Virus genome (UHGV): UHGV-1351772
DNA from: a virus
Length of the DNA: 64,000 bases
Strand: one strand, 5' to 3'
In this document: positions 1-64,000 of the stretch, in pieces
Position numbering within the stretch: position 1 is the first letter of the stretch
How the letters are laid out: each line of letters opens with the position of its first letter
Program-made: the position numbers and the translations under genes
Notes under the pieces: generated by a model
Seen by the model: only the letters and a program-made list of their open reading frames with translations
Told to the model about the DNA's origin: nothing
The model's database searches: none

Positions 1-50
1 AACGACTTCAGAACTGGACGCGTGGCGAGCTAGAGAAAAACCCAGAAGTC

Positions 51-3000
51 ATGAAACGCCTACAGTTGGCGAAGTATGGCTTTGGAAATTTGTCGTCTAT
101 TTCTAACTCGGCAATAGCGGGAGAAACAAGCGGTCCGTTAGCTGATCTGTTTCGACTAATGCACGATTTGGGACTAGTTAACCCGCTACGTCGCGAAACC
201 TTAGCATTAGACGATCGTTCTGCGGAATCTCTTTCTGCGGCGGCGAAGTTCGATCGTAAAGCTTACCTTAGTATCACAGAAGTTATTCCGACGTTACTGT
301 CCGAGATTAACAAATCTATTCGTCGTGGGTATGGCGAACACCACGATCAGGTTTATGACCTGACCACGCGCGGTATGGTGGATCGCAAAGTTATTGGTAA
401 TCGTGTACGTAAGGCCGTTGCTAATGACGATCAGCGCAAACGTTTACAGACGTACATCAACGACACTGTCGACTTTATCGATAAAGATAAAACGCTCGAT
501 AGGAAAACACGTCAAGCGTTAGCGGACTACATCGAGTCTCGTGCCTCGGAAGGGAAAGCGTTCGATGTAGGGTCTTTATTGAAAGACCCGATGCACATGT
601 ATCGATACATGAACGCAAACGCTGTGGAAGCGATTCAGGGTGTTTTAGAAGCCCGTTCTGCGGAACTGGTTGGCGGACACCATGAACTGAGTAATGCGAT
701 TTCAAACAAAATCGCCGCTATCCAGTCAACGATTCGTGCACGTCAAGACACGGTTGATGCTGCGTCTGTGATTTACGGCGAGAACGCACTTCGTGATTCC
801 GGTATTTTTAAATACGATGCGAAGAAAGACATTTTCGAGGTCGATAAGGACATTAACGATCCCTATACGTTATTTAATGACCTGTCGATGGGTAAGACCC
901 GCTCTGGACGTTCGTTAACCCGTGAGCAAGAGATTCAGCGTAAATTGCAAAACGGTTCTGCGCTGGGTGATTACTTGCGACGGATGGGTGCAGGCGCAGA
1001 GCCGAGCTTTGAAGACAAAGAACTGTCCAATGTACGTGGCGGTGGAAAAGGAGGTCGTGGTCGCGGTTTAAGCGCACGCCAACTCGCTGCGGTACTTTAT
1101 GGAGAGAAATCCACTAACTTTGTTGAACTGTTAAGCAGTCGTCCAGACACGAACGCCGGGTTGGAACAGCAATTCGACCGTTTGATTGATGCTGTACGTA
1201 AACAGCCCGAATCTAGCACAGTGCAAGATATCCTCAAACACGTTAAGAACATGGATGAGGAAGGTATTCTCCTAGCCAGTTTAGGCGGTAGTCGTGATGA
1301 CGGTGACGAATCTGAAAGTTCGAGTGACTCGGGTCGTAAACGTCGTCGTAAACGCAAACGTATTGTGCTAGGCGAGACAGGCTTGTTACGCCGTTGGGCT
1401 GGGGTGCTTTGGGATACCGGTTCAGGTGTAGGGCGGTTTGGTAAGAATCTGTTCCTACGTGGGAAAGATCGTCTGCAGGCTTTAGGTGGTTTTATCCGTG
1501 GGAAATTCTCAGGCGGCTCCTCCGAAGGACCCGGTGTATTTAGCCGACTGAAAGGGTTAGTAACAGGTACTCTATCGACAGGTTGGAATTCTGCTGTAGC
1601 TTTCGGTAAAGGCGTTTTAGGTGTTCGTGATATTTACGATGAACGTGGCAACGTCGTATTACAAGGAAGTCGTTTAGAAGCTGGGGAATATTACCAGGCT
1701 GACCCGAAAACTGAGAAGCTGATTCAACTTAAAACCCTCGACGATATTAAACTGGGACGTGATATTGTCGATGAAGCGGGTAATTTAATCTTAGCTGCTG
1801 CTGATTTGGCTGCCGCAGGTAAACTGCGTTTCTACAAAGGTGGTAAAGTTCAAGCGCTTTTCCAGTACATTTCTGGGAAAGCAGGAACGGCGGTAAACAA
1901 AGCTGTGACTTTACCGAAGAAACTTTTAGGCTTCATTTCACCTAAAGCGGCTTCGTTGTTCGAGAAAGCACGTGAGTGGCTAAATGAGGTTCCAGAGGGC
2001 GCAGAGAAAACCCGTTTACAAAGCATGATTTCCCGTGTAACGGGAATGCCAGCGCGTTTGTGGAACAATGCAAAACGCGGGTTTGAGAAGCTCAAAGAGT
2101 TGGCTTCTGATAACCCTCTGACACGTTGGTGGCAGAACCGTAAGGAAGGGGGTTCTGGTGGTGGGTTTAGTGTGTTCTCATGGTCGAACGGCCGTAAAAC
2201 TAACCACATCTTAATCCGTATCTACAAACTCCTTAACCGGAGATTGCCAGGTGAACCAGAAGATGATACCTGGACAGAACAGATGGAGCGGAATACGGGA
2301 GCCAGTTCAGTTAAAGGATTATTCCAACGTGCTAAAGACATACGCGATGGGTTCCGTGAACATTTTCAGGGGTTCCGGGATTGGCGCGGTCGGATGCGTG
2401 ACAGAATGTCCCGTTATCGCGGTGCGGTAGGCGATCGTCTTTCTCGTTGGGGCGGTACCGCACGTGGTTGGTTTGATCGTTTCCGTGGCCGTGCAAGCGA
2501 TATGGTCGATACTTTCCGCGATCCGCGTTACGATATCGGCACACGTTATCGAATGGAGAGTCGTTTAGCAGGACGCGATGACGATGTTGCTGAGTTTTAT
2601 CGTCAACACATCTACGCAAGAGGTAAGGTGTCTAAAACACGTATCATCGATGCGGCAAAAGAAGACTTAGACACCGTAACGGATAGCGCTGGACGTGTGA
2701 TTAATAAAGGGAAACAGAAAGCCCGTAGCGTTGGGTCAGCTTTACTGGAACGCCTGAACCGAATGGTTAATCTTCAGGAAATGTCATGGTTTAACACCAT
2801 GCGTGATTCTGCGGAAAAAGCAGGTGCTTCGGATGGTTTGTTAAGAACTATGTTCAGTAAGTTCGGCCAACGCAATAAACCGCCTGCCAGTGATGAAAAA
2901 CGTGATTACTTCCAGTTCTTCCGACGCCGTCGTCGTTCTAAGGAAGAGGAAAAGGCTAAGAAAGAAGCCGAGAAGAAAGGTGGTAAGCGCGGGGTGATGG

Positions 3001-6000
3001 ATTTCCTTAAAGGACTGCCGTTGGTAGGACCGATTGTGAGTATTTTAGGCACAGTAGGTTCAATCTTAGGTAAAGTCGCGAAATGGGGAATCTTTAAGCC
3101 GGTTGGGTTTGCAGGCAAAGCGTTGTGGAACGTTGGTAAGTTTGCTGTGACTCGTTTGGCTGTCCCTGCGGTGAGTGCTGTCGCGACGGCAGCATCTGCA
3201 GTGGTAACTGCGGTTGGCTGGCCGATTATCGGTTTGGTCGCTGCAGGCGCTGCGCTATCTTGGTTTGCATATAAAACTGCAACCCGTGTGAATGCTCAGT
3301 ATTTGGATAACATGCGATTGGCACAGTACGGATTTAGAGATCACGATGAGTGGTCTTCCGACGATGGCGCAAAAGCACGTTATTTAGAAGACAACTTGAA
3401 ACCGTACATCTCTTATACAGAGAATGGCCAAGCACAGTTGCGTGGTTTGTCCGGTGACGACGTGAAGAAACTGGCCGAAGGGTTTGGTACTAACGTAGAA
3501 GACAAAGGCGAAATGCTGGCGTTTAGTGCGTTTATGCTACAACGTTTTGTGCCGATCTATTTACGTTGGATTACGGCACTGAAATCCATGGATAATGATA
3601 TCGCGTTAGCAGATGTCGGTAATCCTGCGAAAGTGTCGAAGGCAGACATGTTGAATATCTTCAACAAAATGAAGATGTCGAAAGATGCGCCTGCATTCCG
3701 TGCATTAGAAGATCCCCGCAAGGTTAACCAAGGTTGGTTCTCTAAAGCGTGGGATTTCGTAACGTTTACCCCGGCCGAGTTTTTGTCAGGCGAAGAAGTC
3801 GTTGAAGCGCAAGAACGCGTGCTTCGTTCGATTAACATGCGTCGTGATGAAAAACGTAAGGATGTAAATGCTACAGGCGGTGTGGCCGAAGGACACAAAG
3901 TTGCTTCTGTGGCAGAATCGACCCAAGCGTTGGCTCAAGCGGATGCGGAACGCAACAAAGAAGTTGCGAAAGTCGAAGGTTGGGAAGACGGCACCGAACA
4001 AGTTCAGGTTCAAGTCGACTGGAGAAGCTTACCTAAAGAAACCGATCTCCGTGATTTGGAGTCCGTAAGGTTGAAAGCTTATGGTGCGGTGAGTATTACT
4101 CAAACAACCCGTAACCTCTATACGCTCTTGGAACGTCAAGTGTTGCAAGACACCGATGTGAAAAGCTGTACGTATAAAGGCGACTGGAAACGTGCGATTG
4201 CGGTGATTGCGCCTGACGCCATTGGTGGGCCAAAAGAAGATCGGTACAAGAACTGGTTCTATAACCGCTTCTTACCTGTCTTCATGACGTACGTGGTTGG
4301 GGTGAAACGTTATGTCCCTGCTGCCGATCCGATGGACCTACGCGTTACGGGTGGGTTCTTGTATGAAATCGCACTGATGATGCGTGGTGCATACAACCTG
4401 AAAGGGGGTATTCGTCAGTCAGTGTGGGAGGTACCGTTTAACCCGTTAGGGGGAGACGCTAACACCGACGCCGGTTCAGTTGCAACGGAGTTAGAGAACC
4501 TGAAAGAACTGTCTAAGGAAGCTGATTTGGCAGTACGTAAAACGCTGCGTGCTACGCCTTCTGCGGGTTTCCGTGTGAACTGGCAGCGAAAAGATCGCGC
4601 GACTCAGATGTTCTTGACCGACGATGAGAAGGAGCAACCGTCTCGACCACAGATGAACACCTCCTCCTCTTATCGTGACCTATTGCAACCAGCGGCAAAC
4701 GACGGTGGGAATTACGGCACACCAAACGATTTGGCCGGTGCTTACGGTCAGATGGGAGCTAAGAATTACGCTGCATTTACTACCGGTAACTTCGGCGTGA
4801 AACTTGGCGATATGCAAGACGGTGACTATAAAACGTTAGCGGCTAAGTATCCAATTTCAACGTTGGGTGACGGATTGAAGCCTAACTTGAATGCGGTTGC
4901 AGCACTGATTACAGACGTAGCGAAGATGATGGGTGTTCCTCCAGCGTTAGCACTGGGAATGGCACAAGCAGAATCTGGGCTTAGATACGGTATCAAAGCT
5001 AAAGGAAGTTCTGCGGCTGGCTTGTTCCAGTTCATCAACGATACCTGGGGTGCGCAGATGAAAGCTTATGCGAGACGTTATGGTATCCCGCAAACCAACC
5101 AGTATGACCCGTGGGCGAATGCTCTGCTTGGCGTCCGTCATATTCGTGATAATATCGAGAAAGCCAGAAAGGATTTAGGTGGTATCGATCCTCCAGGTGC
5201 AGCTGTTTACCTCTACCACTTCTTAGGACAAGGTGGCGGTAAGAAATTCCTGCAAGAATGGAAGCGTGATCCGAACGGGCCATCGTCGCGTGGTGCGTCG
5301 GCCGATCAAATCGCGGCAAACAGCACAATTTTCTACAAGAATGGAAAATTGCGTAGTTTGGATGAAGTGCTCAACATCATGGGTGGTAAGATTGGTGCTG
5401 TAGGAACAAACGCGATCGCGGCTAACCAGGCATCGCTGAAAGACTTGACGACAGGCGTAACACCAATGCCGTCTTCCCCGGCTATCGCTGCAGGCGCTGC
5501 TAACGATCCGTCTATCACAGGCCCGGCAGATAACCTGCCAGCCGCGAACGAGGCGAATCGCGACTCCGCTTTAGCAGACAAAGGCGCGATGGGTGCTGAA
5601 GATATTAAAGCTGCAACTGGTGGTGGTCCGGCTGTGCCGAGTCCTGGCGGCGATGTCACGCCGAGCGATGCGTCAGTTGTTGTAGAGACGGTGGGTCAAA
5701 ATGCACGTGCTGATGGCCTGGCCGAAGAAGAGGTTGCTAAAGTAAAAGAAGGTGCTAGACAGCAGATGGAGAAATCGGCCCGTCCTGCACCAACGGTAAC
5801 TTCCGATGCTCAGAGCGGTTCTACAGTGAACAGTGGTGATCCGATCAGTGTACAACAGCTGGCGGTTGCAAAAGAGTCTGCAGGCTATCTGAAAGAGATT
5901 GTAACAATTCTTCGCCAGCGGCCACAGGCTATGCAAAACGGTCCGGCTAACCCGGCGTCAACCGCTCCGGGTTCGGCGTCACGTAACGTGTCAATAACTC

Positions 6001-6041
6001 AACCCGCGCCGCAACTCGACGTTAGTCGTAAATCAGCGTAA
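51..6041 (+). CDS. Giant virion-associated protein with lytic transglycosylase (SLT) domain; possibly 5'-partial at window edge
   Basis: 1996-aa ORF; same frame has no stop between position 3 and the ATG at 51, so the gene may start upstream of the window. SLT motif MAQAESGL...SSAAGLFQF...YLYHFLGQGG at about nt 4926-5290. Hydrophobic segment cluster (GLPLVGPIVSILG...AVGWPIIGLVAAGAALSWFAY), basic stretch SGRKRRRKRKR, Ala/Pro/Gly-rich C-terminus. Intrinsic terminator immediately downstream. Confidence 0.7.
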   Translation: MKRLQLAKYGFGNLSSISNSAIAGETSGPLADLFRLMHDLGLVNPLRRETLALDDRSAESLSAAAKFDRKAYLSITEVIPTLLSEINKSIRRGYGEHHDQVYDLTTRGMVDRKVIGNRVRKAVANDDQRKRLQTYINDTVDFIDKDKTLDRKTRQALADYIESRASEGKAFDVGSLLKDPMHMYRYMNANAVEAIQGVLEARSAELVGGHHELSNAISNKIAAIQSTIRARQDTVDAASVIYGENALRDSGIFKYDAKKDIFEVDKDINDPYTLFNDLSMGKTRSGRSLTREQEIQRKLQNGSALGDYLRRMGAGAEPSFEDKELSNVRGGGKGGRGRGLSARQLAAVLYGEKSTNFVELLSSRPDTNAGLEQQFDRLIDAVRKQPESSTVQDILKHVKNMDEEGILLASLGGSRDDGDESESSSDSGRKRRRKRKRIVLGETGLLRRWAGVLWDTGSGVGRFGKNLFLRGKDRLQALGGFIRGKFSGGSSEGPGVFSRLKGLVTGTLSTGWNSAVAFGKGVLGVRDIYDERGNVVLQGSRLEAGEYYQADPKTEKLIQLKTLDDIKLGRDIVDEAGNLILAAADLAAAGKLRFYKGGKVQALFQYISGKAGTAVNKAVTLPKKLLGFISPKAASLFEKAREWLNEVPEGAEKTRLQSMISRVTGMPARLWNNAKRGFEKLKELASDNPLTRWWQNRKEGGSGGGFSVFSWSNGRKTNHILIRIYKLLNRRLPGEPEDDTWTEQMERNTGASSVKGLFQRAKDIRDGFREHFQGFRDWRGRMRDRMSRYRGAVGDRLSRWGGTARGWFDRFRGRASDMVDTFRDPRYDIGTRYRMESRLAGRDDDVAEFYRQHIYARGKVSKTRIIDAAKEDLDTVTDSAGRVINKGKQKARSVGSALLERLNRMVNLQEMSWFNTMRDSAEKAGASDGLLRTMFSKFGQRNKPPASDEKRDYFQFFRRRRRSKEEEKAKKEAEKKGGKRGVMDFLKGLPLVGPIVSILGTVGSILGKVAKWGIFKPVGFAGKALWNVGKFAVTRLAVPAVSAVATAASAVVTAVGWPIIGLVAAGAALSWFAYKTATRVNAQYLDNMRLAQYGFRDHDEWSSDDGAKARYLEDNLKPYISYTENGQAQLRGLSGDDVKKLAEGFGTNVEDKGEMLAFSAFMLQRFVPIYLRWITALKSMDNDIALADVGNPAKVSKADMLNIFNKMKMSKDAPAFRALEDPRKVNQGWFSKAWDFVTFTPAEFLSGEEVVEAQERVLRSINMRRDEKRKDVNATGGVAEGHKVASVAESTQALAQADAERNKEVAKVEGWEDGTEQVQVQVDWRSLPKETDLRDLESVRLKAYGAVSITQTTRNLYTLLERQVLQDTDVKSCTYKGDWKRAIAVIAPDAIGGPKEDRYKNWFYNRFLPVFMTYVVGVKRYVPAADPMDLRVTGGFLYEIALMMRGAYNLKGGIRQSVWEVPFNPLGGDANTDAGSVATELENLKELSKEADLAVRKTLRATPSAGFRVNWQRKDRATQMFLTDDEKEQPSRPQMNTSSSYRDLLQPAANDGGNYGTPNDLAGAYGQMGAKNYAAFTTGNFGVKLGDMQDGDYKTLAAKYPISTLGDGLKPNLNAVAALITDVAKMMGVPPALALGMAQAESGLRYGIKAKGSSAAGLFQFINDTWGAQMKAYARRYGIPQTNQYDPWANALLGVRHIRDNIEKARKDLGGIDPPGAAVYLYHFLGQGGGKKFLQEWKRDPNGPSSRGASADQIAANSTIFYKNGKLRSLDEVLNIMGGKIGAVGTNAIAANQASLKDLTTGVTPMPSSPAIAAGAANDPSITGPADNLPAANEANRDSALADKGAMGAEDIKAATGGGPAVPSPGGDVTPSDASVVVETVGQNARADGLAEEEVAKVKEGARQQMEKSARPAPTVTSDAQSGSTVNSGDPISVQQLAVAKESAGYLKEIVTILRQRPQAMQNGPANPASTAPGSASRNVSITQPAPQLDVSRKSA

Positions 6042-6048
6042 TAACAAC

Positions 6049-6077
6049 AGGGGGGTAGGAAACTACCCCCGTTTTTT
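6049..6077 (+). terminator. Intrinsic terminator after giant SLT gene
   Basis: Stem GGGGGTAG / CTACCCCC, loop GAAA, followed by TTTTTT. Confidence 0.7.
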
Positions 6078-6088
6078 AGAGGTATAAC

Positions 6089-8260
6089 GTGGACGCTAGA
6101 TCAGCTAACGACTCAAGCTGGGTCAGAAATCTATTTAAGGGAGAGTTGGAAGGCCGAGATGAACGTTTTCTGGCCTTGCGACGCTACTCTAACGGTATGA
6201 TGTCTTTTGAAGATACGACCATGGGCGGTAGCAAAGCGATTAATAGCCCTCCACAGTTTACGTGGTTTGCAGACCCCCCATCAACAGGGGCATTTGCACG
6301 ACCCGGTAATCGTGAAGCGGAGAAAAAGGCGTTGGCTAACGGTATGCCAACCTCTTCTTATCGCTTAGGGACGTATTATTACGAAAGCATTAACCAAAAT
6401 TCGTTTTACGTACATTGTCGCTTCGGCAAGCCGAAATATCTGGGAATGGCCGCATTCTTTGCGAATATGTACGATTCCAACTTAGCGTATTTAGCGCGTA
6501 CGGGCGATTATCCGGGAATGATCCGCACGATAGCAAGTTATATCGGTGCGGCAGCGATATGGGCCACTGTAGGCACTGTCGCTTTTGCGGTAATTTTAAT
6601 TACTCCTCGCATTCTCGCAGCAGCGTTGAATAAACAAACGTCGCGTTACTATTACGTTAAACCGACGATGCATCTGTATTTGCGTGCTGTACAGAACATC
6701 TTGAATACGCAGCTTGTTTATCGTCGTTTGGTTCCCACGGGTATCTTAGGTACCTTCCAGGTTAGTCAAGACGGCGATGGAAAAGGGAACAAAAAAGCAC
6801 GTGATGATGCTTTTGAAGCGTTGCCGGAGGTTTGGAAAAAAGACGGTGAATTCGATGTCTTTAAGATGATCAACCGTTATCAAACCCTGGCGAACTATCA
6901 GAATCAACGTTTAAAAGAACTTCGTAAGCAGTCCTCAAGTGACGATGATTTCGCCGAGCGGATACGAAATTTCTATTTGGACAGCACATATGGTGCGGCT
7001 TCGTATTCTGACGATGTGAGAAATTACGAAGTTTCTTTGCAAGACATGGAGCGGTTAGCTGCATCCGAGCGCGGTGGCTATGCGGCGAAAGACGCGTCGG
7101 GCAAAGATATTAATAGTGTTGATGAACTGGAAAAAGGGGTTCTCGATGCGTTTAGTTCCGGGCTACAAACTGGGGGAACGGCAAGCGACCTAGAGGCGCA
7201 GGCGGCAGAAATCCAAAACAAAATGAACGAGGATTTGGAAAATGCCGATGCGAGTAACCTCACCGAGGGACAACAGATTACGATACAGTCCTGGGCGGAT
7301 AAAGGTAAAGAATCGACTATGGAGACGTTCTTCGGCGACTTTGTTAAAGTGGTTGGCGAACAGATTGAAGGGATTAAAGCACAGGCGCTGTCCGAAATCT
7401 ACAACGGTTCTCAGTGGGTAACCTGGAGAATCGATGGGAAGGACACCGTCTCTCGTTCGTTCTCTAACTCTACAAAAGAGCCGGAGATCTCTAGCACAGT
7501 TAACTCAATGACAGCGAAAGCTCGTCAACTTGAAGTAAACTTGTCCGGCGGGCAAACCGGCTTCAACGCGGTCGATTCATTAATTACGGGCTTTAAGTCC
7601 GTAATGCGTGGGTTAGCAGATACGTTGCATCTAACGGGGATTATGTCGTTATATAATTCATCCGTCATTGACTTCCCAGAGGTGTGGGACAGTTCAGATG
7701 CCTCGGGCGATGATATTAACTTGACAATACCTTTACGTGCATGGTCTGGAAGTGACCTGGATATCTTCCAGGAAATTCTAGTGCCACTATCCTTTTGGAT
7801 CGCCGCAGTATGTCCAATTGCGACAGGTAAACAATCGTTCACTCATCCGTTTTATCTGGAGTGTTACTCGCAAGGTCGATTCTCGTTCCGTAATGCTATC
7901 GTAACATCTTTGTCTTTACAATTCGGTGTGGGTGGTTTAGGTTGGCGACCAGGTGATTCTGTTCCACTGTCTTGTGATATCAATGTTACCATCCGTGATT
8001 TGTCGCGTGTGATGTATATGCCCATCGTTACAGACACAGGTGTTTGGGACGACGATAATAAATTCAGTGAGTTTATGGCGTGTTTGGGTGCAGCGACGTT
8101 GTACGAACGTACGAACGGTATAGAGCGTGCCAAGATCCAAGGAAGCATTTGGGCGCAGAACTGGGCATCTGCGTGGTCACAGGGCAGTTTTATTAACTCT
8201 GCGTTTGATGTGCTTCCAGCACGCCAGATCGCGAACATCTTCTTGCCGCAAGCACGTTAA
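6089..8260 (+). CDS. Hypothetical protein with one predicted transmembrane segment (possible virion/ejection-module protein)
   Basis: 723-aa ORF starting at GTG with GAGGT upstream; hydrophobic segment IGAAAIWATVGTVAFAVILITP; directly follows the giant SLT gene. Confidence 0.5.
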   Translation: MDARSANDSSWVRNLFKGELEGRDERFLALRRYSNGMMSFEDTTMGGSKAINSPPQFTWFADPPSTGAFARPGNREAEKKALANGMPTSSYRLGTYYYESINQNSFYVHCRFGKPKYLGMAAFFANMYDSNLAYLARTGDYPGMIRTIASYIGAAAIWATVGTVAFAVILITPRILAAALNKQTSRYYYVKPTMHLYLRAVQNILNTQLVYRRLVPTGILGTFQVSQDGDGKGNKKARDDAFEALPEVWKKDGEFDVFKMINRYQTLANYQNQRLKELRKQSSSDDDFAERIRNFYLDSTYGAASYSDDVRNYEVSLQDMERLAASERGGYAAKDASGKDINSVDELEKGVLDAFSSGLQTGGTASDLEAQAAEIQNKMNEDLENADASNLTEGQQITIQSWADKGKESTMETFFGDFVKVVGEQIEGIKAQALSEIYNGSQWVTWRIDGKDTVSRSFSNSTKEPEISSTVNSMTAKARQLEVNLSGGQTGFNAVDSLITGFKSVMRGLADTLHLTGIMSLYNSSVIDFPEVWDSSDASGDDINLTIPLRAWSGSDLDIFQEILVPLSFWIAAVCPIATGKQSFTHPFYLECYSQGRFSFRNAIVTSLSLQFGVGGLGWRPGDSVPLSCDINVTIRDLSRVMYMPIVTDTGVWDDDNKFSEFMACLGAATLYERTNGIERAKIQGSIWAQNWASAWSQGSFINSAFDVLPARQIANIFLPQAR

Positions 8261-8276
8261 TGTTTGAGAGGAAATA

Positions 8277-8840
8277 ATGGCTAATACGCTATTAGGTAAA
8301 TCAGGAAAACAACTGGTTTATGAGTTATTAGTAAAAAAGAATCCTGGTTTGGTAGAGAAAGGTATTACAATCGATAAGTTGAATTTTGGTACACCGTCAC
8401 ATATTCCTGCGGTAGAAACACCAGAAACCCAATTTACACGATTAAATACCCAACTTAGCGTCCAGGGAATTATTGAACAGAAAACGTTTGGTAAAATCGA
8501 CGTTATTTATCGTCGATTGGATTTAGAGCACCTCTTAGGTGACTTTGTAGTTTCTGTTGCGGGTGTTAATGCGGCTACGGTATCTGAGGTACTACAGCTT
8601 TTCCGCAATAAGTACAATTTACAGATTACCGACGATGAAGTTGAGAACCCAACAGCTGCACCAGACAGCAAAGATAAAACCATCATTATCATGAATGGGA
8701 CATCTTTGGCATGGACAGGGCGGCTGGAAGTGTACTTAACAGAGCTGCCGTCCGACGGTAAGGATATTTCGAAGTTGATTAAAGTCACTGAACTTGACGG
8801 TTTGACGTATATCTCTTCTGGGATTGTTCCAGGCGCTTAA
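8277..8840 (+). CDS. Hypothetical protein
   Basis: 187-aa ORF, ATG preceded by GAGAGGAAATA; ends at bidirectional terminator. Confidence 0.5.
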   Translation: MANTLLGKSGKQLVYELLVKKNPGLVEKGITIDKLNFGTPSHIPAVETPETQFTRLNTQLSVQGIIEQKTFGKIDVIYRRLDLEHLLGDFVVSVAGVNAATVSEVLQLFRNKYNLQITDDEVENPTAAPDSKDKTIIIMNGTSLAWTGRLEVYLTELPSDGKDISKLIKVTELDGLTYISSGIVPGA

Positions 8841-8861
8841 AAAAGAAAAAAAATAAGAAAG

Positions 8862-8902
8862 TCTACCTACCTCCGAAAGGAGGTAGGTACTTTTATTTAT
8901 TT
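8862..8902. terminator. Bidirectional intrinsic terminator between convergent genes
   Basis: Stem TACCTACCTCC / GGAGGTAGGTA with GAAA loop, A-run upstream and T-run (TTTTATTTATTT) downstream. Confidence 0.7.
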
Positions 8903-9727
8903 CGCCAGATCTGCTTCTTTTACAAAGATACCGTCGGCGTTCAGATAACCTTTACGGTCTTTGATTTCGTGCCAGGCCAAAGAGAAACAATGGCGAATGT
9001 TAAGACGATAATAGAGAGCGAGTCGCGCAAGACGATGTAAAGCCCAACCTAACGTAACAGTACCCAGTTCAGTACGTAAGAACGCAGTAGCGAAGATTTC
9101 GGTAGCCTCTAAATACAACTGGTGTGGATATTTGGTATCGTTTAAACGTTCTTCAACGTCAGCGACATCATCTACCTGCAATTGTAAACCGCGTTCGATG
9201 ACTTCAGCGGTTGTCATTCCGCCAGTCACTCTGTCCTTATCCAGTTCCAGGATGTTTACCAGAACCACCAACGCATCGCCGATGCCGTCCATGATCAGTT
9301 CAGGTTTGTTTTTGCTGATACCTGTTGCAATCTCACCAAATTCTTCATAGAACTTTGTGATTTGAGTTTCCAGTTTACCGTTGTCGAGAATACCACGTTC
9401 TTTAGACCAACCTTTAACACGTTCTACACAGTTTTCAATAGAGTAGACCGGAACAGATTCTGTATGCATTACCGTGCCGTTGTAAACAGCATCGGTAAGC
9501 TTAATAGGCGCTACAATTGTTTCGATGTCCAGTTCTTGATTACCGGTGTGACGTTTACCTTCTACACGAATACGGTTGGTACCAGGGTTTACACCAATTG
9601 TGTAAATAGCATCGAACTGTACTGCATTCTCATTCAGAGCGCGCAGTTGTGCGTTAACTTCTTCCAGGTGCTGACCAGGATTAACCACGATGTTGTAAAT
9701 AGTGTTGATGTCAAAACGTTCGCCCAT
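8897..9727 (-). CDS. MazG-like nucleotide pyrophosphohydrolase domain protein with extra N- and C-terminal regions
   Basis: 276 aa; central segment YEEFGEIATGI...MDGIGDALVVLVNILE fits the MazG EExGE...D.hGD.L pattern; flanking regions unassigned. Confidence 0.4.
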   Translation of the reverse strand: MGERFDINTIYNIVVNPGQHLEEVNAQLRALNENAVQFDAIYTIGVNPGTNRIRVEGKRHTGNQELDIETIVAPIKLTDAVYNGTVMHTESVPVYSIENCVERVKGWSKERGILDNGKLETQITKFYEEFGEIATGISKNKPELIMDGIGDALVVLVNILELDKDRVTGGMTTAEVIERGLQLQVDDVADVEERLNDTKYPHQLYLEATEIFATAFLRTELGTVTLGWALHRLARLALYYRLNIRHCFSLAWHEIKDRKGYLNADGIFVKEADLAK

Positions 9728-9748
9728 CTTAAAACTCCATTAGTTTAA

Positions 9749-9788
9749 ACAAAAAGAATAAGGATTAGGGGTGCTACATAAGCACCCC
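9749..9788 (-). terminator. Intrinsic terminator (leftward)
   Basis: Hairpin GGGGTGCT-ACATA-AGCACCCC; on the minus strand it is followed by a T-rich run. Confidence 0.55.
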
Positions 9789-9796
9789 ATGAACTG

Positions 9797-10159
9797 TTAA
9801 ATTTTGCAAGCCCCGCCTGAGCAGTTATCGTCTTCCGTGGTTGGATCAGCACCCTTCTCTACGGTAGCTTCCGGGTCTAACCCAGGGATTGCAAATTCGT
9901 CAGTTTCTTTAACGTTTTCTACTTTAACTTCTTCAGACATTTTAGTTCCCAAATTTCTTACAAAGGGGTTAACAGTTTTGATTTTAAGATTGGCAAATGG
10001 TGATAGTAGCATTGCCAACCGTGGTAGACTTGGCGGTGCCTCTTTATATTGTACAACGCGCACCTTCGACCTACCAGGACCCTTACGTACACGGTTGTAG
10101 CCAATAAAATATACAGTACCTGTAAAGTATCTAAGGCTGTGAAAGCGTGGTTTCTTCAT
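9797..10159 (-). CDS. Hypothetical protein, basic N-terminal half and acidic C-terminal half
   Basis: 120-aa ORF; AAGGAAG ribosome-binding site just upstream of the ATG at 10159; overlapping plus-strand ORF 9804-10100 judged spurious. Confidence 0.4.
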   Translation of the reverse strand: MKKPRFHSLRYFTGTVYFIGYNRVRKGPGRSKVRVVQYKEAPPSLPRLAMLLSPFANLKIKTVNPFVRNLGTKMSEEVKVENVKETDEFAIPGLDPEATVEKGADPTTEDDNCSGGACKI

Positions 10160-10279
10160 CGCACTTCCTTTTCGACAACTAACCCATTAAATGTATTACG
10201 ACGTCTTTAGTTACTGAGTTTGCCAGTAAGCGGAAGAACTTCATGTAACGGAAAATGCTAAAGAAAACCCCAGCGTTAT

Positions 10280-10624
10280 CTACAATAACAAGACTGTATT
10301 TTTCTTTTCTGTACCCATTTGGTAACCGATGATTTGAGTGATACTCTTCGGTAAGTCTTCGAGACCCAAACGGAATAGCACATCGTCCTCTAAGAACCCT
10401 TTTGGATTAACGAACAATACTTTCCCTTTATGGTTCTTAGCTAACTCGACAGCAAAGTCTGTAAGTCCTGTCTGTCTACCTGTACCGTAGCGGATAGTAC
10501 GGAACTCAGATAAAGCTTTGGCTCCATAACGATCGGTAAACGGATTATCTTTAGAATCCAGATCAGTTAAACCTTTTGATAATTCTTCTACTACGATGTT
10601 ATAGTTAACATGAGTTTTAGACAT
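10280..10624 (-). CDS. Hypothetical protein
   Basis: 114-aa ORF in leftward operon. Confidence 0.45.
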   Translation of the reverse strand: MSKTHVNYNIVVEELSKGLTDLDSKDNPFTDRYGAKALSEFRTIRYGTGRQTGLTDFAVELAKNHKGKVLFVNPKGFLEDDVLFRLGLEDLPKSITQIIGYQMGTEKKNTVLLL

Positions 10625-10658
10625 TTCATTGTTCCTTTTAATTACAAGCGAAATAACT

Positions 10659-10955
10659 TTATTGAAAATCTCGTTTGGCCTTGCTGATGATTTGAGATAT
10701 TCGGCTTGGCGTCACTCCGTGTATTTCGGCCAATTTCTTGTTACTTAGGCCACCCAATTTACCAACAAGAATATTCAATACACGTAAGTCTTTTAACGTT
10801 GCCGAAATCTTTTCTAAGATTTCGATATCAGCTTGATCAAACTTACCTTTGGTCTGCAATGCTATCCCAGCACGCTCGGTAATAGTTTTTAGCTCAGCTA
10901 ATCGACTAATGCCGAAAGAAGTTAACTCCGCGTACGATTTCTCATTAATCATCAT
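10659..10955 (-). CDS. Small helix-turn-helix DNA-binding protein (sigma-70 region-4-like)
   Basis: 98 aa; C-terminal segment LSNKKLAEIHGVTPSRISQIISKAKRDF resembles sigma region 4 / HTH regulators. Confidence 0.4.
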   Translation of the reverse strand: MMINEKSYAELTSFGISRLAELKTITERAGIALQTKGKFDQADIEILEKISATLKDLRVLNILVGKLGGLSNKKLAEIHGVTPSRISQIISKAKRDFQ

Positions 10956-10962
10956 GTACCCC

Positions 10963-11997
10963 TTAGACAGCTATGGGAGCTTTAATTGTGTCGTGCGATT
11001 GATATCCAACCAATTCGAAGTCTTCGAATTTGTAATCGAAGATGGAATCAGGTTTACGTTTGATAACCAGTTTAGGTAGCGGGTAAGGTTCGCGAGTAAG
11101 TTGAAGTTTTGCCTGCTCCAGATGGTTAGAGTAAAGATGAACATCTACGCCACTATAAACCAACTCGTCTGGAACCATATTGAGTTGTTGAGCAATCATG
11201 TGAGTTAACAACGCGTAAGAAGCGACGTTAAACGGTGCGCCAAGTAGGTAATCGTTGCTCCGCATCATGTAAAAACACGAAAGTTTACGACGAGGGATAC
11301 CTTCACGATCTAAGGTTTCATGAAGTCGTTCTTCGTTATCGATATCTTCGTGGTTAATAAGCGGTGCGTTCGCAAACTTTTCCGGTTCGTTTACTTCGTA
11401 CCAATCCAGTCGTTCAAGCAACGTCATTTCTGTTGTGTAAAATTGGAAATAGTTGTGACATGGATTGAGTGCCATATCGTCCAGGTCACCTACATTCCAG
11501 GCACTAACGATAATACGGCGGGAGTCAGGGTCTTCACGAAGTTGTTGGATAACTTTACTGATCTGGTCATGTGCTTTTTCATAAACCAAATACGTCGTAC
11601 TATCTTCCTTCATATTCCCGATATACTTGTAACCCCGCTGCATTAGTTGTTGTGTACGTCTTACGTCATGACACTCCACAACTTTACAGTCGCGCCATTC
11701 CCGCCACTGGTGTCCGTAGACAGGACCTAAATTCCCTTCTTCATTCGCCCAAGCATCCCAGATTTTTACCCCGTTCTCTTGCAGGTACTTCACGTTAGTG
11801 TCACCGTTTAAGAACCACAATAGTTCATGAATGATACTTTTCAGGTGAACCTTTTTCGTAGTAACTAATGGGAAACCTTCTTTCAGGTCAAAACGTAGTT
11901 GACGACCAAATACAGAAAGTGTCCCTACACCTGTGCGGTCTTTCTTGACAACACCGTTATCCAGAATGTCTTGCATTAACGCTAAATACTGTTTCAT
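10963..11997 (-). CDS. thyA: Thymidylate synthase family enzyme (ThyA-like) with two internal insertions
   Basis: 344 aa; collinear with E. coli ThyA from N-terminus ([15 protein letters not shown]...DRTG.GTLS.FG) to C-terminus ([24 protein letters not shown]...IKAPIAV); catalytic PCH and [10 protein letters not shown] motifs present; about 35 and 45 extra residues after WREW and after FQFY. Confidence 0.85.
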
Positions 11998-12314
11998 TTG
12001 TTATTATTCCCCATTCGTTTCGTTAAAATGTCTAAATTACGTTGCGCTTGCTCAGGACTAAAAATAATGTTTTCCTGGCTATACGTTACATGGAAATGTT
12101 TTTTGTTAACAATCTCAACCTTAAGGCCACGAACTTCGAATTGCCGTTTAGCCTCTTCAACCTTTTTTGGTGAGATTCTAAGAAGACCCGGAAATAGTTC
12201 GTCTGCAGGAACGTAGTATTTGATTTCCTTAGTTTCGGGAATTAATTCGATTCTATCTAAACTGACGCTTATAATCTCGTCAATCTTTTTCTTTATATTG
12301 TCGTTCACAGTCAT
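11994..12314 (-). CDS. Hypothetical protein
   Basis: 106-aa ORF, 4-nt overlap with upstream gene. Confidence 0.45.
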
Positions 12315-12622
12315 TAGATTTTGTCCTTTTCGAGTTCAGTTAAAATTTCAAATAGGTCTGCGTTGGACTGCAGTACGATTTCACTGCCTTCTGCTACAAC
12401 GGTAATTGAAGGCTTCTTACCACGTAGCAAGAACTCCCAACGCATTGTTCTTACGTGGCTGTCGAGTAACTGCTTTAATTTGTGGTTAACTTCGACTTCC
12501 AATTTGCCCAGTAACTGAGGTGTAATAGCTTCGCCTGAGTTTTTGTTATAAAGTGTACGCACTAAAGAACGTAAAGAATAACCAATGCACTGCGAAATTG
12601 CCCAACCCGAATAGTTTTCCAT
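12314..12622 (-). CDS. Hypothetical protein
   Basis: 102-aa ORF in tightly packed leftward operon. Confidence 0.45.
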   Translation of the reverse strand: MENYSGWAISQCIGYSLRSLVRTLYNKNSGEAITPQLLGKLEVEVNHKLKQLLDSHVRTMRWEFLLRGKKPSITVVAEGSEIVLQSNADLFEILTELEKDKI

Positions 12623-12623
12623 G

Positions 12624-13169
12624 TTAATCCTTCAAAATGTCTTTAAGCTTTAGTTTTGTATAGAACGGAGAACTGCTTAGTTCTTCTGTCCAACTTATAC
12701 GTCCGTTCTGTAGAACCCGGTCGAAGATTAGGCCGTTCATCTTTACAATTCTAGCCAACTGATAAAAGAGCGTCGTGAGGTGTAGTCGACGCTCCATTTG
12801 TGCGCGTGCGGTACAACTACGTACCGCTTTGATAGCAAGTACCGCTTCCGGCATCAACGTCACCGCGATTGTCTCAGGATGTTCGTTTTTCCATTTCTTA
12901 ATGGCTAGTAGTCTGTGTAACGATTTTTCAAGGGGACGTAAATCCCCGTTATTCATCACGTAAACCAAAGCAGCAAGATCCCACAAGGCAATACCTACTG
13001 CTTTAGCAACAAACAGCCCGTCGTGTGTTGTCGTGGATTCACAGACTTTGCCAATACTTCCGTAAACACGTGCAGTCCATGCGTCTGTCTGTTCGCCAGG
13101 TTTTATACCCGCGTTATCCAGAAAGTGTTTAAACGCATTAACGTGTTCAGTTAACTGTATTTGTTTCAT
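12624..13169 (-). CDS. Hypothetical protein
   Basis: 181-aa ORF. Confidence 0.45.
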   Translation of the reverse strand: MKQIQLTEHVNAFKHFLDNAGIKPGEQTDAWTARVYGSIGKVCESTTTHDGLFVAKAVGIALWDLAALVYVMNNGDLRPLEKSLHRLLAIKKWKNEHPETIAVTLMPEAVLAIKAVRSCTARAQMERRLHLTTLFYQLARIVKMNGLIFDRVLQNGRISWTEELSSSPFYTKLKLKDILKD

Positions 13170-13183
13170 TTCCGATACCCGAT

Positions 13184-13648
13184 TTAGTCACGAGACTTTA
13201 TTTTAAGGTACGCAACCGCAGCTCCCATGATTGCAATACCGGCACCCCAACCTATCTTTTCTATTACACTCATATCGTCCCATCTTTTCTCTACGTTACG
13301 TCGTTTGGCCTCTTCTGCCCGTTCTCTCCACATCGCTTCGCGTTCCAGACAGCTGGGATTTATTTCCTCTTCACAACGACGTTTCCGTTCTTCTTCCCCA
13401 ATCAGTTCTTCTAAATAGAGTCTCGTTTCTTCCACAGCTTGTTCATAGACGTCTATGTGATCAGGAAGAACTCTCCTGTGAGCGGCTTTGTTGCGAACGG
13501 AAGCAATCATGTGGAGTTTCCGTTCGTATTTTGGTTCGAGAAGATGAGCTATGCTTTTGGTCTTCCCATGAAGCCCATGACCGGTACCGCCGAGTTTTTC
13601 CACAAGTTCTTCTACAGAAATTGCAAGATCGAGAATATATCCACGCAT
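13184..13648 (-). CDS. HEPN-like (DUF4145-like) protein with C-terminal transmembrane anchor
   Basis: Start set at MRGYILDL (GGAG upstream); motif LHMIASVRNKAAHRR matches the HEPN R-x4-H signature; coiled/charged linker; C-terminal hydrophobic segment IGWGAGIAIMGAAVAYL. Confidence 0.4.
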   Translation of the reverse strand: MRGYILDLAISVEELVEKLGGTGHGLHGKTKSIAHLLEPKYERKLHMIASVRNKAAHRRVLPDHIDVYEQAVEETRLYLEELIGEEERKRRCEEEINPSCLEREAMWRERAEEAKRRNVEKRWDDMSVIEKIGWGAGIAIMGAAVAYLKIKSRD

Positions 13649-13708
13649 AATTGTTTCTCCGCTTAAACGTAGTCTTGGGAGACATAAGTTTGTTCCCAAC
13701 TGTAAAAA

Positions 13709-14077
13709 TCATTTCAACAAAACAAGATGAATTTGGTATTCGTCATCCGCAGGAGAAGAATAATCGCCAGTTACAGGTAACGTTATATCTTCCAGTAGAG
13801 CGTGGAAGGGTAATCCACGAGCAGCCTCAACAATTCGTACAAGCGGAAAACCCGTTCTTTTAATCCAATTGTAATCGACAAACATAACACCGCCAGGATT
13901 TTCCGAACCTTCCCACACACGAATTTCCACAGTCTTTCCCGAAAAGTTGGCCAGAACGGTGCGCAGTCCTAATTGCACATAACGGGGGAAGGGTACTTCA
14001 ATAACTTGTTTTGGTAAAACAAATTCAGGGAATTTAAAACCGAAACCTTTGGGTGTACTAAAAAACTGAGCTTGCAT
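13709..14077 (-). CDS. Hypothetical protein
   Basis: 122-aa ORF. Confidence 0.45.
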   Translation of the reverse strand: MQAQFFSTPKGFGFKFPEFVLPKQVIEVPFPRYVQLGLRTVLANFSGKTVEIRVWEGSENPGGVMFVDYNWIKRTGFPLVRIVEAARGLPFHALLEDITLPVTGDYSSPADDEYQIHLVLLK

Positions 14078-14094
14078 GATAATTCTCCTTTAGG

Positions 14095-14136
14095 GTAAAA
14101 AATGAAAATACCCTACTCCTAGTCAGGAGTAGGGTA
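14095..14136 (-). terminator. Intrinsic terminator (leftward)
   Basis: Stem ACCCTACTCCT / AGGAGTAGGGT, loop AGTC; T-run on the minus strand. Confidence 0.7.
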
Positions 14137-14140
14137 GATG

Positions 14141-14800
14141 TTACATACGGGTAACTGAATCCCAGTAATCACGAAGATATTCTTGGTCTTCTGGGTCTTT
14201 CGGTGTAGCAGGGATATGACCGTCAAACTCAAACGGAATCACAGACAGAACATCGGCAATCTCGTAACGTTCGACTTCCAGTTCAACTTTCACCCAGTCA
14301 CCGACGCTGGTACTGCTACGCATTTCGGTGAGGAGATCGTTAAAGTCACCCGAAACCTCAATTGCTGGGTGTCCGGTGGTGACAGTGAAAATATCAATAT
14401 CCCAATGCTTAGCACCCTTATCGGCTAATTCACCCGGTTCTAAGTGAATACGTTTCACCAGGTGCGCCAAATAACCGTCCTTGTAAAAAGAGAGTGCAGA
14501 ACTAATCCCGATATCCGAATTCTCTTCAACCTTTCCGTCCAGGAATTTACGCTTAAGCGTTAGCTGTGCTGTACCGTCTTCTTTAATACGGATACGGCGA
14601 CGCCCACCTTCTATCGGCATGAGAATGTCCATGAACATCTTAGTGGACTGTGCGTGTAGCCAATCCCATCCCGCTTGCGTAGGTTTAACCCAGACGCAAT
14701 ATTCCTTTTCCACTTCGCGTTTAATGGATTCGCCCGCAACGCGAATAACCTCTTCTTCCTGCGCTTTTTCCAATTGCGCAAGGGTATCGAATAATCCCAT
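14141..14800 (-). CDS. Hypothetical protein
   Basis: 219-aa ORF; TAATG stop-start overlap with upstream gene. Confidence 0.5.
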   Translation of the reverse strand: MGLFDTLAQLEKAQEEEVIRVAGESIKREVEKEYCVWVKPTQAGWDWLHAQSTKMFMDILMPIEGGRRRIRIKEDGTAQLTLKRKFLDGKVEENSDIGISSALSFYKDGYLAHLVKRIHLEPGELADKGAKHWDIDIFTVTTGHPAIEVSGDFNDLLTEMRSSTSVGDWVKVELEVERYEIADVLSVIPFEFDGHIPATPKDPEDQEYLRDYWDSVTRM

Positions 14801-15642
14801 TAGATTAATCCCATACTTTCACTGACGCTCGTAATGTCGAACGTTGTGTCGTTAAAGTCGATGTTTTCTACAATAGAAACCACCAGATTAGGAAGCCATT
14901 CCGAATGGGGTGGTGTAATAACCCGGCCGTTCATAACGTAGTAATGCAAGAACGGTAATCCCATCGAATGGCAGTACGATAACACATTACCTAAGCAGCT
15001 TCCGTCAAACTTCAAGAGTCGGAGCTTACGCAATAATGCGTTTTGAAATGCACCGTTCGCGTAATCGCTAAACTCGCCAGGCCGATAATCCGTGCCCCCG
15101 TAGATACTCGCCTTTAATCGTCGTCCGTGTTGTATACATTCAGCCCCAGTCAGGGTGCGTAATAAACGGATGTCAGGATATTCAGTTTCCAAACGACCCA
15201 AAGCGTTTATTCCGTAGCCTTTGTAGAACAGATAGTCTACGATCCTTAAATAATGATAGTAGCCTTCTAACGTTAAAAACTGACCGTGAATTGTGTCGAA
15301 TTTCGCACCGTTAGGTTGCGCGTAGAAGTTACTGATCATTTTCCCTACGGTAGTACGACCGTTAGAGTAAAGGTTAAGATGGTTGATACCATCGGTAAAA
15401 GGGAGTTTTTCGGGTAACGCACAAACGTAGCCTAAACGACGAAGGTATAGGACATAAACAAAGCGCTCATCAGGAGTAAGCACGATGTTTGACGCGTTAA
15501 CGTATCCATTAGGATTATTTCGCCCAGGTTGATAACCCAGCGTTAATGCCAAAGCTTGATTGTCTTCGCCCTGGCTTTTGATCTTCTTTAATACGGAACG
15601 CAGTAATTGTGGTTCGGACATAACCGGCCTCTTAAATTGCAA
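14800..15642 (-). CDS. Hypothetical protein
   Basis: 280-aa ORF. Confidence 0.5.
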   Translation of the reverse strand: MQFKRPVMSEPQLLRSVLKKIKSQGEDNQALALTLGYQPGRNNPNGYVNASNIVLTPDERFVYVLYLRRLGYVCALPEKLPFTDGINHLNLYSNGRTTVGKMISNFYAQPNGAKFDTIHGQFLTLEGYYHYLRIVDYLFYKGYGINALGRLETEYPDIRLLRTLTGAECIQHGRRLKASIYGGTDYRPGEFSDYANGAFQNALLRKLRLLKFDGSCLGNVLSYCHSMGLPFLHYYVMNGRVITPPHSEWLPNLVVSIVENIDFNDTTFDITSVSESMGLI

Positions 15643-16906
15643 AATAGTCTTCCACGATTTTATCGGTAGACTGGTAACTTACACTGCCTGCAGCAATCAC
15701 GTAATTACGTTTCTCGGTGGTTAGTAGCGCCTGAATCGCATTTACGCCCGCATAGGTGTAAAGTTTAAGTTCAGTCATTTCTGGCGTGATGTTTTTCGCT
15801 TTGTCCCATTTTGCATCTAATCCTTTAAATAGCGTTAATAGACGAGTGCCATACGTTTTGAAACTGACACCGGGTTCAACCCGAAGGTTAGCCATAAGGT
15901 TCTGGATAACGGTGGTTGCGATCTGAGTCCCTTGCCCCGGTTGGAGTTTATCCAGATAGTATTCCGTTGAATCCAGATTACCTGTCGCTGCTGCCTGAAT
16001 CATCAGCTCGCCGTACAGTACCTCTTTCGCTTGTGCATCAGTAATCGCTTGAAGCATCGGTTCGATTTTAGCCGGTAAACCATAACTGTTCAGTTTAGTA
16101 GACAGGCCATAAATCAGCGCTGAAGAGGTATTAATGTCTAACGTGGAGAAACTGTTGCTGCCTTTAAAGCTGTTAATCAGGTTATCGATGGCTAGGAAGT
16201 CGTCTAAGTCTTTGTAGCTGTCGAAAGTATGCTGTACGTCATCAACGATCGAGGTGATTTGATAACGCATACTGTTGACTTCGGACATAAAGCCGTTGAC
16301 TTCTTGACTAACTTCCGAGGGGAGTTTAGCCAGTTGCCCAGCAATGTTCATCGTCCCTTCGAGACGTTTTTTCACTGAGTTAAAGTCGGTGCCGATACCT
16401 GATAAAACAGAGTCGGTTAAGCTGCCGATGCTGTCCCACCCTTTATTTAACAGTTTCCCCATCCCACCCGGACTTAGGTAGTCTAGCGCTTTTAGACCAT
16501 CTTCATCCTTTTTCTTAAAAGGTTCAGAAACGTCACGCTTTTGTGGATCGAGGACAGGAAGTGTTTCTTTGGTATTAGATGCAAACCCGGGAACTTTTTG
16601 TCCCGGAGATACACCGGAAGCCGAACTCCCAGCAGTCTTACTTCCGCCAACACTGGCGGTATCACTACCGCCAAAAAGGTTACCAATTTTGCTGGTCAGT
16701 TCGTTACCACCGCCAATCAGTTTGTTGAATGTTTCACCCGCACGTTCTGACAATCGGTTGACGCTATCGACCGTGCTTTTAATACCACGCTCCGCATTCT
16801 CCACCGTCGATTGTACGCGGTTTGCGGCGTTCTTTGCCGTATTAACGGAATTATCGATTGCTGACTGACCTTTATTTATCTGACTGGTTATTTGGTCGAT
16901 TTTCAT
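15632..16906 (-). CDS. Hypothetical protein with N-terminal coiled-coil and Gly/Ser-rich region
   Basis: Long ORF; start placed at MKIDQ (TGGAGA upstream) rather than the ORF-finder maximum at 16933. Confidence 0.45.
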   Translation of the reverse strand: MKIDQITSQINKGQSAIDNSVNTAKNAANRVQSTVENAERGIKSTVDSVNRLSERAGETFNKLIGGGNELTSKIGNLFGGSDTASVGGSKTAGSSASGVSPGQKVPGFASNTKETLPVLDPQKRDVSEPFKKKDEDGLKALDYLSPGGMGKLLNKGWDSIGSLTDSVLSGIGTDFNSVKKRLEGTMNIAGQLAKLPSEVSQEVNGFMSEVNSMRYQITSIVDDVQHTFDSYKDLDDFLAIDNLINSFKGSNSFSTLDINTSSALIYGLSTKLNSYGLPAKIEPMLQAITDAQAKEVLYGELMIQAAATGNLDSTEYYLDKLQPGQGTQIATTVIQNLMANLRVEPGVSFKTYGTRLLTLFKGLDAKWDKAKNITPEMTELKLYTYAGVNAIQALLTTEKRNYVIAAGSVSYQSTDKIVEDYFAI

Positions 16907-17717
16907 TCTGGTCTCCAATTTGGTATTCGTCAAGGTTTACCGTGACCTGAACTTCGTAGATTTTATTGTCTTTCTGACGCCTTAAGGTCAGAAGGATTTC
17001 GAAACTACGAACATCAATTGCCTTGAGTACCCTCATAAACCATTTCCAGGAAAACTTCTTTTTTAACCTTAGATTGTGCTGCATGTTGTGCCGCAAATCA
17101 TTTCGTTTCGACGGTGTCTGCTCACAGTTAGCAGGATCGTTAACGAAGTTTGTGGAAAGACGGTACCACCAATCCGCATTCATTTTCATGTTTGCGAAGA
17201 TAGTCCAAGTTAGCCGAGATAACGGATGCACCATCATCTTTGCGGTCTCACCACAGTTCTGGAAATAACGGTTCAATTGCGCAGTTGCAGACTCTTTAGG
17301 TCGTTCGTCGTTATCTTCGAACAAATCCCGAGCGAGATCTTCACGCACGCGTGTGGTAATTTCAGATACGGTTTTTGTTTTGAAGTGTCCTCGGTAAGTG
17401 GTTACACAAATCCGCAGTGTCTCCACTCCGGTAATCACCAACCCTTCTGTAAAACCTCGCCAGGTAAGATCGACAGGTAGTGCAGGAATGTTACCTGAAC
17501 TCAGCTTCGTGGAGATACGTTGTATTCGATCGTCCATCGTTGCTTTTGAACGTGTTTTAAATTCCGGAGACAGAATATGTTTGGCGACGGCGAGTTTATA
17601 ATCCGAAGGCTTCCATCCGATCAATTCTTTATAATTCCAATATAGTGTTTGAAGTGGTCCGCCTGCACGTTCGTCTTCAGCGTCCACGACCACACTTACT
17701 TTTTTGCTATCCATCAC
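16872..17717 (-). CDS. Hypothetical protein
   Basis: 281-aa ORF. Confidence 0.45.
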   Translation of the reverse strand: MMDSKKVSVVVDAEDERAGGPLQTLYWNYKELIGWKPSDYKLAVAKHILSPEFKTRSKATMDDRIQRISTKLSSGNIPALPVDLTWRGFTEGLVITGVETLRICVTTYRGHFKTKTVSEITTRVREDLARDLFEDNDERPKESATAQLNRYFQNCGETAKMMVHPLSRLTWTIFANMKMNADWWYRLSTNFVNDPANCEQTPSKRNDLRHNMQHNLRLKKKFSWKWFMRVLKAIDVRSFEILLTLRRQKDNKIYEVQVTVNLDEYQIGDQNENRPNNQSDK

Positions 17718-17747
17718 ATCACCTTGTTACAAGGGGTTACTGGTTTA

Positions 17748-18296
17748 TTAAATAGGACGTTCTAAAAGGTAGTGTTCAATCAACGTTTCCAACTCCCGGA
17801 ATAAATGCGCAGTTTGATTTACCAGCGCTTTGTCTTCGTCGGACTCCGGTTTAAGGAACGCCGATTCATAGGGTTGAATTAGCGCGAGTAATTTACCCAG
17901 CTTATAAGCGGCAACCTCAGGACTGGACGTCCCAAAATAAGTGTCTAGCCATCGGTATTCCGCCAAGTCGTTTCGTTTATTTAAAGCGTCAGGTAATGGC
18001 AGCCATTCGATTGAACTCCTGTTAATTGCTCGTTGGTATTCATTAATGAGAAATGCCAAACGTTGATAAACGAGGTCAATGTTATTGATACGCAATTCGA
18101 GGAAACCGCGAAGGCTGGGACGAAAGGGTTCTTCATTTATGTTTAAAGGCAACGTAAGCAATTGTAAGCCGGTAAAGACTCTGACATAGGGGTTGTGGGT
18201 GTTCTTATGGAACTCCTGCTTCAGAGACTCTCTGAGGGCTTTTAAACGATTATTCTCTAACCGTTGTTTAAAACGAGTTATTATTCCTGTTAACAT
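17748..18296 (-). CDS. Hypothetical protein
   Basis: 182-aa ORF. Confidence 0.45.
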   Translation of the reverse strand: MLTGIITRFKQRLENNRLKALRESLKQEFHKNTHNPYVRVFTGLQLLTLPLNINEEPFRPSLRGFLELRINNIDLVYQRLAFLINEYQRAINRSSIEWLPLPDALNKRNDLAEYRWLDTYFGTSSPEVAAYKLGKLLALIQPYESAFLKPESDEDKALVNQTAHLFRELETLIEHYLLERPI

Positions 18297-18367
18297 AATT
18301 CACTCCTAAAGAATGTCTCACGTAGATAATATCTGTCTGACTTCTTTTTGAAATTGAGGTAGTAAGA

Positions 18368-18832
18368 ATGGCTGACGAAGAAGTGAAATATCAGGCGTTT
18401 GATGGAGATGTGGACGACGAAGAATCGCTTCTCCGCCAAACGCAACAAGCCCGTGTACGGATTGTGAATCTCATCTTAGACGATCCACAAGCACACAAAG
18501 ACTTGAAAACGGTAGACCGATTAGGGTCTTTGCTTAACGACGTTGACAAACAAATCATTTCCAAACGTCGCGTCGCTGCTGCACAGAAAAACAGCGAAGC
18601 TAACCAAGATTTGGCGAATGCACTTAATAGCATCCTCATGCAACGTGGTAATATCAAAATACGTCGTCACGATGAGGAAGTCGAAGAAACCCAGGGCTAC
18701 CAGCCCCCCGTTCCTGTTATTCCGGATGTTGAAGTAACAGAAGGGGAGCTGGCACCAGTAGGCGAACAAATCGATGTTAGGTCCATTATGACGGCGGCGT
18801 TTGCACGTCCTGAGCAGGGCGAGCAAGACTAA
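18368..18832 (+). CDS. Acidic hypothetical protein (rightward island)
   Basis: 154-aa ORF rich in Asp/Glu (MADEEV..., DGDVDDEES, HDEEVEETQ, EQGEQD); opposite in orientation to flanking genes. Confidence 0.45.
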   Translation: MADEEVKYQAFDGDVDDEESLLRQTQQARVRIVNLILDDPQAHKDLKTVDRLGSLLNDVDKQIISKRRVAAAQKNSEANQDLANALNSILMQRGNIKIRRHDEEVEETQGYQPPVPVIPDVEVTEGELAPVGEQIDVRSIMTAAFARPEQGEQD

Positions 18833-19508
18833 ATAAAGCGGCATCTCGTGGGTCGACACCGACCCACTCTGCCATAAACCGGATATGTTCCTTAAACGGG
18901 TTAACCCCGTCTTGTTTGATTTGTTCAACCAATTCCCCGGTCAGTTCTGGTGTGAGCATGGCAGGGTGTGTGATGGTAAAGCTCGGAATCGGTTTTTTCA
19001 AGTGCGTAGCATTAAGCTTAATCCACTCGAACCAATCGTACATTATCCAGCAATCCCACGCCAACGACAATCTCCCCGGTGTGAGATCTTCTAACGACCA
19101 AGACACTAATTCAACTTGTACGTTATTGTAGTACATCCGAAACAGATTCAAAAAGGCTTGAAGTTCTTCGCCCGTTAAATCCGTATAAGGCCACGTATTG
19201 ATGGTCAGAGTGGGTTTTTCAATTGGCGAATGCATTTCGATTTCAAGCAACATACACTCGAATTCGTTTTTCATTGTTGCCAATAATTCAGTAGGCTGCG
19301 CATTAATCAACGCGCGCTTATCCCGCTTCCGCCACACTTCATCCCATTTTTCAAATCCAAGTACGCCAGCCCAAGCTTCTGTATAGCGACGACGATAAAC
19401 GTCGTAGTCTAGCAATGTTAAGCTTTCAGGCTTAACGGCTTTTACCCAACCTAAACGCGTATCAAATAACGTATCAATATCGATTAAGAAACGCCGAGAT
19501 AATCTCAT
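18786..19508 (-). CDS. Hypothetical protein
   Basis: 240-aa ORF; 3' end overlaps the convergent acidic-protein gene. Confidence 0.45.
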   Translation of the reverse strand: MRLSRRFLIDIDTLFDTRLGWVKAVKPESLTLLDYDVYRRRYTEAWAGVLGFEKWDEVWRKRDKRALINAQPTELLATMKNEFECMLLEIEMHSPIEKPTLTINTWPYTDLTGEELQAFLNLFRMYYNNVQVELVSWSLEDLTPGRLSLAWDCWIMYDWFEWIKLNATHLKKPIPSFTITHPAMLTPELTGELVEQIKQDGVNPFKEHIRFMAEWVGVDPRDAALFSLARPAQDVQTPPS

Positions 19509-20173
19509 GACGGATGGCCTATGTTGTTACCGATATGCATCGCTTTTAGGTACGCCGACCACGTACGCGTTGCTTTAGAACTCGTTCGCTCCGCCCCAGG
19601 CAAATCAATACGCCCTTTACCGGTTTGGCGTAGCGACTGATAGAAAGCACGTTGTAATGCGTCGTTACCACCACGCGCCCACAAGAACTCTTTCAGCGTC
19701 CAGTCGTGACCATCGGAATACATGATGTATGCTTCTGGGAAGGACACCCCAGATGCTTTGGAAGGACCAACGACTTGACCGGAGAGCTTATCGCGGACTT
19801 TGTCGTTTTTCGCAACCGCCATTTTCTTTTCTTGCATCTGTGTCTGACGACGGACAGGCAAGCGTAAGACTAAGTGAGGGTAACGAGTACGGTGATAGAC
19901 ACCCGTTTTTGGTTCTGTTAACCAGAGTCGTTGCTCCAGGTTTACCCCGAGAATTTTGCACACCTCGATATTGCGCAGGTGGTCAATTTCGACTTTACTT
20001 CCCACCGGGTTGTAAATAGGTAAACCGTTACGAAGTCGATTAAACTGTTCGTCGGTCATTCGTGCGAAGGCTTTCTTCGCGGCTTCAGCATTAATGCCAG
20101 AAGGGTCTACCAACTTTAAGATTTGTAAGGCGTAGGCTTCCGCCTTTTTACGCCGTGCTGGTTCGAGTTTCAT
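19505..20173 (-). CDS. Hypothetical protein
   Basis: 222-aa ORF. Confidence 0.45.
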   Translation of the reverse strand: MKLEPARRKKAEAYALQILKLVDPSGINAEAAKKAFARMTDEQFNRLRNGLPIYNPVGSKVEIDHLRNIEVCKILGVNLEQRLWLTEPKTGVYHRTRYPHLVLRLPVRRQTQMQEKKMAVAKNDKVRDKLSGQVVGPSKASGVSFPEAYIMYSDGHDWTLKEFLWARGGNDALQRAFYQSLRQTGKGRIDLPGAERTSSKATRTWSAYLKAMHIGNNIGHPS

Positions 20174-20447
20174 TGTCTACCGCCTTACGTAAATTGGATA
20201 ACGTTTCTGCTTCAAGCAGGTCAATCCAGTAGCTGATAGCTTCCGTGTTTTCAGGAAGTTCGGAACGTACTGGCGCATACCCGTAACGTACTAATAGATT
20301 CGAGTAATACTCAGCGACCTTTAAACAAAAAGATTCCAGATCGGGAAACGGAAGAGTGAAGGCTTCACGAAATTCGGCCGCTGTTTCTAAATTAACACTT
20401 GCCAATCCTTCACTTAAGCGTTCCACAATCTCCGTTTGATAACGCAT
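20148..20447 (-). CDS. Hypothetical protein
   Basis: 99-aa ORF with AGGAG upstream. Confidence 0.4.
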   Translation of the reverse strand: MRYQTEIVERLSEGLASVNLETAAEFREAFTLPFPDLESFCLKVAEYYSNLLVRYGYAPVRSELPENTEAISYWIDLLEAETLSNLRKAVDNETRTSTA

Positions 20448-20491
20448 GATGACTCCTTAGGTCGGGTAGGGTTTACCCTACCCGAGCCTAT

Positions 20492-21988
20492 TTATTTCTT
20501 TTTCGTCAGGAACTTCGGTTCTAGTCCATCGACAGCCATACCCAGAATGGTACGTGCAGTCAGTGTACGTTTACCACCTTTGGTTTCCTGGTCTTTAAAC
20601 ATCCAGTATTCTACCGTGTTGTCCAGAATTTCATTCCAGTCCCACTTCTCGTCAATCATTTTGTAAATCTCACCCATGCTGAGATGATACTTCATTTCAA
20701 GACGATGGTAGTTGTTTTGCATATAAGCAATTGCCGCCGTGATCTCTAAAGCGCGACGTAAGCGTGCGTTATCAGAAATCATATCACGGATTGTCGTGCG
20801 TTGGAATTTCACACCAGGTAGAATGTCCAGTTCTTTGATGGAGCCGCCACTACCGCTTGACGTAAAACCAAAGTCTGACTTCTTCAGCGTGTCACTTAAA
20901 TAGTGCCACAGGCTCAGGTGATATAACAGACCCATTTCCTGAGAGAAGATCATCTGGAATTTCACACCAGTGTGACCACCCTTCGCACGATACTGAGTAA
21001 AGGTGATAATCTTCAAGTCGTTTACCGAAGCATTCATCGCTTTAGAACGTGACGTCGGATAAAGTTCTTCGTTAACACCGGTCTGCGCGTTATAGCTCTG
21101 GTCTTTTTTCAGCTCCCCTGATTTCGTCGCGACGATAAAAGAGTTTGTTAAAAAGCTAAGCTGACGGCGAGGAATACCTGCGAATTTTAAATCGTCGTTG
21201 GCATCGTCAAGAATTTTCGCATTTGCTTTTTGTGCCTGACGGCCACCTGCCATCGCTTTCCCAGAGTCATCGGCCATCTGTGCCACGAAGCCCATGTAAA
21301 AACCACCACGTGCAAACGCAGACGGCCAGCGGCTCATCATATTCGATTTTTGCAGCGCATCGTGGGCGTTCAGGATGTTCTGATCAGAATCCCCAATATC
21401 CGTTTTTGCGTGCTTGTCTTCCAGCGAACTGGAATGCCACTCTGACAGGGAGTCGATAGAATAAAGCCAGGGGTCCAGGATTTCTTTTAACTTACGACGA
21501 ACCGGATCGGGGAACGGTGTTACGCGGGTTTTACCAGACATATACTGTTTGAAGCGTTTTTCAACTTCATCACGAATATAATCACTGTAATACTGTTCCC
21601 CAGGCATTACGTCAGAACCGACCAGGTTATAACGACCTTCGTGGATAAGTTCCAGTACGGATGTTCCGTCGTCGATACCGTTGGCGTTCATGGCAGAGAT
21701 GTACCCAGTTTCTAAACGATCGAGGGCAGCTGACACTTCTGTATCGTACTTAGAACCCCACTCTGCTTTATAACGTTGCAGGATTTGGAAAATACAGAAA
21801 TCTAACAAGGTGGATTTAAAAGTGTTACCGCGCCCTGCGAAACCCATGATGTGGGCAAAACCACCGTTAAGGTAGTACAAACCATCTTCACCTTTTTCGT
21901 AGTTACCTAAGGCATGATCCATGATGGTGTAAACGTTAAAACGTGGACGAATTACTTCACCGATAACTTGCTTAGTTGGGCCTGCCAT
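20492..21988 (-). CDS. Hypothetical protein with degenerate P-loop-like motif
   Basis: 498 aa; GGAG ribosome-binding site; N-terminal GFAGRGNTFKST resembles but does not match a Walker A box. Confidence 0.5.
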   Translation of the reverse strand: MAGPTKQVIGEVIRPRFNVYTIMDHALGNYEKGEDGLYYLNGGFAHIMGFAGRGNTFKSTLLDFCIFQILQRYKAEWGSKYDTEVSAALDRLETGYISAMNANGIDDGTSVLELIHEGRYNLVGSDVMPGEQYYSDYIRDEVEKRFKQYMSGKTRVTPFPDPVRRKLKEILDPWLYSIDSLSEWHSSSLEDKHAKTDIGDSDQNILNAHDALQKSNMMSRWPSAFARGGFYMGFVAQMADDSGKAMAGGRQAQKANAKILDDANDDLKFAGIPRRQLSFLTNSFIVATKSGELKKDQSYNAQTGVNEELYPTSRSKAMNASVNDLKIITFTQYRAKGGHTGVKFQMIFSQEMGLLYHLSLWHYLSDTLKKSDFGFTSSGSGGSIKELDILPGVKFQRTTIRDMISDNARLRRALEITAAIAYMQNNYHRLEMKYHLSMGEIYKMIDEKWDWNEILDNTVEYWMFKDQETKGGKRTLTARTILGMAVDGLEPKFLTKKK

Positions 21989-22003
21989 TTAGCGCTCCGA
22001 TAA

Positions 22004-22303
22004 TTAACGATTCTTGGTCGGAAGAAGAAGACGGCGGTTGTGCCAGAATTCAAAGTAGGTCTCTACCCACTCAGTAACTTCTTCCGCATTTTCAGGATAA
22101 GGGTTTTCAATAGACTCGAAACGGCGTTTATTACGCTCGTCAATTTCCAGTTCCATAACACGTTTACCGCTCGGGCACGACGTTACGCTCAAGACTTTTC
22201 CAACTTGAATAGGTTTACCGTTCTGACCTTTTTTAACAGGGGTCAGATAAATTTCCGGTTCTAAACGCGGTGTGGTGTTTCGAGTCAGTAATTTGATTTT
22301 CAT
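22004..22303 (-). CDS. Hypothetical protein
   Basis: 99-aa ORF. Confidence 0.4.
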   Translation of the reverse strand: MKIKLLTRNTTPRLEPEIYLTPVKKGQNGKPIQVGKVLSVTSCPSGKRVMELEIDERNKRRFESIENPYPENAEEVTEWVETYFEFWHNRRLLLPTKNR

Positions 22304-22341
22304 CGAGCTTTACCTTTATGGAAGAGTCTCGGTCATAAGGT

Positions 22342-22371
22342 TTGGGTGAACTGTAAAAAGACTTTACTATG
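22342..22371 (+). promoter_or_regulatory. Candidate sigma70-like promoter for rightward island gene
   Basis: TTGGGT - 18 nt - TACTAT about 30 nt upstream of the ATG at 22402; a perfect TATAAT also lies at about 22383-22388. Confidence 0.25.
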
Positions 22372-22401
22372 TAACCCTGACTTATAATCCGAGGTTTTAG
22401 A

Positions 22402-23190
22402 ATGAATGTAAATCCACTTGCAGCGTTATCTAGCTTCGCCGCTAAAGCGTCTGCAATCTTACCGAAAGGGTTTAGTGGCCCTCAACAAGAGATTGCATTA
22501 ACCACTTATGACGAGATGTCGGACGTTTCCAAGTGGATGCAACAAGAAAAATTCCTACACTTTGCGGGAATGTTGGTTATCGTTCCACCTGGGTTTAATA
22601 CCTACGTGATGGATCACTTGAACCGCTTAGAATCTGTATGGAGTTCACTACAAAACATCTATACGGGTATTCTGCTACCGGTCGATAAACAACTTTCGGC
22701 CCTTACACATGATGTGGGGGTACTGTCATTACCGATTGGTTTCCGTTACAAAAACGTTAATTTACCGTTACGTAATGTTAACCCGAAAGACCTGGTTAAC
22801 TTATTAGCGAAATCGTACACTAATAACGTTATTGACCAGCGACCAATTGAGAAGACGTACCACAGCGCGTCTGAGATTGACGTTGCGTTCAATCGTGCTA
22901 AAGCCCTGAACGTTGAAATTACGAAACGTTTACGGACGAATATCGACAAGTCAATCGAGTCCATTCGCACTACGTCAGAAATCTTGTCCGAACAAAACAT
23001 TCATCCGAATGTAGCAAAAGAACTGACGATGATGTTAGATTTTGCATCCGATTGGGTGGAGCTGTTTGGTCTGTTCATGAAACAGGTTAACGAGTTAATC
23101 GAATGCCTGAACGTTACTGCCGAACGCTTAAAAGCGCTTAAGGCAAACAAAAATAAAAAAGTAAAGTTACCCCTAGACCGTGTGGTCTAG
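22402..23190 (+). CDS. Hypothetical protein (rightward island)
   Basis: 262-aa ORF; GAGG upstream; terminator hairpin overlaps its 3' end. Confidence 0.5.
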   Translation: MNVNPLAALSSFAAKASAILPKGFSGPQQEIALTTYDEMSDVSKWMQQEKFLHFAGMLVIVPPGFNTYVMDHLNRLESVWSSLQNIYTGILLPVDKQLSALTHDVGVLSLPIGFRYKNVNLPLRNVNPKDLVNLLAKSYTNNVIDQRPIEKTYHSASEIDVAFNRAKALNVEITKRLRTNIDKSIESIRTTSEILSEQNIHPNVAKELTMMLDFASDWVELFGLFMKQVNELIECLNVTAERLKALKANKNKKVKLPLDRVV

Positions 23191-23210
23191 GGGTAAACTA
23201 TTTATTTCCC
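23170..23210. terminator. Bidirectional intrinsic terminator
   Basis: Stem CCCCTAGACC / GGTCTAGGGG, loop GTGT, A-run upstream and T-rich run downstream; sits between convergent genes. Confidence 0.6.
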
Positions 23211-24101
23211 ACGATAAAATCCAGAAATGTAACTCGGCGCTATCCATCGCCATTCGCGCCAGCGCATTTCTGACATCTTACCACACCATACACGCTTCCA
23301 ATGCGCACGACGGATATGTGCGGCGCAATAAATCGCCAAACAAACCTCGTGTCCTTCCTTGCGTTGCTGTTCTATATCTTCCCATTGTACCGGACTTACA
23401 TCTAAAACGACTGCTTCACTACGTGGGCGAATCTCTGTATCGGGAACATAACGAATGGTCCTTCCGCGAAATTCTTTCTTCTCACGTTCAGTACGTTTAA
23501 TTCGTGACGAAAGGTATAGTCCGATATAGACAGCGTCGAGTAGTCGTTGATTCTCCTTAACCGAAATAAGGAGCGGCTTTAGCTCGACGAAATCATCTTT
23601 ACTTTTATCGATTTTGTAAATCTCAAACTCCATGTATACCGATTCTTCACGTTCTTCGCATGACATCACAAAGAGAACTTCTTCGCCTTCGTAAAGACGT
23701 CTTCCGATAAATAACGTGATTGGACTTTCGTCGAGATTTACAGTAACCGAGAAAGTAAATGAAGGGATGGTTTCTATCCAGAAGTACGGGATGTTTTTTA
23801 GTCTCTCAGTTTTTGCTAAGAGTGCCATCAGTTCTTCATCCGAGATGATTTCAACAGCAGCGTATTGCCATCCTAGTCCCAGGGACTGCTTAATCAGTCT
23901 GGGAATCTGTTCGGTAACGCCATACTCTCGATAGGTCGGATCTTTAACTGGCATAAACGTTACGGGTATTTGACGTTTATGCTCGTTAATGAACCGAATA
24001 AAGCGGCACTGATCTAATCCGTGAATTGTTTGGTGTGCCTTTTCTATTTGTTCGCTCATGCGTCTTAGCGCTTTCCCGTAAAGTCTATTATTCGTTGTCA
24101 T
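23202..24101 (-). CDS. Hypothetical protein, paralog of 24127-25053 (shared basic Trp-rich C-terminal motif)
   Basis: Start set at MTTNNR with AGGAG upstream; C-terminus CAAHIRRAHWKRVWCG...WIAPSYISG. Confidence 0.5.
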   Translation of the reverse strand: MTTNNRLYGKALRRMSEQIEKAHQTIHGLDQCRFIRFINEHKRQIPVTFMPVKDPTYREYGVTEQIPRLIKQSLGLGWQYAAVEIISDEELMALLAKTERLKNIPYFWIETIPSFTFSVTVNLDESPITLFIGRRLYEGEEVLFVMSCEEREESVYMEFEIYKIDKSKDDFVELKPLLISVKENQRLLDAVYIGLYLSSRIKRTEREKKEFRGRTIRYVPDTEIRPRSEAVVLDVSPVQWEDIEQQRKEGHEVCLAIYCAAHIRRAHWKRVWCGKMSEMRWREWRWIAPSYISGFYRGK

Positions 24102-24126
24102 TTTAATACTCCTAAACACTTTTAGC

Positions 24127-25053
24127 TTAATTGTGGGGTACGTAGCCACGGACAAATGTAGGTGGAATCCAACAAAGTTTTCTCTTTCTTTCACCATTTC
24201 TAGGGCCGACCCAATATCTGCGCCAGTGAGCGCGACGGATGTGGGCAGCCTTAGCATGTTTGATACCCTGCATGGTTTTCAAGTCAGTGTTAAACCCTTT
24301 TAGATAATTCACTTGTCCTGGCGTGATATCTATCTTAACATCGCGTTCACGAGGTTTAACGTCGTAGCTAATACTACCGTTCTTTTTGATTTCTTTGAAC
24401 TTAATATCATTAAAAGACTCCCTGTAATTGGGCGGGATTAGCGTACACAGAAATATCATCGAAGTAGCGGCTTTGGCCAGAGATAACCATAGCATCTTTT
24501 CTTGTTCGTTCTCCACACCGTCGGCATAGTCGATTTCCACAAGCCCGTTTCCTGCGCTACGAAGCTCTAACGAACAAGTGGCAATTGTGGTAACGCCTTC
24601 TGTTAACCCGTAATCAGTATTTGTAGCAATTATAATAAACCTTCTCTTCCCGTTTTTTCGATAGCCGAGAAAGAAAGTCTCATCCTCTTTACCTACGTCG
24701 ATTGCTACAGTCCAAGTAGGTATAAAGTCCAACCATTCTTCAGGGAATTTACTGGGCATCTCAGTCTCGAAAACAAGTTCTCTAAGTGCTTGGTTGGATA
24801 TTAAGGAAGCACCACCGTATAGCCATCCAATTGCCAATGTTTGAGCGTGAAGGGAACGGGGATCTTTGAGACCTAACTCAGCGTCGTAAGGTATAAAGGC
24901 ATTGGTTAAATGGTTACGATTCTTTTTTATCCATTTCGAGACAGGATTTTCCTTTATTCGGTTTTCTTCCATGACATTTTCAAGATGCTGAGACCCCATT
25001 TGTCTAAGGCAGTCTTTAATACCTTTTACTTTTTTACTTTTGTACAAATACAT
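24127..25053 (-). CDS. Hypothetical protein, paralog of 23202-24101
   Basis: 308 aa; AGGAG upstream; C-terminus AAHIRRAHWRRYWVG...WIPPTFVRG. Confidence 0.5.
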   Translation of the reverse strand: MYLYKSKKVKGIKDCLRQMGSQHLENVMEENRIKENPVSKWIKKNRNHLTNAFIPYDAELGLKDPRSLHAQTLAIGWLYGGASLISNQALRELVFETEMPSKFPEEWLDFIPTWTVAIDVGKEDETFFLGYRKNGKRRFIIIATNTDYGLTEGVTTIATCSLELRSAGNGLVEIDYADGVENEQEKMLWLSLAKAATSMIFLCTLIPPNYRESFNDIKFKEIKKNGSISYDVKPRERDVKIDITPGQVNYLKGFNTDLKTMQGIKHAKAAHIRRAHWRRYWVGPRNGERKRKLCWIPPTFVRGYVPHN

Positions 25054-25068
25054 GGTTTATTCTCCTAA

Positions 25069-25107
25069 AATGGTTAAAAATAAAGTAACCCTAGCCGAAG
25101 CTAGGGT
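25069..25107 (-). terminator. Intrinsic terminator (leftward)
   Basis: Stem ACCCTAGC / GCTAGGGT, loop CGAA; T-run on the minus strand. Confidence 0.65.
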
Positions 25108-25112
25108 GTCTA

Positions 25113-25598
25113 TTAATCGATTTGGACGTAGTTCGGATAATTGGCTTTTAACCACTCCCACAACTGATATGCAAGTTGACTTTGATCGGCACTGATAAGA
25201 GCTACTATTTCAAGATAAACGCTTTCATTACTCCAAATCTGGCTATAAAAGCGTCGCCATTCAGGAGCAGTGTAGGGTACTATTACGTCAGGCATGTACC
25301 CGTTGTGCCAGCCATTAACTATCGAACGTAGGGTTTCGATACGGATGTCGTAAAACCGACGTCTGATAGAAGTCCATGTAATAGGCCCTGGCTGATCGAA
25401 GAAATTGTCCAGATTCATTAGTAATGTCGCACGATATCTCGCAACGATAACGCCAGCTGCCTGTGAAGCTATCCAAACAGCGTCCACTGTTTTTGGAGCT
25501 AACAAGTTACGTATCGACTGTTCCATGCGATCGCAGTGGTTCAGAAACTCATGGACAATGTCGCTATTAGAGAGATTGATAATTGCATTTACGTTCAT
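25113..25598 (-). CDS. Hypothetical protein
   Basis: 161-aa ORF. Confidence 0.45.
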   Translation of the reverse strand: MNVNAIINLSNSDIVHEFLNHCDRMEQSIRNLLAPKTVDAVWIASQAAGVIVARYRATLLMNLDNFFDQPGPITWTSIRRRFYDIRIETLRSIVNGWHNGYMPDVIVPYTAPEWRRFYSQIWSNESVYLEIVALISADQSQLAYQLWEWLKANYPNYVQID

Positions 25599-25599
25599 T

Positions 25600-26124
25600 T
25601 TATTGTCCTAAAATTGGGGAGAGTTTGTCTGCGGTGTTTAACAACGCTTTTGTAATTTCGTGGTTGGTCTCTTTTAGGATGGCGCAACAGAGAGTGGTAT
25701 AAACCTCGATTGCTAACGCGATTTCTTGTTCAGTCAGGCACGGTTCGGTACCGTCAATCCCGTAACGTTGCGCCGCATATTCAATTTCAAGTTTCAAACG
25801 TTTTCGTAGTGCCTCATCGTTAGTTAAACGCGTACACGCCCGATCGAAACGTCTATTGTAAGCCTCGATCTTGTGGACAATTTCGCGTCGCAGTTGGTCG
25901 ACATTTACGTTATCATCAAGAGTGATGGTGACGTTGTCAACTAAACAGTAATGTACTGTGTGTCGTAAGTTGTGTAATGTGGCGACAGTAACGACCCGCT
26001 CCTGATGGTCGCTAAAGCCATGAGCACCACAGAGCTTGCGTGCAACCGCGCCAGAGATTTTCTCCTCTAACGCTATCGGCGTGGCAATGGTTGTTTTCTT
26101 ACGAAGCTGAATTAAAATATCCAC
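25600..26124 (-). CDS. Hypothetical protein
   Basis: 174-aa ORF. Confidence 0.45.
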   Translation of the reverse strand: MDILIQLRKKTTIATPIALEEKISGAVARKLCGAHGFSDHQERVVTVATLHNLRHTVHYCLVDNVTITLDDNVNVDQLRREIVHKIEAYNRRFDRACTRLTNDEALRKRLKLEIEYAAQRYGIDGTEPCLTEQEIALAIEVYTTLCCAILKETNHEITKALLNTADKLSPILGQ

Positions 26125-26126
26125 GA

Positions 26127-26669
26127 TTATACTCCTTTAGGTTGACCGTATTTTGATGACAGGTAGATGAGCTCGGCATGGCAGATTTTCTCAACTAACC
26201 CGAGTGTTTCAAGGAAAATATCCCGGATACGGGACATTGTTTCGTTGGTAAGAATATCGCTCCAACACGTTGTGTCTATTATATCCGTCGTTGAAGATTG
26301 CCGCTGCAATATGGCGACATACACTTCGTCGAGGGTATCTGGAGCATTATTCTGTAAGTAATGCGCGGCATGTAGAAAGGCTTTCTCAAGAATCAGGTGA
26401 ATATCCGTATCGGGATCAGTTACCCGCACCAAATGTGGGTATGTCATGGCCGAATGGATTTTTCGCTCTAACTGTTCAATGAGATTATTCACCATCGCTT
26501 CTGAATCCAGGATAGTAATTTCGACCCCACTGTGTTCTTCAGAAATCTTGTTCTCATGTACTGCTATCGCGTCGTGCAGTTCAAACGCAACGCGGCTACG
26601 CATCCCACTTAACAGTTTGTTTAATTTACCCCGTGACTCGCTGAGTGAGAAATCGATAAGTATTTTCAT
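26127..26669 (-). CDS. Hypothetical protein
   Basis: 180-aa ORF. Confidence 0.45.
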   Translation of the reverse strand: MKILIDFSLSESRGKLNKLLSGMRSRVAFELHDAIAVHENKISEEHSGVEITILDSEAMVNNLIEQLERKIHSAMTYPHLVRVTDPDTDIHLILEKAFLHAAHYLQNNAPDTLDEVYVAILQRQSSTTDIIDTTCWSDILTNETMSRIRDIFLETLGLVEKICHAELIYLSSKYGQPKGV

Positions 26670-27412
26670 TATGCATATTCCTGATAAATTGCCCGACCCC
26701 GATCTTCTCGAATCTGGCAGTAAGTTACAACAGCACCATTAGGGATTTGTGCTCCGCTGTCTTCAAGGTAAATAACGCCCGTAGCTTCACAGAGATAAAA
26801 CGACCACAATCGTGAGATACCAAGCCGTGCGTTCTCGTAGTCACTGAATGGCCAGAAACCACAGTGAAGCTCAACATAGTCTCCACGTTCTATCCCGTAA
26901 GCAATCAATTCTTTTTCCCACAACGTACATTCGGCGTCGTAAATCGAAAACCAGAAACCAACGAGGTTCTTTGTTTGTTTAACGTTGAGCAAGTCGTTAT
27001 AAATGGGGAAGAGTGCTTTATTGAAACTTTCTAACATCTCTGGAGAGAATAGAAAATTCATGTAGTATTCTAGCCATTGATAAACGGCCTCCCAGACATC
27101 TTCAGAAGAGAAATGTTCGAATACAGCGTCATCGCAATCGTAGTTATCGAAGATCCCTGAGAGATCTATTTCGACTACGCCGCGAAGGTCAAAGTTTCGG
27201 TTGGTATTGACAGCCTCGATAACTTCGGAGATGAGACGAGTAAAGACGATTGTGCAAGCCGTCTGTGCGGTATAAAAGAATTCTCCTTGTACGGTTGACC
27301 ACTTCGGGTCCTTCAAGTGTTCATTGAAGTATTGTGGCCAAATTTTATAAAAGATTCCCTCGAACAACGAGGGATTGATACGTTGTAATTGAGGGACATA
27401 AACTTTTAGCAT
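26669..27412 (-). CDS. Hypothetical protein
   Basis: 247-aa ORF. Confidence 0.45.
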   Translation of the reverse strand: MLKVYVPQLQRINPSLFEGIFYKIWPQYFNEHLKDPKWSTVQGEFFYTAQTACTIVFTRLISEVIEAVNTNRNFDLRGVVEIDLSGIFDNYDCDDAVFEHFSSEDVWEAVYQWLEYYMNFLFSPEMLESFNKALFPIYNDLLNVKQTKNLVGFWFSIYDAECTLWEKELIAYGIERGDYVELHCGFWPFSDYENARLGISRLWSFYLCEATGVIYLEDSGAQIPNGAVVTYCQIREDRGRAIYQEYA

Positions 27413-27448
27413 TTTAATAACTCCAATGGTGTTACACCTGGATAATAT

Positions 27449-28117
27449 CTATCTAAGAATATTTTTAGCGAAAAAAGGATCGACTGTAAACTCCCTCACC
27501 TGTGAGTCATAACCCGAATGTATCTGATCGCTACTGAGCAAATACCCGTCTAAATCGTGTGGAAGAATCCAAGAATCGCCTTGTTTAAAAATACCATAAT
27601 CTGTTGTTCCAGAGGAAAAAACGATTTCCTCTGGAGACGAATAGATGTGGCGTAAGGCAAGATCTGACGGCTTTAACACGATTAATCGAACGGGATGTTG
27701 ACTGACTGCCTCTTTAATAAACTGTTCACGATTAAACCAAATTATTTTTTCGGGGTAAGTTTCGAATTCAGCCCATGTCCGCGTGATAACTAATTTGGAA
27801 ATCTTTCTCAATTCTTCAGAATGCTCTGCGTAGCCGATACACTCCTTGCGCACTTCATGATTTTCTACCGATGCTGTGAATTTTTGGAATAGGTGTTGTT
27901 GGAAAAAGCCGTTCTCCGGGATATCACAACCCGCGTTGTATAGTGCAATGATCTCCCACAACAACGAAAGAGAAAACACAAATGCTAACTTTTCCACAAC
28001 TTCCCAATCTTCGGAGTAAGGGGCTTTAAAGCCCCAATACTGCCGTGCGTTATACATAAAGTGAGTTTGTAAAAACCGAGGGGCTTTTGACAAGACCTCA
28101 CTATAAACGATCAGCAT
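27449..28117 (-). CDS. Hypothetical protein
   Basis: 222-aa ORF. Confidence 0.45.
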   Translation of the reverse strand: MLIVYSEVLSKAPRFLQTHFMYNARQYWGFKAPYSEDWEVVEKLAFVFSLSLLWEIIALYNAGCDIPENGFFQQHLFQKFTASVENHEVRKECIGYAEHSEELRKISKLVITRTWAEFETYPEKIIWFNREQFIKEAVSQHPVRLIVLKPSDLALRHIYSSPEEIVFSSGTTDYGIFKQGDSWILPHDLDGYLLSSDQIHSGYDSQVREFTVDPFFAKNILR

Positions 28118-29631
28118 TCAAGCTCCTTATCCGTCAATATTCGTTTGTTTGAATAATAGCCGCACCACAACCCATGATATTTTTCCCCAATATAAACCAA
28201 CGCGTACTCGATATACTGCCGTTCTGGACGCCGTACCGCCACGTAGAATCGTCCTTCTGGTTCTTTCATACGGTTGATTTCCGTACGCGTCGGTATGTCG
28301 ATACCACGAGTAAGGATAGTTTTAACCTTGTTTTTACTACCAGGGATATGGATGGTTACGTCAAAACCTTTATCTACGTTACGATAAAAATCTTTCTTCG
28401 GCTTACCTTTCTCATCGTAAAGCAGGTCAGTAATGTCGTTCATCACGACTGAGTTTTTCCCTTCCATGGCATCGCGTAACCAACCTGCAAGCTCATCACG
28501 AATCGTAATGCAGCGATAAGACAATAACGCGGGACGAAGAATTCGTGTAATCGAAAGATCTTCAAACATCCATAGGTTTTTGTCTTCGCTAAAATGCATC
28601 CGATCGACAGGAATACCGTTACCTGCGGCTTCTGCGAACTTCTTACGTTTTACGAATAAGTTAAAAACAACGGCGATGGGATCAAACTGACGTAAACGGG
28701 GCACCCCTTCCCACGCTTTCGCAGAGTGGGTATTTACCAACTCGTATACGTTGTTCCATGGTTCTTTGGTAAACATTACGCAGAATTGCGCGTCTGGAAT
28801 GTACTTACCAACGAAGACGATATCGTCCTTCTGTTTTGCATGGTTCCCACCGAACATGTAATAAAGTTTATTACCGTTAACTGTAACAGTGGGATGCGGT
28901 TCGTTCACCATCGGGTAACAGAACTTCGTAACACAGATATCGGGAAAAGCAGACAAATTGACGCCTTCACCAACAACTTCTGGTTGCTGATCTTCCTCAG
29001 GCATCTCGTCTTTTGACCAATACGGTGTATAGTCTAGCCCATCGCCTCGTGCCGAGATACTTGAACCCTTCCGTGCTAACTCGTCGGCACGCTCGTTTCC
29101 ATAACGTCCTGAATGCCCTTTAATTTTAAGGACACGAACACCTTTCCCTTCTTTCTTTAACCGCTGTTTAACCTCCCACATCCGTTGGATTAATTCCAAG
29201 TTCGCAATGGGCGTACCGTCTGCGCGACGCCAACCGCGTGCAGCCCAACCATCAATCCAATCGTTATACGTGTTGACAACGTAAGATGCGTCGATATAGA
29301 TAACATAGTTTTTAGCAACGAAAGGTGCATGTTCGAAAACGGTCAGGAAAGCCACGAGTTCTGCAACGTCGGAGTGTGACATTTTTGGTACAGGCACAAC
29401 ACCGTCAATAAACTCCACAGCTTCTGGTAAAGATGGAAGTTTTTCATCCTTGTTTATCTGGCGGTATCCTGACGTCGTAATCCCCTCGGGAATAGAGGGA
29501 TGGCGGTAAACCCGACCATCCTCAATCGTTTCACGATTAAATAAGTATCCATGAATCCCCGCTCCTGTACCGAGCGGGGAGGTCAAATGGCTACCATCCG
29601 TGTAAATTACTGCAACATCAACGTTCTTCAT
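28111..29631 (-). CDS. Type-1 RNase H domain protein with ~300-aa C-terminal extension
   Basis: N-terminal ~190 aa: VAVIYTDGS, YIDASYV, IKGHSGRYGNERADELARKG match the RNase HI catalytic core; remaining ~316 aa unassigned. Confidence 0.75.
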   Translation of the reverse strand: MKNVDVAVIYTDGSHLTSPLGTGAGIHGYLFNRETIEDGRVYRHPSIPEGITTSGYRQINKDEKLPSLPEAVEFIDGVVPVPKMSHSDVAELVAFLTVFEHAPFVAKNYVIYIDASYVVNTYNDWIDGWAARGWRRADGTPIANLELIQRMWEVKQRLKKEGKGVRVLKIKGHSGRYGNERADELARKGSSISARGDGLDYTPYWSKDEMPEEDQQPEVVGEGVNLSAFPDICVTKFCYPMVNEPHPTVTVNGNKLYYMFGGNHAKQKDDIVFVGKYIPDAQFCVMFTKEPWNNVYELVNTHSAKAWEGVPRLRQFDPIAVVFNLFVKRKKFAEAAGNGIPVDRMHFSEDKNLWMFEDLSITRILRPALLSYRCITIRDELAGWLRDAMEGKNSVVMNDITDLLYDEKGKPKKDFYRNVDKGFDVTIHIPGSKNKVKTILTRGIDIPTRTEINRMKEPEGRFYVAVRRPERQYIEYALVYIGEKYHGLWCGYYSNKRILTDKELEC

Positions 29632-29633
29632 TC

Positions 29634-30368
29634 TTAATCCCTGGTTAATTGATCACGAATCTGCGGCGCAACATACTCGCCCGTTTTCAGTTCTTCGTGA
29701 CAGGCTTTGGCGCGTTCAAACCCGTATTGGCGAGTGACCAAAGCGAGGTGATAAATACGTGCCGTGGTGTAGGCTTCTTTTGCTGCATCCCACATAGCGT
29801 GGTGCTCAAAAGCGGGCTTACCGCGTGTCCAGTAAATTTGCTCTACGGTTAGGTCAGGCTCGAAACCAAATGCAAAGGCTAAACGTTCTGCGGTACGATC
29901 GCTATCCAGTGCACTGAATTTACGGAACTTCCCTGGCGGAATATCACATTGTGCGAACGCGTTCATGAAAATAGGTGCATCGAAGTCAGGACCACGCATG
30001 GTAATAACAAACTCATGTTTTGCGGTGATCTCCCCGAGCCATTTTTGCATCGCCCACAGCGCGTCTGGCAATGCTGTCGTCCCACCCCATGCTTCCGCAT
30101 AGGCTTCACGAGACGGTGCGTATTCGGGTTCGCCTTTACCTTCCCACCAACCAACGGTTTGTGGGTCTTCGTGGAAAATGGCTTTTGCTTTAGGATCGTT
30201 AGGATCGATCCTGATGTATGAGGAACCGACCATTTTCAATGTAGGGACGTCAAAAGCCACTAAACCTGCACTTAACAGATAAGCATCGGGACGTAATGAT
30301 TTGGTTTCAGCATCAGCGCCAATAACCAGCGTCGGTGTGTACGGGGTGACAATTTTTGGGTAGGTCAT
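29634..30368 (-). CDS. DEDDh-type (DnaQ-like) 3'-5' exonuclease
   Basis: 244 aa; Exo I LVIGADAET, Exo II GPDFDAPIF, Exo III HHAMWDAAKEAY. Confidence 0.6.
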   Translation of the reverse strand: MTYPKIVTPYTPTLVIGADAETKSLRPDAYLLSAGLVAFDVPTLKMVGSSYIRIDPNDPKAKAIFHEDPQTVGWWEGKGEPEYAPSREAYAEAWGGTTALPDALWAMQKWLGEITAKHEFVITMRGPDFDAPIFMNAFAQCDIPPGKFRKFSALDSDRTAERLAFAFGFEPDLTVEQIYWTRGKPAFEHHAMWDAAKEAYTTARIYHLALVTRQYGFERAKACHEELKTGEYVAPQIRDQLTRD

Positions 30369-30407
30369 GTTGAATTCTCCTGTTAGTCTACATTAAAATA
30401 GTTGCAA

Positions 30408-30455
30408 ACGTTAAAAAGAAAGACCCTCCTGTACCACGAAAGGGTACAGGAGGGG
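30408..30455 (-). terminator. Intrinsic terminator (leftward)
   Basis: Stem CCCTCCTGTACC / GGTACAGGAGGG; T-run on the minus strand. Confidence 0.65.
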
Positions 30456-30458
30456 GTG

Positions 30459-30917
30459 TCAGTACAAACACGATGTCAAGTATTGGTTGTACGAATCGAG
30501 TAGTGTCTGACGGTCGGAGCGGTAATTCCACAACAAATTATTGAGTTTACGCGATAGGTCACGGCTAATCTCCTGGGGCGTTAAAGAGCTTTCGTCAAGA
30601 GATAAGCGTTCAGGTACAACATGTAACTTCGGTAACTCATAACGCTCACAAAGTGGAGCCAGCATTGGTGGGCTCCAGCCACGTTTAACGGCTTGTTGGT
30701 TTAAATTTCGGGTGTAGACATAAACGTAGTAAGCATAGGTGTTGACATCCGCAACATACTCACGCATTGCGTTATTGTCAATTTTCCAATTCACCATTAT
30801 TGGTGGTGTAGGAGGAAGTTCCAGTGGCCTATAAGCTGGACGTTTAACTTCGTCGCCGTAGCTATTACTCACCAACCCCACGAACACCATCATGATGAAT
30901 AACAGCATTTTCATCAA
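30459..30917 (-). CDS. Secreted protein (Sec signal peptide)
   Basis: 152 aa; N-terminal MMKMLLFIMMVFVGLVSNSYG; no lipobox. Confidence 0.45.
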   Translation of the reverse strand: MMKMLLFIMMVFVGLVSNSYGDEVKRPAYRPLELPPTPPIMVNWKIDNNAMREYVADVNTYAYYVYVYTRNLNQQAVKRGWSPPMLAPLCERYELPKLHVVPERLSLDESSLTPQEISRDLSRKLNNLLWNYRSDRQTLLDSYNQYLTSCLY

Positions 30918-31421
30918 TCACTCCTTAGAAGACGTTAACGTCTTTATGATCTCCTGTCGAAAACTGTTCGCATTTAAATTGCCAACAGGTCTCGCCGAAG
31001 CCTCTTTACGTTGTTCTGGTGTTGAAGCTGGATTAACAGGAGTTTCTGGTTTTGTCGAAGACAGATCCTTCGCCGTACCGCTCGCTTTCGATGAATTAAA
31101 CGTGCTTTCATATGGCGGTTTCTGGCCGAGGCAAACGAAGAGCCTGTCGTATAACTTCCCATTATCTTCTTTTAGTTTATCTCGATCTTGTTTCATCTCT
31201 TGGTAAGACTGCGACATATACGTGTCATGAGACTGCACTGCAACGAGCGCGTGAAACTGTTGTACATAGGCGTAGGAGACGAAGCCAGAATACGACAACA
31301 AGATCGTGATGATTAAAGTCATTATCTTGCTTGCTCTTGATACGTTTTCTCCTTCTCCTGGTTTAAATGCTTCCATTAACATCTGAAGGAAGAACGGAAG
31401 CACTTTAAAAAATGAACCCAT
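30918..31421 (-). CDS. Membrane protein with one TM segment and Pro/Thr-rich C-terminal region
   Basis: 167 aa; hydrophobic IMTLIITILLSYSGFVSYAYV; coiled-coil-like segment after the TM. Confidence 0.45.
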   Translation of the reverse strand: MGSFFKVLPFFLQMLMEAFKPGEGENVSRASKIMTLIITILLSYSGFVSYAYVQQFHALVAVQSHDTYMSQSYQEMKQDRDKLKEDNGKLYDRLFVCLGQKPPYESTFNSSKASGTAKDLSSTKPETPVNPASTPEQRKEASARPVGNLNANSFRQEIIKTLTSSKE

Positions 31422-31446
31422 TGCTCACCTCGGAGTATTTTTAATT

Positions 31447-32820
31447 ATGTTAGACTTACAAGGTTTTATTCAGATACCGGCACTGTTTGACAATCAGGAC
31501 GGCGTCACCGCTCCGGTGGGCGAGCTGTCGGATTTGACACTCTCGTACGCGAAGAGTAAACAGACGTTTACTAAAACCAATTTGCAAGTTCAATTGGTGA
31601 CTTTTACGTCTAAACGAGAAAAACAGACGGTTGTTGTACCAGCCGAATTTTCTGATCATATTCTAACCGTTTCTCAATGGATTTACCAGCAAGCCATCTT
31701 GGGGAATCTGAGAAATGACGAACTCGAATTCCAGCGCCTGTTATTAGGCCAATTCCAATCAACCATTTCTGGTGTTCAGTCTGGTGCGATGATACAGACG
31801 AACAGTAACTGGTTCCCACGTTGGGTGAGCTGGAAATATGAAGTAACGGCAGATCAAGTACAAGATGACACTGATGTAGATAATCAGATCATTGTTTGGT
31901 TCTCGGATGAAGACTTCGATCAAGATTACACAGGGTTCGAAATCGAAGTACAGATGCCGATTTCGCCAATCGACACATTTTTGTCGACCAAGTCAGTCGT
32001 TGAAAAGGCGATGGAAGGGTTTAACCTTACCGAACACCATAAGAAAATCAATGAGTTAATGGCAGGGTTTCCTTATACCGCCATCCAAACCAACTACTAT
32101 ACTTGGCACGATCAAGAAAACTACGAGTCTACCCTAGTTGTCCCAATGTCGGTTATTATCTACGGACGTGCGGGAAAAAACCCAACGAAAATAAAGCAAG
32201 CGTTGCGAGAACATATTCTCGCTAATTCTAGCTTTACTGTCCCTATCGGGGTAAAAGTATTTCCCGAAATTTTCACTACCACGAAATTTACAATTGTCCC
32301 TGGATGGAAAATTCGTGGGATACCCAATGAGGAAGATGTGGCGGCGCTTTATTCCCCCATCCTTCCATATGATTTCTGGGTCAAAGCTATCAGTCGGTTT
32401 GGAGAATGGGCAGACCAGACGGTAGCAGAAAGAAATACTAAAACGATCAGTAAACCTACAACAGACGTAACTGACTTACCAACAGTTTATAAATCATTAA
32501 ACTGTGTTGTAATCAGTGGGCCGGAAAACGATACACGGAAAGCGACCTTACACGAAACTATCCCGGATTATGCGTTAATTGCGACGACTAACCCTGATAT
32601 TGCGCGTATGTCGAAAACAACGACCGAATGGTTGGCGTTATTCTTCCAGGCACTTATTGCTGCGGAAGAATACCACCCGTATCAAACCAGCTTAGATGTT
32701 GTAAAACTGGTCGATGAGGCTGACCCTGATAACTACTTCTGGGTGTTTGAATACGACAACGTAGAATATCGTATCCTGTCTCGGAAAGCGAAATGGTACA
32801 CCGAGTTAGACGAGGAGTAA
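31447..32820 (+). CDS. Hypothetical protein (rightward island)
   Basis: 457-aa ORF. Confidence 0.5.
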   Translation: MLDLQGFIQIPALFDNQDGVTAPVGELSDLTLSYAKSKQTFTKTNLQVQLVTFTSKREKQTVVVPAEFSDHILTVSQWIYQQAILGNLRNDELEFQRLLLGQFQSTISGVQSGAMIQTNSNWFPRWVSWKYEVTADQVQDDTDVDNQIIVWFSDEDFDQDYTGFEIEVQMPISPIDTFLSTKSVVEKAMEGFNLTEHHKKINELMAGFPYTAIQTNYYTWHDQENYESTLVVPMSVIIYGRAGKNPTKIKQALREHILANSSFTVPIGVKVFPEIFTTTKFTIVPGWKIRGIPNEEDVAALYSPILPYDFWVKAISRFGEWADQTVAERNTKTISKPTTDVTDLPTVYKSLNCVVISGPENDTRKATLHETIPDYALIATTNPDIARMSKTTTEWLALFFQALIAAEEYHPYQTSLDVVKLVDEADPDNYFWVFEYDNVEYRILSRKAKWYTELDEE

Positions 32821-32823
32821 TGA

Positions 32824-33348
32824 ATGGCTACGCGTTTACCACTCCAGGTACCAGTCAACACCACGGGACTGTTTAAAGTAAAAACACCATTTACTTTGGC
32901 CGAGACCGTCATTTATACGGTAGAAGCGTCACGTACCTTCCCAGATTTAGTACGTCAGAATATTGACGTTTATAACTCGTATTACCAGCCAGTAGGGCTA
33001 GGACGTGAAGAATATTTAGCAGATGCGAATGTTAGTGCGTCGATTCTGACATTTAAATCTCGGGACGGTCAAGTTGTATACATACCTGACACCTACCTGG
33101 AATCATACCCAGGTTTATCCGGGATCACGTATCAACGAAATGTGTTAGTGGTAGATTTGGCACTGGTACCGGATTACGTGAAAGTGTCGTCTATAACAAA
33201 AGACGTTTCAGATATTCTCACGCATACACTAGGGATTGAGCCGAAAGTTGAAATTACAACGCTCGAGTATGAGGGGAAGGTAACGGAGGAACAACACTTG
33301 CAGATGGAAGCGGCACGAAAAATAAAATTCGTGAATCTATTCCATTAG
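32824..33348 (+). CDS. Hypothetical protein (rightward island)
   Basis: 174-aa ORF immediately after 31447-32820. Confidence 0.5.
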   Translation: MATRLPLQVPVNTTGLFKVKTPFTLAETVIYTVEASRTFPDLVRQNIDVYNSYYQPVGLGREEYLADANVSASILTFKSRDGQVVYIPDTYLESYPGLSGITYQRNVLVVDLALVPDYVKVSSITKDVSDILTHTLGIEPKVEITTLEYEGKVTEEQHLQMEAARKIKFVNLFH

Positions 33349-33452
33349 GTGAGAAAGTTGCTGCGTTGACAGAAGAGAACAAAAATTAAAAGAGTTAAAC
33401 AACCAAATGTTAGAGATTCTTAAAGCTAACGGGTTAGTTAACTAAAAAAGAT

Positions 33453-33490
33453 TACCCTACTCCTTCGGGAGTAGGGTAGCTTTTATTTTA
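33453..33490. terminator. Bidirectional intrinsic terminator
   Basis: Stem CCCTACTCC / GGAGTAGGG, loop TTCG, T-run TTTTATTTT downstream and A-run upstream. Confidence 0.75.
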
Positions 33491-34039
33491 AATGTCAACT
33501 TCTAGTTTACGGTAATCGATGACGCCTTGAGCAATCATAGCAGCAACATCGTTCCAGGTACGAAAAATGAAGTAAACTGTGTCTCCGTTTAAAAAGATGT
33601 TAGATTCTTTATCCGGAAAATCGTCTTCGCTGAGGTAGTAGTAGGGTTTGTCGAAAGGGAAGTCGCGCTCATCAGAGGAACCAAGTACCGCATAACGATT
33701 GCCACAATCAAAAAGAATCTTCCAACCAGACATTTCACTATTAGCGTCAATACGATCGTCGATTTCAACGGTAATAGGAGAACGATCAAGAAAGCTGATT
33801 GTAACCTCCCCGTTATGCTGTCGTTTAAATCGACGAATATCCGTAGGCACAATTTCAGATGCTGCTATAAGGGAATAAAGTTGTGTTACGGTGATCTTTT
33901 TGTAAACACTATCGCCATCCCACAAACGATCAAATAAGAAATTAGCCAGGAAATTTATATCCTTTAAACGTGAACGGAAAACAGAACCACGACGAATACC
34001 GTAAGCCAGATGAGTTAAATATTCAGACGATGGAAACAT
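33488..34039 (-). CDS. Hypothetical protein, possible paralog of 34101-35033
   Basis: 183 aa; shares MxFPSE... N-terminus and NGDTVYFIF.W-like segment with the next gene. Confidence 0.45.
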   Translation of the reverse strand: MFPSSEYLTHLAYGIRRGSVFRSRLKDINFLANFLFDRLWDGDSVYKKITVTQLYSLIAASEIVPTDIRRFKRQHNGEVTISFLDRSPITVEIDDRIDANSEMSGWKILFDCGNRYAVLGSSDERDFPFDKPYYYLSEDDFPDKESNIFLNGDTVYFIFRTWNDVAAMIAQGVIDYRKLEVDI

Positions 34040-34054
34040 TTTAATACTCCTAAG

Positions 34055-34092
34055 GTGGAAAAAGAATTAACCCTACTCCCGGAGGAGTAGGG
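34055..34092 (-). terminator. Intrinsic terminator (leftward)
   Basis: Stem CCCTACTCC / GGAGTAGGG, loop CGGA; T-run on the minus strand. Confidence 0.7.
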
Positions 34093-34100
34093 GATTTAAA

Positions 34101-35033
34101 TTACTTTTTGGTTTGACCCAGGTTTTCAAGAACCAGTTCACGAATGTACTTCTGAGTACGTTTCTTCGGCGGTAAAGCCATAAGGGTGTCAACGATTCCC
34201 TGCCCACCGATAACCTTGCTGACGAGTTGTTGAACTTGGAAGAGTTCTGCTTCTTCGTCACTGATTTCATTAGCTTGGTCTTTCTGACACAATGCTTCTA
34301 CCAGGTCAGCTACGGATATTTCATTTTCGTCACCAGGGAAATCCAGGTTTAACGATTCGAAAACATCACGCTTAACGAGCACAGATTTCAGATCATCGTA
34401 GTTTTCACAAACGGCGACTTCTGTGCCAGGTACCGTTTCTTCTTCGTCTTGATCTTCATTCTCAGCGGAGAGGTAACTTACTTCTGTTGCGTGGAATGTT
34501 GCGTCAGCTTTTCTCAGGACGTAGCTCACATGCGACCAATTGCTCAGGATGAAGTAGACAACACCCCCATTTAATCCGATATTGCCCTGGCGAAGTTCGA
34601 GAGCAATTTCCAGGCGGCGTGAAATCTGCCCCAAGTCAAAGAAAGACTCGTCGCGTGCCGCAACAACTTCGTACTGATTCACCCCTTGTTCTACAACAAC
34701 GAACCAGTTATCCGGGAGAGGATACGGGTTGCGCATGAAAGAAAGTTCGTTCCCTACGCCTGGGTCAACAGTAACGGATGTATGGCGCATTCCCATGGAG
34801 AAGTTGAACGTATCCCCATTTAGAACCGCAATTGCACCGTCAATCGGAAGAATTTTGGTGGTACGATCAATAGAGAAAATCTCTTTCTGCGTAATTGAAG
34901 GCTGATTACTGCCTAGGAAGTGATTACGCAGAAAAGCAGCGGTTGGGCCTACGCTGGCTTGCAGTATATGGTGGTTATAACGACGACGCAGTGTGTTAGC
35001 CAGTTCGTAAATTACTTCTGATGGAAAAGTCAT
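34101..35033 (-). CDS. Hypothetical protein with acidic C-terminal region
   Basis: 310-aa ORF. Confidence 0.45.
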   Translation of the reverse strand: MTFPSEVIYELANTLRRRYNHHILQASVGPTAAFLRNHFLGSNQPSITQKEIFSIDRTTKILPIDGAIAVLNGDTFNFSMGMRHTSVTVDPGVGNELSFMRNPYPLPDNWFVVVEQGVNQYEVVAARDESFFDLGQISRRLEIALELRQGNIGLNGGVVYFILSNWSHVSYVLRKADATFHATEVSYLSAENEDQDEEETVPGTEVAVCENYDDLKSVLVKRDVFESLNLDFPGDENEISVADLVEALCQKDQANEISDEEAELFQVQQLVSKVIGGQGIVDTLMALPPKKRTQKYIRELVLENLGQTKK

Positions 35034-35086
35034 TTTAATAGTCCTCTTTTAGGTTTGTTCAAATCAACTAAGGGTTATGTAAAAAG

Positions 35087-35566
35087 TTAAAATAATGGCA
35101 AGTTACGCCATTGTCCTACCGAGTAAAAAGCTTTTGGATGTTTACGGATATACGCTTTCGCTTCTTCTGGCAACCAACGGTCACCTACCAGTTTTTGTTG
35201 TGCAACAATTACTGCCATCAACAAATAAGGGTTTTTCGCACCGGGAAACTTTGCATTGGTTTCTAGCGCAATATCCAACATTGACGACCAGCCCAGTAAT
35301 TTATGCTGCGCCGGTAAACGTTCTTCAATATACATCAGCCAGTTCATGATTTGTTTAGGTTTATACGGACAGGTATAATTCGCCCAACACACCATGACGA
35401 ACTTAATAGCCTTCGCAATCACCCATACAGGGACAGTCACGAAAAGGCAGAAAATAGCCAACTGCGATGCGGGCGCTTCGACAAAAGTAATCGCCACAAG
35501 GACCATAAACAATTCAAGTACCACAAACCAAAAACGCGTTGGATAACGCCAAATGAACTTTATCAT
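35087..35566 (-). CDS. Membrane protein (two predicted N-terminal TM segments)
   Basis: 159 aa; FWFVVLELFMVLVAITFV and LAIFCLFVTVPVWVIAKAI. Confidence 0.45.
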   Translation of the reverse strand: MIKFIWRYPTRFWFVVLELFMVLVAITFVEAPASQLAIFCLFVTVPVWVIAKAIKFVMVCWANYTCPYKPKQIMNWLMYIEERLPAQHKLLGWSSMLDIALETNAKFPGAKNPYLLMAVIVAQQKLVGDRWLPEEAKAYIRKHPKAFYSVGQWRNLPLF

Positions 35567-35587
35567 AACTCTGCTCCTTTAGGGAAT

Positions 35588-35628
35588 GAAAATAAAAGTA
35601 CCCCTTACTCCACAAAGGGTAAGGGGTA
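35588..35628 (-). terminator. Intrinsic terminator (leftward)
   Basis: Stem CCCCTTAC(C) / GGTAAGGGG; T-run on the minus strand. Confidence 0.6.
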
Positions 35629-35632
35629 GGGA

Positions 35633-36142
35633 TTAGAAGAACGGCTGATTTGGAATGACAGCGTACTCTAAAATGAACATGTGTTCTGGGGCGTCTTCTT
35701 TACGCCAGACCTTGTGTGTCGACACAAGTTTTTCCAGAATCGTTAGAAAACTACGCTGGCAGTATGTGTTTTCACCAAGCAGTAGATTTTGAAGTTCTAC
35801 AGTAGCGTCCATATACGCCTGTTTAAAGACTAAATTACGGTTATACTGCCCGGTAAAATTCCAAAGCAAGACTTTCCCTTCTTCGGTTTCTTTTACCGTT
35901 GGTCGTAAACCACAAATCCACAGTAAGGCAAGGTTGACGTTCCAGTCAAACTCTAAACCTTCTTCTTCGTCATCACCGAATGCTGTGGGTAAAGCATCGT
36001 AAAATTCGTGTTTCTCTGCGAATTCTTCATCCGACTTAATCTCGTCTTCGATACTGCTTCGGACGATACTGTAAACGTCTTTCGCGGTCAATTGTGCGGC
36101 TTTTGTAATGCCTTTATACCAATCGGTTACTACGATGCTCAA
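35633..36142 (-). CDS. Hypothetical protein
   Basis: 169-aa ORF. Confidence 0.45.
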   Translation of the reverse strand: MSIVVTDWYKGITKAAQLTAKDVYSIVRSSIEDEIKSDEEFAEKHEFYDALPTAFGDDEEEGLEFDWNVNLALLWICGLRPTVKETEEGKVLLWNFTGQYNRNLVFKQAYMDATVELQNLLLGENTYCQRSFLTILEKLVSTHKVWRKEDAPEHMFILEYAVIPNQPFF

Positions 36143-36864
36143 AGGGTAACTCCTCTATTGATTGGAAAACTCGTGTTTATCGTATCCCAAATTCTACTAA
36201 CTTCCGCCAGTTGAATCTGACGTGGTGTTTTCTTCGCAAACGCAAGCTGACGTGGGGCCGAGCCCACAACAACAGGCACATCGATTTTCGCGCTATAGAA
36301 CGCGGCGTCTTTCATAAAGCCTGCCATTTCTCGTTGTGCTGCTCGAGATTTGCTTTTGATTCGCGTGTGAGCGCCACTTTCACCCCAGTGGTAAGCTAAC
36401 GCAATTTCAGCCATGGTGGGCTTGCGTTTGAGTCGTTTGGTTAACCCCTTCTCAAGATGTTTAACATACGCGGCAGCCAGCAAAACAGCATTACGCGGAT
36501 TATATAAATCGGCGTTCTGACTAAGACCTAATTCTTTTCCATAAAGCCTTAGCAGATTACGCTTGGTACTTGGAAGCATCTGTACCAGGCTGTGTGCTCG
36601 TGAGCTTTTGTTGTAAGCCTTGGGATCAAAACGTGATTCGCGATAAATCAGCGTAATCATCAGCTTAGGATCAACGCCTTGCTTTCGTGAGATTTCCACA
36701 ATTAACGGGCTGACTTTTTCGAACCGATGTTGGATTTGTGCAAACTCACGCTGATGCTTAGAATGTGGCGTTGACGTTGACGCCTGTGCGTTAAACGCGA
36801 AAAGTGTTACCAGTAAAAGAAAGAAGATACGAAACATTTTGTTTCTCCAGTTGGATTTATACAT
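36139..36864 (-). CDS. Secreted lytic transglycosylase (SLT domain with signal peptide)
   Basis: 241 aa; signal peptide MFRIFFLLLVTLFAFNAQAS; SLT motif YRESRFDPKAYNKSSRAHSLVQMLPST and ALAYHWGESG. Confidence 0.65.
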   Translation of the reverse strand: MYKSNWRNKMFRIFFLLLVTLFAFNAQASTSTPHSKHQREFAQIQHRFEKVSPLIVEISRKQGVDPKLMITLIYRESRFDPKAYNKSSRAHSLVQMLPSTKRNLLRLYGKELGLSQNADLYNPRNAVLLAAAYVKHLEKGLTKRLKRKPTMAEIALAYHWGESGAHTRIKSKSRAAQREMAGFMKDAAFYSAKIDVPVVVGSAPRQLAFAKKTPRQIQLAEVSRIWDTINTSFPINRGVTL

Positions 36865-36937
36865 TTCCGTATTCCGTAAGACGAAATGACGGCGCGGACA
36901 GCTAATACTCCTTTGTTGTGTGCCCTAATGATAATAT

Positions 36938-37498
36938 CTATTTAAAAGAGTTTGGAATTAATGACTCTGCTTCTTGATACAACTTATCAGGTAAGTATAA
37001 CGTGTAGCGTTGCCTCCTCGGTTCAAGTTTTTTGTAAAGCCACAAAAAGATTTCTTGTCTTTCCCAGGAATCTAACCACCCGTTTGCCATTCCAAGTGGA
37101 GGGATAGCAACGCTGGTATCCAGATCCTCAGCACAATCCGCCAGTGCGGTAATGCCCGCAGTAACATAAGAAACCTGGGACTTTAAGCGCCAATGGGTTT
37201 TCGTGGGGAGCAAGATACACTTTTCGTCAGAGTAAACGTAAACGTTTCCAATCTTAATTTCGTTTTCACGACACCGCTTACGATAATTCTGGTAAAGGTT
37301 GGGGTAGCGTTCACGACACGCGAGTGCAATGCCGCGACCCATCGCTCCTACGCAGTTAATGGTAACGACTTTATAGTCTTCGGGCGCATTAAAAAGATCG
37401 TTATCAATTTCAGATTCTTTACGTACCGTTAACATAACGAAACGCCCGGAGTTGATGTGTAGTATTAAAACGTGTACCGCCGATTGATAGCTCGACAA
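36938..37498 (-). CDS. Macro domain protein (TARG1/OARD1-like, Macro_2 type)
   Basis: DLFNAPEDYKVVTINCVGAMGRGIALACRERYP and VAIPPLGMANGWLD fit the TARG1-like macro-domain pattern; ORF-finder start is TTG, a more likely ATG is at about 37435. Confidence 0.5.
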   Translation of the reverse strand: MSSYQSAVHVLILHINSGRFVMLTVRKESEIDNDLFNAPEDYKVVTINCVGAMGRGIALACRERYPNLYQNYRKRCRENEIKIGNVYVYSDEKCILLPTKTHWRLKSQVSYVTAGITALADCAEDLDTSVAIPPLGMANGWLDSWERQEIFLWLYKKLEPRRQRYTLYLPDKLYQEAESLIPNSFK

Positions 37499-37522
37499 GT
37501 ATAGCGATATATGTTTTACCCA

Positions 37523-37891
37523 TTATCGATTTTTCGTAATCCATTGCTTGACCGCCGCTTCTAAACCCTCGTGTTGTAAGCCCAGGCGTTGCATAGTCAG
37601 TGCCAAGTTAAGCGTGTGTACGACCTGCTCACGGAACCGATGATCGTTCATACGGTCCCAGACCTTCTCTACTGAAATATTGTGTTTCCAGAGCAAATAA
37701 GCTTCACGACACGATGCACGACGAACTAAGCTAGGTTTAACAAAAGGCAACTCGATTTCAGGCAAGTAACCTAAAAGCTTAACTAACGGCGTTACTTGTG
37801 TCTTACCGAAGTCGCCACACTGATAACAAATTTGTAGAATATCAATTTCATTCAACGGTATACCGTAAATTGATGGGTTCTCTGTGAACAT
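37523..37891 (-). CDS. Hypothetical protein
   Basis: 122-aa ORF with GAGGAG ribosome-binding site. Confidence 0.45.
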   Translation of the reverse strand: MFTENPSIYGIPLNEIDILQICYQCGDFGKTQVTPLVKLLGYLPEIELPFVKPSLVRRASCREAYLLWKHNISVEKVWDRMNDHRFREQVVHTLNLALTMQRLGLQHEGLEAAVKQWITKNR

Positions 37892-38093
37892 TCATATTCT
37901 CCTCAGGCTCGAAATGTGTTTCGGGTGGCAACGTCCCTAAAGCCCCTTGGATACAAGCCGTCAGTGAAGGTTTGCCGAAACAGACCTTACCTATTGTCCC
38001 CACATTGGGATGCTGTAAGAACGCTTTCGCACGTTCGTATTCCTTCCAACAAATACTCGTATCCAAACCACCCACTCCGTACGATTTTAACAT
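37848..38093 (-). CDS. Hypothetical protein
   Basis: 81-aa ORF with AGGAGAG upstream; 44-nt overlap with the downstream gene. Confidence 0.35.
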   Translation of the reverse strand: MLKSYGVGGLDTSICWKEYERAKAFLQHPNVGTIGKVCFGKPSLTACIQGALGTLPPETHFEPEENMNVHREPINLRYTVE

Positions 38094-38159
38094 AATTAGC
38101 TCTCCTGACGTAAATTTCTCACACTCATAGTGAGGTACGCCAAGAGAGCTTTATTGTTT

Positions 38160-38609
38160 TTAGAATGTTTTGCTAAAATCGACCCACTCACGATCGCGTG
38201 AGTAAACCGCCTGATAGCCGCGTCGGATGAAATACTCTTTTGCTTCTTTACATTTCGCATACATGCCAGTAACAATCTCGCCGAAAACTTCATCAGCTGC
38301 AATTGCTTTGAAAATCTCTTTCATTACACCCCGTTGACGATAGTCTGGGAGCACGTATACCGAACGTATCTTAAGTGAACCGTTACGATTCCGATAACTA
38401 CAGTATCCTACCGCGACATCATCCTGATACACCAGAACTATGCAGTTACCTTCGATCAGCTGTCGCGCATTTAACTTCGGCACCGACGTTTTGATTTTCA
38501 GTAACGTGGCCTGGTGGTCTAAGTAACGGTAGTGTAGTTTGAGTAAATCGGCAGCTTGTCGCTCACCGACTTTAGAAGATGCGTTCAACAAATAAATTTC
38601 CATTTGCAA
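38160..38609 (-). CDS. GNAT-family N-acetyltransferase
   Basis: 149 aa; motif A-like IRSVYVLPDYRQRGVMKEIFKAI. Confidence 0.55.
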   Translation of the reverse strand: MQMEIYLLNASSKVGERQAADLLKLHYRYLDHQATLLKIKTSVPKLNARQLIEGNCIVLVYQDDVAVGYCSYRNRNGSLKIRSVYVLPDYRQRGVMKEIFKAIAADEVFGEIVTGMYAKCKEAKEYFIRRGYQAVYSRDREWVDFSKTF

Positions 38610-38635
38610 ACCTTAGAGACGCAAAAAAAGTAAAA

Positions 38636-38764
38636 TTAAAACCAACGCGCGATGACGAAAGCCGCAGCGGCTAATATGGCTGTGGTGATTATTAATCCAC
38701 CCCATGAAAGTTCCGCGTCGTATAGTGCGGATATCGCTACATTCGTAGCGTTTATCGTGGTCAT
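38636..38764 (-). CDS. Small hydrophobic peptide (42 aa, C-terminal TM)
   Basis: Hand-translated: MTTINATNVAISALYDAELSWGGLIITTAILAAAAFVIARWF; AGGAG upstream; below ORF-finder length cutoff. Confidence 0.35.
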   Translation of the reverse strand: MTTINATNVAISALYDAELSWGGLIITTAILAAAAFVIARWF

Positions 38765-38821
38765 TTTCTGCTCCTGTCAATACCCTCACACCGGAGGGTA
38801 TCTTCTGGATTATCTGGGTGG

Positions 38822-38920
38822 TTAATCTTCGAATGCCCAACGGTGACGTTTAATCAGCCAGTTTAAACCTTTACCAATTAACCACAACGAGCCAAGTGTT
38901 AACAGAACCCCTACAACCAT
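38822..38920 (-). CDS. Small hydrophobic peptide (32 aa, N-terminal TM, basic tail)
   Basis: Hand-translated: MVVGVLLTLGSLWLIGKGLNWLIKRHRWAFED; AGGAGAGGG upstream. Confidence 0.35.
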   Translation of the reverse strand: MVVGVLLTLGSLWLIGKGLNWLIKRHRWAFED

Positions 38921-38930
38921 ATTCCCTCTC

Positions 38931-39116
38931 CTAATTCCGCCATTCGCATTCGCGTTGACGCCAAATTGAACCCCACGATAGTTTAATCAGATAAGATGAA
39001 ACTACCCATAAAATCATCACCACACAAAACATGACATAAAGAACCGCTAGAATGGACATGAAGCCAAACCCTGCCGCATCCACAATATGACGGAACCAAT
39101 CAGTTTGCATAAACAA
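38931..39116 (-). CDS. Small membrane protein (61 aa)
   Basis: Hydrophobic core FGFMSILAVLYVMFCVVMILWVV; start overlaps the stop of the SbcC-like gene. Confidence 0.35.
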   Translation of the reverse strand: MFMQTDWFRHIVDAAGFGFMSILAVLYVMFCVVMILWVVSSYLIKLSWGSIWRQRECEWRN

Positions 39117-41604
39117 TTTTTACTCCTTCGTTATACACCGCAGGCAATGTCACCCCTTCCGGTTCGATGACACAGTACGATGCTTCATTAAGTTTAGAAT
39201 GAACCTCGGCTTCGTGGGAGACTACCAACAGTTGAGAAAATTCTCCCGAGTTTGCTAACGTTTTAATAAAGCCGACCAGGTTGTTACGGTGCTCCTCATC
39301 CATGCCTTCCGAAGGCTCATCCAAAAGCAATGGAAACTGATGCAACTTCAGCGCTTTGTACGCAGTCAGCCTGAACATCAGATTAAATATCGCACGCTGC
39401 GCCTTAGACCCTTTACGCACGTCAGGAACAGGCTCAGGATGCGTTTTTAGCTGGACAGGAAAAGTATAATCCAAATCGCCGTCAGTGAGGTCACAAGGCA
39501 TAACGCGCATGGGGTACGTCCAGACCTGTTCGATATAACGCGTCATTAACTCTGTGATTCTAACGATAGCGTTGTAAAAATACTTTCTAAGTACACCCTT
39601 TTCTGGAGAGAAGGCTTGAATCATCAGTTTGTTATTGAACTGCTGGGCTTGTAAGTCAGCAAGTTCGCGTTCCAAACTGTTGAGCTGATTCAATTCATTT
39701 TCCATCTGACGATAACGTTCGCGTGCGGTTGTAAAAGCATCCAGCTTCCCTTCTCGTGCACGTAAGAGTTCCTCGACGACCGTATTTGTCAACGTAACCT
39801 TAACATCACTCTCTAACCGTTCGAATAACGCACTGAAATCATCTACAGCACGTTTAACATTCACCAGATAGGTAAGTGTCGTGTTAGCCAGTTCGTGCTC
39901 TCTACGACGCATTGAGAGCATTTCTGTGGCTTTACCTAATCGTGACTGTTGGAAAGCGATTTTCTGTTGTAAAGCACCATCGACGTTACCAACGGCCGCC
40001 ACGGCATCCTGCCATTCTTTTTCCGCCTTCACTAACCGTTGTCGGGTTTCATGGTACTCAATAGCAGAGTACAACTCGCTGTCAAACGCTGCGCATAGAC
40101 TCCCGAACTGTTCACGTGATTCTGTGAAAACGTTACGTTCTTGCAAACGCTTAAAGAACATGCTCAATACCGGGTCCTTTGAATACGTCAGTACAATCTC
40201 ACGAACCTGCCGCATATAAGTTACATCAGATTCTAATTCAACACGATCGCGTAATAAGGTCTCTAACTGCGTTTGCAGTTCCGTGCGCTGCTGTTGTTGT
40301 CCGCGAATCGAAGACTCAAGTTCAGGTAAAGAACGCGTAACACCAGGCCGAAACTTAAACCGACACTGCGGGCAATCCACTTCCGCTGTTTCTAAGTAGT
40401 GATTACGTTCGTGATTTAAATTCTGTAAAACGTTCTCCACTCGCTGGAGTCTATCCCGCAACCCTGCGGTTTTTTGATCCATCACCAGAAGCCGTTCTTC
40501 CAAAACATTGAGTTTTTCAGTTGAATGAATTGCGTCCAGTGTTGTTCCTAACCGTTGCCCCCAGACACGCGCATCGGTAGCCGCACGAAGTTGGTCTAAA
40601 TTGACGTTGTCGTTAAATAGACCCGGAAAGAGATGCTCGGTGTCCCATTTGGTAAGTAACTCACGTAAACGCGCCAATGTATTCTTGAGACCTTCGTGAT
40701 TCCGCATCAGGTAGTCTTGTCGTGTCGATTCATCCATCAATAACGACAAGTCTTTATTCAACATCGATACCTCTGTTTCAGTAGACACGACAGCTTCGCG
40801 GGCCGTCGCTTCGTTTTGTCGCGCGGCCAGTATCTGTTCATCAGTAGGCAGTCCACCACGATGTTGTAATATTGCGTCGATGGTTGGGCCCAAGCTGTTT
40901 AATAACGCTTGGATTGTTTCGATGGTGACGGCACGATTTAATCCTGGCAACTGTTCGATTTCTCGGTTCAGTTCACGTAAATCCGATTCCAAACCTTTTA
41001 ATCTCGTCGCCAACTGCTGCCGTTCTTCCTCGTTCTCAATAACACGCGTCCGCAATTCGGCGATTTTACGGCTGGTGATTTCAATACCCCCATTTAAGGC
41101 AGTAAGGTTTTTACGTAAACGTTGATAAAACCCTAACGCGTAGGTGAGGTCAGAGGTACTTAAACGGTAAAACCACTTACGACGCAGTTCCGTTCCTGCA
41201 TCCGTTAAAAGCACTTCTCCGTTCAGTAGTTCTTTAATCTCTTTTGTAATGCCTGTGATTTCTTCAACACGGGAGTTGTAGACTTTCGCATTACCTTGCT
41301 CGACGATCTTTGCCCCCGTGGTCAAGTTCTCAATATCACAAACCAGTGAGTTCCCTTTACGGGCAACTTTGAATCGATAGCGTTGATCACCAACTAAACA
41401 GTAGTTCGTGTAAGAACCGCCGTCCCTGAATTCGGTTTTGGCCGGTGCTAAGGGTAAGAATACAGACAGTAGACTGGTTTTCCCGCAACCGTTTCCACCC
41501 AGGATAATTGTTGTTGGGGACTGGATAGTGAAATCGAATGTTTCAATTTCATGTAACCCCATCCCCGTAAAACCTTTGAGTATAATGCGTTCAACTTTTA
41601 GCAT
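39100..41604 (-). CDS. SbcC/Rad50-like ATPase (SMC-type, coiled-coil)
   Basis: Start set at MLKVERIILKGF with GGAGGTG upstream; Walker A ILGGNGCGKTSLL; long coiled-coil middle; Walker B/D-loop LLLDEPSEGMDEEHR and LLVVSHE. Confidence 0.65.
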   Translation of the reverse strand: MLKVERIILKGFTGMGLHEIETFDFTIQSPTTIILGGNGCGKTSLLSVFLPLAPAKTEFRDGGSYTNYCLVGDQRYRFKVARKGNSLVCDIENLTTGAKIVEQGNAKVYNSRVEEITGITKEIKELLNGEVLLTDAGTELRRKWFYRLSTSDLTYALGFYQRLRKNLTALNGGIEITSRKIAELRTRVIENEEERQQLATRLKGLESDLRELNREIEQLPGLNRAVTIETIQALLNSLGPTIDAILQHRGGLPTDEQILAARQNEATAREAVVSTETEVSMLNKDLSLLMDESTRQDYLMRNHEGLKNTLARLRELLTKWDTEHLFPGLFNDNVNLDQLRAATDARVWGQRLGTTLDAIHSTEKLNVLEERLLVMDQKTAGLRDRLQRVENVLQNLNHERNHYLETAEVDCPQCRFKFRPGVTRSLPELESSIRGQQQQRTELQTQLETLLRDRVELESDVTYMRQVREIVLTYSKDPVLSMFFKRLQERNVFTESREQFGSLCAAFDSELYSAIEYHETRQRLVKAEKEWQDAVAAVGNVDGALQQKIAFQQSRLGKATEMLSMRRREHELANTTLTYLVNVKRAVDDFSALFERLESDVKVTLTNTVVEELLRAREGKLDAFTTARERYRQMENELNQLNSLERELADLQAQQFNNKLMIQAFSPEKGVLRKYFYNAIVRITELMTRYIEQVWTYPMRVMPCDLTDGDLDYTFPVQLKTHPEPVPDVRKGSKAQRAIFNLMFRLTAYKALKLHQFPLLLDEPSEGMDEEHRNNLVGFIKTLANSGEFSQLLVVSHEAEVHSKLNEASYCVIEPEGVTLPAVYNEGVKIVYAN

Positions 41605-41630
41605 ACCCACCTCCATAAAGACGGAGTGTG

Positions 41631-41676
41631 GTGTAAAAAGAAAAAAATAAAGAAAGGGAGAACCCGAAGGTTCTCC
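41631..41676 (-). terminator. Intrinsic terminator (leftward)
   Basis: Stem GGGAGAACC / GGTTCTCCC, loop CGAA; long T-run on the minus strand. Confidence 0.7.
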
Positions 41677-41682
41677 CAAACG

Positions 41683-42291
41683 TTATTTGGTGTACAGGTG
41701 ATAACCCATTGAAGTCCAATAATCGACGTTCTTCGTGTTTTCTACCCAAACCTGTCCCGCCTTTGTGGCTAAGACTTCCATTGTCAATGTACAGATCAGA
41801 TTTGTTACCGGGATACAATTTCCAGGTGTAACATCATCCAGATAAACCGGATATAAAAACGGCGATTTAATGGATTGGTACGGGTAAGAATAGTGGCTAC
41901 CGACCTTCCACCCTTCTTCTACAGGACAGAGATTAAAAGTGCGTGTTTCAGGAACTGCGTTTTCAGAGATCCAGTTAACAACATCGGCTTTAATTCGATC
42001 GTGGTCGATATAGTAGAACACAACACGTTGTGGGATACTTGTGGTACCAGCCGGGTCTAAAGCCTCCAGCGCCTTGAAAGGCGACGTCAACAACGTTGTA
42101 CTGTTTTCAAGCGCGTAAACCAACTTTTCGTAAGCGGTCGGCGTTTTGCGTTTAAAATATTCCCGTAAGCGAGGGTATGCCAGGAAGCCCTCTACTTCTT
42201 CTTCCATTAAGTCAATGAATAAAGGCGTATGTGAAAAGCGCTCTGCATTTTGCATCGCTTCAAGAAAACGAACTAATGTAATTTCGTTCAT
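41683..42291 (-). CDS. Hypothetical protein
   Basis: 202-aa ORF; no metallophosphatase motifs, so not an SbcD/Mre11 partner. Confidence 0.45.
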   Translation of the reverse strand: MNEITLVRFLEAMQNAERFSHTPLFIDLMEEEVEGFLAYPRLREYFKRKTPTAYEKLVYALENSTTLLTSPFKALEALDPAGTTSIPQRVVFYYIDHDRIKADVVNWISENAVPETRTFNLCPVEEGWKVGSHYSYPYQSIKSPFLYPVYLDDVTPGNCIPVTNLICTLTMEVLATKAGQVWVENTKNVDYWTSMGYHLYTK

Positions 42292-42310
42292 CTGGTCTTT
42301 CCTTTTAGAT

Positions 42311-42339
42311 CAAAAAAAGAAGCCCCGAGTAAACGGGGC
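42311..42339 (-). terminator. Intrinsic terminator (leftward)
   Basis: Stem GCCCCG / CGGGGC; T-run on the minus strand. Confidence 0.6.
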
Positions 42340-42347
42340 CGGGCTAA

Positions 42348-42824
42348 TTACAGCCCTAAGTGCGTGAGTGATAAAATAGGTTGTGTTTCACCTTTAATCG
42401 TCGCGAAGGAACGATACATTTCTGCGTTACTTGAAAAAACTTCGTTAGCAACGATACATTCACCCGTCTCTAAAGAAAGGAGATAAATGTAGTCGCTCCA
42501 TACGCTTTGTACCAATACCCACTCAAGTGCGGTGTCATTTTCGCGTGTTGTTCGCAGGTGATGAAAGTAAGGACGGATCGCATCAACTGCCGCATTAAAA
42601 CGACGGTGATAAATTCGGGTTAAATCAAAGGTCCAGATTGTTTCCAGGTCGACTGGATGTAGTGTGCGCACCGTTTCGATAATTGTCGACTGATCGTTAA
42701 GGCGCGAGGCTTCGGCGATACGCAGCAGTTTCCAGGCCACCGTTAAGTTGTGGCGAATTTGTTCAGGTTTAGCCGACAGGTCATGATGAAATTGCGCAGC
42801 TTGGTAAACGTTAGATAATTGCAT
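42348..42824 (-). CDS. Hypothetical protein
   Basis: 158-aa ORF. Confidence 0.45.
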   Translation of the reverse strand: MQLSNVYQAAQFHHDLSAKPEQIRHNLTVAWKLLRIAEASRLNDQSTIIETVRTLHPVDLETIWTFDLTRIYHRRFNAAVDAIRPYFHHLRTTRENDTALEWVLVQSVWSDYIYLLSLETGECIVANEVFSSNAEMYRSFATIKGETQPILSLTHLGL

Positions 42825-42850
42825 TTTAATACTCCTTTAGGTAAACATGT

Positions 42851-42880
42851 CGTAAAAAGGACCCCGGACGTACCGGGGTC
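42851..42880 (-). terminator. Intrinsic terminator (leftward)
   Basis: Stem GACCCCGG / CCGGGGTC; T-run on the minus strand. Confidence 0.6.
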
Positions 42881-42890
42881 AAGACTACAC

Positions 42891-43280
42891 TCAATGATCT
42901 AATTCAATAGCACCAGCCATCTTGCCCCGTTCTTCGATAACAATCAGATAACGGTCGCGAGATTTGCTTTTAGCGAGAGTTAAGACAACAGTAGGGTCGC
43001 ATGTTTTCGTGGTGATAGGAAGAACCTCTCTTTCGACGGAATCGAGCAGAAAGTAATAACCTGCGGGACACATTGTGCCACCGTCAGCTTTTACCAGAAT
43101 ATAGCGCCCGTCTGCGCCGACTTCTTGGCAGATTGTTTCACCGACTTCGCAAACTTCAAACCCCGGAGGATTGTACTGATAATCGGTATTGTTGTTTGGG
43201 GTTAGCAGTAAATCGTTAACTTGAGTAGATGCTGCTACACTCAGGGAGAAGAAGAATGCTAAAACGCAGACGAGACGCAT
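42891..43280 (-). CDS. Small secreted Cys-containing protein (signal peptide), member of tandem cluster
   Basis: 129 aa; signal peptide MRLVCVLAFFFSLSVAAS; pattern C.E.G..CQ...RY...GG..C shared with 43291-43701. Confidence 0.5.
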   Translation of the reverse strand: MRLVCVLAFFFSLSVAASTQVNDLLLTPNNNTDYQYNPPGFEVCEVGETICQEVGADGRYILVKADGGTMCPAGYYFLLDSVEREVLPITTKTCDPTVVLTLAKSKSRDRYLIVIEERGKMAGAIELDH

Positions 43281-43290
43281 GAGTTACTCC

Positions 43291-43701
43291 TTAAATTTTA
43301 AGTTTATCCATAGCTACAACGATAGGTTTTTCCGAAGTGTCTAATATCCCTACCATTGGCACACCATCTACGACTTCGAAGAATGGTTTGTTATTACCAG
43401 AGCATAGACGTTTGTCGTTGTATTCGAGACGTTGGGCCTTCCACGTTTCGAGGTTGAGTACAGACATTGGGCTGTCGTAGCACCAGGCACCACCTTGCTC
43501 AACGATGAATACGTATCTGCTACCTTTGTATTTAAACAGACTCTTCGCCTGACAGTACAACCCGTCAATTTCCGTACAATAGAAATCATCGGTGCTATTG
43601 ACGTACTTAATATTGTCTGGCAACTGTATTGTCTTTGCTGTAGCGTTGACAGAGAACAGAACAGCCATTGCAATGAGAAGAGTATTAATGATAGTTTTCA
43701 T
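43291..43701 (-). CDS. Small secreted Cys-containing protein (signal peptide), member of tandem cluster
   Basis: 136 aa; signal peptide MKTIINTLLIAMAVLFSVNATA. Confidence 0.5.
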   Translation of the reverse strand: MKTIINTLLIAMAVLFSVNATAKTIQLPDNIKYVNSTDDFYCTEIDGLYCQAKSLFKYKGSRYVFIVEQGGAWCYDSPMSVLNLETWKAQRLEYNDKRLCSGNNKPFFEVVDGVPMVGILDTSEKPIVVAMDKLKI

Positions 43702-43712
43702 GATAAAAGTCC

Positions 43713-44198
43713 TTAGTATTTAGATTGTTCTACGTACTTCTTAACCAGGTAAGCGAATTCGGCAACACCGATATCACCGAACCAAATCAGGTAACCGGGG
43801 TCGATGTTGTAGTAATAACCGACGAGTTTCTTGGTGTGTGGGTTGTATAGCGTTACGATGTATTCCCAACCACAAGCGTTAGCTTTACAACCACCGCTTT
43901 CAATCCAGATTTTGTTGTTGATGTTTACCGGATACATGTTACCGCCAGGGCCATCCATGTAACCTTTAGAGCCGAACATACCATCCAGTCCCACAGGGTC
44001 TAGTGTTTTATCAACAACGGCTTTAAACGACTTATCGGTATCGTACAAGTCGTTGATGTTTGGGCACGCATTTGGCTGACCTTCCCAAGCGTTTCCATCA
44101 CAGGTAAGCAATTCGTCTGCGGAGGCCGCATCTACAGTTGGTGTGACACCGATAAACAAGAAAACCAGAAAGAACATCAGTGCATGTAAACGTTTCAT
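43713..44198 (-). CDS. Small secreted protein (signal peptide), member of tandem cluster
   Basis: 161 aa; signal peptide MKRLHALMFFLVFLFIGVTPTVDA. Confidence 0.5.
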   Translation of the reverse strand: MKRLHALMFFLVFLFIGVTPTVDAASADELLTCDGNAWEGQPNACPNINDLYDTDKSFKAVVDKTLDPVGLDGMFGSKGYMDGPGGNMYPVNINNKIWIESGGCKANACGWEYIVTLYNPHTKKLVGYYYNIDPGYLIWFGDIGVAEFAYLVKKYVEQSKY

Positions 44199-44216
44199 TG
44201 TAACTACTCCTTTAGA

Positions 44217-44609
44217 TTATTCAGCAGGGCGATTCAAGGTAACACGTCCGATTAATTCGGCGTTGTGAAAGAAGTCCACAGCGGTATAGTTACCAACGGA
44301 TAGCGGATGGATACTAACTGACATTACTTTTGGTTGTTCGCAGGCGATATCCGTCAGACGTTGGTAGACTTGCGCACGGGTGTCAGCAATGAGTAACCCC
44401 GTACACGCTTCACCACGCACTAAACGATAAACTTGCAGTTTACCGAAACTGCGCATTAACGTAGGCGTCTCATCCGGGTTGATAATCGGTGAGTCAGGAG
44501 CCGGTTCGTAATAGCGGACATCCGAATCACCGAAAGCATAAGTGCCAGTAATTCCGACCGCACAGAAAATAATGATGGTATAAAGTATAGTTCTGATATT
44601 CATTTTCAC
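44217..44609 (-). CDS. Small secreted protein (signal peptide), member of tandem cluster
   Basis: 130 aa; signal peptide MKMNIRTILYTIIIFCAVGITGTYA. Confidence 0.5.
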   Translation of the reverse strand: MKMNIRTILYTIIIFCAVGITGTYAFGDSDVRYYEPAPDSPIINPDETPTLMRSFGKLQVYRLVRGEACTGLLIADTRAQVYQRLTDIACEQPKVMSVSIHPLSVGNYTAVDFFHNAELIGRVTLNRPAE

Positions 44610-44631
44610 GCACTCTAAAAAAGATTAATAG

Positions 44632-45093
44632 TTATTTGTTAGGACGGGTGTGTCCACAGTTCTGGAAGAAAGTTTCAGACAGACGTTCGCCTTCTACGGT
44701 AAAGTTAGCGGTGTCGTTACCATTGATACTCACACTGAAAGTTTTGGCATTACCGATAGCATTAACGAAAGCAACCCAAGCGTGTTCTGCTTTGTCACTA
44801 CCGTCCACGGTAGGGATGTTATAGGTCTTGCCGTTTACGACAATATCCAACGTGTTATCTTCCGCGTTAGTTGCACCTACGGGTTCACCGTAATACCAAA
44901 CCATGTGACCGTAAAATTTGCGATTCGCAGTTTCTGTGTCACAGTTGATAGACAGTCCGTTTCCGGCGGTGTCTTCAATTTCGTAAACTGCCTGGCCAGG
45001 GTTTTGTATTTGTTCCCAGCTGTTGATAGCGGCGTGTGCGCTATTGAGGCCGAAAGTTAAAATGGTTATTAAGAAAGTGATAAAGGTTTTCAT
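44632..45093 (-). CDS. Small secreted protein (signal peptide), member of tandem cluster
   Basis: 153 aa; signal peptide MKTFITFLITILTFGLNSAHA. Confidence 0.5.
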   Translation of the reverse strand: MKTFITFLITILTFGLNSAHAAINSWEQIQNPGQAVYEIEDTAGNGLSINCDTETANRKFYGHMVWYYGEPVGATNAEDNTLDIVVNGKTYNIPTVDGSDKAEHAWVAFVNAIGNAKTFSVSINGNDTANFTVEGERLSETFFQNCGHTRPNK

Positions 45094-45139
45094 TGAAATG
45101 CTCCTTCGGGTTATGGGGAAATTCCCACAAATTATGAAA

Positions 45140-45511
45140 TTAAATAACTGTGTTGGGTAATGCTTTAATCTGTGTATAACTATCTCCGATACCTCTTATC
45201 ATTTCCAGACGCTCTTCTGTAGAAAGGCTTTGGTTAATGTCTTTGTCAAGATTGAACAGTGTCAAGAGTTTTGCAATTGCAACCGTCAAGTTGTCGGACA
45301 GCTCGTTGTTTTTACGCCATTCTTCGTTACGGAAAATAGAGATAAGGTCTTTCGCCTGGCCTTCAGCGTGCGGTTTGGCTAACTGCGCGTCACGCTGTTC
45401 GATAAGGTATGCTTCGTTAGTAAGTAAACGTTTCAGGTTTTCTGGGTTAGTGGCAGCGCGAGTAACGATCATTAATACAACAAACGGGTCTTTAAATAAT
45501 TCGTTTTTCAT
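45140..45511 (-). CDS. Hypothetical protein
   Basis: 123-aa ORF, first gene of the operon that contains the secreted-protein cluster. Confidence 0.45.
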   Translation of the reverse strand: MKNELFKDPFVVLMIVTRAATNPENLKRLLTNEAYLIEQRDAQLAKPHAEGQAKDLISIFRNEEWRKNNELSDNLTVAIAKLLTLFNLDKDINQSLSTEERLEMIRGIGDSYTQIKALPNTVI

Positions 45512-45541
45512 CTTTAGTTCTCCTAAAATGGTTTTCGTTAA

Positions 45542-45585
45542 GTGAGAGCTTTTGTACTCTCACCTAAGTAATATATATCTGAAAT
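45542..45585 (+). promoter_or_regulatory. Conserved hairpin + 22-bp AT-rich motif (copy A), candidate phage-specific promoter/regulatory element
   Basis: Hairpin GTGAGAG-CTTTTGTA-CTCTCAC followed by CTAAGTAATATATATCTGAAAT; 20 of 22 positions identical to copy B at 49851-49872. Confidence 0.4.
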
Positions 45586-45603
45586 TATTTTTAATAATAA
45601 CGA

Positions 45604-45636
45604 ACAAAAAATAAAAGGTGGGGGTAAACCCCCACC
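45604..45636 (-). terminator. Intrinsic terminator (leftward)
   Basis: Stem GGTGGGGGT / ACCCCCACC, loop AA; T-run on the minus strand. Confidence 0.7.
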
Positions 45637-45640
45637 GATG

Positions 45641-46219
45641 TTATACATCGAACCGGTACTGCCGGGAGTTAATGAGGAACTCGGTATTCAGCTCAATCCA
45701 TTCGAGTAAATCGCCCAACGGTAATCGGTTTGGGTTTTCTAACTCAATAGACGCTACCGGATAAGAGTTTACTAATTCCGTAATTGCCTCAATACCCTCT
45801 TGCGTTCCATCGTCTTCTAAGGTGATTGTAAACGGCATATCGGTACGATCCGCATTAGGATTGTACAAACTGACTTTCGTTGCTTGGACAAACGCAGTCA
45901 GGTCGTCACGTATAATGCGTGTATCAGGCGCTAGAACTACCCAGAGATGTTGTCCAGGCTGGAGTTTACGTTTTGCGTAGTTTAAGAACGGATTAGCCGG
46001 TAAGCTTTCCAAACCACTGCAAATGTTCCGTAAATGAATACCTCGTGGGTCTTTATAGTCCACGCTGAAGATTCCTACCGGTTCCTTCGCTGCCTGTTTT
46101 ATCAGAAAGACCAATACCGTGTCCGCTCTTTCTGGTAAGGAAAGCTCTATTCCCTCAAGCTCCCCATCGACGAGGTTTTCCAACCAAACGTCTTTTCGCA
46201 TTTCTATTAATCGGTACAC
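45641..46219 (-). CDS. Hypothetical protein
   Basis: 192-aa ORF. Confidence 0.45.
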   Translation of the reverse strand: MYRLIEMRKDVWLENLVDGELEGIELSLPERADTVLVFLIKQAAKEPVGIFSVDYKDPRGIHLRNICSGLESLPANPFLNYAKRKLQPGQHLWVVLAPDTRIIRDDLTAFVQATKVSLYNPNADRTDMPFTITLEDDGTQEGIEAITELVNSYPVASIELENPNRLPLGDLLEWIELNTEFLINSRQYRFDV

Positions 46220-46231
46220 GGTACCACCTCA

Positions 46232-47005
46232 CTATTGATTAAGTTTTACATCGGCAATAAACAGCAATTGTTTACCATGTTGCTGCACTTCTTTCCAACC
46301 CAGTTTCATAGCAGCGTCAACAACATCTAACATGCTGTAACGGGACATCAACGCGGTTGATTTTGTTCCTGACATTAAATAAAGTGGCTCATTAGGGCAA
46401 CGGTCTCGAGCATCAGGAAGTTCTCGAATAACCACTGAGCCTTCGGGTACGGTAACAACATGAATCACGGTAAATGGTCTCTTGTGTGTTAAGTAGATAC
46501 GGAACCCAACGTGTTCAGATTCATGAAAGATTTTCTTCACGACCACATCTTTCAGTGTCGTCTGAACATCAGCCCCAGGTAATATCGTGGTTTCACGTGA
46601 AACGAAGCAACGACTATTTTCAATCGTGGAGAAATAATTACGTATCGGCAAACTGGCGTTATGATCGCGCAGTTTTTTGCTCAGTAGATCGAAGTTCAGT
46701 TCTTTAACTTTTTCTAACCACTCTTTGGCTTGTTGAATGTAATAACTACCGACAGCGCGATAAGTTAATACCTTACCTGTGCTCACTTGCCAAAGCTTGA
46801 TGCTTAGTGAATTTGGCTTATAGCGACGATACTCACCCCGCGTATGGTTGATGCGCTCGTAACGCTCTACATCATCAACGGGTGCAGATTCGACCGATTG
46901 TAATTGCAGCGTACGATCTAATCTATCGGCAAATAGTAGTGATGTTAGCGAACCTTCGATCATATACGGTTCGGTTTTAAAGATATCGTCTAAATGGACT
47001 TTCAT
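46232..47005 (-). CDS. Member of tandem paralog family with conserved C-terminal module
   Basis: 257 aa; C-terminus AAMKLGWKEVQQHGKQLLFIADV; N-terminus MKVHLDDIF resembles that of 48841-49578. Confidence 0.5.
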   Translation of the reverse strand: MKVHLDDIFKTEPYMIEGSLTSLLFADRLDRTLQLQSVESAPVDDVERYERINHTRGEYRRYKPNSLSIKLWQVSTGKVLTYRAVGSYYIQQAKEWLEKVKELNFDLLSKKLRDHNASLPIRNYFSTIENSRCFVSRETTILPGADVQTTLKDVVVKKIFHESEHVGFRIYLTHKRPFTVIHVVTVPEGSVVIRELPDARDRCPNEPLYLMSGTKSTALMSRYSMLDVVDAAMKLGWKEVQQHGKQLLFIADVKLNQ

Positions 47006-47027
47006 TTCTATTTCCTTCTTAACAAAA

Positions 47028-47050
47028 GCCGCGACTAAAGCGCGGCAGTT
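47028..47050 (-). terminator. Possible intrinsic terminator (leftward, weak T-tract)
   Basis: Stem GCCGCG / CGCGGC, loop ACTAAA. Confidence 0.35.
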
Positions 47051-47072
47051 AGAGAAAGTGTAGTTTCACTTA

Positions 47073-48224
47073 TTAAATGTTGGCAACAAACAACAGTTGG
47101 CTGCCGTATTTTTGCACGTCAGCCCAACCGTAGTCTTTCCCGATTATAGGTAGATGTAAAGCATCCAGCTTCTCGTCTTTCGCCTTCAGTTTCGCCACTA
47201 ACGCATTGGACTCCTCAGCACCGAGCAGTAATGCGGGTTCTTTTTCAGTACGTCCTTCTGCGGTCGGGAAGAAATCGTAATAGCTGCGAGTAGGTAAATC
47301 GACAGAAAAACTACGATTGCCTATTGTGATGAAGAACGCAACTCCTTCACAGTTAACATCTACACTACACGACCACCCCGCCTCTGTTAAAAGGTCTTTT
47401 AACAGACACCACACTTTAAGTTGGTTCTTAGAAAGTGTACGGTAGATAGCAAGATGGTCAGGAAGTAAATGCACCGCCATAATCATGTTTTCACATTTCT
47501 CGTCAAGCAACCTTGGATGTTGAATCGGGAACAATAATTCACTGATACCCACGTTATCAATTTTGTTAACAAAATCAGTTAATTCATCTTTTAAGGTACG
47601 CACGGATTTTTCTCCTTCGACTTCAATAATCTGGTGGGGTTCGCCGCTAATTAAAATGTGGTAAACGATGTCGTCGGTAGAACGGTAAGTGAGTTTGATA
47701 GCTTTATCACTTAACATTTCGTAGCGGAAGAAACTTTCGTACCAAGTTGACCCGAAATCGTTTCGTGTAAGTTCCTGCTCAACTTTGATGGTTTTTGCTT
47801 CAAAGCCGATTAACCCGCTTAATAACGCGAGTTCTGGTTTAGTTAAAATGCCCGCACCGTGAAAGGGCACTTTCTCAAGCTGAAAACATAAATTACTGAC
47901 TTTACCACTTGGGAAGACCTTAAACATAATCTTCCGGCTGCTACTCTTTTCCCTAACAACGAGTTTACGGTAATTTAGTCCACAATTTGTGTAAACCGCG
48001 AACTTGTAACCTTCAATTTCTTCATCGTAAGTACAGACATCGACAGGTGCGATAATCTCATTGTATTCAGTAAGTACACAGCAGCCCAAGTTATAACCAA
48101 ACAACTCACGTTGTAATGAAGACTCGATGGTTAAGCTTGGTAGTGACCAAACCCGATTATAGCATCTGTCCATCAGTTCTTTTAGGATCTTGGCATGTCC
48201 TGGTTTAGAAATAATATTACGCAT
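47073..48224 (-). CDS. Member of tandem paralog family with conserved C-terminal module
   Basis: 383 aa; C-terminus IIGKDYGWADVQKYGSQLLFVANI. Confidence 0.5.
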   Translation of the reverse strand: MRNIISKPGHAKILKELMDRCYNRVWSLPSLTIESSLQRELFGYNLGCCVLTEYNEIIAPVDVCTYDEEIEGYKFAVYTNCGLNYRKLVVREKSSSRKIMFKVFPSGKVSNLCFQLEKVPFHGAGILTKPELALLSGLIGFEAKTIKVEQELTRNDFGSTWYESFFRYEMLSDKAIKLTYRSTDDIVYHILISGEPHQIIEVEGEKSVRTLKDELTDFVNKIDNVGISELLFPIQHPRLLDEKCENMIMAVHLLPDHLAIYRTLSKNQLKVWCLLKDLLTEAGWSCSVDVNCEGVAFFITIGNRSFSVDLPTRSYYDFFPTAEGRTEKEPALLLGAEESNALVAKLKAKDEKLDALHLPIIGKDYGWADVQKYGSQLLFVANI

Positions 48225-48254
48225 TTTTACTCTCCTTTAGTGTTTTTTCGTTAC

Positions 48255-48809
48255 TTAAGCAGGGTAAGCTAAGAACAACAGCTGCTGGCCGATTTTACGT
48301 ACGGTATACCAACCGTGGGCTTTAGCGACCGCGATCAACGTTTCCCAGTCGTCAACATCGCACTGTTCATTCCGAAGTCTTGTAAAGAGTGCCTCGGCTT
48401 CGCTTTGGTTTAATAACTTACCTGGGTTGTCTGGGGTGCAGTCAGTAGGGGTTGGAAAGAAAGTATACTGACGCGCTAGGAGAAAATCGACCAGATACTT
48501 GGTATTTTCTTTATAAACCAGCGTGGAAGACTTTCCTTCGTGGAAGAAGCTGCCTGTTTTCCAAGCGCTATCCCCCAGTAAGCTCTGAAGGTAATCTGTA
48601 AAGCCCGTTCTGAAAGGGATATGGTTTTTACGTGTGATGTTACGACGCAGCGGGGTTTCCTCTACAGCTTGTACACTTACCCCTACTATCATCGCACCTG
48701 GCTGAATAATGCTATTGGTCAGTACGGTATAAGGACGGACAAAGAAATGTTCGCCTACGCCCTTTTCAAGGGTTTGGATAATTTCATTTTTCAGTTCAGT
48801 TTGAAACAT
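48255..48809 (-). CDS. Member of tandem paralog family with conserved C-terminal module
   Basis: 184 aa; C-terminus VAKAHGWYTVRKIGQQLLFLAYPA. Confidence 0.5.
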   Translation of the reverse strand: MFQTELKNEIIQTLEKGVGEHFFVRPYTVLTNSIIQPGAMIVGVSVQAVEETPLRRNITRKNHIPFRTGFTDYLQSLLGDSAWKTGSFFHEGKSSTLVYKENTKYLVDFLLARQYTFFPTPTDCTPDNPGKLLNQSEAEALFTRLRNEQCDVDDWETLIAVAKAHGWYTVRKIGQQLLFLAYPA

Positions 48810-48840
48810 GGTATATTCTCCTTTTTTTCGGTTTTCTTAA

Positions 48841-49578
48841 TTACGCAGTTTTAATTAACAGCAGATAGTCCTTCGTAATCTCAGCACAACTCCACCCTCT
48901 CATCGTGGCGATTTTACGAAGATCAATTTTCTCGTGATATTTCAATAAGGGATCGTCCGGGTTAATTTCAACCAGGTGTGTGGCTTTAGAAATCGTTTCC
49001 ACATCTGGGATCTGTTTTGCTAAGTCGGATGCAATCAGTTCAATAACGCGGTATCCCTTTAACACAGAAACATAGATGCGCAAGCCATATAGCGTGCCCT
49101 CGTCTTCTAATGGACAAAGATCGATGCCGGGTCCAAGCAGTGATAACTCGACGTTATCGGGAAGGTTTTCTGCATTTCGGAGTAACCCTATCCCATTTCT
49201 AAACAGAGGGAAGTAAGAGAATAGTGGTGGTAAAGGCCAACCGTTCCCAATAAGCACATCATCGATACTAGTAGGCGTGTTCGCAAGAAGACGAATGTGG
49301 TCAGCCACAACTTCAAGTTCGGCATCACTGATCAACTTATAGATTAACATGACGCTGGTTTCGGTATTAAAAACAAAGAAGACGCGGTTGGCGTAACTAC
49401 CTATCACGTATTCGTCAATCAAGCAGTCGATAACGTCACTGTCTGGATAATCTTCAGGTTTAATTGTTCCAGCATCGATTAACTTAGCAGGTTGCGATTG
49501 TTTTATTAGTTCGTTAACCACCGTAGAAGAAAGTTCTAAACTGGTATTGGTAAAGATATCGTCTAATAATTCTCTCAT
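48841..49578 (-). CDS. Member of tandem paralog family (divergent C-terminal module), first gene of leftward block
   Basis: 245 aa; N-terminus MRELLDDIF; C-terminus IATMRGWSCAEITKDYLLLIKTA. Confidence 0.5.
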   Translation of the reverse strand: MRELLDDIFTNTSLELSSTVVNELIKQSQPAKLIDAGTIKPEDYPDSDVIDCLIDEYVIGSYANRVFFVFNTETSVMLIYKLISDAELEVVADHIRLLANTPTSIDDVLIGNGWPLPPLFSYFPLFRNGIGLLRNAENLPDNVELSLLGPGIDLCPLEDEGTLYGLRIYVSVLKGYRVIELIASDLAKQIPDVETISKATHLVEINPDDPLLKYHEKIDLRKIATMRGWSCAEITKDYLLLIKTA

Positions 49579-49672
49579 GATTTACTCGCTAATCCCAATG
49601 AAGGGAAGGCTATTATTATGGATTGTAAAAGAGGTATAAGGAAGTCACTACGTTCCTCTGGGAAGAGTATGT

Positions 49673-49712
49673 CGGTATACTCCGTATACCTCCGCTATTT
49701 ATATCCGTATAC
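49673..49712. promoter_or_regulatory. Three direct repeats of C(C/G)GTATAC in divergent control region (candidate operator)
   Basis: CGGTATAC at 49673-49680, CCGTATAC at 49682-49689 and 49705-49712; each contains the palindrome GTATAC. Confidence 0.35.
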
Positions 49713-49817
49713 ATAATGCCCCTACCCCTACCGGTATCCCGAGTAGCAGAATAAAGGGTCATAATGTAATTTTTTAGTAACCTTTAACGAAAGGTACTAA
49801 AAGGGTAACGTGTCCGT

Positions 49818-49872
49818 AGGGACTGAACTGGTACTTCAGTCCCTATTCACTTAAGTAAAATATATCTGAAAT
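49818..49872 (+). promoter_or_regulatory. Conserved hairpin + 22-bp AT-rich motif (copy B), candidate phage-specific promoter for gene 49898
   Basis: Hairpin AGGGACTGAA-CTGGTAC-TTCAGTCCCT, then TTAAGTAAAATATATCTGAAAT ending about 25 nt before the ATG; AAGGA ribosome-binding site between. Confidence 0.45.
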
Positions 49873-49897
49873 CAATTCCGATCTAAGGAACGTCCCG

Positions 49898-50863
49898 ATG
49901 GAGAAATCCAGTGTTGATTTTTTCTCAATTGGTATCGTCGCGGAAGACAAACCCCGTGGTACAGATCGGGTAAAAGTGATACCAATTGAAACTAACTTTG
50001 CTAACCCTACTGTGGTGCAATCTGTTTCTTCAGCAACTGAAAAGACGCATGAAACATCTGGTGCAACAGATAACCTAACCATTAAGACGGGAAACACGAT
50101 AACGGCAAAGTGGTGGAAGTTTAACTCCAACCGAATTAATTCCCCTGACGTTAAACGAGAAGATTACGTTATCTTGTTACGTTTGGGGAAAACCGATATT
50201 TATTTTTGGATTGATCTGAACTTCGCTAACGTTAAGCGATTAGAAGATGCGGTTTATGCGTGGTCGGCTGACCCTGAAAACCAAATGGCGGATGACTTGT
50301 CCAATGCGTATGTGTTGAACGTTTCGACGATTGACAAACATATCACGCTAAGAACAAGTATGGTGAACGGTGAGAAAGCGGCGTGGTTGTTTCAGTTTGA
50401 TAATGCAAACGGTACGTGGCAGTGCGTTGACCATAAAGGAAACAAGTATTACATTAACTCGGTTGAAGATGATCTCGGGTTTGAGAATGCGATGCTTTCA
50501 AAAGTGAACATCAACAAAGAAGATGCGTTCATTTATTCAAAGCGTTCTATTAACCTGGAAACGAAAACGATTAATGAAAAATGCGAAGTCCGCAATACGG
50601 AAGCAGCGAATTCCGTTACGTTTAAAACACAAACCTGGTTAACAGAAGCGGGCAGTTCGACAACGTTTAAAACGCCGAACTTTAAACAAGAAGGGAAGGA
50701 AGCGATGTTCACCGGTAATTTGGAAGTCGCTAAGAACTTCAAATACGGTGGTACGGGTGAGGGTGTGGGTGTCTTTACGGTTAAAGATGCCGTTATTTCC
50801 GGTATTACCTTTAGCGTTCACATTCACCAAGGTAAACATGGCCCGACATCACCTCCGCAGTAA
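49898..50863 (+). CDS. Hypothetical protein, possibly virion structural (beta-rich, repeated TFKT segments)
   Basis: 321-aa ORF; first rightward gene after the control region; C-terminal repeated TFKTQ/TFKTP motifs. Confidence 0.45.
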   Translation: MEKSSVDFFSIGIVAEDKPRGTDRVKVIPIETNFANPTVVQSVSSATEKTHETSGATDNLTIKTGNTITAKWWKFNSNRINSPDVKREDYVILLRLGKTDIYFWIDLNFANVKRLEDAVYAWSADPENQMADDLSNAYVLNVSTIDKHITLRTSMVNGEKAAWLFQFDNANGTWQCVDHKGNKYYINSVEDDLGFENAMLSKVNINKEDAFIYSKRSINLETKTINEKCEVRNTEAANSVTFKTQTWLTEAGSSTTFKTPNFKQEGKEAMFTGNLEVAKNFKYGGTGEGVGVFTVKDAVISGITFSVHIHQGKHGPTSPPQ

Positions 50864-51069
50864 TTCCCCTTTTTCTTACGTTGTTTTTATATATTGTGAC
50901 CTGACGTTGGTAAAGCTTTTTATCAACACTTTTCTTAAACCCATCGTTTAGTTAAGCAGGCCACTTTTTTCGCGCACTCTACTCCTCCCTACGGGGAGGA
51001 GCTATCTTATGCTTCGGTTGTAACACACGTCGGTCTTAGACCACCTTCCTTTTGAAATGGAGAGCTGTT

Positions 51070-51279
51070 ATGTCTATTAAAGAGTTCTCTTCTGCTGAGC
51101 ATATTCCAGAAGAGTTTAAGAAAATCGGTAACGTTAGCGCTTTCGGCGACACCGTTGATCATGTAACGGGTAAGCTGGCTGCTGAAGCTGAAAAAATTGG
51201 CGGCGACGCATTCAAAGTTATCGGTATTTCCGGCAACAACAAACTGCACGGTAACGCAATTGTCTACAAAAAAGACTAA
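51070..51279 (+). CDS. DUF1471 (YdgH/BhsA/McbA-family) domain protein lacking a signal peptide
   Basis: Start placed at MSIKEF (GGAGAG upstream); IGNVSAFGDTVDHVTGKLAAEAEKIGGDAFKVIGISGNNKLHGNAIVYK matches the DUF1471 core; own upstream hairpin and strong downstream terminator. Confidence 0.55.
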   Translation: MSIKEFSSAEHIPEEFKKIGNVSAFGDTVDHVTGKLAAEAEKIGGDAFKVIGISGNNKLHGNAIVYKKD

Positions 51280-51280
51280 G

Positions 51281-51340
51281 CGAAAAAAAAACGTGCTACT
51301 CCTACCCTCTTAGAGGGTAGGAGGTTACTTTATTTTTTTC
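51281..51340. terminator. Bidirectional intrinsic terminator
   Basis: 11-bp stem CTCCTACCCTC / GAGGGTAGGAG with 3-nt loop, flanked by A-run and T-run. Confidence 0.75.
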
Positions 51341-52592
51341 GTGCTCTAAAGCGATGCATTTCTAAATACACTTTTTCCCAGGGACCGAATGGACCGACGA
51401 TTGCTTGCGCGTCGTTAATCTTCTTCTGATTATACCACCGGGCTTCACGAAAGACGTAGTTTTGACTGTCGAACTCCGTGGTGTTAAATACCCACTCACC
51501 CTCCTCCCATGTAGGCCAATAGCCCACCGTCTTTCCGAAGCGATTATTTAAGTACCCTAATGGTTTTTCAGAATCAGGATCGCTAGGGTCCTTGAGATAA
51601 CAACGTCCCCAAACTGCGTTATGTGATACACCCACAACCTCTTCTTCTAAATACGGATTATCTACCGTAAAGATAAACGAAGACTCGTGGAGTAAAAGCG
51701 CCTTTAATGTTTCGGGGTTGCGAATACGTTGGACATTAGTAGGTGTTGATAAATCCCCCACACCGATGGCGTCCCAGTCGTAATAGCGACGGGTTTCCAG
51801 AACGGTCCGTGCAAGATCAAAATTCGGTAAAGAAATCATGATCGCACGGTCGGAGAAATAACCGCCAGGAGGCAACCAACGTAATAGTCCACCGATGACG
51901 AAACCCACCGTTTTTCCCGTGATAGATTCGGGCAGCGAAATCATTAACGTAGAGTAATAGTCGCGTGTAGTGTCGAGCTTGTTTAGGGTAAGGTTGGCAA
52001 TGGGGTAAGTTTTAACATTCCCTAACTGACCAAAAACCATACAGCCGATATCTGGCGTACAGGCTCTTCGTACGATTTTACCGGCCCCGGGTAATCGGAC
52101 ACCTACGGTATCTGTCTGGTGCGGTACCCATTGACCGTTAATGTTGTACAGTACACTATTACGGTATTTGTCCTTCCACTTGTCCTCACAAACGATGACA
52201 ACGTCATCAGCATCGTCTAAGCTGAAATCTTGACTGTGGTGGTACCCAGGCGGACACAGATATGTTTCAACGGGTACGTCAGCATTAATCGATTGGTAAT
52301 GTGCCCAACTGAATTCGAGTTTCGGCAATCCGGCTTTTAGAGTAGGGATGACGTTTCCGGCTTTTTCATTTAACCAATCTTGTAAAGTGTCTGTTCGGTT
52401 TTGTAGTTCGGCAAGATGGTATTGGCTGACTAACGTATAGTCTTTACCAAGTGCACTTAAACCGATCTCAAAGGTGTGGTAGTCTGAACACAACGTATTT
52501 AAGGGTTGCGTGACATCGATGGCTCCCCAGGTACGGGACTCTCGAGAGAAGCCAAAAGCGCTGTCGGGCCGCACTTGATAAGCAGTAGTCAC
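51330..52592 (-). CDS. Hypothetical protein (leftward gene inside rightward late block)
   Basis: 420-aa ORF, convergent with the DUF1471 gene and divergent from the first tail-fibre gene. Confidence 0.5.
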   Translation of the reverse strand: MTTAYQVRPDSAFGFSRESRTWGAIDVTQPLNTLCSDYHTFEIGLSALGKDYTLVSQYHLAELQNRTDTLQDWLNEKAGNVIPTLKAGLPKLEFSWAHYQSINADVPVETYLCPPGYHHSQDFSLDDADDVVIVCEDKWKDKYRNSVLYNINGQWVPHQTDTVGVRLPGAGKIVRRACTPDIGCMVFGQLGNVKTYPIANLTLNKLDTTRDYYSTLMISLPESITGKTVGFVIGGLLRWLPPGGYFSDRAIMISLPNFDLARTVLETRRYYDWDAIGVGDLSTPTNVQRIRNPETLKALLLHESSFIFTVDNPYLEEEVVGVSHNAVWGRCYLKDPSDPDSEKPLGYLNNRFGKTVGYWPTWEEGEWVFNTTEFDSQNYVFREARWYNQKKINDAQAIVGPFGPWEKVYLEMHRFRARKK

Positions 52593-52660
52593 AGCTCTTT
52601 TCCTCTATAGATTCAAGTCATAGTATGAACTTCGACGCCCACGGACTATAGGAGTAGAGA

Positions 52661-55600
52661 ATGGCTGTCGTCCTAGACCCACACTTCAAAAAACCGGGGA
52701 ATAAAATAACCGGTGAAGCGGTCGCCGTCATTGGTACGAAATACCGAATGTTGGTACCTGCCCACGCCCCTTTTTTCACCACATCCCTGGTGGTCAAGAG
52801 CGGCGGCAAAATACTGACCTTAGGCGACGATTACGTTATTACACACCCGTACGAGACCGGTATGTTGCGCACAGCCTATCTCATTCACGGGATGATTTGG
52901 ATTGTTAATGACAAATACAAATCGAATTTTACGGTAGATTACCACGCCGTTGGTTGTGGTCAGGCTACCCAACAACAGATTACCGCAGAACGCGAACTCA
53001 ATAAAGATAAATACCCGTCTGCGTGTCAGTGGGACACCGTCATCGGGGACGTTTACTTTCCGCCGGTCGATATTCAGTTCGATTGGGAGAATTGGAAAGG
53101 TGAACTGGAATTAATGCAGGCTATTGCTGGATTAGGCGATTCGTTAGGGGAAGTCGTGAGTCGGCTTAACCCCATCGCACGCAATACCCTGGATTTAGAA
53201 TACCGTGCTAATAGCAAGGTTATCACTTCCGAGCAGTATGCCGTATACGACAATAAAGGTGGCTTCACCTACAACACTGCCCGTCATCGTTATAGCTTGA
53301 GTTATAAAACTGCAACCTTTAACGACTACGCCCTGTCAGTGAAACACAGAATTCCTGCTATTCTGCCAGACATGACGAAATTGAATCCAAACGAACAGAT
53401 CGATTGGATGCTCTGTTATGCTAACGGCGGTGCAAGTATTCTACGGCTGCAGCTAAAACAGCGCAAAATCTCACTGGTCTTAACGGTCGCTATTGGTAGC
53501 GGTTCAACAAACTACGATTATACGTTAATCAACGGTTTAACTGACGATGAGTTAAAAAACGATATCGATTTTAGTGTAACCCGTCAACCCGGAAACGGTG
53601 TTTACGTCATCGTAGTAAAAACAAATAAACAGACCATGGATTACACATTCAACGTCGATACACCGCCTGATGAGTTCTCGGCAGGGTATTCGAAAACGGA
53701 TGTTGCTAAATGGTTGAAGTTTAAAACGAACATTAATTTAAACTGGTATGCGGCCGAAAACGATTATATCCAAATTCGTTCTTTACCCGGCGCACCAGAA
53801 CCTGACGTCGATAACGATGTTTACCAGTTAATAGTTAAATATCATCAGTTAGTTGAGCAGCTGTATCGTAACGCGCCTGCACACGAACACGTTACACGTA
53901 AGGACAACCCGCACACCGATACGTGGGGTCCGATCCGTGCGTTAGAGCTGAATGGTATTGCGTCGGATGCCGCGTTAGCTTACGGGAAAACGAAACAACA
54001 GTTAACGGATTACGTTAATGCTAAGTACCCAACACAAGCAACGTTAACCGCACAGAAAAAATTGCTTCGTGAATCGGCGAGCAAGAACGTTAACGGCACG
54101 ATTACCACACTTCCGGGTTTTACTTCGTTCACGACGGAAGTTGATCCGGTTTCGATGTCGAAATACGTGAGTCCTTATTTTAGCGAAAGCTATGTTAGTA
54201 GTGGACACAGATATCACGGTGCGCTTCGTTACACAGGAACGAAAAACGGTTTCAGTGCTAACTTTAATGCGGTGCCTGCCAACCTGCAAGATATTGACTT
54301 TATTGTTACTGGACGTAAGACAGCATCCGGTAATGAAGCGGTCGGTAGGGTTGGTTTACGTTTCTACGAAAACCCGGGTAGTAACTCCGGTAAGTTCGTA
54401 GAGATTACTGGCCAAATCTGGGGTGGTACCCTTACTATCAGTCTGACATTGAACGGTTACGGGAGTCCGTTACCGTCAGTACGTTATATTTCTCAAGCTC
54501 CTAATCCGGCAATACCGGATGGGGATTTTACGCTACGTTTTCAACTGAAGCGTACAGGGAACGTGTTTAACGTCGTTATTACCGTAAACGGTAAAACGTA
54601 TAGCGGTCGGATTAACTTCGATAACATGGACGCTGCGTTAGAAGCATTAGAGAATCAGCACCACTTTAAATCGCTGATCAATAATGTTGCTGACGCCGTC
54701 ACTATTAGTTCGCAAAACAAAGGTAACACGGTTACCATTAAGAAAGCACCGGATGTTGTTGATGGGGTTCGCTTAGGTGCCCAGTTTGTCGTTGATCCGA
54801 AATCCATTAAGTTTATTGGCCAAGGTTCAACTGATGTTAACGTAGGAAATAACCCCGTAACGTTCCAAGCAGGTACTAACCAGCTTATGTTGTATCCTGA
54901 TGATCGTGGGTTACAGTGGCGTGGTAAAAAACTCTTAGACCCCACCACCGTGGCCCCGTATCTACCAGGCAATACCGCAGGTGGCACAGGTTTATTCTAC
55001 GCAAGTTCGACAACAACGGTTACGATCACCGGTAGCGGGATAAAAGCCTCGCCGTTCGTAGCGACCTTTATTCTTCCTACCGCGACCGATACAACAGCTC
55101 TGGCAGCTTGGCAGTTGACCGATGAGTTCGGTACCGCTGAAAACCTTGCAGCAACGCCAGCACTGATTGAAAAACTCGATGCGGAGTTCACCGGTAAGTT
55201 AGTTGCAGTTAAATCGTACATTAACGACATGCAACTTACCAGCTCGGTTACTATCGATAAGATTACCTTTGGTTTAGGTAATGTTGCGAATACGCCCGAT
55301 GCCGATTTACCGATTTCTACAGCACAGCGTGCGGAGTTAGATAAATACTCGCCTAAAGTTCACCAACACCCGTTTACCGCTTTTGGTACTGGGAACGCAA
55401 CCACAGCGCAACGTGGTCTGATTAAATTTGGTCTGGATGTGGATGATGCGACTTTAGCACTCGATGGGAGTGTGGTAATGGCGCAGACTTCTCAGATTGA
55501 AAAATTGGAGCGCGCTGTCAGCGGTGTTGACTCGGAGGCACGTCTTGACATTATACGTTTTGGTGAGTCTGGTAACGACTTAATAGACCTTACGGTCAAA

Positions 55601-56983
55601 GACAAAATTCTGGTCACGCTTCCAGCTTCAACGTATTTTATCGGTGGTGAAACATACGACGTTCCGTTGATGACGATTAACGTCAGTGAACGTTTTCCGA
55701 AATTGAATACAGAAATCTACGCAGGGATTTTTGTTGACATCGTTGACAACAAAGCGAAGTATATTGTCCACGACAGCTACAGTCAGGCTGAAACGGATAC
55801 CATGACGCGTGTAGGGTTGATTGGTGTTAACGACATTTCTGAGGTGTTCGTTACGGAGATGCGTAATGTCACACGGTTGGGTGATTTCCGTGAACTGAAA
55901 GATCATAAAGCCGATGACAACGCACACATTCAGCGCTCCGCGTCACGTGCAGCGCTTGGGTTAGCTAACTTAACGGTAGGCGCGCCTTGCTGGGCTTCTG
56001 GACTCCAGGCAGTAGTACGCGGTGAAGCAGATTGGCGTTATGTTGCCGGTGGGCAGTATAAAGCTTTAGACGGGGTGAAATACGACCAGCTCGCATCCAA
56101 GTGGATTTTTGACGCGAAAGGGGTAAGCGATAACCTTCACGGGTTTATCCACAACATGTTCCCAGCTTTTAAGAACGCAGGAATGCGAGTCAGTTGGGAA
56201 ACAGAAAGCAACGCAAAAACCGGCACGGTGTTAGAAACTGTTTTAGGTTGTTGGAAAAACACCGACGGCGAGTTTATGCGGTTGTCGTTACTTATCACTC
56301 GTGGTTATCGTTTAACTGACAGCAACGGTGAATATTGTTACGCAGGGTTCGGTTTGAACTTCGGTAGCGGGAAATCGGTAGTGTTAGGTTTCACACCAAC
56401 GAAGCATGTTACGCCTGCACCGTGGAATACGTTACAACCTGACGTAACGTTTACCCACACCCGTGCTGCAAATAACGCAATAACGTTTAACGCAACATTG
56501 ACCTTAGCGGGCACTACGTATACCATCGTGGTGTTTTTATCTGCGACTGATAAATACGTAAGTTGCACGGCAGCAGGGGGAGCTACGCAGAAAATCCCTC
56601 TAACTGACCGTTTAACTGGGTTCAATATCGCACCTATCGTTAACGATCCGTATACCCCTATTTACTACGGTTTAGGGGGACTTTATGAGGATGAAGTTCG
56701 TGCCAACATCCGTTCTACGGCAGATAGCGCAACCGCGAATAAAGTCTATGGTACGTTGTTAGACTATATTAGCAACTATTCCTCATTAAATCGTGTGCGC
56801 GTTATGGAATTGACCGGTGTCAGTTCAGACCCCGAAACGCTTAATGCGTTAGTGGCAACTGAATTTAATAACAACCTGGCGGATTACGCTGCGTTACCGA
56901 TACCTCCTTATCTTAACAAGGAGCGCGTAATGTCGTTTATCGACACCAACAATAAAGTGCAGGCGGTAATCATTCGCGATTAA
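52661..56983 (+). CDS. Tail fibre protein
   Basis: 1440 aa; AGGAG ribosome-binding site; N-terminal module shared with 56994 and 61273 ORFs; fibre-repeat-like segment ATTAQRGLIKFG. Confidence 0.7.
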   Translation: MAVVLDPHFKKPGNKITGEAVAVIGTKYRMLVPAHAPFFTTSLVVKSGGKILTLGDDYVITHPYETGMLRTAYLIHGMIWIVNDKYKSNFTVDYHAVGCGQATQQQITAERELNKDKYPSACQWDTVIGDVYFPPVDIQFDWENWKGELELMQAIAGLGDSLGEVVSRLNPIARNTLDLEYRANSKVITSEQYAVYDNKGGFTYNTARHRYSLSYKTATFNDYALSVKHRIPAILPDMTKLNPNEQIDWMLCYANGGASILRLQLKQRKISLVLTVAIGSGSTNYDYTLINGLTDDELKNDIDFSVTRQPGNGVYVIVVKTNKQTMDYTFNVDTPPDEFSAGYSKTDVAKWLKFKTNINLNWYAAENDYIQIRSLPGAPEPDVDNDVYQLIVKYHQLVEQLYRNAPAHEHVTRKDNPHTDTWGPIRALELNGIASDAALAYGKTKQQLTDYVNAKYPTQATLTAQKKLLRESASKNVNGTITTLPGFTSFTTEVDPVSMSKYVSPYFSESYVSSGHRYHGALRYTGTKNGFSANFNAVPANLQDIDFIVTGRKTASGNEAVGRVGLRFYENPGSNSGKFVEITGQIWGGTLTISLTLNGYGSPLPSVRYISQAPNPAIPDGDFTLRFQLKRTGNVFNVVITVNGKTYSGRINFDNMDAALEALENQHHFKSLINNVADAVTISSQNKGNTVTIKKAPDVVDGVRLGAQFVVDPKSIKFIGQGSTDVNVGNNPVTFQAGTNQLMLYPDDRGLQWRGKKLLDPTTVAPYLPGNTAGGTGLFYASSTTTVTITGSGIKASPFVATFILPTATDTTALAAWQLTDEFGTAENLAATPALIEKLDAEFTGKLVAVKSYINDMQLTSSVTIDKITFGLGNVANTPDADLPISTAQRAELDKYSPKVHQHPFTAFGTGNATTAQRGLIKFGLDVDDATLALDGSVVMAQTSQIEKLERAVSGVDSEARLDIIRFGESGNDLIDLTVKDKILVTLPASTYFIGGETYDVPLMTINVSERFPKLNTEIYAGIFVDIVDNKAKYIVHDSYSQAETDTMTRVGLIGVNDISEVFVTEMRNVTRLGDFRELKDHKADDNAHIQRSASRAALGLANLTVGAPCWASGLQAVVRGEADWRYVAGGQYKALDGVKYDQLASKWIFDAKGVSDNLHGFIHNMFPAFKNAGMRVSWETESNAKTGTVLETVLGCWKNTDGEFMRLSLLITRGYRLTDSNGEYCYAGFGLNFGSGKSVVLGFTPTKHVTPAPWNTLQPDVTFTHTRAANNAITFNATLTLAGTTYTIVVFLSATDKYVSCTAAGGATQKIPLTDRLTGFNIAPIVNDPYTPIYYGLGGLYEDEVRANIRSTADSATANKVYGTLLDYISNYSSLNRVRVMELTGVSSDPETLNALVATEFNNNLADYAALPIPPYLNKERVMSFIDTNNKVQAVIIRD

Positions 56984-56993
56984 GGAGATTTTT

Positions 56994-59900
56994 TTGATGA
57001 AAGCGTATCCTTACGATCCTCGGGGGACGAAAGCCGAGAATCACTTCTTAGAGGAGCGTATCATCGGGTCAGAGAACAACAACGATCGGGTGGTGATTTT
57101 AGACCACCGCCCGTTCTTTGAAGATTTGGTCGTCAGACAACCAGGTTCAACCACCCCACTGAGTCGTGGGGTGGACTACGAACTGCAATATCAGCTGACG
57201 GAACTGGATGACTCGGTAGCAGCCAACGTGTATTGTGGGGTACACCTTATCAACCCATCCATCAAGGGTATCGTAACCTTTGAAGGACAAATGCTCGGCG
57301 GTACGTTCTACGACCCGTTTGTTGATATTCTCGATGAACTGGTGAAATATTTGAATAACCCAGTCAGTGCTGACTGGCTGTTATTAGACGGTAGACCATC
57401 GTTATATCCAGCGACGCCAGCAGCAACGTCCTGGGCGGATTTGCTGAACAAAAAATATTTAGCGTCGGCAGTTCACGATATTGAATTGAAAACCGACGAC
57501 GCTAACCAGCTAATTAAAGACAAATTAGCTGAAGTTAAAGCGTTAGTGACTGCGTTGGGTAAAGAAATCGAAGCATTTAACTACCCGGCACATATCGCAG
57601 CGAAGAACCCGCACGAAACCACATCCGCGCAGATTAACGCGCATCCTGTTAACTTGAAAACACCCGACACCTTTATGGCGTACGGGTTAAAGTTGAAAGC
57701 ACTGACGGATGAGCTGAAAGCGTTTCGTTTACCGCAGTCGGTTATCGATACGTATATCTCTCACTGGATTTCTTCGGAAGTGCGGGGCGTGTTTAACTGT
57801 ACGGTGTCAGGAAACCGCGCACAGTTCCGTTCGAAAAACGGTGAGTCCGAAATCATTTTTGCCAACGATGGTTTTACGTTAAAATCCAACGGTTCTGTGG
57901 TGTTAGCGGTAGGGCATCTGGAAGGCACAGGTGCAGGACGCTATATCAACTGGCGTGCCGGTAAAAACACATTACGCATCGAGTCAACAGGCGATGCTTT
58001 AGGGATGAACAAACTCACCCTGAACGGTAACCCGTTACTGACTACCACGGCGTTGATGGAATACCAACAAGATCCAGATGCGGGTTCTGGTGGCGGTGGC
58101 GACCCTGATGACTCGAAGGTGTACATTGAAGGTCGTAATGGGATTAGCTTTACCGGTAAAGGTTCTCGCGCCGACCCTATCGTGGGGACTATCGACCCAA
58201 CAAAAGCGACAACCGCCGAAAAAGGCGTCGCTAAACTTAAAACAGGTAAAGGTACAGAAACGACTGGGGTTGCTGCAACACCGGCTTCGTTAGCACCATA
58301 CTCGACTGACCTATCGGGGTATGTGGCTAAAACGACCATGATTAACGGTAAGCCGATGAATGACGGCTCCAGGACAATCACGAAAGCTGATCTGGGGTTA
58401 GGGCAAGCGGATAACACCGCAGACGTTGACAAGCCGTTGTCTACCGAGTTAAATACGGCGCTTAGTGGTTTAGCGGATGCGGGTCACCACCACGATTGGT
58501 CGGAACTAGGCATTTATAAAGCCTCGCAAACCGTTTACGGTATCGGTCGTTACGCAACTAACCAGAACGGTTTGGTTGAAAACCGTGCTGTGGTGCCGAA
58601 CATCTTAAAAGAACTTTCGGCGCGATTAGATGTGGTTGCTGCGGCAATTGCAAACGCGAAAGAAGGATCGGTAACGGATTTCGCTGCGGTAAAAGGCGCA
58701 GACTGGCGCTTTAATAGTCAGGGTACGGCAATTTCCGTTCAGGATTTGAAATATTTTTATTTGCTGAACGGTACGAAAGCTGATAGCACCGTTACTGGAG
58801 CGATTGACCTGCAAACTACCCCGATGTTTAACTGGTTCTCGCCGAACAACCAAATTGAGACGACGTGGCCTACGGGGAAAGTGAGCGCTGGTAAGGGTAT
58901 TAACTGGACAGGTATTGAAGAACCGCCACTAATGGGTTTCCAATCTGTTCCTGTAGGTAAAACTGCCTCACAGATGGGTGACCAGTCAGTTGTTACTGTG
59001 TTGGCAAAAACACGGGTAAGGGCACGCCAGTCGAAGCTTTGGGTTTATGCCGCAGGGGGTGGTCCGGTTACAGTTTACATTAACGGTATCCAGGCAGCCA
59101 CAGGCCAGTCTCCACTCGTTGCAGTGTACGAAACATCAGCAGACGTTGAAAACTACACCGTAGCGGTTAAAGCTGAGTGTAGCGACACGGCTAAATCCGC
59201 AGCGGTGCAATTCGAAATTTACGACGGTGACTACCCCGTTTATTTCAGTGGCCCTGAAACGCACGTAGAGCTTCTCCAAGAGTTTGTTACAACACACGTA
59301 GGCATTCGTCATTATCTGTACGTTAACATGCTCACAGGCTCTCTGTATTCGCGTACTGAGCCAATTCAGAGTATTGCAGTTGACCCTGAGCGCGGTTATA
59401 TCGGCTACGTTGATATTGTTGCCGGTGAATCTTACTCGAATAAAACCGTGAGTTTTGAAACCACGTTTGATTTCGGGAAAAGTACCGAGGTTAGTGAGCA
59501 CATCGACGCTCGTAAAGCACACGGACTCAGTTCTGTAGACTGGACGTTAACGGATAACCCACGGTTGCCGTTATTAAATCGTGCGATTGCTGAACCGAGA
59601 ACGTGTATTTTTAGAAAAGCGTTAACGGCCGGTACTGGTGATGTTTTTCATCTGGTAAGTCGTGGTCTTTATACCTACGCACACAACCAAAACGTGAAGT
59701 CCAGTCTTCAATACGTTGTGATACCTGAGGGTGCTACACCGTATTGCTGGTTTACACCGTTTAACCCGAAAGAAAACAACGCGCCGACGTTCGAAGGTTC
59801 GTTTGCGTTCGACGTTGACGATGTCGGTGGAACACAAGCGCTCACGGCTGCACCGGATTTGGTGCTGTGTACGTCAACACAAGGTAGCAGCGTTAAACGT

Positions 59901-61178
59901 CGTTACGTACGTATTGACCTAACTGCCAAAGCGTGTAAGCTGGGGATTGGTTCTCGTTCAGATTCTGCTGTTACGGATATCCCGTTAGTGATGGAGGAAT
60001 CTGGGGAAACGGCGGTGGTGGCAACGTTTAAGGATGTGTTGTTCAACGGCGAGGAAACCAACGCAGCGATACTCGACTTGATAGGCTGGGGTCCAAATAA
60101 AGACAAAATCTCTGCAAACCATGCGCCACGTGGTATGATTCGTTATCGTTACAACGTAAACACTCGGGTATTACGTTTAGCACTGTCATTCTCACAGTTC
60201 GGAACGACAACAGTTAAGCAACGTCAGTTGGAAATTCAATTCCCGTTTGATTTAGTGGATTACTTCACCGGTGACGGTGTAGGGTTGTCGTTTAAAGAAC
60301 TGTCTGCGAAATGCCGTGTAACGATTAGCCACGCACTGATTGATCCGGTCACGACTAAAATCGATATTGATAAGTACCATTACTTACGCTCGTTATTTGA
60401 GTCGTATTTGGACGCATCTGTTGGTTATTTGGCTGATACCAAAGACGTCGACTTTAGTCAGTCTGTGATTGACCCAGCGACTTATGAGATTAGTCAGAAA
60501 TACCGCGTTACCGAAAGCATTGCGCTGCCGACCGGCCAGGGAAGTGTTGCTGTTTCCCATGACGGCCAGTTACCTGCGCAGTTCTTTGACCGTAAGCTTT
60601 CTCGTGGTGCTTTGATGGCCAAGAAAGGTGAACTTCATGCCTCCTGGAACAATGAGTGGAGTACATCCAAAGCTGCCGCAAACCGGTATCGGCATAAACT
60701 CATTCTACGCTTTGCACAAGGTGCTGATAAACAGCAGTACCGTGTTGCAAAAGTGACAGGAACGGTGAAGTGTAACTGGCCGGGTAAGGTGATTATCGGT
60801 GATGCTGGGAAGGACGCGTATGTATCAGCTATTGATAGCGTGCCGTTTGCGCTTTCGACCGCCTCTGATACAGGTAAAGCAATTACTCTTACGCCAAAGG
60901 ACTTACGTGTAGGTCAGGACATTTATATTGTCTTAGAACCACCAGGCAATAATCCAGAAGGTTACGAGCTTAACTTTACCTGTTCGTTAGATGTCACTGA
61001 CGAGAAAGGTGTCCGCCAAGATCAACTCAATGCGCAGAGCTTCGAACTCCGTAGCGGCGAAAGTCAGTTCTTAATGGAAAAACGCAATCCGTACCATATC
61101 ACGAGTAAAGCGTGGAAGTGGATTTTGGCTGTACTGAAACGAGAACTTAACGGGAAGCAGTTAGGGGATCGTACTTAG
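56994..61178 (+). CDS. Tail fibre protein
   Basis: 1394 aa; shared N-terminal module (RPFFEDLVV...GVDYELQY); tail-fibre repeat ATTAEKGVAKLKTG...ATPASL; Gly-rich hinge GSGGGGDPDD. Confidence 0.7.
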   Translation: MMKAYPYDPRGTKAENHFLEERIIGSENNNDRVVILDHRPFFEDLVVRQPGSTTPLSRGVDYELQYQLTELDDSVAANVYCGVHLINPSIKGIVTFEGQMLGGTFYDPFVDILDELVKYLNNPVSADWLLLDGRPSLYPATPAATSWADLLNKKYLASAVHDIELKTDDANQLIKDKLAEVKALVTALGKEIEAFNYPAHIAAKNPHETTSAQINAHPVNLKTPDTFMAYGLKLKALTDELKAFRLPQSVIDTYISHWISSEVRGVFNCTVSGNRAQFRSKNGESEIIFANDGFTLKSNGSVVLAVGHLEGTGAGRYINWRAGKNTLRIESTGDALGMNKLTLNGNPLLTTTALMEYQQDPDAGSGGGGDPDDSKVYIEGRNGISFTGKGSRADPIVGTIDPTKATTAEKGVAKLKTGKGTETTGVAATPASLAPYSTDLSGYVAKTTMINGKPMNDGSRTITKADLGLGQADNTADVDKPLSTELNTALSGLADAGHHHDWSELGIYKASQTVYGIGRYATNQNGLVENRAVVPNILKELSARLDVVAAAIANAKEGSVTDFAAVKGADWRFNSQGTAISVQDLKYFYLLNGTKADSTVTGAIDLQTTPMFNWFSPNNQIETTWPTGKVSAGKGINWTGIEEPPLMGFQSVPVGKTASQMGDQSVVTVLAKTRVRARQSKLWVYAAGGGPVTVYINGIQAATGQSPLVAVYETSADVENYTVAVKAECSDTAKSAAVQFEIYDGDYPVYFSGPETHVELLQEFVTTHVGIRHYLYVNMLTGSLYSRTEPIQSIAVDPERGYIGYVDIVAGESYSNKTVSFETTFDFGKSTEVSEHIDARKAHGLSSVDWTLTDNPRLPLLNRAIAEPRTCIFRKALTAGTGDVFHLVSRGLYTYAHNQNVKSSLQYVVIPEGATPYCWFTPFNPKENNAPTFEGSFAFDVDDVGGTQALTAAPDLVLCTSTQGSSVKRRYVRIDLTAKACKLGIGSRSDSAVTDIPLVMEESGETAVVATFKDVLFNGEETNAAILDLIGWGPNKDKISANHAPRGMIRYRYNVNTRVLRLALSFSQFGTTTVKQRQLEIQFPFDLVDYFTGDGVGLSFKELSAKCRVTISHALIDPVTTKIDIDKYHYLRSLFESYLDASVGYLADTKDVDFSQSVIDPATYEISQKYRVTESIALPTGQGSVAVSHDGQLPAQFFDRKLSRGALMAKKGELHASWNNEWSTSKAAANRYRHKLILRFAQGADKQQYRVAKVTGTVKCNWPGKVIIGDAGKDAYVSAIDSVPFALSTASDTGKAITLTPKDLRVGQDIYIVLEPPGNNPEGYELNFTCSLDVTDEKGVRQDQLNAQSFELRSGESQFLMEKRNPYHITSKAWKWILAVLKRELNGKQLGDRT

Positions 61179-61216
61179 GACAGACTGCCTGCGGGCAGTT
61201 GTGTGTCCGTAGGTAA

Positions 61217-61254
61217 CCCCTCCCTGTAACGGGGAGGGGTATCCATTTTATTTA
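61217..61254 (+). terminator. Intrinsic terminator (rightward)
   Basis: Stem CCCCTCCC / GGGGAGGGG, loop TGTAAC, then TATCCATTTTATTT. Confidence 0.65.
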
Positions 61255-61272
61255 AAAGTAGGAGTCTTTACG

Positions 61273-62751
61273 ATGCCGAGAGAAGACGCGGCGCAGTTTA
61301 ACGGTACGTTAAGCACAGCGACGTACCCTAACCGATTTAATGTGGTCATTCCGCCTGAAGGACCTTTTTATCGTATCGGATTAAAACTCACAGTAGCCGA
61401 CGATACCGCGCCTAACGGACGTCGTACTCTGATTGAGGGGTTGGACTACTATTTAGGCTATTACTTTAAAGAACTCGCAGAAGCTGAACAAGATCAGATT
61501 TATGGCGGGTTCATGTTGTTAACCGCAACAGAAATCGAATATGAGATTTTAGGGGCGGCACGTCAGTATCGTGTACCGCAATCTGAAATCGGAAAGTTCT
61601 TAGTTCGTACTGACCTGGAAGACCCACGTAACGTGGATTGGTCAGAGTTAATGGCGTATGCGCCAGTTATTCAACCTATCGACCCGCCCGCTAACTTAGA
61701 AGAAGCGATTCTGAGGGACGAGGTCGTTAAAGCGTTGAACGACATTCGTAAGAAAATCACTCAACGTTCAGCAGAGTTAGACGCGGCTTTCACCGAAGTC
61801 ACTAACCTGATTTACGAGAACGGTAAAAAGGTTTTCGATGAAGAGTTATACCAGCATCATCGTAACCCTAACGCACATCAGTATACGACCAACGATGTTG
61901 GTGCCCTTCCAGTTTTAGGGCGTGCTGTTGACGCGACAAAAGCGTTTGGGCTGACGATCGACGAATTGGCTACGCTGATGGGTTCGGCGGGCATTGAGCA
62001 ATCCGAAGTTGATCAGTTAATGGGTGAAGCCCTCGGTACCGTTTACGGTCGTTGGGGTAGCACGAACGGTAATGAATTAACGTTTAAAACAGCAGGCGGA
62101 CACATCATCAGTATCCGTGGTGATAAGTGGTTAATTACCTCACCGCAACCGTTAGTGATTAAAGCAGACCAGGACAACAACGAATCTGGCTTAGCGGTTG
62201 AGTTTAGTGCGGGGCTGAATACGCTTTGGGTACACTCTGGGTCAGAACAGGAAGTATTAGCGCCGGTTTATAACTCCGTCTATCTCGTTACACCAGAAAT
62301 GGTGAACATGTACCTGACGTCTGTAACGTTACTTGAAGCGAACGCCTATTTCAAACCGTCAGACACCGTAAAACCGTACGGTACAGCGAAGCAGTCTAAC
62401 CCACTAACGTTGAACGCGAATATTCCCACAGCAACCGAGTCGGTTTATGGGGTGTTTTCGATTACGAATATCGCAACCTCCGTAGCGCTAGGCACTGCTA
62501 TTTCCCAAAAGGCGGTGACCGAATTAAAAGACCGGTTAGACTTGTACGTTGACGATGACTACACGGTTAACGGTAAAGGGTTTGTTAAGACAGGCGATAA
62601 AATGGTGTTAACCTTAACGAAAACCGATTTCGGTATCGATAAGATGGATAACACCATGCCGATCGCTAAACCGGTAACAAAAGCGTTAGCGAATGTGCTG
62701 AAAAATAAAAAGTGTGAAGGAGCACACGCACACTACCGCCGATTTGGATAA
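61273..62751 (+). CDS. Tail fibre protein, proximal part (shared N-terminal anchor module)
   Basis: 492 aa; N-terminus PPEGPFYRIGLKLTV...EGLDYYLGYYF aligns with the other two fibres; ends at a single TAA that is in frame with the next ORF. Confidence 0.6.
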   Translation: MPREDAAQFNGTLSTATYPNRFNVVIPPEGPFYRIGLKLTVADDTAPNGRRTLIEGLDYYLGYYFKELAEAEQDQIYGGFMLLTATEIEYEILGAARQYRVPQSEIGKFLVRTDLEDPRNVDWSELMAYAPVIQPIDPPANLEEAILRDEVVKALNDIRKKITQRSAELDAAFTEVTNLIYENGKKVFDEELYQHHRNPNAHQYTTNDVGALPVLGRAVDATKAFGLTIDELATLMGSAGIEQSEVDQLMGEALGTVYGRWGSTNGNELTFKTAGGHIISIRGDKWLITSPQPLVIKADQDNNESGLAVEFSAGLNTLWVHSGSEQEVLAPVYNSVYLVTPEMVNMYLTSVTLLEANAYFKPSDTVKPYGTAKQSNPLTLNANIPTATESVYGVFSITNIATSVALGTAISQKAVTELKDRLDLYVDDDYTVNGKGFVKTGDKMVLTLTKTDFGIDKMDNTMPIAKPVTKALANVLKNKKCEGAHAHYRRFG

Positions 62752-62772
62752 TGTTCCGATTGTAGTGCGACC

Positions 62773-63972
62773 GTGGATGGTATCTTACAGCTGTGGGATG
62801 CGATTGATACCACGAACGATAAAGCTGTCACTTCACGTCAAGGCTGGTTGTTCGCAAAAGAGATCAAGAAGGTTTCCGATAAACTGAATACCATCTTACC
62901 TGCGTGGACTGTCGGTGGGGCGAAGTTCGGTAACAAAAACTTCTTACCCATTCCGGCACTTGGTAATTATTCAGGTTTTACAAAGAATCAGTCTTATCAG
63001 AAAGGTGTCGTAGGTTATCAGCAAGGTAAAGTTTATTCGTTACGTAATGCTTCTAATGGTGTACCTGGTACAGAGGCTATTTACTACGGTTATGCTGATA
63101 TCAATACGTCGAATGCGTTTGTGAACCCTCAGCAAACTTCGGTGAAATACCATCCTGTTGGGATGAGTAAATACCCTGGAGTGACCTTAAAAGCGATTTT
63201 GATCGGTGGCCAGGAAGCGATTATTTGTCTGGGTTCTGACAATAACCGTTATTTGGTGTTGTTCAATGGTTCAATGGACCACAGTAAACACACGGTGGTA
63301 TGTCGTGTTACAATGCCTAAATACCGTAATGGCAACCCCAGCGGTACTACGGAACAAACCTGGAATCCTTGGCCAGAAGCTGACGATGTTGTGTTAGTTG
63401 ACGACCACGTTTATCTTCTTCGTTCTACGGTAAATAACGCTGCTTATGCCGTGGCGGCATGGCGTTTACGTAAAGCCGATTTGACTACCAATACTGAGTT
63501 AGAATTTGAACGTGTAACCCTAACCGGAGAAATGGGGCAATTCGGAGATAACCTCTGTTTACAAATTGGTCAGAAGACCGAAGAGTCGCAAACAGGTCAG
63601 TTCTTTACGTATTACCCGCCAGAGGCACGGGCTAAATGGACAATCGGTCACAACTTTGTTCACGGTCCAGAATGTAACCATGCTTGTGCGGTACGCGACA
63701 GCGTGATTCGTGTGAACCATGTACCCAGCGTGTGGTTTGCGGCTGCCGACGGTACGACGATTAATTTCCGTCAATGGTCAACAAGTTTCACAATCGATAC
63801 GTTAACGGGCAGAGTTACGTTAGAGGGTGCCGAACGTTTCCCCATTAAGGTTGATGCTACCAGACTATCGTACGCGGATGGCTCAACTGTAGAAACCAGT
63901 CGTAAGTGGGGTGCGGCCAAGCAAACAATCGTGTTTGCGACGTATGCTAAACCTAATGTACTCAGGAAATGA
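62773..63972 (+). CDS. Tail fibre distal part / receptor-binding candidate (GTG start or in-frame continuation of 61273-62751)
   Basis: 399-aa ORF in the same frame as the upstream ORF, separated by one TAA plus 7 sense codons; no convincing ribosome-binding site before the GTG. Confidence 0.5.
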   Translation: MDGILQLWDAIDTTNDKAVTSRQGWLFAKEIKKVSDKLNTILPAWTVGGAKFGNKNFLPIPALGNYSGFTKNQSYQKGVVGYQQGKVYSLRNASNGVPGTEAIYYGYADINTSNAFVNPQQTSVKYHPVGMSKYPGVTLKAILIGGQEAIICLGSDNNRYLVLFNGSMDHSKHTVVCRVTMPKYRNGNPSGTTEQTWNPWPEADDVVLVDDHVYLLRSTVNNAAYAVAAWRLRKADLTTNTELEFERVTLTGEMGQFGDNLCLQIGQKTEESQTGQFFTYYPPEARAKWTIGHNFVHGPECNHACAVRDSVIRVNHVPSVWFAAADGTTINFRQWSTSFTIDTLTGRVTLEGAERFPIKVDATRLSYADGSTVETSRKWGAAKQTIVFATYAKPNVLRK

Positions 63973-64000
63973 TGCTTTCCTGCTGGCAGATTAACGATGC

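Follow-up and report, generated by a model that had tools for sequence, protein, structure and literature searches.

A putative AdfM ortholog, an orphan DarG2-type macrodomain, in an SPN3US/Asesino-like jumbo phage

The window, a 64,000-nucleotide stretch of UHGV virus genome UHGV-1351772, encodes a macrodomain protein flanked by a lytic transglycosylase (SLT) and, at a distance of two genes, by a GNAT-fold acetyltransferase. The three ORFs lie on the minus strand where the initial annotation had placed them, and each has a Pfam match above its gathering score; their starts have been corrected here. For the macro gene, comparison with homologs indicates that translation most likely begins at ATG 37435 and not at TTG 37498, giving a protein of 165 aa encoded at 36938..37435. 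Homologs were 150-174 aa long in all 50 database cases, and the close ones, of 161-166 aa, align from the Met at 37435. The remaining 5' extension of the mechanical ORF (37436..37498, minus strand) is probably not translated, as judged from the homolog starts and from the absence of a Shine-Dalgarno-like sequence before TTG 37498. The motifs initially quoted for this gene, NCVGAMGRGIA and VAIPPLGMANGW, are both found in its translation.

Adjoining the macro gene, as originally described, is the gene for an SLT with a Sec-type signal peptide (MFRIFFLLLVTLFAFNAQA, followed by S) at 36139..36837 on the minus strand. Its start is most likely ATG 36837: a GGAG stands 8 nt before it, and relatives are called from the same residue. 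The 232-aa product has a hydrophobic N-terminus and its catalytic Glu in the motif RESRF; it matches Pfam SLT PF01464 (53.6 bits against a cut-off of 21.3, 2e-14) and phrog_4067 (5e-47). A resemblance to the transglycosylases of secretion systems had been proposed, but the best PDB sequence match is the PhiKZ endolysin gp144 (9xps, 2.8e-7; 3bkh, 3e-7), whose IESAF aligns to RESRF, and the setting is a phage genome. MltC and MltE/EmtA follow gp144 among the solved relatives. The window protein shares with gp144 (3BKH, 9XPS) an SLT catalytic domain with an E-S motif; it differs in that the region ahead of the catalytic domain in gp144 is replaced by an N-terminal Sec-type signal peptide. Relatives are often annotated as “putative endolysin”, and also as transglycosylase. 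From these similarities, the gene most likely encodes a signal-peptide endolysin of the phage.

The acetyltransferase gene occupies 38160..38603 on the minus strand, with ATG 38603 as its most likely start (147 aa). The protein scores above the cut-offs for Acetyltransf_1, _7 and _10 (PF00583 and PF13508 each at 32.9 bits), with a Pfam match that spans YVLPDYRQRG, the acetyl-CoA-binding motif A, and it belongs to phrog_3810 (9e-26). NCBIfam gave weak matches to ArsN2 and RimI that fall far below their cut-offs, no specific subfamily passed a curated cut-off, and a word-indexed homolog search returned near-identical proteins only, without a functional clue. The gene is a feature of the SPN3US-like clade only; tblastn retrieved 50 phage records at 28-40% identity, nearly all from Salmonella and Erwinia SPN3US-like jumbo phages. 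Between it and the macro gene are two minus-strand ORFs, in agreement with the initial description of a GNAT two genes away. The ORF at 37523..37891 (122 aa, phrog_11720) keeps its position in SPN3US and Asesino at 42-43% identity, and that at 37848..38093 (81 aa, phrog_28329) is conserved in both phages at 44-50% identity.

Gene order places the window in an SPN3US/Asesino-like jumbo phage. The succession SMC, GNAT, small ORFs, macro, SLT, phrog_8114 and, further on, a virion protein corresponds gene for gene to that in Asesino and SPN3US. A megablast search of positions 35000-40000 against the phage collection returned no match; protein searches were therefore used, because in its DNA the phage has diverged too far for megablast. 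In the phage record collection, homologs of the macro protein occur in 265-276 records, with a maximum identity of 65%, and relatives with 89-93% identity were found only in metagenome assemblies and Salmonella isolate assemblies. Neither chimallin, msRNAP nor any other nucleus hallmark was recognised among 20 larger ORFs of the window with PHROGs and Pfam; the phage was therefore assigned to its family by the gene order it shares with Asesino and SPN3US. Given its relatedness to Asesino, a demonstrated nucleus-forming phage, we infer that the window phage may also form a nucleus.

In sequence, the macro protein is a free-standing version of the macrodomain part of DarG2, a bacterial antitoxin. 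It matches Pfam Macro PF01661 with 27.6 bits against a gathering cut-off of 22, and the PADLOC DarG profile with 5.2e-37. The match to NCBIfam antitoxin_DarG (NF048014; 124 bits, 6e-36) covers only profile positions 7-155 of 338 and lies far under the equivalog cut-off of 250. The best PDB sequence matches found with phmmer are the DarG proteins of Mycobacterium tuberculosis (2.6e-25) and Thermus aquaticus (2.1e-20). Consistent with this, the top Foldseek matches of an AF2 model of the protein (pLDDT 93.9) are four entries of DarG macrodomains (E 2.5e-13 to 1.4e-9). The predicted catalytic residues, Asn27 and Lys79, align with N23/K78 of PhiKZ AdfM and N22/K80 of T. aquaticus DarG; across 28 homologs Lys79 is invariant and Asn27 nearly so, being kept in at least 90%. 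The phosphate-binding loop reads G30-x-M32-G33-x-G35, and a second conserved loop is formed by P112-P113-L114-G115...G119. The protein is 61.6% identical to Asesino gp217, which occupies the syntenic position. For this protein, the analysis establishes the fold, the family, the catalytic residues and, with respect to Asesino gp217, orthology by position.

Comparison with DarG2 of T. aquaticus and M. tuberculosis (PDB 5M31, 5M3E, 5M3I) shows a common macrodomain fold (TM 0.77-0.85, 31-35% identity), including the equivalents of N22/K80 and the glycine-rich ADP-ribose-binding loops. The window protein corresponds to the N-terminal half only; the C-terminal DarT-binding domain is absent, and no partner DarT gene lies among the 10 genes scanned around it. 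The initial annotation had classified the domain as TARG1/OARD1 type. The placement in the TARG1/DarG branch of macrodomains stands, and the human TARG1 structure (PDB 4J5Q) belongs to the same branch; the closest family, however, is DarG and not TARG1, which shares 19% identity and ranks fifth in Foldseek (E 5.9e-8) behind the four DarG entries. A phmmer search of the PDB gave no TARG1 match up to E 10. In an alignment with TARG1, which is less secure than the other comparisons, the catalytic Lys expected of a TARG1-type domain was found (K84 of TARG1 aligns with Lys79), but Asp125 aligns with the invariant Gly119, and the catalytic Asn of AdfM and DarG is replaced by Ser in TARG1. We consequently downgraded the TARG1 label, since DarG is clearly closer and the TARG1 Asp is not conserved. 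Macrodomains of the DarG/TARG1 branch can take other substrates, and extra or different targets are possible.

Proteins of this kind have been named AdfM, an abbreviation of anti-DarT factor macro. The AdfM proteins of the chimalliviruses PhiKZ (gp104), PhiPA3 (gp108), Goslar (gp83) and Asesino (gp217) are likewise stand-alone DarG2-type macrodomains of about 160-166 aa from jumbo phages of the same lineage, and have the catalytic Asn and Lys in common with the window protein. The latter is a new sequence compared with these named members, 40% identical to the biochemically tested PhiKZ protein. PhiKZ AdfM frees an oligonucleotide of the ADP-ribose attached by DarT2 and counteracts the toxicity of DarT2; on its own it rescues DarT2 toxicity in E. 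coli, and PhiKZ lacking AdfM loses 3-6 logs of titre on cells expressing DarTG2 (PMC13309987). The same study covers activity, phenotype and localisation for PhiKZ, the deletion phenotype and localisation for PhiPA3, and localisation only for Asesino, whose gp217 it explicitly names AdfM and finds in the phage nucleus (Morgan et al., Cell Rep 2026, PMC13309987). Based on this orthology, the product of 36938-37435 is very likely an AdfM, predicted to counter host DarTG2, and we infer from the orthologs that it may have the enzymatic activity, undergo nuclear import and protect against DarTG2.

In the proposed mechanism, the host DarT2 toxin would ADP-ribosylate single-stranded phage DNA at the thymidines of TNTC motifs. 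The AdfM ortholog would bind the ADP-ribose in its macrodomain cleft, and a Lys79/Asn27 active site would hydrolyse the base-ribose bond, making the protein a predicted DNA ADP-ribosyl glycohydrolase that returns the DNA to its unmodified state. Replication and packaging of the restored DNA could then go ahead. In nucleus-building relatives, AdfM is imported into the compartment that holds the phage DNA. Lacking the DarT-binding C-terminal domain and an adjacent DarT, the protein would be used against a host system and not as an antitoxin. The strategy has a parallel in the NADAR-type AdfB of T4-like phages and ICP1, which is directed against DarTG1: two reports (PMC11825919, PMC11481870) describe an orphan antitoxin hydrolase that undoes DNA ADP-ribosylation by DarT. 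AdfB differs in having a NADAR fold and not a macro fold, and in countering the guanosine modification of DarT1 and not the thymidine modification of DarT2.

Two other roles for the macrodomain were considered. The protein could act mainly on something other than ADP-ribosyl-thymidine in DNA, such as RNA or protein ADP-ribosylated by other host ADP-ribosyltransferases (ARTs), or soluble ADP-ribose derivatives, among which ADPr-1''-phosphate, O-acetyl-ADPr and signalling nucleotides are candidates. Relatives of the macro protein carry annotations such as “phosphatase” or “Appr-1-p processing”, jumbo-phage macro domains have been proposed to degrade soluble ADPr signals or toxins (Iyer et al. 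2021), and the fold also resembles the protein-directed macrodomains of TARG1 and viral nsP3. We nevertheless consider such a main substrate unlikely, given that no other class of macrodomain comes near DarG in similarity to the protein, that the DarG-type Asn/Lys pair is conserved, and that orthologs show DNA de-ADP-ribosylation together with a DarTG2-specific phenotype (PMC13309987). Alternatively, the macrodomain might reverse or limit ADP-ribosylation by an ART of the phage itself, as a form of self-regulation or immunity. The corresponding gene of some Streptomyces phages bears the annotation “ADP-ribosyltransferase”, hinting at ART-macro fusions elsewhere. This is extremely improbable for the window phage, in which none of the 10 proteins scanned around the macro gene has an ART or DarT (DUF4433) domain; the characterised orthologs, moreover, counter a host toxin (PMC13309987).

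The initial annotation had also grouped macrodomain, GNAT and SLT into one candidate anti-ADP-ribosylation module, in which the GNAT could share the macrodomain's substrate or use a related one. All three genes are on one strand, on which no convincing terminator-like site was seen from 41650 to ~35600, and the order of GNAT, macro and SLT is retained in SPN3US and Asesino. However, the phyletic spreads differ widely, with the macro gene in 265-276 phage records as given above, the SLT in 139 and the window GNAT in 50, and PhiKZ-type phages have AdfM without either neighbour. For example, Churi encodes an AdfM that matches PhiKZ gp104 at 100% identity; there, Pfam scanning of three flanking ORFs revealed no GNAT, and no transglycosylase is annotated near AdfM. 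Derbicusvirus and one Vibrio jumbo phage have macro and SLT genes with no GNAT detected, and in RAY-like phages ~80 kb separates the SLT from the macro gene. Pfam likewise found no GNAT in selected AdfM-flanking ORFs of Simmy50, pVp-JHP1101, EarlPhillipIV, Noxifer, SA002 and Providencia phage PSTRCR_127 and, at the level of record annotation only, no acetyltransferase is listed for Psa21 or the phiEco32-like phage Paul. The SLT would work in the periplasm, away from DNA, because of its signal peptide and its kinship to the PhiKZ endolysin, and the ability of PhiKZ AdfM to rescue DarT2 toxicity alone also argues against a module. We regard a single three-gene module as very unlikely; the SLT is an ordinary neighbour that is not part of AdfM function, and the GNAT is an ordinary neighbour of the macro gene.

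One further observation that could favour a link is that two other jumbo-phage genera, those of Serratia phage Kodama (Moabitevirus) and Klebsiella phage FBKp24 (Maaswegvirus), have a different GNAT directly upstream of their AdfM homolog; the phrog_3810 GNAT lies 2-4 genes upstream of AdfM in the clade of SPN3US, Asesino and the window. Equating the Kodama/FBKp24 GNAT with that of the window was rejected: BLASTP gave no significant alignment, the two do not fall into the same PHROG, and they score 15 against each other in hhalign, compared to 27-30 for each against E. coli RimI. Common ancestry of these GNATs is not supported because all three comparisons were negative, the hhalign score being lower than those to RimI, and they are not specifically related. 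Independent recruitment of GNATs near AdfM on at least two occasions, perhaps in cooperation with the macrodomain, is a doubtful possibility. If true, the GNAT might, for example, acetylate DarT, some other protein of the defence or a product derived from ADP-ribose, and GNAT and AdfM would form a counter-defence of two enzymes, which goes unmentioned in the AdfM paper (PMC13309987). The repeated proximity of GNATs to AdfM is the only remaining lead, and a weak one.

The timing of expression that was initially suggested is not supported either. The region had been described as early, but PhiKZ AdfM is reported to be expressed late, and the macro gene lies directly upstream of the endolysin-like gene, with no convincing terminator-like site on the same strand before ~35600. 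A scan for sigma-70 promoters gave 9 sites compared to 14.6 in shuffles; such a scan can be expected to be uninformative for a phage with RNA polymerases of its own.

The anti-DarT role of such macrodomains has already been published (2026). The proposal that the macro gene counters DarT-type DNA ADP-ribosylation was made from sequence alone, and it agrees with a function confirmed experimentally in 2026 for the orthologs (AdfM, PMC13309987). Assemblies of Salmonella enterica isolates contain the SPN3US-like lineage of the window as contigs of ~225 kb. The gene described here adds to the range of AdfM a lineage of SPN3US-like jumbo phages that is either unisolated or undeposited, and suggests that enterobacterial jumbo phages are also under pressure from DarTG2.

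The macro gene at 36938-37435 on the minus strand encodes an ortholog of AdfM (anti-DarT factor macro), the orphan DarG2-type macrodomain of jumbo phages; the analysis established its fold, its family, its catalytic residues and its orthology. The gene belongs to a long minus-strand block that includes all three ORFs singled out in the initial annotation: a soluble lytic transglycosylase (SLT) ORF at 36139-36864 (241 aa), the macro ORF at 36938-37498 (186 aa) and a GNAT acetyltransferase ORF at 38160-38609 (149 aa). The domains described there were recovered by Pfam above the gathering scores (SLT, 53.6 bits; Macro PF01661, 27.6 bits where 22 is required; Acetyltransf_1 and Acetyltransf_7, 32.9 bits each), and the GNAT is indeed two genes from the macro gene, with ORFs of 122 aa (37523-37891) and 81 aa (37848-38093) intervening. 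Judging from homologous sequences, the ATG at 37435 is almost certainly the start codon of the macro gene, giving a protein of 165 residues, because all 50 of 50 database homologs are 150-174 aa long and the close ones, of 161-166 aa, align from this methionine. Translation of the SLT most likely begins at the ATG at 36837, 8 nt downstream of a GGAG; in a Salmonella assembly, its relative is annotated with a length of 232 aa. For the GNAT, the ATG at 38603 (147 aa) is the most likely start.

Several lines of evidence identify the macro protein as a DarG macrodomain. Among defence-system profiles it matched PADLOC DarG at 5.2e-37, and it matched NCBIfam antitoxin_DarG at 6.1e-36 with 124 bits, a score well short of the 250 required for an equivalog. 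The latter alignment covers only positions 7-155 of the 338 in the profile, so the protein corresponds to the macrodomain half of DarG and lacks the half that binds DarT. Its top sequence matches among solved structures are all DarG entries, from Mycobacterium tuberculosis (5m3i, 2.6e-25), Thermus aquaticus (5m31/5m3e, 2.1e-20) and Thermosipho DarTG (7omu, 5e-12). A confident AlphaFold2 model built with 28 homologs as input (mean pLDDT 93.9, pTM 0.90) gave DarG macrodomain entries as the first three Foldseek matches in the PDB (E 2.5e-13 to 5.5e-13, TM 0.77-0.85, 31-35% identity), followed by Thermosipho DarTG and, in fifth place, TARG1 (E 5.9e-8, 19% identity). With DarG first and TARG1 fifth, the earlier label "TARG1-like" was correct as to the branch of the macrodomain tree but one step away from the closest family.

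The active site agrees with this placement. In a multiple alignment, Lys79 of the window protein corresponds to PhiKZ K78, T. aquaticus DarG K80 and TARG1 K84, and Asn27 corresponds to PhiKZ N23 and T. aquaticus DarG N22, the position being Ser in TARG1. Among 28 homologs, neither Lys79 nor the glycine-rich loops vary, and Asn27 is nearly invariant. A Macro profile with both a catalytic Lys and an Asp aligned had been expected; the profile and the Lys were found, whereas TARG1 Asp125 falls on Gly119, invariant in the AdfM family, a less secure comparison than the others. In P0001, a database homolog 93% identical to the window AdfM and belonging to a cluster of 157 member sequences, Tyr replaces the catalytic Asn27 (TIYCVG versus TINCVG), which may reflect natural inactivation, altered specificity or an assembly error.

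A tblastn search of 50,697 phage records found macro homologs in 265, the best (60-65% identity) in Salmonella phage SPN3US and its relatives (Seoulvirus) and in Erwinia phages Asesino, phiEaH2, Stratton and others. The gene order of the window is that annotated in SPN3US and Asesino: an SMC-like ATPase and small ORFs are followed by the acetyltransferase, then, after two to four hypothetical genes, by macro, the transglycosylase and a phrog_8114 protein, and last by a convergent pair with a virion structural protein at its end. Gene-by-gene tblastn identities to Asesino are 69.7% (SMC), 37.9% (GNAT), 44% (orf81), 42% (orf122), 61.6% (macro), 50.4% (SLT), 54.7% (orf169), 70.9% (orf174) and 82% (orf457). 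Much closer relatives (macro 89-93%, GNAT 92-99%) were found only in metagenome/SRA and Salmonella enterica isolate assemblies, and the 226,167-bp contig AAWEAX010000007.1 of GCA_014613015.1 (locus L004) has a local gene order identical to that of the window. From these relatives and this synteny, the window is assigned by sequence to an SPN3US-like jumbo phage missing from the curated phage collection, with Salmonella or a related enterobacterium as its probable host. In S. enterica isolate assemblies, near-complete genomes of this phage type are each found on one contig of about 225 kb (L004, and the 224,967-bp contig carrying the homolog P0056), which suggests jumbo phage carriage in bacterial cultures, as a carrier state or pseudolysogeny, and a Salmonella host.

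The initial annotation further proposed that macro, GNAT and SLT form an anti-ADP-ribosylation module. This proposal is not supported, given their differing phyletic spreads and neighbourhoods and the sufficiency of PhiKZ AdfM alone. Macro homologs occur in 265-276 phage records, spanning many jumbo-phage genera, phiEco32-like podophages, some T4-like phages and others, and SLT homologs in 139; homologs of the window GNAT (phrog_3810) occur in only 50, nearly all SPN3US-like jumbo phages of Salmonella and Erwinia, and it is 28-40% identical to them, far below neighbouring genes. Churi is a PhiKZ-type phage with an AdfM 100% identical to PhiKZ gp104; Pfam detected no GNAT among the three flanking ORFs scanned in it, and no transglycosylase is annotated nearby. 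The record of Psa21 annotates neither. PhiKZ AdfM neutralises DarT2 by itself (PMC13309987). Macro and SLT lie close together, with no GNAT detected, in Derbicusvirus and one Vibrio jumbo phage, and about 80 kb separate them in RAY-like phages. Serratia phage Kodama (locus L006, 3532-4441) and Klebsiella phage FBKp24 (L010, 3014-4402) do carry a GNAT directly upstream of their AdfM homolog, in a context unlike that of the window (RNA polymerase subunit, helicase, GNAT, macro). These two GNATs are mutual orthologs (31% identity), and a specific relationship to the window GNAT is not supported: BLASTP found nothing significant, they fall outside phrog_3810, and the hhalign score between the groups is 15, against 30 (window clade) and 27 (Kodama/FBKp24) with Escherichia coli RimI. 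Jumbo phages carry several GNATs, and two unrelated ones near AdfM in two lineages could be chance; cooperation with the macrodomain has a low probability. In the Agricanvirus-like jumbo phages Simmy50 of Erwinia (L009, 3543-5334) and SA002 of Salmonella (L014, 2548-3846), the AdfM homolog is flanked by proteins with weak SLOG/YAcAr (YspA-related) matches, by sequence a different ADP-ribose-related neighbourhood, and in SA002 the macrodomain lies at the N-terminus of a fusion protein of 290 aa.

The SLT (36139-36837, minus strand) adjoins the macro gene and has, as had been described, a signal peptide, of the Sec type (MFRIFFLLLVTLFAFNAQA/S). A resemblance to secretion-system transglycosylases was not borne out: the closest solved relative is PhiKZ endolysin gp144, whose catalytic Glu motif aligns with that of the SLT, and many relatives are annotated as putative endolysins. 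A second SLT-type domain (aa 1614-1843) lies in a 1996-aa virion/tail protein (51-6041, plus strand; phrog_3201) that may be a virion-associated cell-wall-piercing enzyme. On these grounds, the 232-aa SLT is best read as an endolysin acting in the periplasm, rather than as a transglycosylase of a secretion system or an enzyme paired with a DNA repair function. The next gene (35633-36142, minus strand; 169 aa, phrog_8114) has a TTG start that overlaps the SLT stop codon; this gene also follows the SLT in SPN3US and Asesino and may encode a lysis partner. Two genes downstream of the SLT, 35087-35566 (minus strand) encodes a protein of 159 aa for which two or three transmembrane segments are predicted and which could be a holin or other membrane protein; among the loci compared it was found only in the window lineage (L004/L005), and in neither SPN3US nor Asesino. 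Assignment of the macro gene to an early region is likewise unsupported, as PhiKZ AdfM is reported to be late-expressed and the window gene lies just upstream of the endolysin-like SLT; the minus strand shows no convincing terminator-like site after these genes until about 35600.

Elsewhere in the window, a palindromic hairpin, CCCTACTCC-N4-GGAGTAGGG, occurs three times (14111-14134, 33455-33476 and 34071-34092), its half-sites giving 6 matches against 0.15 expected by chance. The latter two copies were called as bidirectional terminator-like sites between ORFs in the scanned stretch, and the first lies in the gap between ORFs 13709-14077 and 14141-14800; the hairpin has the look of a terminator or regulatory element that the phage reuses. 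Two very small minus-strand ORFs of 61 aa (38931-39116) and 42 aa (38636-38764), each with one strongly hydrophobic segment, separate the SMC-like gene from the GNAT and are both kept in the close relatives L004/L005.

The proposed role in countering DarT-type DNA ADP-ribosylation is right by orthology to AdfM, but is already published (Morgan et al., Cell Reports 2026, PMC13309987). PhiKZ gp104 strips ADP-ribose from a DarT2-modified TNTC oligonucleotide, with the N23A mutant impaired, fully rescues DarT2 toxicity in E. coli and enters the phage nucleus by import; on cells expressing DarTG2, the titre of PhiKZ without gp104 drops by three to six logs, and about half of chimalliviruses have macrodomain homologs (PMC13309987). 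Asesino gp217 (YP_009290835.1), named AdfM in the published alignment, is nuclear as a GFP-tagged form (PMC13309987). The syntenic counterpart of the window gene is exactly gp217, and the window protein is 40% identical to PhiKZ gp104 (E 4e-30), so the window gene joins an already characterised family. No chimallin or multisubunit RNA polymerase gene was found among 20 larger window ORFs, and nucleus formation by this phage is therefore predicted from its kinship with Asesino, a demonstrated nucleus-forming phage. By orthology, we infer that the window AdfM has the same activity, nuclear import and DarTG2 phenotype. It would bind the ADP-ribose that host DarT2 places on thymidine of single-stranded phage DNA, its Asn27/Lys79 site would hydrolyse the linkage, and a lesion that would otherwise block replication and packaging would thereby be removed.

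Follow-up and report, generated by a model that had tools for sequence, protein, structure and literature searches.

Three small genes, here called orfA, orfB and orfC, occupy the 480-bp gap between an SbcC-like gene and a GNAT acetyltransferase gene in the 64,000-nucleotide stretch of DNA analysed here (the window), and are almost certainly real membrane-protein genes. They are fresh members of known uncharacterised families, and the cassette to which they belong is lineage-specific, confined to SPN3US-like jumbo phages. A preliminary description had identified three consecutive minus-strand ORFs of 61, 32 and 42 aa, each with a Shine-Dalgarno sequence, and had placed a transmembrane (TM) segment centrally in orfA, N-terminally in orfB ahead of a basic tail KRHRWAFED, and C-terminally in orfC. 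All three co-directional ORFs are present, in the order orfA-orfB-orfC, and the hydropathy profiles agree with this placement: a central hydrophobic span at about residues 14-46 of orfA, an N-terminal one followed by the basic tail in orfB, and a C-terminal one at residues 19-42 of orfC.

The window comes from an SPN3US-like jumbo phage, with a locus match by blastn at ~70% identity; a megablast search with the locus gave no match in phages, in complete E. coli genomes or among PLSDB plasmids. The upstream gene of the operon (minus strand, 39100..41604) encodes an SbcC/Rad50-like SMC ATPase (Pfam SMC_N) of 834 aa, counted from the ATG common to its homologs, the ORF as listed reaching a TTG at 41679. 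This protein shares 58-71% identity with SPN3US gp186 and Asesino gp207, and SPN3US gp186 is essential (PMC5105663). The downstream boundary of the cassette is the GNAT gene (minus strand, 38160..38603; 147 aa from its ATG; Pfam Acetyltransf_1/7/10; phrog_3810), with a dN/dS of 0.05. No intergenic small ORF of the 64-kb window other than orfA and orfC combines a Shine-Dalgarno sequence with a strong TM segment, and orfB fell just below the threshold of the same scan.

The first of the three genes, orfA (minus strand, 38931..39116; 61 aa), begins with a TTG 17 nt ahead of the SbcC stop (position -16), and its Shine-Dalgarno sequence GGAG (39126..39123) lies 6 nt 5' of that codon. Both elements fall within the last SbcC codons, the Shine-Dalgarno sequence being embedded in the conserved NEGV codons. 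Because the start precedes the SbcC stop by so short a distance, the gene layout suggests that orfA may be translationally coupled to SbcC. Gene callers take an ATG at 39110, which gives a 59-aa product; the -16 start is found likewise in the relatives L001, L002 and L006, and in L002 and L006 the codon at this position is an ATG.

The product of orfA is orthologous to SPN3US gp187, already recorded in 2016 as a TM protein encoded behind the essential SbcC gene (PMC5105663). Its homologs, grouped in phrog_16515, include SPN3US gp187 (AEP84020.1), phiEaH2 G173_gp111, Stratton gp208 and SPAsTU MLDJOKPK_00253. These proteins of 59-66 aa share with orfA one long hydrophobic helix and the motifs Y..FC and CEWR (R.CEWR in orfA), and the SPN3US gp187 gene likewise overlaps the stop of its SbcC gene, but identity between orfA and the gp187 family is just 22-33%. 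A tblastn search with the bare peptide was underpowered (E 0.02). The match to phrog_16515 runs over the full length (E 1e-4), and profile searches recovered the phiEaH2, SPAsTU and SPFM homologs; the family alignment holds 31 clusters, every one on contigs of 220-250 kb. AlphaFold models orfA as a single helix (pLDDT 84). Around that helix, charges are distributed differently in the window clade and in the Seoulvirus gp187-type proteins, so that the topology of orfA is uncertain and may differ between the two.

The second gene, orfB (minus strand, 38822..38920; 32 aa, ATG start), begins 10 nt past the orfA stop, with the Shine-Dalgarno sequence GAGAGGGA immediately 5' of its ATG; in a relative of 88% identity the two genes instead share an ATGA overlap. 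orfB is a member of phrog_13448 (E 6.6e-14; residues 1-31 on profile positions 6-38 of 43), together with Stratton gp209, SPLA3_PHROGS00191, pEaSNUABM29_00245 and SPFM17_00186. Like orfB, these peptides of 32-46 aa have an N-terminal helix, in the middle of which a Lys/Arg is conserved, and then a basic tail with GWAF at its end (K..[GR]WAF when the window is included), and their gene is the second after SbcC; the window orfB differs in lacking the last 2-4 residues (G.T..). G4, L7, A29 and F30 are invariant in the family. An exhaustive search gave seven representatives, each of 34-46 aa, Machinavirus and Wellingtonvirus forms among them. Peptides of this type are encoded in 42 phage records, in several of which the CDS annotation is absent.

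The third gene, orfC (minus strand, 38636..38764; 42 aa, ATG start), has the Shine-Dalgarno sequence AGGAG (38775..38771) 6 nt 5' of its ATG. Its product has an acidic N-terminal stretch of 20 residues followed by a C-terminal TM helix with an RWF end, modelled by AlphaFold as a single helix (pLDDT 87). It is an ortholog of SPN3US gp189 (AEP84022.1) and pEaSNUABM29_00244, and SPAsTU MLDJOKPK_00250 is a further homolog. The gp189 family has the same build: its members, of 42-43 aa, open with the pattern MT..N..N....Y.....W and close with a TM helix whose last residues are W(L)F. Although tblastn with the bare orfC peptide, an underpowered search, found no match and a PHROG search found no family, profile searches recovered homologs at E values of 1e-14 to 1e-20. 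The family comprises 12 clusters, is alignable over its full length at 39-41% identity to the Seoulvirus members, and has M1, T2, N5, N8, Y15, W21, A35 and F42 invariant. Gene callers pick orfC, and a relative of 83% identity carries it as RefSeq WP_283666841.1.

Comparison with relatives gives evidence that these frames are coding. The three ORFs are intact in four IMG/VR relatives and open in all five clade members, and among five close relatives theirs are the only frames open throughout, with the single exception of a mirror frame antisense to orfC. Substitutions relative to the 88% relative fall 40/24/57 on the three codon positions, a third-position excess (chi-square p = 0.0012), and for the pooled small ORFs pS exceeds pN (0.55 against 0.24; Fisher p = 4e-8), the coding constraint for which the preliminary description had proposed a check. 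Estimates of dN/dS are 0.15-0.32 for orfA, 0.31-0.44 for orfB and 0.13-0.17 for orfC, with 0.32, 0.44 and 0.17 against the 88% relative. These substitution patterns show the three ORFs to be under purifying selection.

The alternative that the small ORFs arose by chance, in a region that is non-coding or that encodes either a 75-aa frame or an antisense 57-aa frame, is hardly credible and is refuted by the same comparative data. The 75-aa ORF (minus strand, 38613..38840, TTG start) overlaps orfC and the end of orfB in another frame, and is open in the window, L007 and L010. However, it has a stop codon in L008 and L009, its end differs in L007 and L010, its dN/dS against the 88% relative is 1.78, and it has neither a PHROG match nor homologs. 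As the preliminary description had noted, it also lacks a ribosome-binding site, there being no purine-rich site upstream, and it is not called as a gene in L024. The stop in the 88% relative and the dN/dS of 1.8 mark this frame as spurious: relatives keep the small ORFs and not the 75-aa frame, so that the refutation test which the preliminary description had set for itself was passed. The antisense frame over orfC (plus strand, 38652..38825) stays open throughout the five relatives at a dN/dS of 0.49, but this value is higher than the 0.17 of orfC, the frame has no Shine-Dalgarno sequence, and a mirror frame of this kind tends to remain open opposite a true gene. The small ORFs are, moreover, conserved across genera with invariant residues.

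We followed the families by synteny-anchored loci and profile searches, in place of tblastn with bare peptides, through six genera (Seoulvirus, Erskinevirus, Wellingtonvirus, Machinavirus, Derbicusvirus and the window clade). In all six, a small TM ORF starts between -16 and +10 relative to the SbcC stop and an orfB-like peptide comes second. orfA and orfB after SbcC thus form the conserved core of the cassette, while the small TM members C, D and E are gained and lost. In Seoulvirus the orfC homolog sits between genes D and E, whereas the window clade is without D and E; in Erskinevirus and Machinavirus the orfC homolog is absent. A motif search elsewhere in the window for cassette members D, E and F found none. 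Profile searches with the small ORFs returned solely proteins of 34-67 aa on phage contigs of 220-250 kb, the orfA, orfB and orfC families are absent outside the SPN3US-like lineage, and distant Chimalliviridae have no small TM gene 3' of SbcC. Public contigs on which the three genes occur number roughly 100-500.

The preliminary description had called the peptides unannotated. This is true of the orfB homolog in SPN3US (171588..171689 of that genome), and also of those in Proteus phage 7 and JN03, but it does not hold in general: SPN3US gp187 and gp189, Stratton gp208 and gp209, and pEaSNUABM29_00244 and 00245 are listed homologs, and many public records carry homologs as hypothetical proteins, with RefSeq WP_ accessions. 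Since relatives already list these genes as hypothetical proteins, the finding is correct yet ordinary. It does correct the gene map of the locus, in which three micro-protein genes replace one spurious 75-aa ORF, it defines a lineage-wide small membrane-protein cassette after SbcC with orfA and orfB as its core, and it draws attention to orfB-type genes that are still overlooked in reference genomes such as SPN3US.

As to function, the reading we favour is that orfA, orfB and orfC encode one-helix membrane micro-proteins of accessory character, which taken as a whole we put a little short of an even chance; the partner-binding role that it includes we hold slightly more tentatively. The three peptides would be translated from the SbcC operon mRNA, orfA by termination-reinitiation coupling to SbcC and orfC from its own Shine-Dalgarno sequence downstream of a conserved hairpin. 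In the host inner membrane, each would be inserted as one alpha-helix and act as a non-lytic accessory factor. Helix packing, together with short conserved tails, may then bind a membrane-protein partner; the candidate contacts are CEWR in orfA, K..GWAF in orfB and the N-terminal T/N/N/Y/W motif in orfC. The outcome would be an infected cell with altered envelope functions, in the style of exclusion or host takeover, rather than killing or the timing of lysis.

Several observations bear on this accessory reading. The peptide families have specific conserved residues outside the membrane helix, and the small ORFs accumulate amino-acid changes at 2-3 times the rate of SbcC or GNAT (pN 0.20-0.25 against 0.09). 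We count this fast change, the variable content of the cassette and the restriction of the families to one lineage in favour of accessory character. Small bacterial and phage regulators such as MgrB, AcrZ and the T4 Imm-type exclusion proteins sit in the membrane and bind larger proteins there. Our peptides resemble them in size class, in having one helix and in carrying short conserved motifs outside the membrane, which hint at a specific partner, but no sequence relationship was found and the likeness is one of functional analogy only. PADLOC defence-system models gave no match at E<=1, and the literature on toxicity screens, ASO functional genomics and small-protein reviews holds nothing on these genes. 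Profile searches against the PDB returned just chance TM-helix resemblances (e.g. HIV Vpu, E 0.2). Among the roles put forward in the preliminary description, an immunity, exclusion or other accessory membrane role is a candidate that is compatible with the data. It should be kept in mind that 'accessory partner-binding factor' is a broad class.

The two other roles proposed there, type I toxin and holin or antiholin, fare less well. That the peptides are type I toxins silenced by antisense RNA draws on their small size and hydrophobicity only, and on one sigma-70-like site antisense to orfA (38955..38982). Promoter-like sites at the locus are, however, at shuffle level (4 against 4.1), there is no Rfam antitoxin RNA at the locus at E<=1, and no match to Hok, Ldr, TisB, Ibs or other toxin families in Pfam or NCBIfam. 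The genes run in one direction within an operon marked by stop/start overlaps and strong Shine-Dalgarno sequences, and form a syntenic set conserved in lytic jumbo phages. We consider a toxin role exceedingly improbable.

A lysis role would make the peptides a holin/antiholin/pinholin-like set controlling the Sec-exported SLT 'putative endolysin' downstream on the same strand (minus strand, 36139..36864). The signal peptide of the SLT protein is cleavable, so that this enzyme would call for depolarisation of the membrane and not for a large hole, and its gene remains 3-5 kb downstream of SbcC across genera. T7 gp17.5 is a small single-TMD holin, and orfA resembles such proteins in size, in its one TM helix and in its charged C-terminal tail, with an exported endolysin downstream; side-by-side small TM proteins also recall holin/antiholin sets. 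The tails of orfA and orfB are charged, while orfC ends in the membrane, and the charge bias does not fix topology. Yet no holin was matched in Pfam, NCBIfam or the PHROG lysis categories at E<=1, and the endolysin gene is not adjacent: four genes (GNAT, an EF-Tu-like fragment, a 122-aa protein and Macro; 1.8 kb) intervene in the window, and eleven separate the peptides from SLT in SPN3US. Much nearer the endolysin, with its gene the second beyond SLT, is a 2-TM protein (35087..35566; SPN3US gp200), which makes the better-placed candidate. Unlike holins and pinholins of the gp17.5 type, orfB and orfC are much smaller, at 32 and 42 aa below the size of any holin known to us, and orfA appears coupled to a DNA-metabolism gene. 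We consider a lysis function quite unlikely.

The main rival to the accessory reading takes up this coupling. In it, orfA, and perhaps orfB too, would serve the essential SbcC/SbcD recombination nuclease (gp186 and gp27 in SPN3US) as a membrane tether or partner, produced in fixed ratio with SbcC through translational coupling. A link of SPN3US gp187 to SbcCD has already been suggested, by analogy with T4 gp46/gp47 and gp47.1 (PMC5105663). In all SPN3US-like genera examined, the start of orfA lies across the SbcC stop or right next to it, its Shine-Dalgarno sequence sits in SbcC codons that are themselves conserved, and a small TM protein holds the position even where sequence similarity is lost (Phobos, SNUABM_38). 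The constancy of this tight linkage could point to a specific SbcC-related role and not a general accessory one. On the other hand, tight packing is general in the cassette, and orfA evolves much faster than SbcC (22-33% against 52-71% identity across genera). The SbcC orthologs of phiKZ-like SL2, RAY, Goslar, EL, Noxifer, Aphrodite1 and RisingSun are without such a downstream gene. SPN3US-group phages are nucleus-forming (PMC10541120), and a phage nucleus would, by inference, keep DNA transactions away from the membrane. On balance we regard a tether as unlikely, if less so than a role in lysis.

T4 gp47.1 (NP_813808.1), a predicted membrane protein of 46 aa, is like orfA tiny and hydrophobic, and its gene overlaps a gene for an SbcCD-type nuclease subunit. 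The T4 gene, however, overlaps gene 47 (SbcD) from upstream, whereas orfA overlaps SbcC by 17 nt from downstream; gp47.1 has two hydrophobic segments, and we found no sequence or profile similarity between the two (hhalign probability 0.5%). The membrane-anchoring role of gp47.1 is itself a suggestion. It is tempting to speculate that orfA and orfB together make up a membrane module of two peptides, produced in fixed ratio with SbcC by translational coupling, that holds the SbcCD nuclease at the inner membrane or at the lipid early-infection vesicle of the nucleus-forming SPN3US-like phages, but we find this very doubtful. If such a module were real, DNA-end processing would be linked to a membrane compartment. 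The amber-mutant genetic system of SPN3US makes the roles of gp187, the orfB homolog and gp189 directly testable, with SbcC tethering, exclusion and lysis control as the candidates.

A further element of the locus lies between orfB and orfC, where a 9-bp stem-loop (minus strand, 38779..38802) has a folding energy of -16.7 kcal/mol (z -2.6). By alignment, the 88% relative has a hairpin in the same place with a different sequence, and the corresponding value in L008 is -25.7 kcal/mol (z -3.1). The terminator scan did not pick this hairpin and, as no U-run follows it, it is not a canonical intrinsic terminator; it may be a 3' end mark, an attenuator or an RNA-stability element.

Between the SMC/SbcC-like gene on the upstream flank (39100..41604, minus strand) and the GNAT gene on the downstream flank (38160..38603, minus) lie three consecutive small minus-strand ORFs: orfA (38931..39116, 61 aa, TTG start), orfB (38822..38920, 32 aa, ATG start) and orfC (38636..38764, 42 aa, ATG start). 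Each has a purine-rich Shine-Dalgarno site 5-7 nt ahead of it (GGAG at 39126..39123, GAGAGGGA at 38930..38923 and AGGAG at 38775..38771, respectively); the coordinates, lengths and ribosome binding sites proposed in the preliminary description are borne out. A scan of the whole 64-kb window that required of each small ORF a Shine-Dalgarno sequence, a strong transmembrane (TM) segment and limited overlap with longer ORFs returned orfA and orfC alone, with orfB slightly below threshold; the three therefore form a singular cluster in the window. The mechanically called SbcC ORF (39100..41679, minus) begins at a TTG and spans 859 aa, while all homologs start at the ATG at 41604 (MLKVERIILKGF, 834 aa).

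Each of the four close relatives found in IMG/VR (107-225 kb) retains intact copies of the three small ORFs; the SbcC proteins of these relatives are ~100% (L010), 99% (L007), 88% (L008) and 87% (L009) identical in amino acids to that of the window. Apart from the mirror antisense frame over orfC, no frame other than those proposed is free of stops in all five sequences. Nei-Gojobori dN/dS values for orfA, orfB and orfC were 0.32, 0.44 and 0.17 against L008, and 0.15, 0.36 and 0.13 against L007. Differences in the small ORFs are distributed 40/24/57 by codon position (p = 0.0012), and pooled pS is 0.55 vs a pN of 0.24 (p = 4e-8). With pN at 0.20-0.25, vs 0.09 in SbcC and GNAT, amino acids change two to three times faster in the small genes. 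The competing 75-aa ORF, which overlaps orfC in another frame (38613..38840, minus, TTG start), has no ribosome binding site upstream, as had been noted from the sequence. We reject this frame as a gene because it gains a stop in L008 and L009, ends differently in L007 and L010, has a dN/dS of 1.78, matches nothing in PHROG, and was not predicted by gene callers in a public contig whose orfC is identical. The preliminary description had named conservation of this frame, rather than of the small ORFs, as evidence against its gene model; the relatives keep the small ORFs, intact and constrained, and the model is right.

The orfA TTG lies 17 nt ahead of the SbcC stop, with its Shine-Dalgarno sequence inside the conserved NEGV codons of SbcC, and an ATG occupies the same -16 position in the Seoulvirus-type relatives L002 and L006. 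In the window, orfB starts 10 nt past the orfA stop; in L008 and L009 the two ORFs overlap as ATGA. A 9-bp hairpin (38779..38802, minus) stands between orfB and orfC, its position kept and its sequence changed in L008 and L009, and UGUUUU follows the hairpin in both.

While megablast of the phage collection gave no match, blastn at ~70% identity together with SbcC tblastn placed the window among the SPN3US-like jumbo phages (Seoulvirus, Erskinevirus, Wellingtonvirus, Machinavirus and Derbicusvirus). Homologs could be aligned for each small protein: orfA with Stratton gp208, phiEaH2 gp111, SPAsTU_00253 and SPN3US gp187, sharing the motifs Y..FC and R.CEWR; orfB with Stratton gp209, SPLA3_00191 and pEaSNUABM29_00245; and orfC with SPN3US gp189, pEaSNUABM29_00244 and SPAsTU_00250, the residues M1, T2, N5, N8, Y15, W21, A35 and F42 being invariant in its family. 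PHROG matches were found for orfA (phrog_16515, E 1e-4) and orfB (phrog_13448, E 6.6e-14), and when 1.84 billion representatives were searched exhaustively with an orfB HMM, seven proteins only were recovered, all 34-46 aa, including Machinavirus and Wellingtonvirus forms. Pfam domains and functional names are lacking for all three, and orfB homologs are present without annotation in SPN3US (171588..171689), Proteus phage 7 and JN03. The three are new members of known, uncharacterised phage families. Contrary to the earlier description, they are not unannotated in public databases, where homologs are already called as hypothetical proteins: those of the window clade carry WP_ accessions in drafts labelled Salmonella Chester, Shigella flexneri and E. 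coli. Although the clade (the window and L007-L010) was not found in INPHARED phage records (at megablast level), complete E. coli genomes or PLSDB, its small proteins (clusters P0004, P0042, P0047 and P0057) are present on 100-565 public contigs, the longest reaching 230 kb. The clade thus appears to represent an enterobacterial jumbo phage that is common yet undeposited and that may travel along with isolates.

The group-wide order after SbcC is A and B, optionally followed by D, C, E and F, and then GNAT, where A, B and C are the orfA, orfB and orfC families, D is a ~70-aa protein with two TM segments, a membrane-embedded Glu and the tail motif RDPAYDNRE, E is a 35-aa peptide with C-terminal ALTQGWF, and F is a soluble ~85-aa protein with the motif EDWRGNQ.RH. 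The window clade has A B C only, and no D, E or F motif was present in the rest of the window; Seoulvirus (SPN3US, SPLA3, SPAsTU) has A B D C E F, pEa_SNUABM_29 A B C E F, Erskinevirus A B D E F, and Machinavirus A B D-like E F. Wellingtonvirus and Derbicusvirus have a small TM ORF in A's place, a B-like peptide and unrelated insertions. Members D, E and F, conserved small genes missing from the window, were seen in the SbcC-GNAT gap of L001-L006 and L012-L016, several without annotation in individual records.

A small TM ORF starts at -16 to +10 of the SbcC stop in every SPN3US-like genus listed, and in Phobos it keeps this position though its sequence is unrecognisable. This constant coupling favors the idea that orfA is a partner of SbcC, perhaps tethering the SbcCD nuclease to the membrane in nucleus-forming phages. 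Thomas et al. 2016 (PMC5105663) showed SPN3US gp186 (SbcC) to be essential, described gp187 as a TM protein of 63 aa, and pointed to a suggestion that T4 gp47.1 anchors gp46/gp47. We nevertheless regard such a partnership as improbable, since no such gene follows SbcC in the more distant Chimalliviridae examined (phiKZ-like SL2, RAY, Goslar, EL, Noxifer, Aphrodite1 and RisingSun; SbcC ~23% identical), orfA evolves quickly, and SPN3US-like phages form a nucleus (PMC10541120). Moreover, T4 gp47.1 has no similarity to orfA, and its gene lies upstream of SbcD whereas orfA lies downstream of SbcC.

Kyte-Doolittle profiles agree with the TM placement first proposed: a central hydrophobic span of ~30 residues in orfA, an N-terminal span followed by KRHRWAFED in orfB, and a hydrophobic C-terminus in orfC after an acidic N-terminal 20 residues without any basic residue. 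A Lys or Arg in mid-stretch is conserved in orfB. AlphaFold models from the family alignments predict one continuous helix for orfA (pLDDT 84) and orfC (pLDDT 87). Charge bias predicts N-out/C-in for the window orfA and the opposite for its Seoulvirus homologs, so charge bias gives no reliable orfA topology. We tentatively favor accessory membrane factors, the default class for such proteins, because the families occur in a single lineage only, the genes evolve fast yet under constraint, cassette content varies, and conserved motifs lie outside the membrane helix.

The suggestion of type I toxins is rejected: the peptides match no toxin family, the locus has no Rfam RNA at E<=1, promoter-like sites are at chance level, and the genes sit in an operon. 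A lysis role as holin or antiholin, also suggested earlier, is possible but unlikely. No holin family matches, and the nearest peptidoglycan hydrolase, an SLT lytic transglycosylase (36139..36864, minus, 241 aa), is parted from orfC by four genes (GNAT, an EF-Tu-like fragment, a 122-aa protein and a Macro-domain protein); SPN3US has eleven genes between the cassette and the SLT ortholog. A better-placed holin or pinholin candidate is a protein of 159 aa that has two TM segments at its N-terminus (35087..35566, minus), two genes past SLT, with SPN3US gp200 (86 aa, 2 TM) in the same position. The SLT protein has a cleavable Sec-type signal peptide (MYKSNWRNKMFRIFFLLLVTLFAFNAQA|STS), as does its ortholog SPN3US gp198, a 'putative endolysin'; a predicted exported endolysin implies unusual lysis control in the SPN3US-like group. 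In SPN3US-like genera and in RAY the SLT gene keeps a downstream distance of 3-5 kb from SbcC, and in RisingSun it immediately follows SbcC.

An 81-aa ORF (37848..38093, minus) carries a degenerate G1-like motif of the EF-Tu type (HPNVGTIGKVCFGK) and seems to be a conserved fragment similar to the N-terminus of EF-Tu; its longer Machinavirus homologs, annotated 'putative elongation factor Tu/GTPase', keep HVNVGTIGHVDHSRS. The Macro-domain gene (PF01661; phrog_335; 36938..37498, minus) lies three genes from GNAT within one operon, and the two possibly work as a pair in handling ADP-ribose or acetyl groups. Between the 122-aa and Macro genes is a very small gene of 34-41 aa (MGKTYIAILVELSIGGTRF...; 37419..37544, minus; L024 1265..1369), which gene callers predict on a public contig and which can be recognised in L008 and L009.

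Follow-up and report, generated by a model that had tools for sequence, protein, structure and literature searches.

The window, by which we mean the whole 64,000-nucleotide stretch of DNA that was analyzed, carries a transcription unit of an SPN3US-like jumbo phage in which five adjacent genes, P1–P5, are predicted to encode secreted, nonlipoprotein products of one operon. These five proteins belong to at least three unrelated families and do not represent one expanded family. One of them, P3, belongs as a divergent member to the superfamily of Ivy, a bacterial inhibitor of lysozyme, and, according to its structure model, adopts the Ivy fold. We consider it quite possible that the cassette acts as a cell-envelope "shield" against other phages, with P3 inhibiting incoming wall-degrading enzymes. 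Superinfection exclusion and envelope-level defense are poorly understood in nucleus-forming jumbo phages, and we know of no periplasmic exclusion factor for this group. The locus provides a concrete candidate that is cheap to test, a putative inhibitor on an Ivy scaffold with an altered loop, and this candidate comes with four co-transcribed secreted partners that are conserved across three genera.

The five genes occupy positions 42891–45093, all on the minus strand, which agrees with the original prediction of five adjacent leftward genes for proteins of 129–161 residues: P1 (42891..43280, 129 residues), P2 (43291..43701, 136), P3 (43713..44198, 161), P4 (44217..44609, 130), and P5 (44632..45093, 153). 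Four of the five have a good Shine–Dalgarno sequence. For P4, the ATG at 44603 is the likelier start, giving 128 residues, and the same start is called in sister contigs. The unit begins with P6 (45140..45511, minus strand; phrog_27024), a protein of 123 residues without a signal peptide, and it extends from a promoter motif at 45561–45590 to an intrinsic terminator at 42860..42880 (minus strand; RNA fold −19.5 kcal/mol, z −4.0). The preceding unit ends at another intrinsic terminator on the minus strand (45617..45636; RNA fold −17.7 kcal/mol, z −3.5), in which GGTGGGGG-TTTA-CCCCCACC is followed by a T-run. Both were found by a terminator scan and both are real, so that the cluster is indeed bounded by terminators, as had been claimed. 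Searches of P1–P5 with Pfam, NCBIfam, and PADLOC gave nothing above threshold, the sole lead being a sub-threshold NCBIfam match to Ivy, and in PADLOC-DB none of the six proteins had a match at E ≤ 1.

The promoter motif, AAATAATTTCAGATATATATTAC-TTAGGT-G on the minus strand, has its predicted transcription start at G 45561. The early promoters of the AR9 virion RNA polymerase have an experimentally defined consensus, AAATATATATTAT-(6N)-G+1 (PMC5312081). The window motif, GATATATATTAC-TTAGGT-G, fits that consensus, with (6N)-G kept in all four of its copies, and it matches a phiKZ-type virion-RNAP early promoter, a putative assignment made by motif similarity. Because of this match, early expression of the unit is plausible, as is the earlier description of the locus as an early region; with timing read from the promoter motif, P1–P6 are probably early genes. 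The four copies all point leftward (18318, 27434, 45560, and 49847). At its 5′ end the predicted transcript has a stem-loop, GGTGAGAG-loop-CTCTCACT (45540..45565, minus strand; RNA fold −13.8 kcal/mol, z −4.8), which is not kept in the other three motif copies. A 17-nt core of the motif occurs exactly upstream of the cassette in Asesino, pEa_SNUABM_29, and Caitlin and in the sister contig L009, and is thus identical in one sister contig and in each of the three further phage genera that were retrieved. The conserved element noted earlier at 45.55 kb is accordingly real. When the region was compared by megablast with 50,697 phage records, only the 56-nt promoter element matched, this phage being absent from the collection; a scan of the genome contig collection with the 17-nt core gave chance-level matches across unrelated taxa.

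Signal peptides were judged by our own heuristic, which considers n-region charge, h-region KD, and an AXA-like site. Each of P1–P5 has one or two N-terminal K/R residues, a hydrophobic core of at least 10 residues (KD 2.5–3.3), and an AXA-like site, with predicted cleavage at VAA↓S (P1), ATA↓K (P2), VDA↓A (P3), TYA↓F (P4), and AHA↓A (P5). None contains a second hydrophobic segment. By the same heuristic, the signal peptide of P3, MKRLHALMFFLVFLFIGVTPTVDA↓A, has the n-region KR and an h-region KD of 3.3. A lipobox of the form [LVI][ASTVI][GAS]C was found at the signal-peptide end of none of the five, and the Cys residues present in P1 (LVC) and P4 (IFC) stand in the wrong context for one. The signal peptides, along with even Cys counts, are conserved across all orthologues examined, which together with the heuristic supports the claim of canonical Sec signal peptides without a lipobox on all five proteins. 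SPN3US gp180, the orthologue of P4, is alone in having a lipobox-like LAAC. The mature proteins contain 4, 4, 4, 2, and 2 Cys residues (P1–P5), all even numbers. P3 aligns end to end with Ivy, its hydrophobic N terminus lying opposite Ivy's own, and Ivy is an established periplasmic protein (PMC2267010; also the product name of the K-12 record). In a crude scan, 7 of 70 open reading frames in the window were signal-peptide-like, and five of these seven are the contiguous P1–P5 block; by our own combinatorial estimate, the chance of such clustering is ∼1e-4.

The homology of P3 to accepted Ivy (PF08816) members is demonstrable by sequence profile. P3 itself has no Pfam match at E ≤ 10 and scores 18.6 bits against NCBIfam NF007443, whose cut-off is 180, while the sequences most closely related to it score 16.8 bits (P0002) and 14.9 bits (P0003) in Pfam, where the cut-off is 21. 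A profile built from P3 and its relatives and run against 1.84 billion proteins found P0087 (8e-20), P0091 (1e-15), P0092 (6e-15), P0095 (3e-12), and P0104 (1e-8), each of which passes the Pfam Ivy gathering score with 22–36 bits. Among the aligned sequences, 20 of 23 match PF08816. In the Ivy fold, a central five-stranded antiparallel β-sheet is flanked by an amphipathic helix on one side and by a pair of short helices on the opposite side (PMC2267010), and the model of P3 has this fold. Foldseek comparison of this model with the BFVD viral structures gave no match at E ≤ 1e-3, and tblastn against the 50,697 phage records gave none for P3, whose homologues came from the large protein collection. 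The fold search that the original prediction had proposed among Ivy-, MliC-, and PliC-like inhibitors was thus right about Ivy, for P3 only, and no MliC/PliC relationship was found. The suggested relationship to Cor or Llp found no support either, and P1–P5 have no lipobox.

It is useful to contrast the loop of P3 with that of Ivy. The C-x4-C loop of P3, CKANAC (codons 43872..43889, minus strand), aligns with the lysozyme-inserting loop CKPHDC and sits, between the second and third strands, where Ivy bears the loop that plugs the lysozyme active site. Its two Cys residues, C104 and C109, are invariant when 23 sequences, among them the Ivy proteins of E. coli and PHB10, are aligned; two further alignments show an identical register, and the pair is predicted to form a loop disulfide. 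The Pro, His, and Asp of the Ivy loop are all replaced in P3. Abergel et al. are said to have reported in 2007 that the His of CKPHDC contacts the lysozyme active site. That Asn has taken its place suggests that P3 targets something other than C-type lysozyme, and since this central His is missing, P3 may not inhibit anything. Some E. coli homologues of P3 have CKAHAC or CKANTC, and the loop of more distant, Pfam-positive relatives is mostly C[EQK]xH[ND]C. P3 also differs from Ivy (E. coli YkfE, P. aeruginosa Ivyp1; PF08816) in scoring under the Pfam and NCBIfam cut-offs and in having an extra N-terminal Cys pair, C33 and C45. Unlike Ivy, P3 is the product of a lytic jumbo phage and shares its operon with four further secreted proteins. 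In Escherichia phage PHB10, a canonical Ivy gene with the loop CKPHSC is carried as a moron behind the lysis genes.

P1 (phrog_5248) and P2 (phrog_8968) are true paralogues in a 4-Cys, all-β family that is confined to SPN3US-like jumbo phages. When only mature parts are compared, hhalign relates the P1 family to the P2 family with E = 4.5e-5 and all four Cys columns aligned, which bears out the claim that at least two of the proteins are paralogous. The family of SPN3US gp181, a third copy, is related to the P1 family with E = 7.1e-8 and to the P2 family with E = 2.4e-11, and P1 cross-matches the PHROG of P2. Of the motif said to be shared by P1 and P2, RY and GG-x-x-C are present in both, but the spacing is off by one, with 6 vs. 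7 residues between the first two Cys. Likewise, the GGC-K-x-x-AC segment attributed to P3 exists, but it is the Ivy loop; because it belongs to an unrelated fold, it is no sign of kinship with P1 and P2 (hhalign of the P3 family with either, E = 0.35). P4 (phrog_9424) is possibly a distant paralogue of P1 and hence a fourth copy of the family, although not securely so: its family matches the P1 family with E = 0.017 over 96 columns with both Cys aligned and the merged family with E = 0.22, and its PHROG cross-match of E = 0.0032 was obtained with the full-length sequence, to which the signal peptide may contribute. By tblastn, P4 finds 53 jumbo-phage records at 33–52% identity. Confidence in the structure model of P2 is low (pLDDT 64). 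Searching the PDB with a profile of the P1/P2 family returned only a spurious repeat match to the designed ThreeFoil protein, and the PDB search for P4 gave nothing significant. The MliC/PliC, PliG, and PliI inhibitor families provided no sequence or fold match for P1, P2, P4, or P5, and hhalign of the P1, P2, gp181, P4, and P5 families against Ivy was negative.

The cassette recurs in other jumbo phages with a partly different content. SPN3US gp180–gp183 and Asesino gp201–gp204, all annotated "hypothetical protein," form an orthologous syntenic block between gp177-like and SbcC/SMC-like genes. In it, gp180 and Asesino gp201 correspond to P4, gp182 to P2, and gp183 to P1, and all have signal peptides. 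The third slot holds the P1/P2-family paralogue (gp181 in SPN3US) where the window has the Ivy-like P3, and a YfjT gene is absent. P3 is missing from the cassettes of Seoulvirus, Erskinevirus, and Machinavirus, and its role is therefore accessory; its position is filled by the paralogue, unrelated to P3, in SPN3US and Asesino and by no gene in Machinavirus. The upstream slot likewise varies among phages, some having a 428-aa gene there and others YfjT in one copy or two, and in L009 a second YfjT paralogue takes the place of P6. The order P4, P2, P1 is conserved across at least three genera at 30–50% identity, which indicates selection.

Homologues of P3, P2, and P5, and tentatively of P1 (as YfjS), also occur in CP4-type islands of E. 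coli. The island homologues, at 60–65% identity, have antiphage or candidate antiphage genes as neighbors, lying beside a dynamin–YjcZ–patatin cluster and antirestriction, RadC, and CbtA/CbeA genes, and were found in 138 of 5426 complete genomes. An O146 island contains an adjacent P3–P2 pair with 72–76% nucleotide identity to the phage block. The phage early-promoter motif is kept upstream of island homologues, and the P3–P2 pair of one island lies behind this same motif. CP4-type islands, in which genes of the phage cassette occur along with its promoter motif, are carried by K-12 and by many pathogenic strains of E. coli. Ec_180, a secreted protein encoded ahead of the island P3 homologue, had no match in phage records. 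The E. coli clusters P0011 and P0012 are 58–60% identical to P3 and have exactly the loop CKANTC. In the PHAGEPACK preprint, knock-down of the Ivy-like Hypo_04657 of E. coli O121, which has this loop, raised T7 fitness and plating efficiency; the phenotype comes from a CRISPRi screen with clonal validation, its mechanism is unproven, and the authors likewise proposed an inhibitor of phage lysozyme (10.1101/2024.04.20.590424). We tentatively match Hypo_04657 to the P0011 and P0012 clusters, by loop motif and species only. It shares with P3 the unusual loop type CKAN-x-C but is chromosomal, on an island, whereas P3 is phage-borne, and the preprint's passages on it make no mention of phage homologues, partner genes, or the phage promoter motif.

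Because homologues occur in E. coli defense-type islands and knock-down of one homologue, as the preprint's account has it, raises T7 fitness, superinfection exclusion, one of the roles suggested originally, is now the best-supported function. We propose that P1–P5 would be sent into the host periplasm as five small, predicted disulfide-bonded proteins. There, P3 would bind murein hydrolases with a lysozyme fold or a lytic-transglycosylase fold that a second phage brings in with its tail or its ejected core, and its stapled loop would block them, so that the newcomer could not cross the wall. For P1, P2, P4, and P5, we assume an action on further entry steps that are exposed to the periplasm. 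Such an action would functionally resemble that of T4 Spackle on gp5, with the Ivy scaffold used instead. Spackle (gp61.3) is a small, early periplasmic protein with a signal peptide, made by a lytic phage, that inhibits the tail lysozyme of a superinfecting phage and spares the phage's own endolysin (PMC7677548). The resemblance is in the proposed way of working, since Spackle is an all-α bundle that acts allosterically, whereas P3 has the β-rich Ivy fold with an insertion loop, and there is no sequence or fold relationship; no PHROG or Pfam match to Spackle was found for any of P1–P5. If the target of P3 is a virion lysin, its altered loop would show how the Ivy scaffold is retargeted from animal lysozymes to phage enzymes. 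The island copies, in turn, suggest a way in which hosts put the exclusion genes of phages to defensive use. A more far-reaching version of exclusion, which we regard as doubtful although conceivable, makes the cassette a modular set of periplasmic weapons against entry: every secreted protein would block a different entry enzyme or step, P1/P2, P4, and YfjT would be new inhibitor families beside P3, and islands would have captured parts of the operon with its virion-RNAP promoter. Taken to its boldest form, the island copy would be switched on by the injected polymerase of an invading jumbo phage, so that the phage itself would trigger host exclusion genes.

Alternatively, P3 might be a lysis-timing device: made earlier than an exported SLT endolysin of the same phage, it would hold this secreted lytic transglycosylase inactive in the periplasm until the trigger for lysis. 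This possible alternative target, encoded outside the operon at 36139..36864 (minus strand), is homologous to gp198 of SPN3US, a "putative endolysin." It combines an N terminus that resembles a signal peptide or SAR sequence, MFRIFFLLLVTLFAFNAQA↓S, with an SLT domain (Pfam SLT, 53.6 bits), is 51% identical to clade proteins annotated as endolysin or transglycosylase, and is encoded on the same strand as P3, 6 kb apart. In addition, Clarke et al. reportedly found in 2010 that Ivy inhibits the lytic transglycosylase MltB. Activity of Ivy against goose-type as well as C-type lysozyme is on record as well (PMC2267010). We nevertheless think endolysin control unlikely: the endolysin is clade-wide (139 phage records), whereas P3 is found only in the subgroup of the window, with no match in the 50,697 phage records; P3 homologues occur in E. 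coli islands without that endolysin; and the phenotype reported in the preprint for the E. coli homologue is antiphage (10.1101/2024.04.20.590424). In the classical role of Ivy, which is to inhibit animal lysozymes or lytic transglycosylases of the host, the cassette would stabilize the infected cell's wall, throughout the long cycle of the jumbo phage, against autolysins of the host or lysozyme from the environment. The key Ivy His is replaced in P3, external lysozyme is already kept out by the outer membrane, and the four other secreted proteins, the T7 phenotype, and the island context would be left unexplained, so that this too seems an unlikely role despite the Ivy fold and loop position of P3, the enteric carriers (contigs labeled E. 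coli or Salmonella, with the island copy in pathogenic E. coli lineages), and the canonical Ivy moron (CKPHSC) of phage PHB10.

Two further readings concern the cassette as a whole. Its genes could be mobile cargo without a role in the phage cycle, secreted "morons" that are swapped between jumbo phages and E. coli islands and kept by drift or host benefit. The variable slots, at the P3 position and upstream with YfjT copies or the 428-aa gene, are what such cargo would look like. Yet the selection indicated by the conserved P4–P2–P1 order, the conserved promoter and terminators, and the strictly kept signal peptides and Cys pattern make this unlikely. The original prediction had named virion components as the outcome that would overturn it, and we regard it as highly improbable that the proteins are baseplate or fiber accessories, other assembly components, or spanin-like lysis proteins. 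The lipobox-like LAAC of gp180 and a baseplate gene a few kilobases away in SPN3US point in that direction. Against it stand the predicted cleavable Sec signal peptides on all five proteins, the location of the lysis genes elsewhere, and searches that found no structural-protein PHROG, Pfam, or fold match; moreover, gp180–gp183 go unmentioned in the main text of the study on virion proteins and essential genes of SPN3US.

Finally, the presence of the cassette genes in CP4-type islands gives a first functional lead for the uncharacterized yfjT, and perhaps yfjS, of E. coli K-12. By its sequence, P5 is a YfjT-family (PF27224) protein. Proteins 75–95% identical to it, including some at 88–95%, carry precomputed Pfam PF27224 assignments, and our local Pfam scan gave no PF27224 match for P5; that family is apparently absent from the Pfam copy used. 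A mature-only profile of the P5 family matches K-12 YfjT, encoded in CP4-57, with 70.9 bits over 109 positions (blastp, 3e-14), and the alignment has 19 invariant columns, both Cys among them. For P5, tblastn against phage records gave no match, its homologues coming from the large protein collection, and a PDB search gave no relative. Weak PDB matches of the YfjT profile to immunoglobulin V domains (E ≥ 0.04) were taken as noise. The similarity of the P1 family to the K-12 lipoprotein YfjS is tentative and statistically weak (hhalign, 3.1e-4; score 27.8 vs. a maximum of 17.4 in 60 shuffles), and P1, unlike YfjS, is not a lipoprotein. In K-12, both proteins are uncharacterized, and papers that mention yfjT are, by their titles and abstracts, not about its function. 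The YfjT and YfjS genes of CP4-57 are adjacent genes for secreted proteins, as in the phage cassette, and YfjT is located in that element with abpAB and rnlAB.

The five leftward genes at 42891–45093 that the original prediction described as encoding secreted proteins are all present: P1 (42891–43280), P2 (43291–43701), P3 (43713–44198), P4 (44217–44609), and P5 (44632–45093). Each product has a short basic N terminus, a strongly hydrophobic core, and an AXA-type cleavage site, with no other hydrophobic segment and, as had also been claimed, no lipobox. Mature P1, P2, and P3 contain four cysteines apiece, and mature P4 and P5 contain two. Even cysteine numbers are expected of disulfide-bonded periplasmic proteins. 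These N-terminal and cysteine features are retained in all orthologues examined, which come from six other phages, and in bacterial homologues. In a crude scan, seven of the 70 non-overlapping ORFs of the window had a signal-peptide-like N terminus, and five of these seven form the contiguous cassette block; by our own count, the chance of finding five of seven such ORFs in one run of five is ∼1e-4. Sec export of P1–P5 is, by their N-terminal features, a well-supported prediction. Besides these proteins and an exported SLT-domain protein, the only signal-peptide-like ORF in the window is 30459–30917 (minus strand), which encodes 152 aa with two mature cysteines and has no Pfam match. In the signal peptide of gp180 (L001:5001–5402), the P4 orthologue of phage SPN3US, a perfect lipobox-like LAAC stands where P4 has IIFC, and gp180 may be a lipoprotein in that phage; most other orthologues, like P4, are without LAAC.

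The region is organized as a transcription unit on the minus strand. An AT-rich motif and then a 5′ hairpin follow a strong terminator at 45636–45617 that was found by terminator scan and RNA folding. Next come a non-secreted first ORF of 123 aa (P6, 45511–45140) and P5, P4, P3, P2, and P1 in that order, with gaps of 10–46 nt. A second strong terminator lies after P1, at 42880–42860. Both terminators and the motif bear out the earlier description of a terminator-bounded cluster with a conserved element upstream. The promoter-like motif has four copies in the window (18318–18348, 27434–27464, 45560–45590, and 49847–49877, all on the minus strand), each upstream of leftward genes. The copies read CAGATA-x-ATATTA(C/T)-(6N)-G, and the cassette form is GATATATATTAC-(6N)-G. 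A 17-nt core, TTTCAGATATATATTAC, precedes the cassette without any change in Asesino, pEa_SNUABM_29, Caitlin, and the sister phage contig L009, and the proteins of phages with this identical core are only ∼35–50% identical. The motif closely resembles the consensus AAATATATATTAT-(6N)-G+1 of the experimentally mapped AR9 early promoters, which are used by the injected virion RNA polymerase (PMC5312081). Because of this resemblance, the cassette unit is probably early, with a transcription start predicted at G 45561, six nt after TATATTAC. With these four copies, the phage's early regulon could be mapped.

Among 50,697 deposited phage genomes, the sole DNA match of the region is one 56-nt intergenic element, which is common to Erwinia, Salmonella, and Escherichia jumbo phages. 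At the protein level, the neighborhood is syntenic, at 30–50% identity, with SPN3US (Seoulvirus), Asesino (Erskinevirus), and Machinavirus phages. The common gene order runs from a gp177-like gene through the secreted-protein block and genes resembling gp184 and gp185 to the SbcC/SMC-like gp186. Given this protein synteny and the lack of a close DNA match among deposited phages, the window is placed as an SPN3US-like enterobacterial jumbo phage without a deposited close relative. Metagenomic contigs that are ∼86% DNA-identical to the window do exist, L009 among them.

PHROG profiles assign P1, P2, and P4 to three separate uncharacterized families with weak cross-matches. When signal peptides are removed, profile–profile comparison gives 4.5e-5 for the P1 and P2 families, 7.1e-8 for the P1 and SPN3US gp181 families, and 2.4e-11 for the P2 and gp181 families, with all four cysteines of the three families in matching alignment columns. 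Because the mature parts are linked and the cysteines aligned, P1 and P2 are, judged from their profiles, real paralogues, as the original prediction held. SPN3US and Asesino each have three adjacent members of this P1/P2/gp181 family. It is possible that P4 is a fourth member. Its alignment with P1 covers nearly the full P4 length and places both P4 cysteines and a C-terminal G-R-x-T-L in register, with weak statistics (E = 0.017 against P1 and 0.22 against the merged family). P3 and P5 have no similarity in profile–profile comparison to the other cassette proteins or to each other. The P1/P2 superfamily occurs only on contigs of up to ∼250 kb, as is typical of the phage clade; the exceptions are an island copy and one fragment on a 5.5-Mb contig. 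This fragment, P0068, is a P2-like protein of 116 aa (71% identity) on a bacterial contig and may be another chromosomal capture of a phage gene.

The 50,697 phage records contain no match to P3, whose E. coli homologues are 60–65% identical to it. P3 scores below threshold against the NCBIfam model of the Ivy C-type lysozyme inhibitor (E = 1.3e-3). The P3-family profile aligns CKANACG onto the CKPHDCG of Ivy, the inhibitor of vertebrate lysozyme, in PDB 1gpq and 1xs0. An AlphaFold model of P3 (pLDDT 74, pTM 0.68) combines two short helices with five strands and a C-terminal helix, the same topology as that published for Ivy (PMC2267010). An exhaustive search of 1.84 billion proteins with the P3-family profile returned 55 relatives. 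Among these, the more distant proteins are secreted, measure ∼150 aa, and have the loop C-[EQK]-x-H-[ND]-C, and those tested singly exceed the Pfam Ivy gathering score; PF08816 is matched by 20 of the 23 aligned sequences, and the Pfam threshold is not reached by P3 or its closest relatives. Because of the loop alignment, the model topology, and the Pfam-positive distant relatives, we assign P3 to the Ivy superfamily as a divergent member. P3 is predicted to have the Ivy scaffold and the stapled C-x4-C loop, at residues 104–109. It differs from Ivy in having Ala-Asn-Ala in place of Pro-His-Asp and an additional N-terminal cysteine pair, which is common to the wider C-x-x-H-N-C subgroup. Since P3 belongs to the Ivy superfamily, the GGC-K-x-x-AC segment that had been set beside the P1/P2 motif is the Ivy loop and not a variant of that motif. 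The suggestion of an Ivy-like fold thus stands for P3, by loop, topology, and profile, and falls for the other four families, in which profile comparison detects no Ivy resemblance. In the BFVD set of viral structures, nothing corresponds to the P3 model.

Close relatives of P5 carry Pfam PF27224. A mature-only P5 profile matches YfjT, from cryptic prophage CP4-57 of E. coli K-12, at 71 bits, and both cysteines are kept. By this match, P5 is a YfjT-family protein. Among papers mentioning yfjT, the titles and abstracts reveal none on YfjT function. In the ∼86% DNA-identical L009, two YfjT paralogues that are 30% identical to each other (L009:8598–9551) stand instead of P6 and P5 (window 44632–45511). 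This exchange marks the P6/P5 end of the operon as a gene-replacement site.

In E. coli, P3 homologues are carried by CP4-type integrative islands, 3′ of a dynamin–YjcZ–patatin cluster and 5′ of DUF932, antirestriction, RadC, and CbeA/CbtA genes, and are themselves preceded by a gene for a further small secreted protein. Of 5426 complete E. coli genomes, 138 have the P3 homologue, in each case on the chromosome and under a hypothetical-protein annotation. One E. coli O146 island has a P2 homologue (79% identical to P2) immediately after it, and this two-gene block has 72–76% DNA identity to the phage block over ∼960 bp. The island module is preceded by a terminator hairpin and then by TTTCAGATATAT(A/G)TTA(T/C) with a G six nt on, and GGTGAGA follows in one island. 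This sequence is the phage promoter motif (sites L005:7031–7060 and L022:4236–4262). As this motif recurs in the phages as a regulatory element, the most likely direction of transfer for the module is from jumbo phage to islands. The island bases upstream of the motif are TTGAAA and could double as a sigma-70 −35 box. K-12 YfjT itself resides in CP4-57 with the anti-phage genes abpAB and rnlAB. Its neighbor, the lipoprotein YfjS, tentatively resembles the P1 family over its full length (hhalign 3.1e-4; score 27.8 versus a maximum of 17.4 in 60 shuffles). By these comparisons, islands hold homologues of three, perhaps four, of the five phage proteins. The yfjS–yfjT pair (L016:12682–13616) may mirror the adjacent P4/P1-like and YfjT-like genes of the phages.

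One putative island relative of P3 has been linked to phage fitness. A preprint describes a genome-wide CRISPRi screen in which knock-down of the E. coli O121 hypothetical protein Hypo_04657, which has an Ivy-like domain with loop CKANTC in place of CKPHDC, gave higher T7 fitness and plating efficiency, and its authors suggest that the protein inhibits phage lysozyme (bioRxiv 10.1101/2024.04.20.590424). The large P0011 and P0012 clusters of E. coli/Shigella have exactly this CKANTC loop and 58–60% identity to P3; Hypo_04657 is tentatively matched to them by the loop motif. The E. coli Ivy-like gene is often over-annotated (P0011/P0012/P0144, 225–263 aa), with an ORF that runs in frame from an upstream secreted-gene remnant to the real start MKRLHTLM and in P0144 even spans the promoter motif. 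Such over-extension may explain the two-domain Hypo_04657 of the preprint. An established precedent for the role that we propose for P3 is T4 Spackle, which is made early, resides in the periplasm, and inhibits gp5, the tail lysozyme of a superinfecting phage, but not the T4 endolysin (PMC7677548). In the mechanism that we consider most likely, the virion polymerase would transcribe the cassette early in infection, Sec would export the five proteins, and DsbA-type oxidation would close their disulfides. P3 would then bind lysozyme-fold or lytic-transglycosylase-fold enzymes on the tail or ejected core of a second phage and block these wall enzymes with its stapled loop, and P1, P2, P4, and P5 would act at other periplasm-exposed steps. 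We infer that the resulting phenotype would be one of exclusion. T7 gp16 has an N-terminal lytic transglycosylase that is used in genome entry, which would fit the T7 phenotype.

P3 could instead regulate the phage's own endolysin. The window encodes an SLT-domain protein (36139–36864, minus strand; SLT 53.6 bits) homologous to SPN3US gp198, a "putative endolysin," and its signal-peptide- or SAR-like N terminus (MFRIFFLLLVTLFAFNAQA|S) points to an exported endolysin in this clade. However, the endolysin is kept across the clade, whereas only the window's subgroup has P3, and islands with P3 homologues lack that SLT enzyme. P3 might also act as a classical Ivy, against animal lysozyme or host autolysins, but such a role fits the altered P3 loop and the phage-fitness phenotype less well. 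The cassette slot varies between phages, as it would if these genes were neutral mobile cargo, yet in three genera P4, P2, and P1 have the same order and retain their signal peptides and cysteines. A virion role for the cassette proteins receives no support from PHROG profiles or from the main text of the SPN3US virion study. Of these readings, we consider exclusion of a second phage the most likely.

The Ivy family was already known, and the preprint has noted a CKAN-x-C loop in an Ivy-like protein of E. coli (bioRxiv 10.1101/2024.04.20.590424). In the literature we found no report of a loop-altered, phage-borne Ivy relative in a jumbo phage, of an Ivy relative co-transcribed with four other secreted proteins, of the P1/P2/gp181 paralogue family, or of a module and promoter motif common to jumbo phages and CP4-type islands. 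Canonical Ivy occurs in one of the 50,697 phage records, as an ORF of Escherichia phage PHB10 (L018:2450–2863; MK524177 14588–15001) with a Pfam Ivy score of 71 bits and the loop CKPHSC. This ORF is annotated as hypothetical and lies directly 3′ of a holin–endolysin–Rz block, ahead of the terminase genes.

Several neighboring genes also merit mention. Directly upstream of the cassette, window 46232–47005 (minus strand) and L009:5337–7874 encode a small paralogous family with a C-terminal module in common (...GWKEVQQHGKQLLFIADV); three members are in L009, with pairwise E values down to 2e-10. The SbcC/SMC-like ORF (39100–41679, minus strand) has as its mechanical start a TTG 25 codons upstream of MLKVERI. 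The protein is 834 aa in the sister-contig gene calls, and the true start is probably near 41604. Between this gene and the endolysin homologue lies a Macro-domain protein (36938–37498, minus strand; 27.6 bits), and the sister-contig position corresponding to window 38160–38609 (minus strand) holds a GNAT acetyltransferase-family gene. The ORF adjoining the SLT gene, 35087–35566, has several hydrophobic segments and may encode a holin.
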